A DNA stretch of 64,000 nucleotides from Lama glama. Lineage: Eukaryota. Made by a program: the position numbers and the translations under genes. Position 1 is the first letter of the stretch. The number at the start of each line of letters is the position of its first letter. The stretch covers positions 90,336,001 to 90,400,000 of the forward strand of contig CM052816.1 in NCBI GenBank assembly GCA_028534125.1. Direction: 5' to 3'. The notes beneath the pieces are model-generated. The model saw only the letters and a program-made list of their open reading frames with translations, had not been told where the DNA came from and did no database searches. Below are positions 1 to 64,000 of the stretch, in pieces.

Positions 1-167
1 AATGGGCCACTGCCTACTGTGAACACAGAGCAAAGGTTTTACTTCAGTCGATCCATTTGATGTTGGTTAGAGCTTCTTTATCAAGTTTCTTTACAAGTTT
101 TCTCTGCATAAACACTCCTGATTTTCCTTATCAAATTAAATACTACCATCTTTAAAATTCTATGTAA

Positions 168-382
168 GGGACAGACTGGGATTTCAAAATTTGTAGATAC
201 TGACAGGCATATGCAGAATAGACAAACACGATTACACTGTATAGCACAAGGAAATATATACAAGATATTGTGGTAGCTCACAATGAATATATGTATACTC
301 ATGTATAATTGAAAAACTGTGCTCTACACTGGAATTTGACACAACATTGTAAAATGACTATAGCTCAATAAAAATGTTTTTA
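168..382 (+). mobile_element. 5'-truncated L1 3' end with target-site duplication
   Basis: L1 3'UTR-like sequence ending AATAAAAATG; exact 14-bp TSD AAAATTCTATGTAA at 154-167 and 383-396, at a TT/AAAA endonuclease-type site. Confidence 0.8.
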
Positions 383-1054
383 AAAATTCTATGTAAACAT
401 TCATTGTGCACAGTGAATGAAGGACTCCAGTAGACACTACTCAGACATAATTTAAGGCCTTTTGATTACCTGTTCCTTGGATTAGAGTACGAAATCCCGG
501 GGGCAAATCTAAAAACACACAGAAAGAGTGTATTGATTGCTATTTAACAATGTAGAACAGCAAAGGTAGGCTAGGGCAGAAACAGACATATCTAGTTATC
601 TTTGGCATAGGAGCAGGCTAGGATGACTTCAGGGTTATCCATGATTCACTCTATAAAATAATGTTTATAAAATCCAACCAGACCTTTTAAAGGAAAAAAA
701 TATGAACCCTTCTACCCACTGTAGATTTATGTTACTTTGACTATGCTTATAAATGTCTATAAATATACATCTAGGTCTTATGCTCAGAGGACTCAGCCAC
801 AGAAACAAATTAAATAGGAACCAAATTATAAAGCCAATAAAATTGAAATTAATCTTATTAATTTAAGGTGGTACATTATCTTGAAATTTAATCTGTTTGA
901 AATTTGAATATTGTACTGAATGTCACATCATAGTTTCAGAAGCATTCGGCATGTCTATGCTACTGTGTGTCACTTGCTAACTCAACTCACCCACCCTTTT
1001 CTCTACTCAAATTCATGTGAAACCTTTGTTTGCACAGTGCTTCATAACGTCATT

Positions 1055-1935
1055 TGGCTTTCTATGTCTGCGAATCTGTTTCTGTTTTGTAAATAAGTTC
1101 ACTTGTCTCATTTTTTTTTTTAGATTCTCCATATAAGTTATATCGTATGGTATTTTTCTTTCTCTTTCTGTCTTTCTTCACTTAGTATGACCATCTCCAG
1201 GTCCATTCATGTTGCTGCAAATGGCATTATTTTACTCTTTTTTATGGCTGACTAGTATTCAATTGTGTGTGTGTTTGTGTGTAAATATATATATATATGT
1301 ATGTATACACACACACACATATATATATATATATATCACATCTTCTTTATCTAGTCTTCTGTTGATGGACATTTAGGTTGCTTTCATGTCTTGGCTATTT
1401 TAAGTAGTGCTGCTATGAACATTGAGTGCATGCATTTTGTGAATTAGAGTTTGCTCTGGATATATGTCCAGGAGTGGGATTGCTGGATTGTATGGTAGGT
1501 CTATTTTTTAGTTTTTTGAGGAATTTGTATACTGTTTTTCTTAATAGCTGCTCCAGACTACATTCTTACCAACATTGTCGAAAGGTTCCCTTTTTTACAC
1601 ACCCTTTCCAGCACTGATTATTTGTGGACTTTTTAATGATGACCATTCTGACCTGTGTGAGGTGATACTTCATTGTGGTTTTGGTTTGCATTTCTCTAAT
1701 AGTGAGCACTTTTCCATGTGTCTCTTGGTCATTTGTATATCTTCACTGGAGAAATGTTTGTTTAGATGCTCTGCCTATTTTTTTGCTTGGGTCATTAATT
1801 TTTTTGTTACTGAGTAGTATGAGCTGTTTCTATATTCTGGAAATTAAGCCCTTGACAGTCACACGGTTTGCAAATATTTTCTCCCATTTTGTAGGCTGTC
1901 TTTTTGTTTTGCTTGCTGTTTCCTTTGCTGTGCAA
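1055..1935 (-). mobile_element. L1 fragment (ORF2 3' end / 3'UTR) with internal (TG)/(TA) microsatellite
   Basis: Typical antisense L1 text (ccattcatgttgctgcaaatggc; gatggacatttaggttgctttcatgtcttggctatt; tttgcatttctctaatag; tttgcaaatattttctcccatt). Confidence 0.9.
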
Positions 1936-3859
1936 AACTACCAGTCTCTTTGCCTGAAACCCCGTGTGTTTTACGCCCATTAATACATCTTTGTACCTAG
2001 CATAGTGTTAGGTACCTGGTAGGTACATATTAAATATTTATCAAATTAATTAATAATTTAATGAATAAATAAACAGAAAATGAGAATAATTTAATAATCT
2101 TTCAAAGGAAGTAGATATTGAGAATTGATCATCTCTGTTGATTATAAGAAATCTTTTATTCCAATGTGTATATTTGGACTACAAAGCTTCAGATCGATTA
2201 TATGGATATATACATTCCTGCTCATTTGACAATTCAGTGTTAGTACTTTAGAAATTCAGCAAGTTGCATAGATGAAGTTATGATTCTCTATGTTAATGTA
2301 CAGAAAATAAGATTGTGTAAAGTATATTAAGTTATCTATTACCTACAGATTAAATTTATCTTTTTCTCACTGCCCATTGTTAGAGTTAATCAGGTTTATT
2401 TTTTAAAGGTCTTAAGCGTCATGAAATAATAGTTGAATATCCTAAGATAATTTAAATGTGATAGGATGTTTTATTTCCATTGAAAATCTGAATCCCATGA
2501 ATGATGGAAGCTTTCAAAATTTATAGTTAACAAGGCAAAAAAAATCTCACTCGAACAAGTTCTTCTATAAATTCTTAAATGTGACTTATCTTCCATTATA
2601 TATCAGTTTGATGGTCTTAAATGAAAGTCAAATATATCATTGTTTAACTTTTTCCATTTTACAGATAACTCTGAGGCCATTTACCTAATTCTTGGAATGA
2701 AGAGAATTGTTCTCTCCTACAGTAGAGACTACTGGTGCTAGTGTCTTAATGAAGAAACCAGATCGAATAGGAGGTAAACTATGAAAGTTGAAGAACAAAA
2801 AACTTAAGATGTAAAGCTTGAAGAAAAAAATGTGTAAATATATATTTTTTAAACAATTAATTTATAGTCTATTCAATGCTAAACTATTTGGGCAGATAGT
2901 CCAAGTGGGTGTGAAGAAAATATGAGGCATGAGAAATGATGCAGAGAAACAGAGAACACAGTCATGTTATTTACTTACTTATTTATATAATAAATTTGGC
3001 ATTGGCTTAGTTTAGTGTAAATAAGATCACATTTAGGGACCAAACTGAAAGCAAATAAATATCATTTTCATTTATAATTTTAGACTTTATTCTACTTGTC
3101 CTGATTTTAAAGACCATCAAATGAGTCACATATTTTTGTTGTTAAAAAAAATTCATCATTTCATCATTGGACAGATATCCCCATATTAATAAAAATTAAC
3201 TCATGTCAAGACTAAATTTCAAATTGTGTAAAAACTGGCTCTTACCACCAAAGGAAAAGAATTGATACATCAAAATAAATAGATATTAACTCAGATTAAG
3301 TCAAACAGCACATATTGACTTGATAGAAAGTTGAATTGTTAGGACACATTATCTAATGAAATGGTATAATGGTGGAGGTGAGAGAAGAATGTACACTTGT
3401 GAACATGGGTGTCATGAGCTTTATTAAGGAAAAAATAGGTTTTAAGAGAACTGGGTTTGATGTGAAGAGCATGGGGATTGTGAGCTGGATGATGAGGAAA
3501 AAGAACTCATGTAAGTCCAATCTAGTGGCAAACCAGCCATTCCATTGGCATTCTACTGGTATTAAGGGCTTTTCTACTACTGTTATAGGACATTTATGGT
3601 CAGATAAAAACATGACACATTTAAGAAGCTAAAAGAGGGCCCATGCGTCTGGAGGGGAGAAGCAGAAGGAGGAAAAGGCAGTGGATGAGAAGAGAAAGTA
3701 CAGCAAACTCCCGATTTTTCGGGGCTTTGTAGGACTGATGTCTACTCTTTTGTTGCTAAGAGTAGTGGGAAAATACTGAAATGATTTAAAAAGGGGAAGT
3801 GATTCAATTAGATTGCATTTCTAAGAGATCGTCTATGCCATTACTATGATATTCAACAC

Positions 3860-4600
3860 TTGCACTCTTGGGCGTTTAATCCTAGAGATATTAAAACCCA
3901 GACATGAACATTCATAGCAGGTTTATTTGTAATAGCCAAAAACTGAACACAGAATATATAGCCCTCAGTGAGGGCATGATTAAGCAGACTGTATTCATCC
4001 ATACCACAGAATACCAGGCAGCACCATGGGATATCATGAAATACTGCTCAGCAATAAAAAGAGGTATCTATTGATACATGTAATAACTTGGATAAATCTC
4101 AAGGAAATTATGTTAAGTGGGAAAGCCAAGGCTCAACAGGTTTAATATTGTATGGTCCAATTTATATAACTATCTTGAAATGGCAAATTTATTGAAATAG
4201 CAGATTAGTGGTTGCTGGGATTTAGGGATAAGGAAGGAGTGGGTAATGGGAAAGAGGTGAGTGGCCATAAAAGGCAAAGAGAGAGATCATTGTCATGATG
4301 AAACTGTTCTGTGTCTTGAATCTCATGGTGGGCACAGGAACCTACAAATATGATAAAATCACATAGATCTACATACACATGTATGCACACACACATTTAC
4401 TAATACAAGTAAAATTGGGAAAATCTGAATAAACTGGTGGGTTGTATCAATGCCAGTATCTTTGTTCTGATATTGTACAATAGTTTTGCAACTTTTTCAA
4501 ATTACCGTTGTAAGAAATTAGGTTAAGGACGTATGGGATGGCGCCACATTATTTTTTACAACCACGTGTGAATCTACAATTACTTCAAAAATTAATTTTT
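3860..4600 (+). mobile_element. Old L1 (L1M-type) 3' end
   Basis: ttcatagcaggtttatttgtaatagccaaaaactg; tggataaatctcaaggaaattatgttaagtg; gattagtggttgctggg; tgtgaatctacaattacttcaaaa. Confidence 0.8.
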
Positions 4601-5640
4601 GAAAAGATCTTCTGCTTACAGTGATTACAGTGGGCAAGAAATGATGCTAAGAGAAGCAGGGGCAGGGGCTTCTTCATTTGTTCAGTATTCTCCACATCTC
4701 ATGCTGCTGAAAAAGATTTCCTCCAAACACTATAATTTAAAGCATACCAGTCTCATAGACATGTGACCTTGTATTTTGTTTCTATGCTCATTCCTTGACT
4801 CCTTGATGAGAATTTGTAAATTTATCAAGACCAAGGATTGCGTCTTATCAAAGTGTATAACTCCTGTGACAGCCAGAAGAGATATTAGATTTCAGTCCTA
4901 CATTTTTAATGAATTACTGGATGCATGTGCACATGCTAGAAGTTCACAGCCATCCTAACAATTTGATGTTGCTTTAATTAGCTCAACAATAACAACAACA
5001 AAATGAAGACATGAAGACATGTTAGGTATGAGTAGTGTTCAGTGGACCGTTGTTTATTTAGAACACAGTTCATTGAACCTAAAGGTAAAAGGTTGTCTCC
5101 CTCATTTTTACAGAGCAGAAATGTCACATGACCTTCGTAAAGACTCAGGGGCCAAAGGTGGCCAAGAAGCAGATAGTCACAGGTAATACAAGAGTCAAGT
5201 TACTTTGAAGAGCATTGGGGTAGGAGATGTGCACCTCAGTTAGGAATTAAAGTTGTTTCTAACTGACTGAAAACAGATCACTCAGTTGGCATATAGGGGA
5301 ACAAAACTGTATGTATTTATTAGCAGGTCAGTGATGGGCTCCACAGTGTCTGAAGGCCTTTGGACAAAGCCCTGATAAAACCAGGGAAGCCAAGGAAATC
5401 ATTGCATTCCCCACACATGTAAGCGACTGTCATTCTACCTCATGAAAACCCATTTTGAGGAAAAATAGCTAAAAATACATTTTCTTATTTACAAAAACCA
5501 CAATTTTCTTATTTTAACATGAAGGATGTTTGAAAATTGCAATGTTACAAATGCTGTGGGCAACTAAGAAAATCGTGACAAGATTATTAGGGAAACATTA
5601 AGAGACAATATCAGAATACAGTGGGATATTGCTACACAGA

Positions 5641-5851
5641 CCGGTGGTTTTCAATCAGGCTGCATATTGGAATCACTTAAAGGTTTTAAAACTATCAACA
5701 TACAAATAAAAACCTCAGGACCGAATCAGAATGCTTGGGATAGGACCTTGGCCTTGATTATTTATCCTTTATTGTGAGTGTTGTCATTGTAATTGTGATT
5801 ATTAAAGCACCTTGGGGGGTTCTAACATGCAAACAAGTTTGGGAACCACTG
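5641..5851. mobile_element. MER5-like hAT-Charlie MITE
   Basis: Ends ccggtggttttcaa ... gtttgggaaccactg (degenerate TIRs), internal gaatcac/gaatcagaat. Confidence 0.7.
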
Positions 5852-6290
5852 ACATGAACCAAAGGCAAAATTACACATTCAAAAATGCTGCATCCTGTCC
5901 CAATAAATATTTTCCTCCATTTATCTAACTCTGTCTCATCTTTACTAAATAATAAGCTTACTGTAAATCAAACTTCATGACTTATCTCCTGTTCTTGCCC
6001 AGAATTCAAGAAGTTCAAGGTGAAGAATAGATATCAAGCCACAATTGTTAATTGACACAAGACACAGAAATTATTACAAATAAAAATATTCCACTTGAGG
6101 CTGTAGCATCAGATGCATGAAGAGAAAGAAAACTGGCCCCTTTTCTTTCTGCTCACAGTCCTAGACCCCAAAGTGAACAATATGAGTAAATCCCTTCAAA
6201 AGGACCTGATTCCAAGGTGAGGACATAGTCATAAAGCGACATTGCATCTTGATCCTTTTCTTTTGAAAATGGTTCTAAACTCATGGGGCC

Positions 6291-6915
6291 AGTACGGGGA
6301 ATATAAAGATCATTTACAAAGATTTTGGGACCTTAACTAGCTCATGCTCTGGTGGAGAAAGAAGGTGCTGGGTGTGCTTTCTCATGACACCCCTAGACAA
6401 TATTACAAAAACCACTCCATCAAATAGTGCCTTGAATAGGGTTGTCTCCAAATGGGAAAAGAGACCAAAACTTTGGAACAAAGGAACACATCAGCATCAT
6501 GGCATGGTGAAGCCATGACCAAAACCAGAACCCTCCTAAGAGAAAAGGGAAAATGACACCTTTGAATCACTAGATACCAGACGCATTCTGAGTAGCACCA
6601 AATACCTGGGATGTGAAATGGACTTATGCCTGAGGAATCACTTCCAGGGTTAGAAATTTACTCCTCCTCTGATGTCTGGGAAGGCTTTGAGTTATGAGAG
6701 AATGAAGGTGGCAACAAAATGAGAAAAAAGCTTAGGAAATTTTTATACCTTTGATATATCTGCACTCCTCCCTTGAAAGAGTGACTCATAGTTAAAAGTT
6801 AATTCATTCAGTCGCTCTTGAATCCTAAATAAGTCATTTGGGAGTATGGGAATATAAAGATCATTTACAAAGATTTTGTGACCTTAAATAGCTCACACTC
6901 TAGTGAAGAAAGGAG
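6291..6915. repeat. Pair of ~70-bp direct repeats 551 bp apart
   Basis: Identical 31-mer GGGAATATAAAGATCATTTACAAAGATTTTG at 6297-6327 and 6848-6878; similarity extends over ~6291-6364 and ~6843-6915. Confidence 0.9.
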
Positions 6916-8671
6916 CGTATAATAGTCATGAAGGTGTCTGTATGATTAAATCTTGTATATAGAAGTAAGAATAGATGTTTCGAGTTGTCAGACCCCAGTG
7001 GAATGAGGAGGCAGGGACCATGAAACAAAAGTCTTGGAATTTCTCCACCCATTCCTTGTGATGTCATTTTTCCCAAGTGATTCCAATCAATGTTACACAA
7101 GTTCCATTTTATGTCAGAGAAGTCTTTATACCAGATGCCAAAGATAGGTTAGAAATCTTGCCTGGATTCTGTGAACTCTTTCAATGAAATGCTGTTCAGT
7201 GTGATTCAAAAAGGAATAAAGTCCCATGTGCAAGTTAATCTCTGGAGACTGGAAGTTAAGCCACAAAATCTTGTCATGGGCCTTGTCCAAGATATCTGCC
7301 TTTGAATTGGTTTGCACAATCATCACCATCATTTGGGAAGGGTCTTCTGCCCCAGCTGTCCAGGTGGAGGAATGTATTTTCTATTCAGTGTAGCAAAACA
7401 TGAGTTATTTACCTATTGGAGATAAAAAGCCAATACAAAGGTAAACACTGTTGGTATATTTGAAGAAGAGTAGATTTTTGGAGAAGTAGACTTAGGGCAA
7501 GGATGGAAGAGGAAACACAATTTTAGGAAGCTTCATATCCTCTAGGAGATGCTAGCAAAGCATTCCAGCAGTAGATGTACCACTTAAAACTGGAGGTCCA
7601 TCCAGCAGCTTTCAGTGAGTGACTGCTATTAAAATCTAAGAGCCAAATATGTTGGGGTTTTTTTTCAAAATGCTAAGAAAATTCCCTGTAGAGAGATGAT
7701 GGAGTTGTGAAGTTGTCATTACTGTAACACAGATTCATGGGAAGAAGCTGCACAAGAGCCCTAGATACAGATAAGCCCTGGAGAGCCAGGCAGTGAATGG
7801 TTAAGGCTCCAATAGCTTATCCAGCTAGCAAACACTTCTTAAAAATTGCATTAAATCTGCTGTTGGCAACAGCACAGGAGAAAAAGTAATAACCTCCAAA
7901 GCTATCGACAGGAGTTTGGCAACATCGATCAAAATGTTAATATTTATACTTTTGAACAGAAATTCCATTTCTGAGACTGTATCTTAAGGAAGCAGTCAGC
8001 AAAGTGTAAAGATATATGTAGAAATATACCCATCCTGATGTTACATGTATGATATTAAAATTGGAAATACCTCAATGCCCATCAAGAGAAAATTATTTCT
8101 ATAAATTACGGGAGAGCTAACAGAATCCCAGGTGACCATTAAAATGCATGATGGAAATCTTGAGCTCTTGCGTGCATAGAAGGATGTAAATAACTTTTTT
8201 TACAGTCTAGTTAAAATACTGATAAGAAATAGTATGCATAGTAATTTTTTGCTTTAAAAATGTATTTACACAGAAAAAACTCCAGACAATGTAAAATTAA
8301 ATGTTTAAGAAGATACAATAAATAATTAGCAAAAATTAACATTGGGCAGGGCATTTCATCCTGGCATACCTTATGTCCTTCAAGACACATTTCTTTATGT
8401 TCTTCCTTTGTTTCGTATTCCTATATTTTCTGAAACTTTGCATTAATGATATAGATTTATCCTTAAAAATAAAACAATGACTCGATTCCTGTTTGTTTTT
8501 TTTTTTTAAACTCCAGTTAACAACCTTTAGAGATTTGTGGTTTTCAGAGGTCAGGAACAGGAAAGAGGTTAGGAACCCCAAGTACCACATCGGTTAGGAA
8601 CCAGCTCTCTGATTGTAAGGTCATAAATTTCATAGGAAAGCAAAGGCTGCCAGCCTTGACCAGGGGGTCAC

Positions 8672-8704
8672 ATACATTCTGGATACATTCTGGGTACATT
8701 CTGG
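8672..8704. repeat. 11-bp tandem repeat x3 (RTACATTCTGG)
   Basis: atacattctgg-atacattctgg-gtacattctgg read directly. Confidence 0.9.
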
Positions 8705-9094
8705 GCGATAAGCTAAATATTTAAGTATTTTCCAAGAGTGAAGTATTCAGAAGCATCATTTAGTCATCACCTGGGTCTATAAGAATTATGTATTATTCTA
8801 CTTGGTCTTTCTGTAATTTTCAATACTCTTAAACATACACTCAATTCTAGAATTATTTTCTTCCTTAACTTTCATCACTCTCTCCTGCATGGTTAAAAGT
8901 AAACTCCAGTCTCTGTTCATTTCTTTTAAAATTCTACTGGTTTCTCTTTTATTCTCATCTTGTGAAAATAATTATTCTTTAGAGCTCTCTCCTTTAACCT
9001 TCTTTAAATTTTTTTCACTCTTCCTGAATAATCTACTTCACATTCAGTCTCATCTACTCCTCATTAGCTTTGTGCACCAATTTTTAAAATGAAA

Positions 9095-9325
9095 TATTAG
9101 CTATATTCCCCATGTTGTACAATACATCCACTGGTAACCACGAATTTCTTCTCTGTGTCTGTGAGTTTGCTCCGTTTTGTTATATTCACTAGTTTGTTGT
9201 ATTTTTTAAATGCCACATGTAAGTGATATCATACAGTATCTTGTCTTTATCTGTCTGACTTATTTCACTTAGCATAATGCCCTCCACGTCCATCCATGTG
9301 GCTGCAAATGGCAAAATTTCATTCA
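9095..9325 (-). mobile_element. L1 3'UTR fragment
   Basis: ccacatgtaagtgatatcatacagtat; tgacttatttcacttagcataatgccctc; catccatgtggctgcaaatggcaaaatttcattc. Confidence 0.85.
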
Positions 9326-12300
9326 TGCCTCCATAATTTTTTTCATGCTCCTTACTTTCAAGAGTCAACTTGTCAAGGACCCACTCCAGAGTCATTGGAA
9401 AGTTACCTAGGAGTGCCCAACAGAAGAGACAATTTTGTATCAAGAGAGTTATTATTCTGGAAGCCTGAGATGGCATAATTGGGTAGAGAACCAAAATCAA
9501 TTTCAAGAAAAATCAAAAACAGGGAAGTTAAGAAAGTTTCTAGCAAAATTATTGCCTATAAAGAAAAAGACAGGCACAAATAATAGAGGTTAAATTATGG
9601 CCTGGATAGCTTAAAAAAGAGAAGTAAAGTTAAGAAAAGAGATCTTAGCAAGTAGTTTAGCCTTGGGAAAATAAATTGACAGTCGGTGCTGGTAAGCCAC
9701 TTTTATTTGGAAACTGGATCCTTTCAAGCAAATGAGAAAAAGACAAGTTCAATTGTAGAACACTTGTAATCATTCCCCTAATGTTCAATTCCACCAGTCT
9801 CTTTGGCCAGGGTTGATTTAGTCCAATATATGTACTTGGACCTAAGCTAAACCCAAATTCTTTCTCTTAGGAGTTTATGAACTAGAACAGGGACCAGCAG
9901 AGACAAAGGGCAGTGTGAGTTGAGTTACATCATAACAATGGCCTGTTGAGTTACTGCTTCTGACCTCCCCAGAACAGTCATGGGTTCCTTCCTTCTGGAG
10001 ATTCAGTTTAAACTGCCCAGAATCTGTCACTAAATTTCCTTTTTGACTTGAGTACACCAAAAGGTTTCCAAATTATTTGGGAAGAGAGCAAGTTGGAGAA
10101 CAAGATGTTCAATATGATTCTTTTTTGTGCAAATTAGGGTGCTTAAAATTTAGATTTAAAACAGCATTAAAATAAATCTGGACCCCAGGAATGTGTTGAT
10201 TTCCAGTGTGGGTGGAAGGTGCTCACTGACGTTCATGAATGTAAACTAGCTGCTCTCCTGGTTGGTGGCGTGGCATCTAGTAGGCATCATGCAACTTGAT
10301 TGCACATCTTGGGAAAAAAAAAAAAGGTTTGACAGAGATGAACAGGCATCAGTGAGGAGTGGCATTGGATTAAGAGCAGGATGTGTCTTAGGTGAATCTG
10401 GGGTGCAAGCACTCCCTTCAAGAGGATCCTTCAAGAAGAAATGTTTCCAACACACCTCACCATTGGAGTCAATGGATAGGACAACAGTTTAAAACTTTGC
10501 TTTCCAGCAGGTAAGTAATTAAAATGTACTGTTGGAAGATTTAAGGCAGGATTATCCCAGTGAGAGAAATAGCCATACAATCATAACAAAGTAAATCATT
10601 CCAAAAAATTCATTGTTTAAATTAACATAAGTAGCACAGGCAGAGGGGAAAACTACAATTGAGATAAACCAAAACTACAAGTGTAAATATCCACTTTGTG
10701 ATGCATCTGAAGATTGGGGTTAAAACAAGAGAGTAAGTGGTGGGGACAGTGGTGAGCAGTACAAGATACTAAGGATGATTCAGGATGAGGGAGTGGGTGC
10801 TGAAAGAATCTGTTTGGAAACAGTTGTTAGTATATCCTTCAATCCACAAGTTCATTACTCCATGACAGCATTTACCCTACTGAGATCATTGACTGTCTTG
10901 TAGATGGTCCCCCACAAAGTTTAGCTCAAGAAGAAGAGGAACTGTGGGTTCACCTCTGGATACCCAGCCCTTAACAGAGTACCTGCCACAAGGAAGGCCG
11001 TAAATGGTTGCTGACAGCATGTTGAATGAACTAGGACATTAGTCCACTATCTGGAGAACAAAAGTAGTATTTTAATCCAATCTAGACAACTGGAAGAAAA
11101 TGGTAGAAGCAAATACATCTCAATAAAGTTATTCCTAAAAATGCAAATAGAGTATCTTTGTATAGAATTCTTTTTCAGATTGTAAATAATTGCCTTATTC
11201 TTTGGAGAAACTTGCAAACATTAAACTGACACTGGAAATAGGAGGGGAAAAAAAGCAAACCCATCTTGTTTGCAACAAATCGAAGTATGCATTTTCTTAT
11301 TTTGTCAAATCCTCATATTGTACGAGGGTGTTGTCTTTGAGCTTTTCCCACTAATATATTATTATCCTGTAGTGTTTGTTAATCTTTGATCGTAGCGGGG
11401 ATCAATCACAATATGCTTAATGAAGAAGGATCTCTTTGTTTTCACACCAAGTAAAATATTTGGACTACTTTATTGGACAATAAGAACTGTATCTTTTAAA
11501 AATTGTCTATTTATGGTGTGGTCATACCTTAAAATGATGTATTACATAGCAAAGAACTATTTATTTTAAAATATCAACTTCAGCTTTGAAATCCCAGAAG
11601 GGAGAATTAAAACTGTAGACAATCAGAAATTAGAGTAAATCTAATTGCATTAAGGTTTATCCATAATCAAATCATAAACCTAAACTCTCAGAGATCCCAG
11701 TGGTTCTCAGTTGAAAAGAACAACAAATAAGATTGTTACAAGACAGGCATTTATAGTTCAATTTTAATCAGTTTCTCTAGTATTTGTAGAAAGAAAATAA
11801 AAGGTGTCAAAGGAATTGCCATATATGATGAAGTCATTTTTCTTAATAAATATGTACAAAAGCTTCAGCATTACAGCGTGTTAGACAAAACCTGGAATTG
11901 CAGTCTACTTTGAATAAATCCAAAGTAATAGGACAAGAAGCTCTCCAAGAATTTTAATTTGAATGTTTTAACATTCTATGTTTTTTTTACCCTCTGCAAT
12001 ATTTCAGTGTTCAGAAAGGACATTGTTAGCATTATCGCAGAACTGTAGAGACACAACAGCACACTGGAAAAGCAGGGGTTTAGAATGAGCTAGAACTCAC
12101 TATGAATATCAACCTCACTATTTTTAGCAAATTATATAATCCACTTGAGTCTCTGTCCACGCAAGTCTCTGGAAGACATGATGAATGAATTGACATGAGG
12201 AGTGAAGCAAATGGGAAAACACAAAATTCCTGGTACAAGGTGGATGCTGGAGAAATAAATGTATCTCTTTGGGAGGTCTACTGATTTTTTTTTTATGTAC

Positions 12301-13004
12301 GAAGATTTGGATAACAAATGGACAGCACACAAAGCAGGAGAGGAAACACAAATATGGATTGCAAAACGGAAGAAAACTAACATGCTGAGGTCTAAATATT
12401 ACTTGTGGGTGAAAATCTGTGCTGGTTTCCGATGGCATTACCATCGTGTGCAGTCAGCCATCAGCCCACAGCCCCCTCAGCCCTCTGGCATTCAGAAAAT
12501 GATCACTTAGCTCCTGAATTTATGCTTTGATGGATCGGATAAAGCCTTTGCTAAATTGATGCCCTTTCATGTTCCGTTGTCTCTGCAGAGTGAGAAAACC
12601 CTGATAGAAATAATCGCTGGGATAATTTGGGAAAATAGCCTTGTGTTCACTGCCCTTTGAATTGAATTCAGAGAATCTGTGTTTTTACATATATTGCCTT
12701 AGACAAACTCCACCTGAGATGGAAAATATTTTCAATTTTTTAATTTGTTATCATTAGCATTCCCTCCATTTAGCTGTTACTTACATGCCTTTAAGGTTTG
12801 GACTTCAGCTTTTCAAACATTTGGAAAATGTACTGTCTGAATAAACAATATGGTAAAAGTATCTGTTGAGTTCCACTAATCCTGTCATCTTGACAAGGAA
12901 TTTTTTTAAAAAGGAAAAGAAAAGAAGAAAATTTCTCATGTTCCTGCCCAGAGGAGCACTAATGGGTTATGAACCCTTTCAGTCATAGAGCAGAGAGAAA
13001 AATG

Positions 13005-13034
13005 GTTGCCTTGGTAACAAGGCAAACCAATCAG
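13005..13034 (+). promoter_or_regulatory. RFX X-box (GTTGCCTTGGTAAC) adjacent to NF-Y-type CCAAT (AACCAATCAG)
   Basis: X-box consensus match 13005-13018; CCAAT motif 13025-13034; lies in a stretch with no recognisable repeat. Motif match only. Confidence 0.45.
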
Positions 13035-14589
13035 CTGCGCACACTCTCCCCAGAGCATCTAATTTATTCAGCAAACGCAGGCTAGAACAGGTGGCTAACC
13101 TAAATGATGCCAAAAAGCATTAGCTCTCACACAGAGGCACCCTCCACAGTTTCTTATACACAACGTTTAATTCTTGTCCCTCAAAAAGGAAGCGTTAACA
13201 AGGTGCACTTCAGTGAGGCATGCAACACATTGGTAGTCAGAAGTGCTACCTGCATTTGTCGCTTTTGAATTTTCTGGCAAAAAGAAAGATACGTGATTTC
13301 AAGGACTGATTGCTTCTGACAACTTCATTCTATCAATTAGGTCGTTTTACCTCCTATCATAAAATTTCGTTACTTATATTTTAATCAATCAAATATGATT
13401 GTGAGTTTTAACAGCAAGAGAGTTTACCCCTGGATTTCACAATTCTTGCTTTAGATAATAAGCAACCTCAGAAATTTCAATTCCTTAAAGCCATCTGAAA
13501 GCAATAGGTATTTGTAAATAATTCTGGATTATAAGAGGAGAAAAGGGGATAAAAACAAGCCAGTTAAAGCTCTGCTTATTACAGCATTAAATAATTCCAT
13601 TAGCCAGGTTTGAAGTTACAAAGGAAAAAATCTGGAAAACTAACAGTAAGATATAAACTTTTTTATACTATATAAGGACTTTTTGATCCAGGCCCACTTT
13701 CCTTCTCCATCCTTATCTCCAAACACAACCCCAAATACATCCTGATTTTCAGTCAACAGACCACCAGTGAAATCTGCTCTTCAGATTCATTGTATTTACT
13801 GTCGTTTCTGTCTTAGAATGTCCTCCCAGCACTGTACTCTCTGCTCAGTGTTTATCCGCCTTTCAAAGCTAAGATCAGGCATTTTCTCTCCCCAAAAGCC
13901 TTTCCTCACCTCCCCAGAAAGAATTACAAGCGTCCTGCTGTGCTCCCTCTGCAAGTGAGTCCATTGTTTGTTTCTATAGCTACTTGCTTCCTCAGATTGG
14001 GTCCCCCAGATCTCAAATGCAGAGAATAACTTCAGTTCCCTTCTCATATCCAGATTAGTGTCTGGCTCATAGTATGAAATCATAAATATTAAAGAAAAGA
14101 ATGAATTAATGAGCACAATTGTACATTATTAACACAAAATCTGCACAAACCTAATATAATGACAAAACATTCTCAGAAATTAAAATAAAAATCTCGCTAA
14201 TTCAGACAAAGTATAATCATCATGCTTAAAGGGTCTGTATTTTTTTTGAAATGAGTGGAAACTTTCTTCAAACGAAGTCTCATGTGCAGCTTCTCTTTTG
14301 AAATCTGAATGTCAGTCCATCGTCTAAGCCATGGAGCCTGCTCATTCCGCCTTTCAAAACCACAGGCTTCCAAGAGCAGAGCTTGAAAAGACTGGACTAG
14401 ACTTAGTGCACATTCAATTTTGCCTTCCTGCTTCCCAGAACATAGTAATCACATAAACAAGTGTTTATTGGGAAATGGCATTTAAAATAGGAGCCATTTG
14501 CTAGGAAATTCAGGTCTTGGTGTTACTCTATTGATCTGCTTTTGAAGTCTTCTGATTATTTGCAAAGGTGACCCTTGCCGCCTGAGGAT

Positions 14590-14603
14590 GTTTCCTTGGC
14601 AAC
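14590..14603 (+). promoter_or_regulatory. RFX X-box motif GTTTCCTTGGCAAC
   Basis: Near-palindromic X-box match; motif only. Confidence 0.35.
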
Positions 14604-14876
14604 AGGGATGACTGCTTCTAGCATGTAAAGGAAAAGCATCTCTGTTTGTTTTACACTCGACTACCCAGAGATGCTATGCTGCTTCAAAGAAAGCAGGCAA
14701 CCCTCATTTTTAAGTCCCAGATCAGCTCTCCAGTTCATGGGCTGCACATTACTCTGGAAAACAAGAGGTGGTGATAATTATCTGGCAATAGTTTCCTCAT
14801 CTCATCAAAAGGAAACAAGCTCTATATTGATGCATTTCCAGTCCCTTTTTCTAATTATCCCACATGCCTGCCTATG

Positions 14877-14889
14877 CATACACACACAT

Positions 14890-14922
<33 letters not shown>

Positions 14923-14943
14923 ATACACACACACAGCACACAC
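14877..14943. repeat. Imperfect (CA)n microsatellite
   Basis: Directly visible CA/TA repeats. Confidence 0.95.
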
Positions 14944-16074
14944 AATTTTCTTTTTCTTTTTTTCTTTCCATTTTCTGCAGTGAAGCTTTTGCTTGCTGTC
15001 AGATCTCTTCTTTCTATATGATCTCTGTTTTACTTATTTTCTACTTCCAGCAACAGCTTCTTTGCACATCTCAGTTTCCAACTTACAAATCTGAGTTAAG
15101 CATCCCGCTATTGTGGCCATAAAATTTTTGGTTAGAGCCAGTGGCATCTGATGAATCTATGTAACCCCACATTACTGCCAGAGGAGATGAAAGTATAAAA
15201 TAGGCCTTGAAACCAGTTGCTGGTATCAATTCCCCTTTAATTCGCATTTGCTCACACATTCTTTTAATTACTACAGCAACATTTTATTTGTTATGCTTTA
15301 TTGTCTGCCCAAAGCAACTTGGGAACAGTTTCCTTGATATCAGTGACACTTCTTTATGCCAATTTCATACAGTTGTACAGATAAATCACAAAAGGGCTGG
15401 AAAACCTAATGTGTCAGACATACCTTCCTATTAGTGAAATTGTTTTGTCTGGATTTTTTACTCAAAGAAGGAGGCAGGAATTAATGGGGTTGTATAGAGT
15501 TGTGCTGGGAAAAATTCTTCCTAAAGGGTGTTTCCAGATATCACTTTATGCTAATTTCAGTAGGTAATAACTAAATAAATTAGAGCTTTAGAGTGGATGA
15601 TGGTGTAGCAAAAGGCTCAAACTCATAGCCCAGCTTTTTAAACATAGAATGTACAGAATCCTAAGTATGAACAGTAAAAGTAAAACAATTTCTCTCATTC
15701 CTGAAGTATCCAAGGAATATGAATTTTTAAATATTATTGAACAGATAGTGTTACAAATCCATAGATTTAAAATACATTTTATTCTACTACAGTCAGAAGT
15801 GTAGGTATGCAATGAACTTAATAATGCAATTTATTATTTTTCATGTTATAAAATGAACACCAAAAAACAGTAAGAAACATGCCAATGCAAACTGATCACA
15901 GACCTTGGGCAAATATCAGAAAATCTTTTGATGCTTGTTTGCTTATCATATGAAATGTTCACCATAAAGTTCCTGAAGATGAGAATTGCACTTTGCCTTT
16001 ATTGTTAAGTGTTTTATTTTATAACCTAATGCTCAACTTTCAACAACCTCTATAAATTATTTTTGCATGTGACA

Positions 16075-16460
16075 TCTGTTAGAAACACTTTCAACTAAGA
16101 GTAACAGAAAATACCATTTAGAGGGACTTAGTAAATATTGATTTATTTTTCAGACATAACAAGGAAGTCTTGAGGCAGTTGGTATTGGTTCAGCTGTTTT
16201 AGCATGTTACAGCTGGCATTTCTGAAATTCTCTTATTTTCCTATTTGCCTCCTCATGGTCACAAAATGGCTGCAGAAGCTTTCAGCCTCCCAGTCTGCCT
16301 TCAAGAAAGAAGAGAAAAGGAGCCATGCAGACATGTCTTTCCCTTTTATCAGGTAAACAAAATCTTTCATAAAGCTCTTAGTAAGTTTATGCTCATGTCT
16401 CAGTGTCCATAACTAAAGAATATGGTCATTCTCACTGCAGGAGAACCCAGGACCTTAAGA
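16075..16460 (-). mobile_element. Old MaLR LTR (MLT1J/K-like)
   Basis: agtaacagaaaa...cctcatggtcacaaaatggctgcag...; boundaries approximate. Confidence 0.6.
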
Positions 16461-19400
16461 ATTTAGTTTTCCATCTATTCTAACAGAGGTGACAATGCAG
16501 AAACAGATTTAAAATACCTGAGGGTGAGCTAAAACATTAGATGCTCATTTTTAGATTCATGATAGACACATACAAACATACATACATATAAATAGAAAGA
16601 AGATGCAAATTGGGAAAGAAACAAATAAACCAAGAAAGAGATCAAGAAAGAAAAGAGAGAAAATGTATTCCACTGCAATCTTAAGACAGAAAAATGAGGT
16701 ATTCAAAATGAGAAAGAGATGATATGAAGCTGCATATAAATGTTTTCCAAATGCTTTTTGTGGTGCAATCCCAGAAGCATGCTCAGGGGACCGATTTCAC
16801 TCATAACCAAAGCAGATCAACCGCGAGATGGTTGGTAGATGTTAAGAACATGTGTGTTTTGCCAGTTGGTAGCTCAAGGGAAAGTTTCAGGGAAACTATC
16901 ATTAGCTAACTTAATTACTCATGATCGTTCAAAAATTAAAATAATTTTTGCATAGTCTTCTTATTAACACAGAATTTGGAAGAACCACATTATTACAAAC
17001 TATTTATTATTTGCTTTTAAAGTTACTTCTAGGTATTTTGAAAGTGTTTACAAATATTTGTAGAATCCCTTTTTTTCCCTTTGGGTCAGCCTTGTCCAAT
17101 ATGAAAACCAAGTGGGCCGGATGAGTGGCTATAGTATCAAGTCAGCAGGTTCAATTTCTCAGTCACCTTGCCTTTTGTCTTTCTAAAAAATGTTGAAATT
17201 TCATGCTACCTTTTTGTCCTCAGTCCCTTGCTAGGAGGTAAGCCTCATGGGAGAGGCTCTGTTTTTCTTGTTTGCTGTTATGTCCCAAGTGTTTGCAACA
17301 GTGTGTGATACAATAGAGTCATTCAGTAAGTAGTTGTTGCCTAAGTAGGTGAAAATTAAAAATTAATCCTTGGTAGACTACTTGCCTACTAGGCAAATAT
17401 TCGACTTTGATGTGAAATTCAATAAATTCTTCAAAACTTTCTTCCAACATTAATTGTACAGCAATAAATTTAAACATCAAATTCTTCTTCAGAAAACAGC
17501 TCATTAATCAAATGGTTTAGACTATAAACATCTCAAGAGTGAGAACCACATGCTTGTCTTTTTGTCTCTGTTGCCAAGCCCAGAGCCTGGCATATAATAA
17601 ATGTTTGTAAAATGAATTGCTGACCAGATTTTATACTGAGCAATTACTAAAGTGGTGGTAATGAATATTTTGGTTCAAACTTTAAAATAAAACTATCTTG
17701 ACATGTTTCCAATGAACATTCAACCCCTGAACTTCCTTCTTAAGAATATTATTCCAGCTCAAAACAGCCAACTTTTCAACCAGAAGGCTAATGAAAATCT
17801 GAGAGGAAATTCATAAGACCCGCCAAGTCAGAGTTAAGCATACACTCACTCACGCACACATACAGATCCATCACATAGCTGTTTCTCTGGTATAATTCTG
17901 GGCTTGCAAAATAAATTGTTCTCAAAGAGAAAAAAAGAGTACAGCTAAGAACCTTAGTGGATTTGTCTGTAAGAACACAGAACCAAATAATCCTATGAAG
18001 AACAGTATTCTATAAAGTCATGCTCATTAATTTGTATCTATGCAATTCCAAAATCTAGTTGTAGCAAGTATAAAGGAAGATAATATATTTCTTTATGGCT
18101 GGAAGGATAAAAACATTGCTGTCTTGAAATGAAGTCTTTTTTTTTTTTAATCAGTATTTAAACCAGGCTCAAAGCAAAGCTCACTAGTAACACTATGGTA
18201 TATACAATTCTACAACAGAGCAGCAGGTAAGGTAAATATATACATTCTCAACAAGTCAGATGTTGTATTTATTGAAATACTTTCAAAACAAGCTCTACTC
18301 TTTCACTCCTTATATTTTCACTGCTACATGCAAGCTTAGTTAGGTGAACAGGATGTTAATATCCTGTGGGTATGAATATACACATTTTTTTAAATCACTC
18401 TAATTCCTCCAACTCTTACTGATTTCAGCACAGCCGTGAGACTATCCTTGCATAACTGCAAACACACCGCTATTTTTAGGTTAAGCATTTTATTCCATGA
18501 AATGAAAAGAAAACAAACAAAACAAAACAAAAGACCCCCCCAAAAAAACACAAACAAGAGACAGAAATAAGTCAGTTGGAAAACAGAAGGCTGAAGTGTT
18601 AATTGAACATTACCTTTTTCTCACAGTGAGGCAAATGCACCATGGTCATTTCTGTCTTTTCTCACAGTGCTGATTTAAAACCACCAGCTGAGAAGGCAGC
18701 TGTGCAGAGCAAGGAACTGGTGAGCCCAGCAGGAGTCCTGTATCCTAATGCTGCTCCCAGAGATTCATGCTTTCTCTCAGTCGCTGTGTTGTCATTGGTA
18801 GTGCCAGAAATGTGAAATGTTGTCCTCTTTTCCTCAGCAGTGGTACAAAGATCACAGTGATGGTGTCTTTAAAGACTTCAAAAGCCTGGATCACCCCGTT
18901 TTTATTGTTATTTATTTTCAGTGTAGCCTCCAAAGAGCCGGCATTGGCTACTTTTCAAGGTATTTGAAATTCTAGAGAGCTTTCATTAATCATAATGTTA
19001 ATGGAAGAGATGGCAAAACAGACATGAAAGTTACAGCATATGGGAGAGGGAGTGGTAAGTTCGCTTTTTCCCCCTCCCTATCCAAAAAAAAAAAAAAAAG
19101 ACTTCACTGTTTCACTGTTACACTGCAATTTTTTTCCTCTAGATTACAACAATGAAACTCTTATCTTTAAAGAAACAAAAACACTGTATATCATGCCTCT
19201 GATAAAAGTAGCAATGCAAAACTTACTACAACCTAAAATAAAACTACATTTTTAAAAAGCTCTTGAAAATGGAATTAATTTATTGTTCATTTCCGTATGG
19301 TGGCATTAAAAATGTTTTATGAAGTACTCTGGAAATGACTTGAAAAATAATTACAGGGGAACTGCAGGACTACATAATGGATGCAGTTGCTCATGGTAGG

Positions 19401-20989
19401 ACATGACTGATGTTACAAGATAGTCATATGTGAACAAAGCATGTCATATTCAGAGCAAAGGATTCTGGTGGGGTTCAAAATCAGAAGAAAATCAATTGCT
19501 TCCATTTCTGAAGGTATGATTGATTTTAAATATAATAAATATAATAATTCATATGTCTAATGTAAAATTACATTTATGTATATAAAATATCCTTGTGTGT
19601 TGACGTGTATATTCAAAGACATTCGGCTTCAGTATCTAAAATAATATTTACTATGTTTCAATAATTAATTATTAAAACTTTTCAAAGAAAACTTGAACAA
19701 TAATTTAAAATGTGTTATTTTATTAATGAGTATATTTCCATTACTATCTGAAAGCTACAATTAGATATAAAAGTCAATATAAAATAACTGATAAAGAGGA
19801 ATATATTCTAAGTAATTTTAGGAGTTCTTCCATTTATATTTGGCTATATACAACTAAATTATATATATATATAAATATAACTAAATTATGTTTTAATTGA
19901 TTTTGTAAGTCGATTTTGGGAAAGATGTAGAGCTGAAATGTTAACATTTAGAAATTCTCATTTCCCTATGGGTTATGTCATCTAATAGGTATTTATGACA
20001 ATATATTTGGTGTCTAGAACTCTATCATGCTAACTTAAATCAAGATTTCGTGAAATAAAATTTCAGGCACATACATCACGGACACATGTCCTTCTTCCAG
20101 GAAGCCTTCTTTTCATTTTCAAATGCAGTTCCAATCAAAAATATTTGGCAAAAAGAAAACTAGTATGTTTTCTCTCGTGGCATAACAAATAGCCACAAAT
20201 TTAGCAGCTTAAAATTAACGGAGTCATCTCATTTTGGAAATATAATGCACTAATTACATAAAGAAGCACATAGTTCTAAAGTGTTGCCTTAGCATTTTAT
20301 TTTATGATTATATTTTTTCCTATTCATTCATTCATTCACAAGATCAATTGCGATTTCTGCCAATAGTTGAAAGTTTTGCCCTGAAGAAATTATTTAAGTA
20401 TTTTTGTCTACTAAAACACTATTTCTAAAAATATCAAATATTCAGTATTAGTCTCAACAAATATATGCAAGGCTGCCCAAAGATGCTACCCTGCATAGGA
20501 AAACACGTGATGAGAAATTGAGGAGTTAGTGGTACCTACAATAGTAATATCTTAGAGATGCATTTTTCACCATTCTTCAAAATGATTTCAGATATCCATA
20601 AAGACATGTAAAAAACAAAATCAACCTCACCAATCATTACAGAAACTTAAATATTTAAGTTAAAGATTGTATTCCATTTGTGCCTACTAAATAAACAATT
20701 TTTAAAAATGTGCAATCCACAATAATGATGAAGATACAGCATCATATCTTATTGTTGACAGTTCAAACTTGTATATGGCAATTTGTCAGGAAAGTAACAG
20801 CAATAGAGAGACAGAGAAAAAATGACAACTTGCCATTTCCCAGACCTTTTCTGTTAATGTTGCATTTATAATATTGCTCAGCACATCACATCAAAGAATT
20901 TAAAAAGTGGGAAACTAAATGTCCAATAAGTAAATCATTTCAGAAAATGAAAATTCATCCTGGGAGTGGGCAGTTAGAGCTAGACTATG

Positions 20990-21428
20990 ATGATCAACAC
21001 ACAACACAACAGCACTCATCGGGGAGGCGTGGCTATGATCCAGTCTGGAACAAGACAGATACAAGGACACACAGAATCACAAAAACAACTAAACAGTCCC
21101 CTTTTTGTACTAACTTGAGTGACTACTACTTATTTCACCAATGGCAACCAGCATTGCTTTGATCCCCTACCTTCTAGAGAATAATCACCAAGTTAGCTAG
21201 TCCTTGAATTGCCCCTGATTTCTGACAGCACTTAATTCAGAAATGGCCTCCTCTTCTTGTAAACCCTGCTTAGAATCACCCAACATAAGCTCAAATTCTT
21301 TAACAGGTCTTTTCCAAAATTCTCCTTGAAACCCCAGCAGTTCTTCTGAAGAGCACTCTCCTTTCTGCCTAGAGCTTAATAACTTTTGTTTTCCTAATGT
21401 GTGTGCCCACTGGCTGGTGGAGTCAATA
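20990..21428 (+). mobile_element. Probable ERV solo LTR within an old L1 fragment
   Basis: LTR-like composition with U3/R/U5-like order, flanked both sides by L1M-like text; family not assignable by eye. Confidence 0.45.
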
Positions 21429-21679
21429 AGTTAAATTGTGACCACTTATTACATTGTATGTTGTGTAGCCACTTTAATGACAGCGTACAAATGGTAAAAC
21501 ACGATAATAACTACATGAAAACATGTAAAGAAAATGTGTCAGATGCTAAGGTTAAAACCTTGGGTTTATTGGTATTTTTCCTCTTGGTAGTTTCTTCCTC
21601 CTTTTCTATTTCCCTAACTTCCTTTGAGTAAAAATATGTATTTCTTAAAAAACATTGTTAAAAATATGCAAAATTTGAA

Positions 21680-22005
21680 TGCCTTAATCTGTTTAAGCCA
21701 GGTGGCTTATAAACACTAGAAATTCATTTCTCACAGTTCTGGAGACTGAGAAGTCCAAGAACAAGGTGCTAACAGAGCAGTGTCTAAGGCGATCCCACTT
21801 CCTGAGTCACAGACGGTTGATCCTTGCTGTGTCTTCACACGGAAGAAGAGGTGAGGGAGGTCTTCAGGGTCTTTCTCATAGGGAACTAATTCCATTCATG
21901 AAGGCTTCATCACCATAACCTAATCACTTCCCGAAGACTCCACCTCCAAGTTGTGAATTAGGTTTCAACATATGAATTTTCAGAGGACACAGACATTCAG
22001 CCTCT
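21680..22005 (-). mobile_element. MaLR LTR (MLT1A-like)
   Basis: atttctcacagttctggagactgagaagtccaag; cctaatcacttcccgaag; ttcaacatatgaatttt..gacacagacattcag. Confidence 0.85.
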
Positions 22006-24124
22006 TCCAGTGAACAGAACAAAATCTCCTCCTTTAGTTAAATAGGAGAGCTCATACATGTATCTTATGCACGTATTTTCTCCCTTCTATTCAGCAAGGA
22101 ATAAATGTGCACATAGCAGTTGATACATATTATTAATTTATGAGCCTAGGTTCATAAAAATAATGGTTAATTAACTCATGCACATAAGTCGATGGATTGG
22201 TATACATAATGAATTAACTTATATGCATTGTTGATTTTTTGATACACGTAAGAATGCAGTAATTCATTTTTCACAGGTTCATTATTTTTGTGTTTACTTA
22301 TTCATCAAATATATATTGAGGTTTGTTCATGATTAATTGCCTAAACCTAAGGCTAGTTTAGTATGCAATGGGGAGGTGAGAAGGTTGGTATGTCATCAGA
22401 TAGAGGGACGTAGGCTCTATTCTCAGTTAGATGATGCTATGGGAACAGTGTCGAGGGGACACTTACTTCCTTGGGTGCCAGAGAATCCTGGGTAGGATTG
22501 CTCAGGGGTGACTTCAAGGACGAGGTGTTGCTTACCATGAGTCCTTAATAACAAGTAGGTGTTTGTCAGGCAAAGAAGAAAAGAAAGCGTATTCCAGGAT
22601 GCGTATGAGTCTATAATTAAGAGCTAAAACGAGAAAGACAATTAATGCTCCAAGAGTTAAGAAAAGTTGAGATCAGTGTGGGTGTGTTTGTGAAGGATTC
22701 GTGAAGAAAGTGTACTTGACCTGAATCTTAGAAAATGGAGATGACTTAGAGGTGGAGAAAGAAAATCCAGCCTGGAGTAATGACATAAATAGTTGTCCTC
22801 GTCTGTGACATGGTGGGTGATATAAGTTGTGATAGGATAGTTTGCTTCTGTCCATAGAGAGCCATCAGATAAATCAGGAAACAAAATTTTAGTTTTGGGG
22901 CAATCTTTCCAAGGGCCATTCTATGAGCTCACATGTGACAAACCTTCATTCCAATGGTAGTAAATGGTCACTTGTTGCTGTATCTTTCTCAAGCCAAGGG
23001 AGGTTCACACATAAAAAGTCAACTGAAAACCTTGAATGAAAACTTTCTGATCCAATCCAGTTGTTCCTCAAAGACACCACCTGTCTCCTGGAATTGCCCT
23101 CACTGTACTATAAGAGATTTCACTGATGCATTGCTATATTTTTTGTGTTCTCTGAACTCAGAGTCAGGCCAAAAATGATAAAAGTAGGAGGAAATCCTTC
23201 TTTGAAATTAACTAGCTAAAAAAAAAAAAAAGGAAAAAAAAAGGAAAAGAAGACTAGTTAGATTTTGATGGAGAAACTTATGCCAAGTTCTAAAGGCATA
23301 GAAATGCAAAGTGTGGGGAAGGATGTTTTTCAAACTTTAAATTGGGTCTGGAAATGTTGCAAGGATGGTTACATATGGCTGGCAAACAGAACACATGCCA
23401 AAGAGGCAAAATGAGTACAAGAAGATGTGAAGATTAATCTGTGCATATGGGGAACATTAGCAAAGAAAATGTCTGTATAGGAAATGGGCCACATTGGTAT
23501 AGAAAGGTGCCCAGTGGAAAGAGCAGTTTTGAACATGATATGAATGAGGAACCAGACAAATTACAATTTGACATTTTATACTATCTTAGATATTATTTGT
23601 TTTTTATTTCCGTCTCTGAGTCTGAATAACAGGCTTTTACTTCTTTATCTAGAATCATCTTTTTTCTCTTTTCCATCTCATTAGCCTAAAACATAAGAAA
23701 GAAGTCTGTTCCTCTTGCACTGTTAAAATGTAGACACATCTGGGAGGAAGCAGAACGTGGCACCAAACATTTATTTTGGCCTATTTTATTTTAAAAGCAC
23801 ACCTTTTTTTTCCACTGATAGTTGGAGAATCAATGCTAATTTAGGGGAAAATCAAGAGCAAATGCAATAGAATGACTCTTGTTTTAAATAAATTTCTTTG
23901 AAATATAGTTCATACTAAAAAATCTCATTCTGAAAAGGTAGAAGGCATAGCATTGTGTGTGATTTCAAAACTGCCCTATTTAAAGAGATAACTGTTAGCA
24001 TGTTTAGATCCAGGACAAAGATATTTTCACAACATTTCAACATCATCTTTCTTATTTAAAAACAAAATCTCATCCAGTGACTTGGTTATAATGTTATATA
24101 AAATATATATGACTAGATTAGTTA

Positions 24125-24690
24125 TGTAATGCTGTGTAACATATTATCCCCAAATTTTGAGGCTTACAAAACAAAGATATATTATCTTAGCATTTCTGTG
24201 GGTCAGGCAAGCTGGTACAGTTTCACAGGGTCCTCAAGTTTGTGGTCCCTCACAAGGCTGCAGTCATTTCAAGACTTATCTGAGAGAAGAGGTACTTCTC
24301 TGGCAACCACTGATTTTGGTTTCTGTTTCTATAGTGTTTCCTCCTCCAGAATCTCACATACATGAAATTACAAAATACATAGCGTTCTGATATTGGCTTC
24401 TTTCACTCAGCAGTATTCACTTAAGATTCATGCATGTCTTCCCAGGGCTTGGTGGTGCATTTCTTTTTGTTGGTGAATGGTATTCCGTTGTATGGATGGA
24501 CCACAGTTAGTTTCTCCATTCACCTTTAGAAAGACATAAGAATTGCTTGCAGCTTTTGCTGATTATGAATGGAACTCCTATGACCATTCATGTGCAGGTG
24601 TGCAGGCTTTTTTTGTGTGTGCATAAGTTTTCAAGTCAACTGGATAAATACCTAGAGGCACAAATGCTGGGTTATAAAGTAGGTCTATGT
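24125..24690 (-). mobile_element. MLT1 fragment (~24125-24290) abutting an antisense L1 fragment (~24290-24690)
   Basis: gctgtgtaacatatt...tttctgtgggtcagg; then ttggcttctttcactcagc...tattccgttgtatggatggaccacag. Confidence 0.7.
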
Positions 24691-26356
24691 TTGGACTTTG
24701 AACCCACTTTTGAACCAATGATGGACACTGAATGATAGAATGATGGTTATATATATATATATTTTTTCAAAACAAAATGTTTCTTGTAAACCAGAAGAAA
24801 ATTGGGAGAGAATGAGGTCCACAATTACTGTAAGGCAGCGTTTCTTAGATTGGATTCTGTTGGGGACCGCAGTGGTGGAGGGGAAGGATTTTAGTGGAGA
24901 CAAATTCTCAGTTAAGTCGTAAAGATGAAAGAATTATATGAGGAAGTAGCAGTCAGGCTGAAGGAAATGTATTTCATATCTGAATTTGGGTAATAAAATG
25001 CAGAGTGGAAAGCAATAGTAGAGAGTTTATTTAAAAAAAAAAATCAGTCCTGAGAAGGAAAAGAAGTATGAGAGTAAAGAGACACAGCGTATGTAATGAG
25101 GAAGGTCAGGTAAGCAGCAGGGCTGAGGAAAGCCTGAGGGTGGGAGCTGGGGGAGCATCATAATGACTGGGGAGGGGAACTCCAGAATCACTGGTTTTGC
25201 CGTGATGTCCTTCCTTGGTAGTAAGCCCAGCAGCGATCTCAGTGTCTTTGACTGACAAGAGACTTCAGTGGATATTTTTAAGACCATTTCCCCCCACACC
25301 TTCACCCATATTTAGACCATTGTCTTTTGTGGGAATGTGTAACACTTCTGCTTTCTGAATCCCTCACACTCCACCCATATTCACTTCTCGTATGTGTAGG
25401 GACTATTATAAAAGTCATAAATGTAATAAGCAAATGAAAAGGATCCAAAAGGATGTCTTATAATCCAATCCTTAAGTGCAGAAATGTGATGTTTAAAATG
25501 TCATTTATTATGAATCTTGAAGTACTCTTTCAAGGAGCATGGGAATGAATGGTGACTGAATAGTTAGTTACTGAAATAATCAAATATTCATTAAGGAGAT
25601 GCTTCGTTAACAAATGCTGTATCATTGCTATAACCACTTCACTGGGGGAAAAGCATTCTTCCCTCAGTCCTGTTCTCTGTCCTTGCTACAAGGAAACATC
25701 CTGCCCCCTTTTGATCTCTGAAATGTCTGTAGAATTATTTGCTTCAAGGTGTTCTGATAGCCAGGTGGCCAAATTAGAAAGCTTATAAATGGATGCGTGA
25801 TTAGGTGTTTTTTTTTGTTTGTTTGTTTGGTTCTAAAAGACATATCTCCCTTATAAAATTCAGTAATTTTCTCGTGAGACTTGGTTTCTGTTTTGAGATA
25901 GCTTTACTTGGACACAATCGTTAATTCTCAATCTTCACCAATGTCTTCAGAACGCTGAACTAGAAAAAGCCAAAATCATCAACTGCAACGTAGGTGCATA
26001 ATTGAGGTAATTTGTAATTCTGGCATTGAAAAATACAATGAACTTTTTAAGTTCATGTGTAATCTTCTAATAAAATAGCACGAGATAATGAGTTTTTTTT
26101 TAACTATTTCTCCATCTCCATCCCTTCTTCACTAGGATTGCCTACACACAAAAATATGGAGGAAAAAAAATTGAACAAGTCCTTTTGTAATAGCTATCTT
26201 ACAATAAATCCCTGATACAATTGTAAAAAAAAAAAAAAAAAAAAAAACTGCCACCATTTCTTAACTCCTAATCTAGCAGTTTCACGTTCAAAAGGTTTCC
26301 AGAGTTAGATTGATCTGAGGCATACAAAAGCACTAATATCTAAAATAACCAAACCT

Positions 26357-26500
26357 GGGGGAGGGTGTAACTCAGTGGTAGAGTGTGTGCTTAGCATGCA
26401 CAAGGTCTTAGGTTCAATCCCCAATACCTCCATTAAAAAATTATATATAAGTAAATAAACCTAATTACGTCCCCTTCCCCCCCCAAAAAAATTTTAACAA
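26357..26500 (+). mobile_element. tRNA-derived SINE resembling camelid vic-1
   Basis: GGGGGAGGGTGTAACTCAGTGGTAGAG (A box) ... GGTTCAATCCC (B box), AT-rich and C-rich tail, 13-bp flanking duplication TAAAATAACCAAA at 26341-26353 and 26501-26513. Confidence 0.85.
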
Positions 26501-27362
26501 TAAAATAACCAAAATGTACGACTCACTGAGTCAAAAGGTAGTTCTTCATTTCACTGAAGAGTGAAAATCTGTGGGACATTAAGCAGGCAGCACCCACTAC
26601 ATTAGCAACATAGCATCCTTCTGTCACTAGGCAGCGGCCCTAGATCATGGAAGGCAGCACCACAGACTTGCAAGAATCCTCAGTACATGCTCATCTATGT
26701 TTTCAAAACACATCACATGCCTCTTGTGCTCATTTGAGAAACGTTAGACACCATATTAGGTCCTCAGTTCTGAATTATCTCCCTGTCTTCATCTCTGACC
26801 TATTAATGTCTCAGAATGCCTTAAGGCAACAATTCTCTCCTTCCCTCTTGCTCTTCTCTTTATGCTGATCAGGCATTTGGCACTCTCTCTTGAGCACAAG
26901 ACTCATTTTTCTTCTCCTGCTTGGTGTGATAAGGGTTTTATTTTAAATAAGTGGATATAAATTACTGCATGATACCAAGCAGCTCCAGTGAGAAGATGAT
27001 GGAAGTAGAGATGGAAAGAAGTGGACACAGAAGGAAGACAATGTGAAACTAAGAGAATGTTCATGGTTCAAAATAATGCCATTTTAAACTTATTAAATAG
27101 AACACTTTTTCTACATTTTTTTGTTGTATATTTGAAAACCTAGAGTCCATGGTTTGCTTTATTTCCACTACTTTTTCCTTTCGGTGATTCTCCAGTAAAT
27201 TATCTTTTTATTTTCTGCCACCACTCACAGTTTCTTCTCTTTGATGTTTTGTGTTCTCAGTGATAAACTGTCACTTCTCTATGTATTTTAATGTTCCCAA
27301 TAGTGTCAAACTTTCTATGTGCTCACACACACTCATATATGTAATTAATATACTACATATAC

Positions 27363-27420
<58 letters not shown>

Positions 27421-27430
27421 ATTATATATA
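27363..27430. repeat. (TG)n(TA)n microsatellite
   Basis: Directly visible. Confidence 0.95.
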
Positions 27431-29417
27431 TAATTAGTCATGGAAACAGACATTCACATAGATAAGAAAATTATTTCTAAAGTATTACCAAGTCATTCTT
27501 CAGTGTTGTGATAATTTTCCCTGGCCCCTATACTTTTGTCCTAGTCCTCTAGAATAGAAGCTAATACAAGCTTCCAATCAGAAAGCAGTTATTAATGACA
27601 CAAATATTCTTGATGGATTTGTGCTCATACCAAATAGAATGGGACTGATTGTTAAAAATGAGGTATTTACTGATCTGGCTGAGCCCCCAGGCCTAGAACA
27701 CAGAAGCTGGAGGGGTACCTTGAAGCCCTGTGGTTCTAGATTATACCTTTCCATTGCTGGATGGTGGAAATGTAAGGAAAATCATGGAGGAAGGGGAACA
27801 GAGGAGATGCCAATTCGATTGGGGAACTCAGGGTAACCTACCTACCAAATTTGGAGATGTATTTCTATATAGTTTAACCAGTAAGATTCTGCCACTGACA
27901 AAAGTTCAGCCTTGATTGATACCTGGTTTACATGTGCAAAATAGGGGGTCAAAAGGGAGTCTGATGCTGGTGGTCTAAGCCAATAGCAAAGAGAGACAGA
28001 CAGACAGAGACGGAGACAGAGAAACTGAGAGATGAATGGGGAATGAACAGCCCTTTCATGCTGGAGCCAAACAAAGAGGCATTAATTTTCAATCTTTGAA
28101 TCTGGTGATTACTCCAGTCTGGACATTTTAGTGACTGAAGTGAGACTGTTCTTTGGGGCTTGATTTGGGCTCATTATCAGCTAAGCATAATCGAATTAAA
28201 ACCTGAGGTAGACCTCCGAGTTCATCCAGGGACATGGAGGGAACTATCCCACAGTCTGAGTTTAAAAGATTAGAGGCAGGAAAAGCAAAGTATGTTGGCT
28301 GTTTGCACCTTAACATTCATTCAATAAAAGAAAAGGTCACGATAGCAAAGCATCCAGCTTGAACTTCAGCTGCCGTTGGGACAGGGCTCCCTTGTCTGAA
28401 CAGCCGGTAGGAGGAGCCAGGGGTGTTTGGCACGGTGGTTTGTTGTGTTATATTTGGTCGGTTTGGGTTTTGTTTGGAAGCCAGCACTCGGAAAGAAAAG
28501 AGTATAGAGAACCAGAATGACTCCACGCTCAGCTGCACGTGACTGAGACTTTTGGAGAACACATCAGGCAGAAAGGTCCCCCTGAGATGCAGGGTATCCA
28601 CAGCTCAGCTGCAGGGCAGCAGACAAGCTGGAAGCCCCTGAGGATGCGGACAAGGGAAGTGCCCCCCATCATATATAGACAACGGGGGTTTTGGTAAAGA
28701 CTCCAGGAGATCAGCGCCAGGGCTGAACCTCAGACCTCGTACTTCAAGGAATAGAAGAGGTGAATTTGGGACTTGGACTCAGGGTGATCTGGCAGCCATG
28801 GTCACTGTGCAGTGTTGTCCCAGTGACTCTGAAGGAGGGACAGAAAAAGAGAAGGTGAAGCCAAGGACAGGCTAGATCAGCAGTTCTCAAACTTGTAAGC
28901 CCTGGGACCCCTTCACATTCTTAAAAATTTAGTAAAGATGTCAAAGAACTTTCGTTTGTGTGGATTTTATCATTACTTACCAGATTAAAAATTGCAACTG
29001 AGAAATGTTTTAAATGTTTTATTAAATTTTTAAGTACGTGATAAACCCATGATATGTTAATACAAATGACATTTTTCATGCAAAATAATTATATTTTCAA
29101 AGAAAAATTAAAAAGTGAGGAGTGACAGTGTTTTACAATTCTGCCTATCTCTTTAACATCTGGCTTAATAGAGGACAGCTGGATTCTTGTCTGTGTTTGT
29201 GAATTCACTCTAGTATGATAAGTTGCTTTGGTTAAAGTATACAAAGAATTTATATGAAGCATATATGTCTGTGAAGAAAATTTGGCGCCACACAGATGTC
29301 TACTTGGGACAGAGTGGAGTATTTCAATAGCTGTTTGAGATCATTGATAAGGCTCTTCCAATTTTTAGATTATTTTATTACACATTATCAAAAACTGACA
29401 TTCATTAACATCACCAC

Positions 29418-30197
29418 TATCTTAGCGCAGGCTGCTCTAACAAAATGCCACACATTGGGTGGCTTCAACAGCAGACATTTATTACTCGCAGTTCTGGCAT
29501 CCAAGAAGCCCAAGATCAAGCTGGCTCCTGATGAGAGCTCTCTTGCTGCCTTGCAAACAGCCCCCTTCCAGCTGTGTCCTCACATGAATGAATCAGGCAG
29601 CCAGAGACAGACAGACAGAGAGACGGGAGAGTGAGTGGACTCGGTCCAGTCTCCCTCTTTGTACAAGGGACCAATCGCAAAATGGAGGCCTCACCCTCAC
29701 GATTTTGTCTAAACCTAATTCCCTCTCTTAAAAGATAAGCTGAGACAAAATTAAAATTTTAAGAGCAAAATTTTATTTAAGCAAAAATCGATTTGAATCA
29801 GGCAGTCTCCAACCTAGCAGGCAGAAAAGAGCTCTGATGAGCTGTATAAAATGAAAGGCTTTTATAAGCAGAGGGAGTGGGATCAAGGAAGTTACACCAG
29901 ATGGAAAGGCAGGTGGGCCACTGCGAGGTTACCTTCCTTGGGGATGGCAGGGGCTACCGGGCAGAGTATCTAACTACTGCTGATGAGGTCATTCCTGATG
30001 GACTAGTTTAATTACTGAAACTGTAATTAAGTTTTGGTTTTGTGACGAGTGGCATATCGTAAGCAACTCCATTTTGGGCTGGTTGTTTTGATTTTTTTAA
30101 CGACCTTCAAATGTCTCACTACAAAATATCACCACATTGGGGATTACGGCTTTAAAATATGAATTTTGGGAGACACAAACATTCACCCGTAATAACC
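29418..30197 (-). mobile_element. MLT1 (MaLR) LTR inserted in Charlie1, itself split by another LTR
   Basis: tatcttagc..gctgctctaacaaaatgccaca..cagttctgg..cccaagatcaag (29418-29725) and tatgaattttgggagacacaaacattca (30103-30197). Confidence 0.8.
29726..30102 (-). mobile_element. ERV1-type solo LTR nested within MLT1
   Basis: Minus strand has cccaaaatggagttgc near its start, TATAAAAG and AATAAA in LTR order; it precisely interrupts the MLT1. Confidence 0.7.
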
Positions 30198-33089
30198 ATC
30201 AATCTTATCATAAAAGTCTTTACAGATTGTAAGTCATCAAACAACGGCAAAAGACACATTTCCCAAAATTCTTATCTTCATTTGAAATCCCCAATTTTAT
30301 CTTAGCTACAAATACTTTCTCTTGTTTTTCTTGAAGTGACAAGCTGACTTAATTCATTTTTGAGAAAAATGTCTGCCTAACTAATATCCAAAATCATAAT
30401 ATGTCTGTTGGCTGTTCTTTAAGGTGGAATTAATGTCCCAGGAAAAACCAACTAGCTCAGCTTACAACTCAAGCAATTGGATAAATGTTTTTCCTCAGAA
30501 ACTGTCCCACATTATCACCAGCATATTCAAAAGATGTGTGCGTAAGGTTAGAGACTTAATGAAATCGATCATTTTTCCTGCTTCATCAAAAAATATTTTT
30601 GAGTGAAACTAGCAATTATTTGTTTTCACTGTTGATATATGGTGGTAAAAAGATCAATGACTGCTTATAGAGTTTAGTACCACTGCCTTGATTCATACTA
30701 CGGTGTCTTCAAGTTTTACACTCAATTTCTTTTTACACTGTACTTCAGTGAAAAAAACATTCAATTTTAATATTATTATGAAAGTAGTTTTTGACCTTGT
30801 AGTTCTTCTGAAAGAGTTTTAGGATTCCCTGTGATCCACATGCCACATTTGAGATCTCTTCGTATACAGTACTCAAAAGAAGACAAATTCAATGGTTCAT
30901 CCAAGGGAGAGCTAGCATCCTGTTCTCCTGAAGTGAATTGGCATAAACAAAGTTGTATGGCTGTATGTGACAGACCCAGCCCTGGAACACAGGCCTCCTG
31001 GCTCCACACACAGTACTGAATCTTCTACACCACATTACATCCATGATTAATTGCTCCATTCCTTATTCTAGTAAGCTACAGAGACAGAATCTTAGGTCCC
31101 TAAAAGTTTTTAATGCCTTACCCAAGAAAAAGTAATACAGGATGTCAGATAAGATTATTGTACTGATTTTATCTGTAGGATAAGATGTCTGTCCTGTGAG
31201 CCCTATTTATAAATGCATAAAATTCCTTTCTTATGAATGTCTTTTATTTCAGATAAATATTTTAAGAAACCTCTATGCTTTGTTTTCTCCTGTGCATGCA
31301 GATTAACTGCAGAAATGCTTACACATCAAGTTTACCTAATGCCAGACTCTTGACAATGCTTTATCAAAGGTGCTACAAGTCCAAGGTGGTACTTAAATGA
31401 AAGGATGATACACAAGTACCAAGTAGGGTCCTATTTAAACAATGGTAAACAACGTAGAACTGGCCTTTTTATTCATGTTTTACTTCAGTACATATGATAA
31501 ATTGATGTGAATAGTTGATTTTCAATGCAGATGTAGAAGAGAAAAGAAGTGTTGATTAGTTTATCAACATGTTCGTTTGAACAGTCCAGTCCTTAGGATT
31601 CTCAAAATAGTTTTTTCTTGACATCAGTGAATAAAGGGAAAGAATAGTTTTACTTTCTTTCAATACACATTTGGAAATAATGCTTATTTAGCTACACTCA
31701 ATAATAAACCTAACAATCAAATTAAGAGGGGAAAAAAACGGATCACCTACTCACCTGCTAATTGCAGATTTAAGCTAATTTATGCAGTATAACAACAAAT
31801 GCCTTCAAATGCCACAGTGGCCTCTCTTCCCCTGCATTCATCCTTAAGTACAGTAATCTGCTTCCCCTGACACCCTATGTACTTGTAAAAACAGTTTTTT
31901 CTTTCTATAGCCTGTAATCTTGCAAATAAATTTGCACTCAACAGACCACTGCTTTCCCATAGGACAAGGTTTAAAAGTAAACACTTAGTATCACTTTACC
32001 AAATATTTACCAAAAGCCAGGCATTATTTGAGACACCAATTCTGATACTTCTAGCCAGGAACTTTCCTTTGAATCACACTTCTGACTAAGGTGGCCCCAG
32101 GGAGACCCAGACACCAGTCACATCTGAAATTAGTGACAAGGTAAGAAACAGCTGGTATTTTTAGAACCAGTACAAATGCATCACACACCCTCATTTGCTA
32201 AAACGGTACAAAATTAAAAGGAAAAATGATAGTTTTGCTCTTTTTTTACTTTTAACTAGATAGACATATAAAAATCATCTATCCATCTGATGAAAGATAT
32301 TCCTTTGATCAATAAGTCACTAATGAAGCCCTTCCCTTCTCTCTACTACTGGAGGTAGTAGACTTCAAAGTGACAATTAAAGTGTTTCTGATCACTGCTA
32401 TCTAAACTCTGAAGTTGATGGTATCACTTTAAACTGCTGAAATGTTTCTCCCAGCATGATTGTTAAAGCCTTCCATTTTAATAGGCAAAAATTTTGACTA
32501 ATTAAACATTTCCATGGTCCCAAACAGCATGTTTCTGAAAGGTAGGAACTATTTTCTACCTTCTCTGACATTGACTTCTATGTCCCTGTACAAAGAAAGA
32601 ACAAAGTACACAGTGTTTGCGTTCTTGTCCAGCTTTCAGAATAGGAGATTTCTTTTATATGAAATGCATCCTTATGTATTCACAGTATATATTAAAATAT
32701 ATATTTCAGGCATAGCTTTAATCAATACATCATGTAAAATTCTTAGTAGCACCAGACATATTAAAGAAGAAAACGATCCATTTTATTCTCAAAAATAGTT
32801 TCTAGGGGATAAATATTCTATCTAAGAACACTGAAACAAAATCGGATAAATTCACATCTGTCTCATTTAGGGATAATCTACATAAGCAATATAATCATTA
32901 ACCTTGAGTACTTGTATTCTTTGGTAAAAACAGTTAGTATTTTCTCAAACTTTAATTTTCATGGAGAAAGCATAAAGACCCTGAGATAAATGTTAGAATG
33001 GTAGCCCTACAAGATAAAAACAACTTCTGCCAGTATCAGGACCAAGATTTTGCTACCCTTTCCACTAAAAACAAATGCATCATTTCCCT

Positions 33090-33471
33090 TAAAGGTTGAA
33101 TGTTTGTGCTTCTCCAAAATTCATATGTTGAACCCCCCCACACCCCACCCCCGATGGGATAGTATTGGGAGGTAGGGCCTTTGAGAGTTGATTAGAATTA
33201 GACAAGGCCATGAGGGCGGAGCCCTTGTGAATGGGACTAGTACCCTTATAAGAGTCACAGGAGAGCTTGTTTTTGCTACTTTGCTCTCTGCCATGTGGAG
33301 ATCCGAGAAGTCATCTGTCTGCAGCCCTGAAGAGGGCCCTCCCCTAGAACCTGAACATACTAGGACTCTAGGCTTGGACTTCCATCCCCCAGAACTGTGG
33401 AAAATAAATTTCTGTTGTTTATAAGCCAAGCATCTATTGTATTTTTGTTATAGCCAACCCCAAGCTGAGAC
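33090..33471 (+). mobile_element. MaLR LTR (MLT1A-like)
   Basis: tgaatgtttgtg..caaaattcatatgttgaa ... cagaactgtggaaaataaatttctgttgtttataagcc ... gctgagaca. Confidence 0.9.
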
Positions 33472-34724
33472 AGTTACCTTAAGGGATATTCATACATGCA
33501 CATGGCTTTGCCCTAAAATACTCAATGAGCACCTACTGTGAATCCCATGCAGACTACTTGTCCAACACTAGTCATGTTGGCGTTCTGCCCATTGTAATAT
33601 TTGAGGATCCAGAATGCTATAAACTCTACCAACTAATGATCCCAACCTCTCAAGAAACTTTCAGTCTCTTGTAACAGGGTGGATACCACACTACTCTTAA
33701 AAAAACGTTTCCTAAAAGTGATACACATCACTGCTCATTGCTCTGCTTTTCTTGCCAAAAGAACGCTCTTGGTCATGCCTCCTTTTAAGGTTCAGGGAAG
33801 TGTAATCCTCAGGAAGGAAAGGAGAATTAGAAATATTGGTGAGCAATAATAATGTCTGTCATGATACCCAGATTTAGCAACTTCCCTCAAAAAAATTTTT
33901 TGACATTTGATTAAAGTCAATTTAACATTTTTCAACTGCAGTCTAATCATAAAAGAGTATTTTATATGCTCCTTTATATTTTCAAAAGTATTGGACTTTT
34001 ACTGGAAACTCAGAATTAGCAGGAAGAATTAATGAATTAATTAATTAATGCACAAACAAGTAATAAGCATTTCATTGTCAACCGGACATGCAGTTGCTAC
34101 AGGGAGATGAGATTTTTCTCTCACAAAGACTAGCAGGAGCAACATGAGGTCAAGTTGTGCTAATCAAGGTTGGCCACATGCCTAGGCTGAGTGAACGAAG
34201 CATATGGAGTGAGTTGAGATGGATGAAACCCTGTCTGTCCAGAAGAAACTCTGCCACTGCCCTGTAAGGACACCTTCCCCTCTTCCTGTAGGCTTGAAAT
34301 TCTCACTCCCAATGAGCACCTTTGTGCCCCTGACTCCACATTTTAAAACCTAAGGGCATTGCCTTGAAAAGGACAGAGTTAACATCATTTATTACAAATG
34401 ATTGTTGAATTGAATTTTTGAATAATGGTGAGGTTGCTAAAAAGAAACAAAAATGCAAAATTTGGCTATACTCTTGGACAATGTGGGTCAGAATTAGAAA
34501 CATAGTAGGCCCACTTCTCAGTGCTAACCCAGTCACATCTAGAAGCGTATGCTTGAGGAACCTTGCATTTTAAAAAAGTTGTCAATTCCAAAGCTAAATG
34601 ACAGATGAATAACCTTGGAATCCAAATTGTACAAAATATGAAGGAATTTTTGAAATTTTGAGGTCTTGAGCATTTTCTATATACTCCAAATGGCTGGAAC
34701 CACCTTCTTCCAGTTTATCCAGTC

Positions 34725-35048
34725 TGTCTTAGTCAGCTCAGGCTTCTACGACAAATTACCATAGACTGGATTACTTAAACCACAGATATTTATTTCTGGA
34801 GGCTGAGAATTCCAAGATCAAGGTGTCAATTAATTTCATTCCTAATGAGAGCCCTCTTCCTGATTTGCAGACAGCTGCCTTCCCACTGTGTGTTCACATG
34901 GCAGAGAGAGCACTAGACTCTTTTCTTATAAGGATACTGATCTCATCACGATGGACTCACCCTCAGGACCTCATCTAAACCTGGTTACCTCCCAAAGGCC
35001 TTCCCCCCATTACCATCCCATTGAGGGTTAGGGTTTCAGTCCATAACG
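34725..35048 (-). mobile_element. MaLR solo LTR (MLT1A-like) with 5-bp TSD
   Basis: tgtcttagtcagctcaggc...ccataacg; CAGTC duplicated at 34720-34724 and 35049-35053. Confidence 0.9.
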
Positions 35049-36517
35049 CAGTCTGATACCTCGTTTGTGGGGCAAAACAGAGCTCTCTTACCTCAGTCAG
35101 CATTCAACCACCAGCAACTGCTTCAGTGGGAGCAAACCCAGAGCAACAGCGAACAGGACAATCCATCACGGGCATTTGTTCAGGTTAAAAATGAAGAACC
35201 CAAGTGCCAGTGTGTTCTAAGCTGAAACTTGGGACAGATTTCAACAAAAACAGGATATGAGTCCAATTTTAACGGACATGCTTCAGTAGTGCTAAGATGA
35301 TGTGCCAGCATTCATTCCTTGCTTTTGGCATGGCTTTCATTTTAATAATTCTAAAAAATCAAATATTACAAGAAATATGAAATGATGAAAGAGAAAATTA
35401 GGTTTGAATATGTCATCCTCTTTCCCTATCCAGGCCAGGCCAGATGACAGTGCACCTTCCTCGTGTAAGATCCAAGTTTTCCACTCAGCACCCAGTTGTT
35501 AGTGATGGGGGAACATGTCATGTCAGATCTGTAGAATCAGTGTCTTTGTAAATAAAAAGAAATGCTTATAGTTAAAGTGGCCAGCAATAGAAGAACACAC
35601 AAATAAAGGATATCACATCAATTTAATGAAATATCATTCCTACACTTAAAATAAAAGTATGAAGACTGTGAATCAATATTCTATAAAGATTAATGGCACA
35701 CTATAAAAATGTAGACACAGTAACGAAGATTATGTCTGCCTATGAACAGCTCTTAGAATTACAATAGATTACAATAATTGATGTTTTCATTAGATTGGAG
35801 TTTCGTTTATTCACTTTTAAAAAGTTGTTATGCTAGTTTTAAGAAAAACAAAGAAATATTAAGAAAAAATCACTTTTCTCAGAGCAGTGACAGGTCTTTG
35901 TAAGTAAAGAAAAAAGATGAATAAATGCGCAATTACAGTGGTGTTTGACAAGAGCACTGATAGAAACAGACGTGTCCAGGGACCTCAGAGGACACACAAG
36001 AGTCAGCTACCCTAGTCCAGAGTGAGATGGGTAGGATTATGATAACAGGTTCCTATTCTCACCTACTCCATCACAAATGCTGTGGCGGGGGGGGGGGGGC
36101 TGTGTTTCTTTCTCTGCTTAGGTTTTCAAAGATGAGAGACTCTTGAGAGGCTGAGGTGCCAAGAGAAAAATCCCAAAACTAGTGAAGAATGGAAAGACTA
36201 AACATTCTAGAAAATTGTACAAAAAGAGTAGGAATCTGTAACAGAAGCAGATAATTTGCTTCAGAGGAGAGAAATTTCTATCTCTACCCATGGTATAAGG
36301 TTACAGATAATTATTTAAGGCACAGCCCCACAGGGAAAATGTCTACAGTCTGGCAGTTGTAGGAAAACCCCAACAAAGCATTAGACAGCATGGGACCTAC
36401 TGTCGGCAAGGCAGTGGGAATGAGAGCCATGGAACCGAGGGTTTCTAGCTAGACTGATCAGGGCCACCACTGAAAGGAAATCTTTGAATAATTTGCGAAA
36501 ATGATTAAGAAAACATT

Positions 36518-36930
36518 TCATTCTAAGTGAAGTAAGCCAGAAAGAGAAAAAAAAATACCATATGATATCATTCATATGTGGAATCTAAAAAAAAAAAAAA
36601 AAAAAGAAGACATTAATGAACTCACCTATGAAACAGAAACAGACTCACAGACATAGTAAACAGTCTTATGGTTACCAGGGAAAGTGGGTGGGAAGGGGTA
36701 ACTGTGGGAGTTTGACACTTGCAAATGTTAGCCACTATATATAAAAATAGATTTAAAAAAACGAATATCTTCTGTACAGCACAAGGAAATATATTCAATA
36801 TCTTGTAATAACCTTTAATGAAAAAGAATATGAAAGCTAATATATATATGTATATGCATGACTGGGACATTGTGCTGTACACCAGATATTGACACATTGT
36901 ATCTGACTATACATCAATAAATAAATCAAT
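36518..36930 (+). mobile_element. Relatively young L1 3' end
   Basis: ctaagtgaagtaagccagaaagagaaa..ataccatatgatatca..gtggaatct; gaaacagactcacagacatag; ends caataaataaat. Confidence 0.9.
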
Positions 36931-38399
36931 TAATTAGTGAATTAATTTTTAAAAATCTTTTTAGATGAAAGGAATAGCCTTAACTAATGTTCAGTGAATA
37001 ATCTAGCCTATGATTCCCAAAGATCACATGTAATGATTGTCTAGACCCAGGATGAGCTGAACTGAAGTGAACTCAAGCAGGAAAAGACAAGCTGCGGGTA
37101 GAAATGTCCACTCAAGTTGGGGTCGTAGGCAATGGACACAAGGACCAGGAGTAGGAATGGAAGTAAAGGGAGTGCTTCCCAGGTCCCCTCCCGTTACATC
37201 ACCTATAACCACCCTCTCTGGTGATACCTTCTCCTGTTCTAGGACCTTTGATGCCTCCAGCATCCTCTTCATCTTCAGGGATTTCTCCTTATCTATTTCT
37301 GACCTTGTCCTCTCTATCCTCATTCTTTAGGTTTTTGTAACCTAATGCATTTTCCCTTCTTTAGACAGAACTGGTAATTAGAAGACATGTATTTATTGAT
37401 ACAAACCTCCATCTCAGCACTTACACAGGTTTATTCTAGGACAAAAGTGGGAAATATTTTATATTCAGTTCCCCTGTCTTTCTCATTCTTTGCTATTTTC
37501 CTGCTCAAAATCTCTGACACTGTTCTTAAAGTGCCTAGATCGCACATTATTGGCTAAATTCTCTGCTCATGTCATCCATATTGATGTGCAAGGAACTGGT
37601 AATACATTTAAATACTGGAAAATGTCTGATTCATATTTTGTAAAGGATCAAAGTCTTGGTAAAAAGAAAGATGCCCTAAGTAAAAATATTGGCATCCACG
37701 AGGAGGAGGGTGTATTAGGGCAGGAAGTGGCCATCACAGCAGTGGAAAGAGCCGGAATTAAAGGGGGATTTTTGTTTTTGTGCATGTTCGCTTGCTCTCA
37801 AGGATTAAATGAAAGAGTATGTAAAGTGCCCTGCATAGTCCCAGAACACAATAGGTCTAATTGCTTTCTTCTCTTTTGTAAAGAATTGTACGTGGCCCTA
37901 GTCACAATCATATGTGGATCTGCTGCAAAATAGATTCAGAAGCCCAACAGTTTCTCAATATTACAAGCAAAACACAGGAGGTCCTTAATGTCTGGACTAC
38001 TAGCGTTTTTTTTTTTTTTAAATTGGGACAAATGATAATTAGGAAGGTCAAAACTGACCTTCCTTCTGGGAAACCAAAGATCTAACACCTTCACAGTCTT
38101 TCCCCAAGACTTTCCTACATTTCTACCCAAACTCTTACCCACAACAAAGGGTAGAACACTACACTCCCCTTCAGAGGAAGCTATAGGTCAAAATGTCTTG
38201 GCTCCGAGAAATAGATATGTTTAAAAGAACTGACCGTGAAGAGTCCAGAATTCACTTAAAGGGATTACTTAAAGGTGATAAATAAAGAAAATACAGATCT
38301 GCCAGCCAAATTTGAGTTGCAGGGAAGGAAGTAAAAGATATTAAAATTTTGCCAGGGTTCTCACCTTTATAGGGAAAGACAATAGGTATTTTCTAACTG

Positions 38400-39420
38400 A
38401 AAAAGAAAATCCAAAATAGGATTTAGCTGCATTCTAAAAGCAAATTGAAATAATTCTAAATTATTGAAAGAAAAAAAATTAATCCAAAACTGAATCACCA
38501 AACATAGACAAAATAGCTAATTATAAAAGAAAACTCAAAGAAGGCAATTTACAACAGAAAATAACATAAAAAAAGATCTCATTTACTGTGACAGCCTAAA
38601 GAAAGAATAAAATAGCTAATAAAGAATAAACTTAATAAAACTTTTGTAAAAGTTTTGTGAAGAAAATATTAAAACTCTCCTGAGATACATAAGAGATCAA
38701 TAAATTAAATACCATGCCCTCATAGAGAAAGACTAAATATTTTAAATGGCTCAGTTCTCCCTAAATGTATTCATATAGTCAATATTCCCAATATGATGCA
38801 ACAAAAAGAAGGCTTTTTCTTTCTAATGGGCAAGCTCATTCTAAAATTCATCCTGGAAAACAAAATACAGGAATATTCATAAAATTCCTGATAAAGAATC
38901 ATAAGGATAAATCAGACCTTCCAGGTAGCAAAATAATTAAAATATTTCAGTACTGGTGGCCAGAGAGATAGATCAAAGTACAGAGTACAGAGTTCAGAAA
39001 TATCTCCAAATATATACAGGAATCCAATACATTATAAAGGTGACACTTTAAACCTCTGAGAAAAAGTTGGATTATTTAATAGATGCCATTAAGATAATTG
39101 GCTGGTTTTTGGAGAGAAAAAATAATGCTTGGTCCCAATCTTTATTTTTGCCTTGTACTGATTTTTTTTTATTGAGGTATAAAACACACACTCGAAAGTG
39201 CACTAGTCTTAAGTGTACAACTCCATTAATTTTTTACATGTGTACACCCATGTAATTACCATGCAGGTCAAGATACAGAACATTTCCAGAATCTCAGAAG
39301 GTTTCCTCATTCCCCTTCCCAGTCAATTCCCCACCCCAACCCCAGAGGGAAGCAGAACCCTGACTTTAATCACCACTGATTTGTTTGGCCTATTCTTGAA
39401 CTTCATATACGTGGAGTCAT
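38400..39420. mobile_element. Old L1 fragments (sense ORF2-like ~38400-39130; antisense 3' end ~39165-39420)
   Basis: A-rich decayed ORF2-like text (caagctcattctaaaattcat); then ttttattgaggtataaaa..ccatgcaggtcaagatacagaacatttcca. Confidence 0.65.
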
Positions 39421-40044
39421 AACTTGGACAGAATTTTATTTAAGAACATCCAAGTCAAGTCCAATATCTGTCCTTCCTTTCCTTTCCCAGGCCTTTCTGG
39501 AGGTGGTTTTACACCGGCTGCCCAAGCTAAGATCCAGTATCACCAGAAAAACTCTGCTATAATCAAAGGTGAGAAGTTGCTCATTTGGATGTCCAAGGGA
39601 TGCAAGGAACTGCAGCTGAAGGTAAAGCATTCTCTCCTTCATTCAGTCATTCAACAAACATCAGCTAAGTGTCTTCTCCTTGCCAGCCACGGGCCTAATT
39701 GCTGGCAGAAAAGAAAGGACAGGAAAGATCCAAAAATTATCCACTACCTTTCAGGATATCACATAGGAAAGCAAACCATTATATAACATGGCAAGAAAAG
39801 CGCTCATGCAGGTAAGTATGAAACATAAAGGGATGCTTGAGTCATCCTGGATGACTAACTACCTGGGACCAAAGGAGAATTTTAAAGGAAATCTTGAAAG
39901 ATGAAACAAGAAGGGAAAAGCAGTTGCTTTACTTGGTCTCTATCTTACTCTTTACACCAAAATAAATTCTGAATGCTTCAAAAATGTATTTGTGAAAGAA
40001 AATAAATAAATAAAAGTAAAAATGAAATCATGTAAGGATTTACT

Positions 40045-41257
40045 TATAGGAAGATGGAGTAAACACACTTTTCCCTATGCCTCCACTAGGTACAATTAAA
40101 ACCCCCGGACATTATCTATAAAAAATGTCAGAAAACTTTGAAATGTGGAGAGTAGAAAGCAGATAAGCTATGGACCTTGGGATTTGAGGACTCACCCAGT
40201 TGTGAGTTCCCTGGATTTCTTGTTACCTCATATATCCCAGATTCGGAGCTAAAGAAATTGAACTTGACAATCTGGAAAAGTTTCAATGAAAGCAGACCGA
40301 AAAAAAAAAATCCCCAATAAAAGCTTAATCTCTCTAGACAAAGACCAGGAAATGGGTATATTTTTAAACAAAAAGCACTCGACTCCAGCCAAATATAAGG
40401 GAGAAAAAAAATCTGTGGCTCACTCTCACACACTTCAACAAAGACTAAGTGAGGGACAAGGACTTCCACCTTCACCGCTGTAACAAGGACCCCACCCACA
40501 ATGGGTTCAGTGGAGTCCCACCACTGGTAAAAGGGAGGTATCAGAGGAGGTCTTGGGAGAGTCAGAACTTGCACCACCCCCTAGCAGTAATGAGGCCACC
40601 GCACTGCTCTGTGTGGTCATGGGTGCCGCAGTAATGAGTTACTCTTAGCCCTCCCAGCCAGGAAGGTGTCAGTGGAGATCTACTGGGGAAATCTCAGCCA
40701 TCATCCAGCAGTAACAAAGAGCCCCAACACCAACATGATAAAGATGTTGGAGTTGTTTGAGATTTTACTTTAACAAGCAATTACAAACACACTTGAGACA
40801 AATGGGGAAAACAAAATGTCTCATCAAATAAATAAAATCTGTAAGGCAGGATCGAATGGGAGTTTTTGAACAGAAAAATAAGATAGCTAGAAAAAAAATT
40901 TCAGTGGTTGGGCTCAACAGCAGAATGGAGGGGATAGAGAAAAGGATCAGTAAGCTCAAAGATAAAGCAATATAAATTAAATTGTCAAATCTGAAAAGAG
41001 AGAGGGAGAATAGATTGAAAAAAAAATTACCATAGTCTGAGACCTATGGGACTACATAACAAAATTTTTAATATTCATGCCATTTGAGTCATTGATAAAG
41101 ATGAGAAAAATACTCAAAGACATAATGGCTCAAACCTTCCCAACTTGGCAAAAGTTATAAATGTGTAAATTCAAAAAGCGGAGTGAACCACAACATGATA
41201 AACCAAAAGAAATCCATACCAAAAAGCACCTTAGTTAAACTTCTGAAGCTAAAGACC
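40045..41257 (+). mobile_element. Old L1 5' UTR/ORF1 fragment
   Basis: gggctcaacagcagaatggag..aaggatcagtaagctcaaagata; ataatggctcaaaccttcccaacttggcaaaag; ORF1-like text, disrupted. Confidence 0.75.
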
Positions 41258-43029
41258 AAGTCAGGCAGAGCAGTGGACAAACACAGCGCGGTCTCCAGAC
41301 TAACTGCATTTTGCTCTGTTGCTCTTTCACTCTCCTGCATCCCCGGGCTCACAGAAAGAGAGACATATTAAGAATTTTTATTACCTGATAGCATCATTTA
41401 TGAAGATAATTTTAGTTCAAAAGCATTATAAATATGTTACCAAAAAAATACATAAATTCAGCCCCTTATTTTATTTCTTTTTAAATACCAGTAACTCAAA
41501 ACAGATGTGCCAGTTGCCAGGATGCCATTGTCACTCATGGACCACGTGGTAAGGAAAAAAAAAAAAACTCTTCCTGTTTTTATTTAACATGGTGGTTCAT
41601 GAATTAACCATCAGAGGGCCCCAACACATGAGCATGTGAAAGCAATGGAATGAACACTGTAGGTTAATTTATGTATGGGAACGTGTACAATGCTCCCTAC
41701 AAATCCTCAGAGCACAAGAGACCCTTGAGAATTTCTCTACAACTGATACGTCATGTGACTCAGAGGAGTTTGTCCAGCTTGAAGGTCCACTAAGAATAAT
41801 AAAAACCTCTGCACAAGAAAATGCCTTGAATTTGTCAATTAATGCCAGAATATCAGTAGTCCAGCCCCAAAACGGGGGTCAATTCTAGTAATTCTTCTGC
41901 TACTGAATCACTGTGTTACTTTGCGCATTTTTCTCTTTGTCAGCTGGACATTTTAAGCAGCAAATTACAGGCATTCTCTAGGAATAGTGTCCCATTAGGG
42001 GCACCAGAAATTCCTTCTGCTCCCCAGAGCTTGGGAAAGCTGGGTGCCCATCACAGCAAAAAAATTCTCCTTGCTGGAGCACTAGCAAATGGCAAGAGAA
42101 AACTTTCTGAAATGTTTGCTGATGGACCACTATTTCAACTCTTGCTGGCAAGAGTGGCATGATAAAAATATTTAATTATTAATTAAATGCAGTCCAAAAT
42201 TAGAATTTTTGCACAACGTGCAGAGAGAGAACACCACTGAGGGTTATGTGATAAAAGTGTAACATATAGACACTAATGAACTAAAATGTTTCTTTTTTAA
42301 GTCTAAACATACATCTAGATCTATCTTAACAAATTATAGACTGTAATGCTATCCAGTGAAGGATTCAACAGAGTTTTTCAGTGAACTGTGGAACTCTGTG
42401 CCTAAATATTTAACCTGGATTCAGGGTGACAAATTGTATTTCCCACAGCCTCCCATAATGAGTCTGAAAGGAAATATGGCTTCCATCGCAGCCAAGTTGT
42501 TAAAGTGAATAATATGTGGGAAAGTTCATAAATTCAGTGAATATCGCCTATTACGGAAAACTCAGCTGGCTTCTGACAAATTTAAGAGTGTTCCTGGGGA
42601 TTTGTCAGTCAACAATTCTTTACTGAGCACTTACTATGTGTAGACAATGTTCCTGGCACTGGGGATACAGAAATAAACAAAGCAGCATATCTACCCTTAA
42701 GAAATTTATATCCTCAAGGGTGTGGGAAGAGTGGCAGCTAATACATACAGAGACTAATAAGTAAATCTGACCATTTCAGACACAACTAAGAGCTTTGCTT
42801 AAAGTAAGGTAATTTGATACAGACACGGAGAGGTCAGGGAGGTCCTCTCTGAAGGGCAACATCTGAGGAGAGACCCACATGTAAGAAGGGGGAATTCACG
42901 ATGGGGGAAGACCTAATTAACATCCCAAGAGAACAAGTTCAAAGACAGTTCCTAAAACTAAAATGAGCTCCCCTATGTTTTGGTTGGTTGTTAATTTAGT
43001 CTCACATCACCTCCGCCCCCCTCTGTGTG

Positions 43030-43230
43030 TGAAATGTTTTCACATATAGGAATTTAGGGAGTTCTCACAGCAACCAGGAGACGTGCATTTTATCATTCCT
43101 GTTTTGCCTGTGAGAGAATGGAAACTAAGCAGCGATGTTTAGCAACTTTCTCAAGGTCACATATGAATACGTAGCAGAGCATAAATTTAAACCCAGGCTT
43201 TTCTTCTCAAATCTTGTGTAACACACCACC
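43030..43230 (-). mobile_element. MIR SINE
   Basis: ttctcacagcaacc..tttatcattcctgtttt..ggaaactaag..tcaaggtcaca..tttaaacccagg core. Confidence 0.65.
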
Positions 43231-44074
43231 TATCACAGATTCCATTGCATTCATGTGTTATTAAGGAAAACTTCCTTGAGTCATTATTATTATTATCAAG
43301 AAAAATAAGCATGTCCTTTAACATCTCTACCAAAGAAAGAAAAAATAAGGGTGTGGGCTCTTTAAGAAACCAGGAGTTACAGCCAAGCGCCTGGACTAAG
43401 GAGGAGTTTCCTGGAGTACGAAGTGTAGCTGAGGCAGTGGTCATTTCATTGCATTTATCACTTGCTAAAAGACAGCTCAGATTCTCTCCGGGGAGGCAAA
43501 AGGGACAAAAATTAAGATGAGAAGGGCAGAAATACAGAAGCTCAGAGATTGAAATTCCAGATCACAAAAGAGACCTCACAAATCCAAAGAACACAGGAAT
43601 CAAACGAATTATTTCAAGTTCAGAATCAGCCACAAAGCTATTCTTAGGTGGTAATCAACACTTGGACTCAATGTGGCAGAAAACCTGAACACTTGTTTTG
43701 ATTACTTTCACCAGGGTTCAAAACTACAGCGATGGGAACAAAAACACGTTAAAAAGTAAAATAAGGGGAGAGAAGAAATTCAAACACGTGGCAAATTGTC
43801 ATTGTTACAGAAAAGCACTTAATTGGTACTGAGTACTAGTCCATCAAATCTTTTTTGGTTCCATGCAAAAAGTACTTTTTCTAATTTGCTCTTTAGATAT
43901 AAATCTGGTCAGTACATAGAAGACATACCCTCTTTTGTCATTTAGCAGTCTCTGAAGTCAGTGTACCCATCTGACTGTGCCATCCTAGGATGCCCTTACC
44001 TTTCATTTGGGAGCAGATTATGAAAGTAAGATATGAGTGCCAAAGAAGAATTACATCCTTTAGAATCTAAAAGG

Positions 44075-44243
44075 GCCAGTTAAATTTACATTTATGAAAT
44101 AAAAATGGAAACTCAGATCCCCAGTCATACTAGTCACATTTCAAGAGTTTAGTAGCCACAGGTGGTGGTTCATGACTCCTGCACTGGGCAGCACAGAAGA
44201 GACCACTTCTGTATCACAGAAGGCTCTAGGGACCACCCCTGGA
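44075..44243. mobile_element. MER3-like hAT MITE fragment
   Basis: cagtcatactagtcacatttcaagagtttagtagccaca..gggcagcacag. Confidence 0.65.
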
Positions 44244-44499
44244 CCTGATGGTGTCTGTTCAGGGGCATCAGTCTCACATCCTCTCTAGCCACAATCTCTC
44301 ACACTCCCCATGTTTTTCACTCCAAAAAATTTCCTTGCCCCAAATCTCATTCTGGTCTAATTTTGATTTGCTGTCTAGTCTCTCTGCCATAATAGCCGTA
44401 AAACAAGAAGATTAGATATAGATAGGAATTAAATTGCATTTGTTCCAACATCATTACTTTATAGATGAGGAAAAGCCTCTTGTTGTAGTAAAATATACC

Positions 44500-45850
44500 C
44501 CTTAGTTCAATAAATGTTTAATCAGTGAGTATATAATATACTCTAAGCACTGAGAACAGACCAAACCCTGACCCTCGTGGAGCTTAAACATCTAATGCAG
44601 GGGACAGACAATAAAGAGCAAACAAAAAGATGAGTAAGGGCAGGGAGGAAAATAATGCAGGATAAAGGAACAGAGGAGGGGATGGGGACAAAAAGGAGGC
44701 GAAGGGAGAAAGTAGCTGTAGCTTCTCCACATAGGGAGGTCAGAGAGAGAGAGCTTCTGTGTAAAGGTGACAATCGAAACAAAGCCTGAAAGTGTGAAAG
44801 AACAGTCATGTGAAGGTTTAGGATAAGAGCATTCCAGACACAGGAAACAATAAGCATAAAGCCCGTGGAATTGGAGTAAGCTTGGTGTGTCCAAGGAGAA
44901 TAAATAAGGGCAGAGCTGTTGGAGAAAAGTGACTGGGAAAGAAGTAATGGGAGGTGAGGTTTGAGAAGCAGCCAAGGACCAGATCCTATAGGGCTATGTA
45001 TCAGTTATCTATTGCTGTGTAACAAATTACCTCAAGACTTGAAACAACATTTGTTATTATCTCACAGTTGCTGTAGATCATAAATCCATGCACAGCTGGA
45101 CTGGACCTTCTGCTTTAAAGTCTCTTGCAGGCTGCACTCAAGGTGTTGGCCCAAACTAGGGTCCTCTGAAGTCTCAACTCGAGAAGGTTCCACTTCCAAG
45201 CTCATTCACAGGGTTGTGAATTCAAGATTCACTTTCCTGTGGGCTGTTGGACGGAGGACTTCGCTATCTCACTGGTTGTTGGCCAGAGGCTACCTTCAGT
45301 TCCTCATCTTGTGGGCCTCTCCTACATGGCAGCCTGTCTCATCAAAGTGAGCAGAGGAGAAGTAGAGTCTGCCAGTCAAAAGAAGTGACAGTTTTGTAAT
45401 CTAATCATAGAAGTCAGGCCCCATCACTCTGCTTTATTCTATTTGTCAGAACAAGTGACTGGGTCTAGGCCAAGCACTACATAAGGAATTATGTAAGAGC
45501 ATGAATACCAGGGGCAGGGATCATCGAGGGACGTTCTAGAAGTCTGCCCAACAGAGGTCTCATGAACCATGGTAAGGAGCTGGAATTTTACCTTAAGAGT
45601 GACTGGGAGGCAGGGAGAAGTTTCAGCCAAGAAACTGATATGATCTGATCTTCAGTTCGGGACCAGGCTGTTCTACAGAGAAAAGATATAACAGGTCAAC
45701 TGTGGAAATGGGGGGAAGATAAGCTATTGAAATTGCTCATGTGAAAAAGTAATAGAGCTAAGAAGATAGCAAGATCCTGTCAAACCAGACATCGATTTTA
45801 AAGACAGAACCGACAGTATTTGCTAATGGGTTGGATAAGGAGGGTGAGAG
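44500..45850 (-). mobile_element. L2 LINE fragment interrupted by an MLT1 LTR
   Basis: ttcaataaatgttt..cctcgtggagctt; agcattccagacacaggaaac; resumes ccatggtaaggagctggaattt..gatatgatctga. Confidence 0.75.
44997..45553 (-). mobile_element. MaLR solo LTR (MLT1F-like)
   Basis: TG..CA ends: tgtatcagttatctattgctgtgtaacaaattacc ... catgaataccagggg..agtctgcccaaca. Confidence 0.85.
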
Positions 45851-48151
45851 AATAAGACAGGAGCCCTAACCAAAAAGCCTGAAATAGATGGACTGGTCCC
45901 CACAGAAAGATTTCCCTGGAAGATCTTCCGAGAGAAAGATCTCTTGCTTCTTTACACTTTCTCTTTGCTTTCTCCCTGACATCCTCCTTTCACACCTCTC
46001 TGATGATCTTCACAAGTCACTTCCTAGTGTGGATGCTTAGAAAAATCTAGAATTTCCACACTTTTAATATGTCACAATAGGAAGCGACAGTGCTAAGAGC
46101 TGTAGGGAAAGTTGGGTATAAAAAATAGTTGTCATCATTTATTATTAAAAATAGGACACCATCTTTTTAAGTTTGTGTCCCAGTTTCACATAGTCACCAG
46201 TAGACAGCATATCCTCACCATTCCTGTAAAAATAAAAATAGTTTTAGTCTTTTAGACAAAAAGAAATGCTAATAAAGAAAGGAAAAGAGCTGATTTCTCA
46301 AGAACATTAGGAAGCTGGCTGTGCATTTTTAATGTATCAACTTCAATAATAAATGACTGTACTCTGTGAAATCACAGCATGGGTATTGGCTCTTCCAGGG
46401 AGAGTCTGACTTACAGCACCTCTCTCCCTGAAACCACCAAGAACCCGACAGATTAAACAGAGGAGTAGACAGATTTTATGGAACTTCCTGTTTAACTCAA
46501 TGTATTGTCCTAGGCTAACTCTGTGTGTAGCCAAATACCAAACAAACAAAACTCAAGTAAGTCATTAATTAATACTAAATAATACATTTCTTTTCTTCTC
46601 TGGTTGTAATAATTAACCCAGATTCCTTCATGGCTGAAGCAACTGATGCCACCTTCGCCCTCAGCAAAATGACAAGATTTCACTTTGGAATAGGCTTATC
46701 TTCACCTCATGCCCCTTTCTTTTCTCTCTCCCACCCACTCCCTGCAAAACAAGCTTCTATCTTGGCTGTGTGCTTCTTGTTGAGAGAGGGTCTTCTAAGG
46801 ATAGTTAAGATCCACAGGAAGAAATATCTCCTGTGCATTTTACAATGCCTGAGTTTCTCTCATCCTTCGTATTCATATTTTCCCATCACCCTTGATATTA
46901 CCAAACAGGTAACCTTGGCAGGTCACAAAAAGCACGACACCCTCTCTTTTATAAGAAATGCTACACTCATTCAATCCCGGTGACAATTCCTGTGCGTATT
47001 CTACCAAAAGTGAAATTTAGCACTGTAACAAGAGAACAGATTTTTTCCTGACTTTCATATTCTATTCCTTCAGGAAACAAACAAAAAAAAGTTAGACTGT
47101 TTCTCATCATTTCTGATGCTTTCAAGGTTGGAATAGTGAAATAGAAAGGGAAACAGTGGCTCCAGATTTAGTCTTAAAGGGCCCCTAGTGAGATGTGGAT
47201 ATTCAGCTCTGGGACTACCCACATGTATATTTGATCCCAAGATATAACTACGGACAAGTTGCTCAAGAGACTGGGTGACGTGCTGAAACCTATACAGGTA
47301 GGGGGGGAAAAAGCAATAATACAGGCCCCCTGACAGCATGACCTGTGTCTCCGAGGCACTCCCAGAGACCCGGAACGACTGCAAAGGGGCTGCTTTAAAG
47401 ACAACCACCCTCACGTCAGTGTCAGAAAGGGCTTCTCCAACTATAACCATCTCTCTTTAAACCAATTCCCTGAAAAAGTAGAACTTATTCTTTTCATTTT
47501 TACTGTCAATATTGATGGTGAGCAACTTGAAGTTTCCTTTAAGGAATATAAATACAATGTCAGGCATGGAGGACACAATGATGAATAAGACACCTTGAAG
47601 TCTTCTATTTCAAGCACCTTCTAAGATTCAATTCTGCTTTCCGTGTTCCAGTATAGACACCCTCAAGAAACCGGCTTCCCCACGCTGGCTTTGGTTGCTG
47701 TTCTTCACTCTACCCTTTGAACGAGGCAGCTCAAATATGCAATTTTTCTCTACCTACCTTAAAACCTTTTTCTTCTTCCCGTTTCCTCTTCTATCCCTTG
47801 TCCACATGGACCTAAAGAACATCTTATACTTCCTTACTTTCCCCCATACCTCTCCCCCACCCTAATATTGCACAGTCTCTTCCTCCTTTGGGCCATCATG
47901 CTATTCTACATGGGATCTTCCTTACAAAACTCCATGGACACTTCAAGATTTGGGCCAAATCTCAGCACTCAAACTAACCTTCCACTGACATTGAACATAC
48001 ATCTGTTTATCACATTATATTATAATTAGCAATTTTTATGTCTACCTTTTATGTCTCAAGGGAAGGAATATACCAATGCCCCAACTAACCACCTAGCCCT
48101 TTGCAGATATCCATTATATTTTTGTAAATGAAAGAATGCATTGTCAGTTAA

Positions 48152-48395
48152 TGATAACAGTAGCTAATATTTATTGAGTACTTATAGCACAATAGGTGTC
48201 ATTATAAGCATTCCTCATAATTTAATTAATCTAATCCTCATTTCCAACTTATGAGATAGGAACTATTATCATCTTAACATTGCAGATAAGAAACTAAAAA
48301 GCAGAGTTAGATAAACTGCCCAAGTTCACAAAGACAAGAAAGGGAAAAGGTGGGATTTGGACCTAGTGTCTTTTAACCACTGGGCAATATACTGG
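48152..48395 (-). mobile_element. MIR SINE
   Basis: gctaatatttattgagtactta..taatcctca..ttgcagataagaaact..tgcccaagttcaca..gggatttggacc. Confidence 0.8.
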
Positions 48396-48402
48396 CTGTA
48401 GA

Positions 48403-48613
48403 TGAGGTGTCAACAAACTTTTTCTCAAAGAGCCATATAGTAAATGGTTTTGGCTGTAGGCCAAAGATCACTATTCAACTTTGAAGCTGTAGCAGGAAAC
48501 CAGTCATAGACAACATGTAAGTGAATGGGTATGGCCGTGTTCCAATAAAACTTTATTTACAAAAACGGACAATGACATGATTTGGCTCAAGGCATGTGGT
48601 TTCCTGACCATTG
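48403..48613. mobile_element. MER58A-like hAT MITE
   Basis: caaactttttct..atagtaaat..ggccgtgttccaataaaactttatttacaaaaac. Confidence 0.85.
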
Positions 48614-49533
48614 CTATAGATGCTCCATCCATGTATCCCAATATCATGCACATAAACAGATAATATCTAGAGAGCACACTCAAGAATTTGAGTACCAAAA
48701 ATAGACTCACTGGATTAGTCGTGAAAAAGTAAGAGATATTCTTTATCAGCAGCAGAGGGAAAATGGCTGCCAATGCTTAGTGTGACAACTGAAGAAGGAC
48801 AGTGTCACAGTGTGCTGCTGACTCTGCTGCTGGTCTTACTTCCTGGGACATTAAGTTCATTTCTCATAGTAGCTAAGACTTTTCTGGGCTTCTTCATAAC
48901 ATGGTAGCAGTGGCTGCCCGTTCTGCTCTTAGCAAATGAAACCTTCTTTCTTTCATCAATACCACACTAAAGACCTTTCCTGCAATTTCATCTTGGGTCT
49001 AGTGCTTGGTGTAGCCAAAAAGAAGCCTCCAGAACTACTGTGCTGCTCGGAATCCCATGGCTACATGCCTAGAAGATAAATTATGGTAAATGTCAAGAAG
49101 ATGTCCTGGTCTGTTTCTTATCCACTCAGCAGCATCAATTCTCTCAGAACTGTCGCAAGCGTTGCCACATTGCAAGCCTTAGGGTGGGGTTGGCTGGCTG
49201 GGGCCTGAAACCCACCAATTACAAAGCAAAATAAATATAAAGGCACAGATAGTGGCAGCTCTGCAGGAGAGCTCCATTAGTCTGCTTTAAAAAGAGGGCG
49301 TGGCTGCTGGTGGAATCCCTAGCAGATTTTCAGATTCTTGAGGAAAAGGAATCAACCCTGATATCTACTTGTAACCTGTGCATTGTACCCACCACGCAAC
49401 CGGTGCCCTCTGTGTAGTGTTTGAATGAACCTGCCCTCCTCCCCAGCTTCCAGAGCTGCGCTGCTCGTTGACATTGCCTAGCTTGCATCTCTCTCCGTTT
49501 CTACTCTCACTGAAGCCCTTGATATTTATTCTT

Positions 49534-49894
49534 GTTTTTAGTTTTTTAAAAAAAGTTTTTATTGAAATGTAGTTGATTTATAGTGTTAGTTTTAGGTGTA
49601 CAGCAAAGTGATTCAGTTATACATACATATACATATTTTTTTTCAGATTCTTTTCCATTATAGCTGATTAGAATAAATTGAATATAATTTCCTGTGTGGT
49701 ACGGTAGGTCCTTGTTGTTTATCTGTTTTATATATAGTAATATGTACCTGTTAATCCCAAACTCCTAATTTATCCCCCTCCCTCCTTCTCCCTTTGGTAA
49801 CCATAGGTTGTTTTCTATGTCTGAGAGTCAATTTCTGGTTCGTAAATAAAATGTATATCTTTTTCTTTTTTGGATTCTACACATAAAGTGAGTC
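49534..49894 (-). mobile_element. 5'-truncated L1 3' end with TSD
   Basis: ggtgtacagcaaagtgattcagttatacatac..; TSD TGATATTTA(T/C)TCTT at 49520-49533 and 49895-49908 (13/14 identical). Confidence 0.88.
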
Positions 49895-52800
49895 TGATAT
49901 TTACTCTTATTTCTGAGTCCCTGCCTGTGCTCTAGTGAACCCAATGGGTTTCTTTTAAGCCGCTATCACTGTATTCAAGGATTTCTAATTTAACAGCCTT
50001 GCTACCTCTCAGCATTGGCAGATTTTGTTCCTGTACTGATTGGATCAACCTGAAGTCACCTCGTTCCTCCTCATATCGTTCCAGTCTCTCTGATTACTCA
50101 ACCTTGCTACCTGTCTGTCATTTACATTCTTGCTCTTCCAATTTGGTGGAAATCCCTTCTCTGTGGACTCTCAGACTTTCCACTTGCTTTCCTGACTTGG
50201 CTTCTGTCTTTTCTTCTGGGTTTGGTATTTTCATAACCGTTTTGACAGCCATGCTCTCTCATCCCAACCCAGGTACTCCCCTCCCAACAGGCTTCCCAGG
50301 GAACAGTTTGCTGTTCATTAGTTCTGGACATAAATAAAGAATCGGTAAACGCCTTTGGCATCGTCCCTCACAGTCTTTTATCTTTTAGGTGTGATTCAGT
50401 TTCCCACCTGCCACATTCCACTCCATCTTCACATTTTTCTGTGTTTTACAATTCTCCATGTGACCAAAGAACTCTTCAAAGGGCTTTTTTTCTTTGTAAA
50501 TCATATTTTCATGATTTCTTGTGCAAATTCTAACCAACAAAAATAGGCAAATAACCTACTTTACTAAATATTTAAGAAAACCATTGGCTCAATGTGTACA
50601 ATTAAGAATAAACAAATATCTCACTGTTTGCTGTCAGTCACTGTTTGCCTACAAGGGGTAGAAAAAGATAGTGACATACTTTGATTCTTTTTGTGTTTTT
50701 CTGTAAAAAGTACAGATAAAATGAGTTTAATGACCCATTATATGAAGAGTTTGTTCAGTTACTTGCTTGCGGATGAAGGAAGGGCTCCAGGAAGTCCAAA
50801 TTTTATGCTCACTACGAGAAGCACACACACACAGAAATCCCAAATATAGAGTCTTTCCAGATACTATTTTATTTATTTGTTTGATTTATTTTATTTGTAG
50901 CACAATCCAAAACAGATAAGAATATATTTGTTCTCAGTTAATTCTCAAATCACTCCAGGAAATACTAAATATTGTATTTCTTTGTGCATTGTTCAAAGGC
51001 TGCTCCTGTGGTTTGAAAGAGACAAAAGACATCTCCTGGTGAACACTGCCATTTCTCTAGGGGAAAGCTCTACCCATCTAACAGCTATTTTAAGACCTTG
51101 AAGATGCATTACCACAGGCTGCAATTACTCTGTGAATCCCAATTTGAACTGAAGTATCATCTCTCAAGGGTGTAATCCCAGGGTCACATTTCCTTTTCCA
51201 GGCAAAGTAACCAGCTCTTCAACTGCTAAGGCCACTGCAGGCAACCTCAGACAATCAAAATTCCTTTTTATCTCTACGTAAATAAAATTATCTTCAAAAA
51301 TAGGCAATTTGAAATTCATAAAAACAACAACCTACAGTGATAACAAGAACAAATCAGCCACAAATAATTACTAATTATGGTCAAGTGTTGAATAAAGATC
51401 AAATGGACTAATGGGTATCTTTTAAGCATCATTTCTATGTAGTATTGAAATAAATAGTATAGAAATACACGTATGATTTTTAAAGCTTTGCGTGTCTTCA
51501 TGCAACAATTATTATTTATTGTGTTTGTCTTCTTCTGAGGCTATTGTCCCAAATGCCTTAATGCCCTTTTTCAATAAAGAGGACGGAAGCTCCAGACCTG
51601 AAATGCCCTCCCAGCTCTTTGGTCTTTGGCTATGGCTTTTATCCGCTTCAAAAGAAATCACAGGAGACCCTGACTTTGCGTGTGGTCTGTCCAACCACAT
51701 TACATTCACAGGCTCGGAGGGCATATATACGAAGGGCAATCGGGCATTGTGTTTTGATTTTGCTCCCAAATTACAGAAAAAACATACAGGACACCAGAAA
51801 ATACTGCTTTATTTAAATGTCCTTCTTTGTTTCTTCCATCATCTTTCCAACTGTAGGAAAGATTAATCAGTTTTATTGCAAGGAAAAACTAAACAACAGC
51901 TCTCAAAAATAAATAAGCACCTTTACCAAGATATACATCTGACCCACATAGAGACGTATTTTCACCTGTGTCTTCTGACAGTGAAGATTTATTCGCTTGG
52001 ATCTTTTCATATCCCTCCAGTCCCTTGAAACTAAGAGTTTACTTGAGATATCTTTTTTCCCTGAATCCTGCACCCACTCCCTGGGGTGAGGTAACCATCT
52101 CTCTCACATGGGTTATTGCCCCATCTTCTCACCTAGTAACTCATTCTCTACAATTCAGTCATGATGAGAACTTTGAACTCGAACTAGTTTATTGAGCCTT
52201 TCAAGTTTCAGCCCTGACTCATAGTGGCAACCTCATGAATCTTTACATCCAGCTTCACAGTCCAAGCCTTCATAACAATGCAAGTCTTTTTGTTCCTAGA
52301 ACATGTCATGTTCTCTTCCTCTGCAAATGTATAGATACCATGATTCAGTCTGCCTCGACGCTCTTGCCTCTCCTAATTTCTTGGTCAACCCCTATCCACC
52401 CTTGATGTCTCAGCACAATTTTTATTTCCCTCTTTTCCCCCACCTAACATCCTCTCCTCTGAGAATGATTCAAGATGTGTTTTTTCATCATAGTACTTCT
52501 CACATTTTATATGATGGACTAAATACTCTTCTCCACATATGGGCAGGGTCATATCTGTCTTGACATGGTTATACAACCAGTATACAATTTAATATTTACA
52601 GAATGAATGACTAGTTGACTGGCTGGGTGGAAGGATGGAGGGATGATGGATAGATTTTTTTTTAGATGTGTGGCATTAGGATGGCTATCTGAGAACAGGG
52701 CAGAGACAACAGAACTCTACGGTGCCCTTGCTGCCATCAATACACCTTTAAAAACATGCCACTGAATTCTCTCCACATTGATTTGGTACAAGACATGTTC

Positions 52801-53500
52801 ATTATGTAACAAATGTTTAAACCCTCACTTATATAATCAAGTTTCAAAGAAGTGATTTTAAAATATTCGTTTACGTATTCCTTCAGGTATTTGACAATAT
52901 CTGGGTGAAATTTATTGTTTCTTCTTTTAAGGAATTTACAGTCTAAGGATGTGTTATACAATGAACTTAAAGTTAAAATAAAGTTAAGCCATAATAATTC
53001 TGTATCATTTTTAAGGGACTATTTTTGCACATCATTTTCTAAAAGTCCTAAAAAATTGTTTAAAATGTTTTGACTGGAAAAAAATATGAATCTACATTCA
53101 AAGATATTTCTGATTTGTCAAATATCCCATCTTATGAATTCTACAAAGATTAAATAACGCATATCCATGTGAGGAAACTAGCAAAATAAGTGTGAAAGGG
53201 GCAGAGTTGAGAGCTTGGACATCGGAAAAATGATCTGAGGAGGGTTGAAAGTAGACTCTTACCTAAAGAAGTGCTCTCTTATTGTGTGTTGAGTGAAATT
53301 TTCCATCACAGTCCCTGGAAGGTGGTGAGCCCCATTACATCCAATATGGAAACCAGGACCCTGGGGACATAGCCTTGCCATTTTTGGATAATAGATGGAT
53401 GGTGCTTTCTAATGGTGATGGGGAGATTTAGGTTTCCCCCAAAACCCAAGGAAATTGTTCTGCATAGTGAGCACTTAGGAGAGAATTCACACAAAGCCAC

Positions 53501-53513
53501 GTTGCCTGGAAAC
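53501..53513 (+). promoter_or_regulatory. RFX X-box-like motif GTTGCCTGGAAAC
   Basis: 13-bp X-box variant; motif only. Confidence 0.3.
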
Positions 53514-53889
53514 GTCTCATAAGGGAAAGCAGGCAGTCTCAACAGTGCTTAATGGGTTGTCAAAAGAACGTGATTGTAACAGAAACAGGATGGACTGTAA
53601 GAAGGGCTGCATCTGAGTACCTTTTTCTAGTCCAGTCAATAATTAGTGCATTTGTGATCACCAGTACAGACGGTAGAATGAGTCTGTGAATTTTATCTTC
53701 TCCATGATCTGTTATTCAGCAGAGCATAGTACAGCAGAAAGAAGAGGAACCTGAATTCTTACAGTGACCTCAGCTCAGGCTTCCTTTTCTTCTTCCTCCT
53801 TTCCTCACTCCATCCTTTCCCATTGTCACAATTCTCTCCACGTGATCATACAGTAACTGTGCAAAGTTCAGTATTAGCCCTGTTTTATC

Positions 53890-54891
53890 CAGGGGTGTGC
53901 TGTAAAGGTTTAACCACCTGCTCTTATGAGGGAAAAAAAAAATGTAAGGGTATCTATGTGCACAGAAGTTTTACTAACACAAAGGGATGTGTGGTACACA
54001 ATTTACAAAAACAATAAAATATGCAATACTCTTTACTGTAAACATTATGTAGCCAATTTATTCTTGCAGAATATTTAGCCTGGTTTTTGCTGAAATCTTG
54101 TATTCATAGCCAAACTATAGTTGCAATTCCAACATGATTTCATTAAATTAGGCTATGAATAAATGCTTGATTACTTCCTAATTCAGAAGTGTCATGTCAT
54201 TGACAAGCTAATATAGTTCTGACATAAATATTAGTTGATATTTCCATTATTGTAATGTGTGATACAAAAAGGGGAAAATGAAGAAAATGAAAATGTATGT
54301 GACAACCTCACTCATTCACTAATGATGTGAGGACATATTTGCCCAATCAGATAATAGTTTTCAAATACTGGAAGAATATTTCCTCAATCTTTTGTGCTAT
54401 TCACAATATGATAGCTTTAGACATGACATATTCAAGCTTAATCTACCTTATTAACATTTTTCTGTTACTTTCTTAAGTCTAAATAATCAACAAAACAATA
54501 AATCAAACCCTGATGAAGTGAAGTGAAAGAGAAAGCATTTGCCAGTTTCTGTGGTGTGAATACTCCCATCATGACCAATTTCAAACTCTAGTGTAAGGTC
54601 ACTGAACACAGAGATGGGAAGATACACCAAAATAGCACACCATTACATGGCTTTGCCACCAGATTGTCCTAATAGACAGAGACCTACAGGAGCAGAAATA
54701 ATAGTAAAATAACTAGGAAGTGATGAGTTCTGAGTATCTATCAACTGTGGCTTTAATATAATTTATTTAACGGTAAGTTCATATAATTTGATTTTTAACA
54801 ATACCCATGTTTAGTAACGATGTGGCAAAATTTCTAAAAATTTCACAATTTGCTCTCTCGAGCCAGTATGAGCCCCTCCAGTGCACCAGTG
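53890..54891. mobile_element. MER63-like hAT-Blackjack DNA transposon (~1 kb)
   Basis: Ends caggggtgtgctg ... ccagtgcaccagtg; internal gtggtgtgaatactcccatcatg and aggaagtgatgagtt match recalled MER63; degenerate 8-bp flanks gttttatc/gattgttc. Confidence 0.75.
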
Positions 54892-55364
54892 GATTGTTCT
54901 TTCTAGGTCATTTACCCTTTCTTGCTACTTGTCACAAGCACCATGCTACGTAATGACAGTTTCCTCTTGAAGATCAGAGAGTTGGGGATGAGATCCTTCT
55001 TCTCCGTCACTGGCCCATGCAGACTTGGAACATTACAGACGTTCAGTAGGTGCTTGTAATGAATACATGAAACACTAAACATTTGCCCCTTTCAAGCCTG
55101 GGACGTGGGGAAAATTCTGTTGCAAACACTCAGCAGTTTTTACTTCCTATTTTCATCTCATTACTGACTCAGCTTAACAAAGGCTTCTCTTCTGGTATTA
55201 ATTCACATTACAGAAAGCTCATATAAATATTAATTAGGCAATTTCTGTACATTGCTCACATTTGGTACTAACTCAGAGAATCATATTAAAACAGAAAGAA
55301 CCCCTGTGCTAGGTACACTAGTGAACTTTCTCATGCTTGTTATTCTCCTGACCCACCTGCCCCC

Positions 55365-55788
55365 AGTAAATTCGTGGAGTAGCCGCTGATCTACCCAGAC
55401 CAGCCCTCCTCAGTTCTGAACAGTTCATTCCTGCAGCTCCTGAAGGCACTGTAACCAAAGGTTCACAGCAGAGTGTCTCTCTAGGAATTGTCCTTGTATG
55501 AACAAAGCTACCCAGCCCAAGATCACTCCTCTTCCCCTGTGACAGACTGTAATAAATGATGGGTCACTTCAGGTGCATGTGGACCCAGCCCTTTTGCTTT
55601 AATTTGGGACAATTCTGCAGAACCATCCCAGCTCCAGCACTCTCTGGGGAGTCTGCTGAGGCTTCTGGTGTACCTGCACCATCCTCCAACTTTTACCGCT
55701 GCCTGGTTCTGCGTCCTTAGCTCACTCAACTTACGCACACAAAACTCTACCTCAGGGTCCGTTCCTTGGGGACCCCAACCTACTGCAG
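55365..55788 (+). mobile_element. LTR16-like ERVL solo LTR
   Basis: ttgggacaattctgcag..catcccagctccag..ctcagggtccgttccttggggaccccaacct end. Confidence 0.7.
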
Positions 55789-56920
55789 CCCTCAGTATTT
55801 GGTAATACTTATCAATACATAAATTTCAGTGAAGCCTCATGCCAAAGAATGCATATAGTAAGAAATACCAATTCAAAAAACTGGCATATCATGTAGTGAA
55901 TAGAACAGATAATCAATTACAGTAGTATTAACAACTGACTTAATAGGATCTTGTCAGCTCTAAAATTGTGATTTGAAATGCATCTTTGTGGAAATAAAAC
56001 CATGTATTAGCTTAAATAATAAATATTCTGCTTATTGATTCCGTTTTCAGTGTGGTTTAAGAGTTTATTTCAAGGTCTGCATGAAACAGAACATTCTAAT
56101 CCAAATAACAGTTATACTGAGAGTATTTAGTCATTTGCATTATCAGTGTAGTATCCGGAAGTCTGAGGTGGGTTGAAATTGGCAATACAAATGAAAACTA
56201 GCCTAGTTCACATTAGAAATCATTAAAGGGTGAAAATGACCTTAATCTCTACAAAGGAAGGGCATATTTAATGATCCCTTATTAGCTAACTCCCATCATA
56301 TCCAATTACACGGGCAAATCCAGACACAGAAGACACTTGGCATCATTGAACAATTACCATTCTCAAGTGAAAGGTATTTGATTTGTATATTTCCTTTATT
56401 TAAATAAGCTTTGAATTCAAAGAGATGAAAAGACAAAGCTAAAAAGCATCCTCTTAAAATTCCACCCCAATTAGCCAGATGAGAATACTAAATGACCATA
56501 TGCTACAAAGGAATTAAATCCGTTGTATTTACATAGCCATTTAACATATAGGAAAAGCAGAGGACCGGAGATCTACCTCCAAGTTATTTTTCTGTCATGA
56601 CCACGTAGACATTGCAATAGTTGTGCACTCTTTAGGCATTAACTGATGACAATTAAACATTTAGATAAGTGTAGATTACTTCATAGTCACCTCAGTCAAA
56701 AATGGTTAAAGAGGAGGGGGTGAAATTTTTACAGATAAAAGAAATTGCATTATGAGGCCAAATGTGAAATATTAATATCCCAAAGCAAATTTAAAATACT
56801 CTAAGTTACTTCAAATAATGTTTCTAATAATTTTTTAATCCTTGACACAAATTATTTAAAAAATGCTCTTTTAAATTGTTTTTGGCAACTTTCACCTATG
56901 GCTTTCACAAGTATCTGAAT

Positions 56921-57119
56921 TTTTAAGTCCACAAAAACAATTTGATTAACCTAGTTAGTGAAGACTCCATCCCTTTGCATGTCCAACCCCCTCAAAAGGA
57001 TGGGGGTGGGTGAGGGAGAAACCTGTGGTGGAAATCTCTCCTATCCCTCAGCATTTAAGACAAGAGGGAGGAGAGGGGCTGTGCAAATAGGTCGCCAAAG
57101 ATGGGGCAGAAGGGGAGTA
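56921..57119 (-). other. 3' UTR of RNF167 retrocopy with short A-tail remnant
   Basis: GC-rich UTR-like sequence follows the TAA and ends ...GGTTAATCAAATTGTTTTTGTGGACTT-AAAAA, then drops abruptly into AT-rich flank; resembles my recollection of the RNF167 mRNA 3' end. Confidence 0.7.
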
Positions 57120-58178
57120 TTAGATCTGGATGGCAGCTGAAGAGGAAGAGGATGGAGAAGGGGAGGCATCTGTTGAAGACCCAAGAAACACAAAGGGGGC
57201 TGGGGCTAGGGAGCCAAAGGATTTGGGAAGTACGGTGCTGGAGCCTAGAAGTGGGGTCCGTTCTGAGGCAGGGTGGCCCCTTGGCTGCCCTTCCTCCTCA
57301 CCCTCTTGCCCCTGAGTTTCTTCCTCCTGCTCCTCCTCTCCAGGATCCCGATGAACAGGCTGCTTGCAGACTGGGCAGGTCTTCCGGGTCTGAGTGAGCC
57401 AGGGGTCCACACAGCGGCTGTGATAGGCGTGCGCACAGGGAAGGACCCTCAGCTTGTCCCCATCCTCATATTCGTCCAGGCAGATGGCACAGACGTCATA
57501 CTGGTCTCCCTCCCGATAGTCACGTGTAGGAATCAGGTTCAGTTGCTCTTGGGTCAGTCGATTTTGCCGGAGCTCTTTCTGGAGCTGGATAAAACGAACT
57601 GTCATCGCTGCTCCCGTGCCCAGAATTAGCAACCCCAAAATCCCAGTGAAAAGGATGAGGCAATAGCCCAAGAGGAATCTGTTGTCTGGGATCAGAAGCA
57701 CCTGAGCCCCCTTCTGGTAGACGAAGAGGGCGCGCAGGTACTTAGAGCTCCTCTCCCCGATAAACACAGATGGGATCCAGATCTGCTGCTGGATTTCCTC
57801 ATTATTCCACACCATGTTCAGAAGTTCATTGGAATTCACATTGTGTACCACAGCTGCCTCGTACCCAGCCTTCTGAGCGTTTAGGACCTTGAGGTCAAAG
57901 TGGCAGTCGAATCTTCGAAGCAGTGCAATGAAAACTGACCCGTTGACCCAGGCTGCGGGCGGTGGGGCTATGGGGCTGCAGGCATTGGCTGGGTGAGCCT
58001 CCACAAGGAACCCCTTAAGTCCCTCCCCGCTCAAGGCAGCCCCAAAGAGAGCTGGGAGGTCTGCAAAGTCCATGCTGGCATTGTGGTCCGAAGTCGCTCG
58101 AATGAGGCCCTGGAGAGGGGCCGCGCCCCACAGCACAGTGGCCACAACGACGGGAAGCCGGAAGGCCGCAGGGTGCAT
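57120..58178 (-). CDS. RNF167: Intronless RNF167 retrocopy with intact ORF (352 aa, PA-TM-RING-H2 E3 ubiquitin ligase); retrogene or young processed pseudogene
   Basis: Translation is collinear with RNF167 as I recall it: signal peptide MHPAAF.., PA domain ([23 protein letters not shown]), hydrophobic TM at ~aa168-194, RING-H2 [42 protein letters not shown] (aa230-271), acidic/Ser-rich tail with ERTPLL. No introns, stops or frameshifts, whereas the parental gene is multi-exon. Start context GCTGCCATGC. Confidence 0.93.
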
Positions 58179-58700
58179 GGCAGCAGGAGGAGGCCGTGTC
58201 CTGGTAGCAGAAACAGAAGCTGAGTTCTGAGCGTCTCCCCACTTCCTTCAGGATCCCAGAGGTCCAACCACCCCCAGGTCCCACTTCGCAGCTACATGGC
58301 GGCGCAGGGAAGGAACCCTGGCTCCATCCCCTTCAGTGGAGCTGAGAGACAGACATTAACATATCCTTTCCTGGTATAGGGAGGGGTAAAACGGGGAAAG
58401 GGGATCGTGGCAAGCACAGGTGACAGACAAACTTCTGGAATGGTGGGGGGCTCAAGGAGGTGGAACTTCCACCCAGGTTGCTTTCAGCACTGGATGCTCA
58501 AGATGAAGAACTTCCGGTCCTCTCTTCCTCCCTCTGGCGACAGCCACCGCTGCGGTACCTTCAGGTCTCGCGAGACTGCTCAGCCCACGTCGTTCCCGCC
58601 AGCTGAAATCTCGCTGAGTCCGTCTCGAGATACCTCCTGTTTCTGGCTTAGTCTGTCTCACTTGGTCTCGTGTCCAGACAAGCCAAATTGAGAGACTTCT
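58179..58700 (-). promoter_or_regulatory. CpG-rich 5' leader / inherited promoter-like segment of the RNF167 retrocopy
   Basis: 13 CpG counted in 58501-58680 against a CpG-poor background; GTCTCGCGAGAC palindrome 58565-58576; ACTTCCGGT (ETS) 58510-58518; ACATGGCGGCG (YY1-like) 58294-58304; sharp GC drop at ~58700. Confidence 0.65.
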
Positions 58701-59489
58701 AGCAGATTATTCATTTTAATGTAGATTTTATGACAGTTGATTCTAATTTAAGAATGTGTACCAGTATCTACAAGTGCAAGTCATTTGCTGTCTTACCTCC
58801 CAAACAAGTAACTATCTGAAATCCAAGATAATTCACAAATTCTGTCATTATGATACAGATAACCAGGGATCAACATTTAACATTTTAATTATTTTACCCC
58901 AGTGACCAAATACAATCTTTTAAAACAAATACATTTCTGTTTCCATTTCAAATGCTAGAGTGATAGGAATAAAATCTCATTTCTTTGTGAGGACCATTTT
59001 AAATTAGAAGAAGTTAACTTGCTGGATGTTTGGACTGTCAGTTTTTCTAGGATATTGTAGAGGCTTGGAGGTTTTGATGTAACGTTGAATCCATACGACT
59101 AAGGAAATAACCAGAATATAAAATTACTGAAACTGAGGTAGATTCTTGTCACCCTAGGTCCAGTTACAACATGAAAAAGTCTCCTGTGGTTCCTAATTTT
59201 GCATTTCTACATGGCTATCCTTTTCCTCTTTAAGTGTTATACCTGGAAGTCAAAACCTAGATTAGAAAAGGAAATTATAGGCCACTTTAAATAAAGATGT
59301 GCCTGATTGGCCAAGTCTGGAATGGAAAGGTTTTATTCTCAGCACACTGCCCCAAGTTGTCCCTCCAGACTTGGGTGGGCAGCGTCTCACATTACAGTAT
59401 CACCTTGCCATTTTTGTATATTGATTCCATTTGCCAAAATATTCTTCCAGACTTGTTTCATCTCCATTTTCCCATATGGTCTACCAAAA

Positions 59490-60270
59490 ATATTTCCATT
59501 GTTGCTACCTTCAAAATCTATTCAGGATCCTGCTACCTCATATCACCCTCATTTTACCATCACGTGGTCCAAAAGACTGTTGTCTCTCTCCTAAATTATT
59601 GTCAAAAATCGCCTGATTGAGTTTCTTGTGTCCAGCCTTGCCTCCCTTTACTCTGGTTTGTCTATTCTCAACTCCAAGAGTGTTAAAACAGAACAAGATA
59701 GTACCACTCTTTTACTCAGAAACTCTCAGTGGCCTCCATCTCATGCGGAATAAAGGGAGGAGTCCTTCTGTTACATGTAAAGTCACACACATTCTCTGAA
59801 CCCTTCCTTCACTAACCTTCCCCTTCTGCGCTCTTCGTCACCTCACAGGCCTCCTTTCCCACCCTTGAACTTGCCAGAATTACTATACAAACCGTCCATC
59901 CATAACTGATGTTCCCTGAGCCTGGAATCCTCTCCCCTTGTGCACTGTATGGCTTGCTTCTTTATTTCTTTAAAGTTTCTACTCAAAATCCCCTTCTCAG
60001 TAAGAACCTCACTGACCACCACCACCTCCAACAGACATGGCAGACTCATCAGCACTGCTCTTGGCTCTCATCTTTTGTGTTTTTGACATATTATGTATAT
60101 TTCTGACATATTATATATTTTACTGATTTTTCTCTTTTATTGCCTGTTTCCCTCATGAGAATGTATGGCAGATCATGAAGACAGGAACTGCTTTTCTATT
60201 TTATCCACCGCTGGATGTATCTTCATCACTCATTGGCTTGCTTCACCAGTTGTAGATGTTGAATAAATAT
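59490..60270 (+). mobile_element. L2 LINE 3' fragment
   Basis: ctaccttcaaaatctattcagg..; ctcagtggcctccatctca..; gttccctgagcctggaatcctctccc; terminal tgttgaataaatat. Confidence 0.8.
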
Positions 60271-62665
60271 CTACTGCTAATTGTTGGATTTAGATTGGAA
60301 ATGGAGATGGGGACAAGGATAAGGTGCTGTCTGGGGGTTGGAGAGAGAAGGGTCAATAGACTAGTTTCTGAGCAGCCACAGGATCTGGAAGATACTGGTG
60401 GAGGAGCGGAGAAGAGGATTTTAACCTATAAACTGTGGTTTATGAATGAGTTTCCCTCCAACATTTTTAGTAATGTTAATTCAATCTCTTTTAATTAATT
60501 TTTATGACTGGACTGCATTTCTGTTAATGTCAGGCAGACAGTATACCACTTAAGACCAGGTTTTTCAATTAAATCAAATCTAATCTTAAAACTTTACTTT
60601 TATGTATTAAAAGTAGCTTTTAATCATCAAATGAAACAGAAAATGACCTTTACAGCTAAACTTAATTCTTTTTGATCTCTGTGCAACCTTAACTCAGACC
60701 TCAACTCCTCCACCAGCTTCTTTAAGAAATCCATCTGCCCCCAGAATTGGAGTAGGATTATCAAAGATTTGTTTCAATGGGATCTCTAGGACTCCACTAA
60801 AAAGAAATCTTCATTCAACTACCTCTTTTCCTAAATGCATACTTTCTACCCCCAGCAGTTGGCCATCCTCTCCTGCCTTGCCCTCTGCAACACTGTACCT
60901 GCTTCCTTCCTTTATTACGACAAGAAGCTCCCTTCTTCCCCCTGAAATCTGAACTTAGAAAGTGTCTTTTCAGCAAAGTTGATCTCCCCCTACAATGATT
61001 ATCTTTAAGAGCTGCTAAAAATATATTTTCTCAGTATCCTTACACTAAAAACTGGATAACAAAATCAGAAAAAAATATTGATTAAAAAAATAAAGACAAT
61101 AGACATCAACTTGTCCTAAAGTCAACGATGAAATCAATGACCTTTGTACCCTGTGCATTTTCCATGTGTTTCTCAAATGGGGAGCCCAACTTTATGTATC
61201 TTGTTGCTGTCTTCTGTTTTTCGCCTCCACTTCAGCTTTTCTGTGGTCTGGGTTTTAACTATAATGCCTATGACATGGCAGTGATTCTACTGATTGACTT
61301 GCTTATATTTGTAACCTACATAAAGTTCAGAAGGCATCAAAAAATAGAGTAAAATTTTTTACTACTATTAAATTAGATGTAAAGCTTGGCACCAAAAGCC
61401 CCGAAGTATGAAATTTATAGGAATATATTAGGTGACTCAGGATTTTTGGAACTAATGTAAAATTTATTAAAATGGCATTATCCACAGGATGAGAGTGCAT
61501 TGAAGGAATAAATTAAAATATAGATTTATCTTTAAGGTTACCCTATCAGAGGGAAAAAAATCACATTGTGCTCCAGCCAAAAACTTAATCTAATGTGCAA
61601 AAGTTGTTATGGGGAATGTGCAATGTTTCTTTAGTTTAAAATAAGTCCTTTAAATTTATGAAAGTTATAAACTTGACATTGTAATTTCAAAGCAGAAGCA
61701 AACTCAGTTGACATCTACTAATAATAACCAACTTAACAAGTGCAACTCAAAGTAATTATCTTACAGTGAAGAAAGAGTTTGAGATATAGAACATTGCAGA
61801 TTATTTCTTAATTAATGATATTATTTCTTCTATGTTACCCGTATTCTCAATTCAGTCTCCCTTCTTTGAAACTACAAAAAGAAATTCTTCTAATTCTTTG
61901 ACTCAGAAGTTGTCAGAATAAGAGTTCAGTTTCCTTTGGTCTGCTCTGTGGTCTTTTATGGTGTGTTTCACGTATGTTTTCTAAAATAATGGTAGCTCGT
62001 TACCCGTAGTTTAAAGACAATATGGTCTATACCCTCTAGGATCTTAAATATTAAAGAAGCTTAAACAAAAATAAATATACATTCAACAGAATTTATGTAT
62101 TTGGGCTGTATGTCAGAACCTTCCTTGAAGGACCCATATAGGATTCATAGCTAATAGGCTAAAACAGTACCCCATGCCCCCACAGGAATGTTCACCTTAC
62201 TACATCTCAGTCCAGAACTAGGAAGTTTAAAGGCTAAGAGTGTGGCTTTTAATTTGAATTTAAGAGCCAAGATTCAACAAATTGGATAATACAGAGGAGC
62301 AGAAACAGTTTTAAGGAAGTAACAAGGTCGATCCCAAAAATGGTCTGCCAAGTAGAGCCTGCGTGTTCAAGACAGCCTGAGCCAACGAGAATGAGCATGA
62401 CCCAAAGAAGCTTAACTTGTGAATCCAATGAACATGTCAAAAGTAGCATAAAGGAGGTTAACTGAACATGACACAGAATTTCTATTGACCAGAAACTCTA
62501 GTTACTCAGAAACCGAGAAACGTCTTTGTGGGAATAAGGGGGGATTTTTGCACTCAACGCACATGCTCGTAAGTAGTGGTTCTGTTGCACAGAGACTTGC
62601 TGGTAAACCCTGTGGCCTTACTCTGACTTTTGTCCAATTTAAAAACTCCCTTCTTCTCTTTTCAG

Positions 62666-62763
62666 GCAGAGCAGTTTAGCTTCCTCTTGCCTTAACCCTG
62701 CCTAAATATACTAGCCTGAGCCCAGGATCCATACCTTCTCTGTTCACCAAAAAGCCCCCAATG
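62666..62763 (+). other. Candidate non-coding exon (98 nt)
   Basis: Branch-like CTGAC 62623-62627, AG-free zone, pyrimidine tract CTCCCTTCTTCTCTTTTCAG, donor ATG|GTAAGT; stops in all three frames. Confidence 0.35.
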
Positions 62764-64000
62764 GTAAGTAGCTTAGGGGATGCTCTTCTTCCCTGAAAAG
62801 GAATTTGTCTCTGCCTGAACTCAAGATGAGCAAGTCAGTATCCATTTTTGTCTTTTAGGTTTCAGTTTTATTTTCAATGAAGTAGGCACCATTTTCTACG
62901 ACTTAGTGATTGTACTTTACTTGGAGATCTAACCATTAAAAGCAGCAGATGAATTGCTCAGAAGTGTGCTGAAAGAACATTTCAGTGTTTGGGGAGGACC
63001 ATCAGGGCAGCAAAGCCACAAAATGCCCTAAGTGTGGAGTAATAATAGGTACTTATAATGGTATGCATATCACTGGCAGAAACTTACACAGCTTAAGCAA
63101 AAATGGAAATACATTGATTCATGGAGTTGGTGGGACAGATAGAATGGCAAGCTTGGAGTGGAAACGAGAGTGCGTGTGGGAGTTCCATGGGCTTGTACGG
63201 CACGGGATGCTACCTGTCCCTTATCTGTGTGTCTCTGGTTCTCCCTCACTGCAAACTGGCTGTCTTCACACAGCGAATGACATGGCCCTGACAGCTCCAG
63301 AATTCAACTTCTTTCTGCCTACTTCCCAATCCGGGTTTAAGTAATACACCTCAAATGCCACGTCAGAATAACTGCAATTGCTTTAACAAGTTTGGCTGAG
63401 ATGTCTTATAAAGCATTTTCCTGGAACTCACTTGAGATTTCTGGATCATGTATGCTGTGCATTTTATATCCTTGCTCTTACTTGACTGTTATGCTAATGA
63501 ATACGAACACCAGATCAATTTTATTTTGTATTGCCTGAATCTTTTTTCTGTCACATAAGTTTCAAGACGTAGGCTTACATATTGGATGTTGTTTGTTTTA
63601 TGCCCCTTTGAGAACAAGAGCATAAAATTTTATGCAGTCAAATGTTTGATTATAAATTGAATGCTTTAAATTTGAACTGTATGTATAGATAAAGAAATAA
63701 TATCTTATTATTCCACTTTCCATAGTATTGTATTTTTATGTTTATTTAATAATATAATATGTATTTATTTTTTAACTGAAGGACTTATTTCGGGAATGTG
63801 AGAGTCCAGCGTTGTGTAATTTTTCTTTTTTTGAATGTCATTACAAATTAGTAAATCATTAAAAATAAATTTAATAGCAATTAAATGATGCATAAAATCA
63901 GGGTTTTGTTTTTTTTTTAGTTTGTATTTTCAGTAGTCAAACAGACTTCATACAATAGCCATGATCTGATTTCCTTTTTCACTGATAAGTCTCACGCTAT

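Follow-up and report, generated by a model that had tools for sequence, protein, structure and literature searches.

A probable retrogene of RNF167 in the llama genome: an old, intronless PA-TM-RING reading frame with a diverged membrane segment

An intact reading frame without introns raises the question of whether a processed copy is a pseudogene still awaiting its decay or a gene in its own right and, if a gene, when it arose. The window analysed here, the whole stretch of 64,000 nts from Lama glama, contains such a copy of RNF167, which a preliminary description made from the letters had taken for a functional retrogene and a candidate lineage-specific one. The parent is an endolysosomal ligase whose PA domain is needed for its location and which binds AP-3; it partners UBE2D and UBE2N and has GluA2, VAMP3 and Arl8B as substrates, as described in the available part of PMC8834447. 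The analysis makes it probable that the copy, taken as a whole, is an old insertion that became a selected protein-coding retrogene, had its membrane segment rebuilt and decayed in some lineages.

The copy is that of a full-length processed mRNA comprising 5′ leader, coding sequence and 3′ UTR (56926-58670, minus strand). In blastn comparison with the parent locus found by searching the same genome (L009), 11 blocks follow one another without a break in the window, passing over the introns of the parent, and the copy is colinear with the spliced parental mRNA from its first exon at 58670 to its poly(A) site at 56926. All eight parental coding introns are precisely missing, as is a 136-nt GT-AG intron of the 5′ UTR, while an extra 52-nt gap in the leader is without GT-AG bounds and looks like a deletion rather than an intron. 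The parent itself is multi-exon and on a different chromosome (G000:C24, the copy being on C1), where it stands head to head with a gene that, from its first exon, we take to be SLC25A11. Its last exon matches the alpaca RNF167 entry at 99 of 99 residues and its protein differs from that of the wild camel parent at 5 of 350. The intact 352-codon frame of the copy (57120-58178, minus strand) has an ATG start and is 87% identical in nucleotides to the parental coding sequence. GC content is 0.555 in the island of approximately 1.75 kb, 0.50 in 57001-59000 and 0.376 in the window. The earlier reading of an intronless RNF167 copy with a multi-exon parent, a full 352-codon frame, flanks resembling UTRs (they align to the parent's leader and 3′ UTR) and a GC-rich island in AT-rich DNA is borne out by these comparisons. 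No other ORF of at least 120 aa in the window looked coding. Lesser rises in GC and CpG occur at 28001-29000 and 47070-47456, the second with a short frame resembling by eye a retroviral-type repeat, and at 54000-54900 there is an old dispersed repeat, which matches many places of the genome at 67-80%.

At the 3′ end of the copy (56920-56947, minus strand) the poly(A) signal AATAAA has become AATCAA; homology with the parent ends 13 nts past the signal and the A tract is down to five A. A flanking ATTAAA (56834-56839, minus strand), found by pattern match, is a candidate replacement. As expected for an old insertion, no clear target-site duplication is present: there is no flanking direct repeat among the 20 largest repeat families shown, and by eye only a degenerate match. 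The insertion site is about 190 kb beyond the BASP1 coding exon, in a region homologous to human 5p15, and the same contig carries NNT, ANKH, HMGCR and a MyTH4 myosin. (An ANKH-family match on a small separate contig, G000:C115408:533-760, supplies positions that the main ANKH locus, on C1, lacks and probably reflects an assembly gap.)

The protein has the order of parts of a PA-TM-RING E3 ligase, as judged by Pfam and hydropathy: a signal peptide, a PA domain (aa 55-144; 57747-58016, minus strand; PF02225 above cut-off), one transmembrane helix (aa 166-195; 57594-57683, minus strand) and a RING-H2 domain (aa 229-272; 57363-57494, minus strand; also above the Pfam cut-off). All eight RING ligands are kept (C230, C233, C248, H250, H253, C256, C268 and C271), as are the PA residues K97 and V98 of RNF167, the sequons NAS at 33, just upstream of the PA domain, and NGS at 79, within it, and the acidic dileucine motif ERTPLL (aa 306-311; 57246-57263, minus strand; motif check of the translation). 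Ligands, sequons and dileucine motif had been read correctly beforehand, and the 'dozens' of amino acid changes named there come to 60 of 350 aligned residues, 290 being identical. The top match among solved structures is the RING of RNF13 (5zbu); a structure predicted from a 14-row alignment had a mean pLDDT of 40, and no use was made of it. Because the RING, K97, V98, the sequons and the dileucine motif are kept, compartment, E2 use and ligase activity are predicted to be like those of RNF167: the product would be a glycosylated RING-H2 ligase of type I membrane topology, which its PA domain and dileucine motif direct to endosomes or lysosomes and which the same E2 enzymes serve.

Is the frame under selection? 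The coding sequences of copy and parent from the same genome give dN 0.091 and dS 0.309; the pairwise ratio is 0.29, with a bootstrap interval (0.20-0.44) that excludes 1. Of the 62 differing alignment positions, 49 changed on the branch of the copy, 10 on that of the parent and 3 are ambiguous, which makes about five times more amino acid change for the copy; its own-branch ratio, the check proposed at the outset, is therefore nearer 0.4-0.6 (about 0.39-0.57 by a rough split of the changes). The RING has one nonsynonymous change (I270V) against nine synonymous in 50 codons, dN/dS 0.03, and the luminal part (aa 26-165) has 13 changes in 140 codons. The transmembrane and juxtamembrane segments together have 24 changes in 60 codons, and equal clustering was reached in 0 of 5000 shuffles. 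Judged from these comparisons, purifying selection on the copy is evident. The preference for a functional retrogene over neutral decay thus holds, the RING ligands being intact in 32 of 34 related copies as well.

The transmembrane segment is diverged, with 11 of its 30 residues differing from the parent, and is still hydrophobic (its best 19-mer scores 2.57 in hydropathy, that of the parent 2.53). In the cytosolic juxtamembrane segment that follows (aa 196-225; 57504-57593, minus strand), 13 of 30 residues differ, three of them through CpG transitions, and the basic cluster is reduced; the net charge of aa 195-208 is +3 in the window copy and +6 in the parent. In a set of 34 RNF167-like rows, sorted from 19 parent rows by name and residues, this charge is +4 or less in 33 of the 34 copies and +6 in 18 of the 19 parents. 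Mean identity to the parental consensus is 0.66 for the transmembrane segment, 0.75 for the juxtamembrane segment and 0.92 for the RING in the copies, and 0.97, 0.99 and 0.98, respectively, in the parents. Three lysines of this region, K210, K214 and K223, are replaced in the camelid copies, while most other copies keep them; they are ubiquitination sites of human RNF167 in the available part of PMC8834447 (Table 2). Positive selection in aa 196-225 (14 nonsynonymous changes, one synonymous) was considered and not accepted: the segment was picked afterwards, 3 of the 13 changes are CpG transitions, and its dN of 0.24 is near the gene-wide dS. Adaptation and relaxation are both candidate causes of the divergence.

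Relaxation on the scale of the whole gene is a rival reading. A once-functional retrogene, redundant with its parent and slowly being lost, would acquire a divergent membrane segment by drift; the mutated poly(A) signal, the long branches and an own-branch dN/dS of about 0.5 fit such a history. So does the fate of related copies. The fin and gray whale rows are without some RING ligands, and two more entries from baleen whales carry a low-quality mark; those of toothed whales start at Met36; the tails of pig and pangolin-type copies read out of frame; and the N33 sequon is lost in canids, several bats and insectivores. However, the RING is 92% identical to the parental consensus across the 34 rows, the frame is intact in the window copy and in three Camelus proteins, and the changes cluster in one 60-codon stretch instead of being spread evenly. 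On balance slow loss of a redundant copy is possible, though rather unlikely. Of the frameshifts or stops in orthologous copies that the preliminary description had named as telling against function, some are seen in baleen whales, the pig tail and the pangolin, which points to decay in single lineages and not to neutrality of the whole family; ExxxLL is kept in 31 of 34 rows. Since a copy enters the protein databases only if its ORF can be predicted, losses are undercounted and the apparent conservation is inflated. No horse or rhino copy is among the matches listed.

The preferred reading, a retained retrogene, leads to the question of age. Besides the normal RNF167, entries labelled 'RNF167-like' exist for Camelus, hippo, pig, cattle, sheep, goat, whales, cats, dogs, bears, seals, mustelids, bats and insectivores (examples are XP_064340670.1 of dromedary, DAA17812.1 and F1MFJ1 of cattle, and XP_044894522.1 of cat); the copy type was not seen outside Laurasiatheria among the matches listed, the main protein search listing the best 120 of 1015. 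These entries are likely orthologues of the window copy, to judge from their sequences. For other camelids, pig, cattle and whales, where the preliminary description had proposed to look at the syntenic locus, there are protein entries of the copy type, some with decayed ORFs. In a quick tree of 56 rows, 30 bat, artiodactyl and carnivore rows form one clade (SH-aLRT 97) whose branching agrees with the species tree, and four insectivore rows stand apart. Canid copies such as P0081 (dog) and P0086 (arctic fox) have very long branches and many Ala, Gly and Arg residues, a pattern that strong GC-biased change would produce. In more careful trees (32 rows, LG+G4, with 24 rows left out and two pig near-duplicates dropped from all trees) artiodactyl and carnivore copies group at 87/77, and all 18 copies form one clade weakly, at 80/42.

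Could RNF167 have been copied several times? Independent retrotranspositions in artiodactyls or ferungulates, in bats and in insectivores, each kept as a gene, could have come to look alike through CpG decay of Arg to Gln. RNF167 did give rise to at least two retrocopies in this genome, and the second, which is decayed, also has CGG changed to CAG at codon 200. As CpG decay can hit identical Arg codons in copies of separate origin, the tree was repeated without 38 columns that are Arg or CpG-prone; artiodactyl and carnivore copies then group at 96/93, with bats and insectivores outside the supported clade. AU tests on all columns reject camelid-only (p 6e-10), artiodactyl-only (p 0.0001) and carnivore-only (p 0.0025) origins, and do not reject a clade of the insectivore copies with their parent (p 0.23). 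With the CpG-prone columns removed, a camelid-only origin is again rejected (p 0.0006) and an artiodactyl-only origin is not (p 0.12). Against separate origins stand also changes shared by the copies that are not of the CpG kind: P169L in 26 of 32, V185I in 27 of 33 and D281E in 22 of 32. The contigs bearing copies (lengths: cattle 72,042,655; sheep and buffalo 71-83 Mb; dingo 88.75 Mb; cat 239 Mb) fit in size what we take to be the BASP1-bearing chromosomes, and on this presumed mapping the chromosome sizes are consistent with a single insertion site. Orthology across species rests on the protein trees together with these assumed chromosome sizes; a metagenome scan for orthologous loci with flanks returned two loci, neither of them a mammalian orthologue. 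Separate retained insertions appear doubtful on this evidence. The safe reading is that the copy arose before artiodactyls and carnivores parted, some 70-80 million years ago; insertion at the base of Laurasiatheria is likely but unproven. Either way the 'lineage-specific' of the preliminary description has to be given up.

Nine RNA-recorded runs contain part of the copy, and eight of them, in two studies, have 0.21-0.41 of 182 sampled words (runs with a share of 0.10 and below, and raw-read rows, were left out of the evidence). A parent at 87% identity would share approximately 1% of 31-mers, and by our own arithmetic a share of 0.4 fits a relative of about 97% identity. The word share being so far above the parent's, the eight RNA-seq runs contain the copy type. 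Four of the eight are labelled reproductive system, which lends weak support to expression mostly in reproductive tissue; presence alone cannot separate intronless RNA from DNA carry-over. X1/X2 isoforms exist in the databases for RNF167-like entries and suggest transcript support for these genes.

Some of these isoforms lack 39 aa of the PA domain, corresponding to a possible cryptic, in-frame GT-AG intron of 117 nts (57888-58004, minus strand). Six were found (dromedary, hippo, sea lion, meerkat, vampire bat and flying fox), with none among the parent-type proteins fetched. The GT and AG of the interval are also present in the parent's exon 3. Recurrence of the isoform suggests real transcripts with a putative cryptic intron; an annotation artefact is possible. 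The leader of the copy retains 10 of 26 aligned parental CpGs and two inherited motifs. One is CCGGAAGT, at 58510-58517 (minus strand), which we take to be of ETS type; with two occurrences in the window, a number reached in 5 of 100 shuffles, it is weak. The other, from the parent's first exon, is a perfect TCTCGCGAGA at 58566-58575 (given without strand), the sole match in the window and seen in 0 of 100 shuffles; the parent has two. TCTCGCGAGA is the BANP motif in the available part of PMC10206803. An inherited parental promoter, which is the minority route, and intronization are both described for mammalian retrogenes in the available part of PMC4772013, and as a matter of sequence pattern the window copy, with its parental leader motifs and possible cryptic intron, resembles them.

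The history that these observations suggest would be as follows. A full-length RNF167 mRNA would have been reverse-transcribed, presumably by L1 machinery, and inserted beyond BASP1 before the artiodactyl-carnivore split, possibly at the base of Laurasiatheria, with presumably the same single site in other species. Transcription would probably have come from promoter elements carried in with the parent's CpG-rich first exon. The rebuilt transmembrane-juxtamembrane segment would probably give other membrane partners, another substrate reach or a turnover of its own, the most likely outcome being a reproductive-tissue ligase with changed partner choice or stability. In some lineages the retrogene would later have decayed. 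A bolder version is quite tentative: that one insertion at the Laurasiatheria base gave a fourth Godzilla-type ligase, which has escaped study because humans and mice do not have it, that it is expressed in the germ line from an inherited BANP/ETS promoter, that positive selection on the transmembrane-juxtamembrane segment has turned it to other membrane substrates, that it has a conserved PA-deleted splice form, and that whales, pigs, pangolins and perhaps horses independently lost or crippled it.

That the copy is a neutral processed pseudogene, with a frame left open by luck, is very improbable by comparison with the retained gene. Protein searches did give no peptide: the supplements of two bull sperm proteomes contain none that is copy-specific, and a ZNRF4 control is absent from them too. 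But in a neutral simulation of 5000 runs, before indels, a stop-free frame survived in 3.0% at d=0.10 and 0.4% at d=0.15. The UTRs, which differ from the parent by 0.16-0.21, have 21 indel events per 643 aligned bases and the coding sequence one in-frame 6-nt indel; the UTR rate adds a further, rough survival factor of 5e-4 to 1e-5, if one third to one half of the UTR indels are on the copy's branch. The dN/dS interval and frames intact in dozens of species tell the same way. What neutral decay looks like can be seen in the second RNF167 retrocopy of this genome (L004 56-783, G000:C126606), which may serve as a natural control: it has stops, frameshifts and an internal deletion, is 72-78% identical to parent and window copy, and has 2 CpG in the compared segment, where parent and window copy have 18 each. 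A young camelid-specific retrogene can be set aside: the best protein match is a Camelus protein (98% identity, among the best 120 of 1015), but dS from the parent is 0.31 and UTR divergence 0.16-0.21, AU tests reject such an origin, and the copy shares a clade with other artiodactyl and carnivore copies.

The retained retrogene differs from RNF167 (RING105), with which it shares domain order, sequons, RING and dileucine motif, in lacking introns, in its chromosomal place and in its rebuilt membrane region. The same genome has a single-exon PA-TM-RING gene, 46% identical in a 405-aa frame (L002, G000:C11), presumably ZNRF4, and two more, 3.5 kb apart and 28-31% identical (L008, G000:C7), presumably RNF133 and RNF148. 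The Godzilla branch consists of RNF13, RNF167 and ZNRF4, the last with testis-restricted RNA (available part of PMC8834447). ZNRF4 (Nixin, sperizin), as a relative of RNF167 on that branch, is like the copy; it is much the older and more divergent gene, occurs in both human and mouse and is ER-localised, whereas the copy keeps RNF167's UTRs and sorting motif. Single-exon, testis-restricted members are already known in this family. Since retrogene birth of this kind is common, the general lesson is modest.

The retrogene is an old one that stands in RefSeq, GenBank and UniProt under the automatic label 'RNF167-like' and is apparently unstudied. In open-access full text and bioRxiv no paper was found that describes the RNF167-like genes or unites them as one retrogene family, and the supplements of a dog retrogene paper, where gene ids may be used, contain no RNF167 text. 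If the reading is true, livestock, pets and bats have an additional, unnamed E3 ligase, which human and mouse work cannot reveal. Read mapping, antibodies and primers may confuse the copy with RNF167. Since the copy combines conserved catalytic and luminal parts with a changed segment that is almost invariant among parents, the two genes offer a natural domain-swap pair for the role of the transmembrane-juxtamembrane part of RNF167.

Two further kinds of sequence were met among the relatives. Pig-type P0167 and P0169 (Logan) begin with residues that correspond to a translation of intron 4 of the parent at its 3′ end (L009:5879-5938); they are either assembly chimeras with the parent or come from a suid copy having intron 4. 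P0097, of Chinese hamster, is RNF167-like but degenerate; its juxtamembrane residues are of the parent type, and it probably represents an independent retrocopy in rodents.
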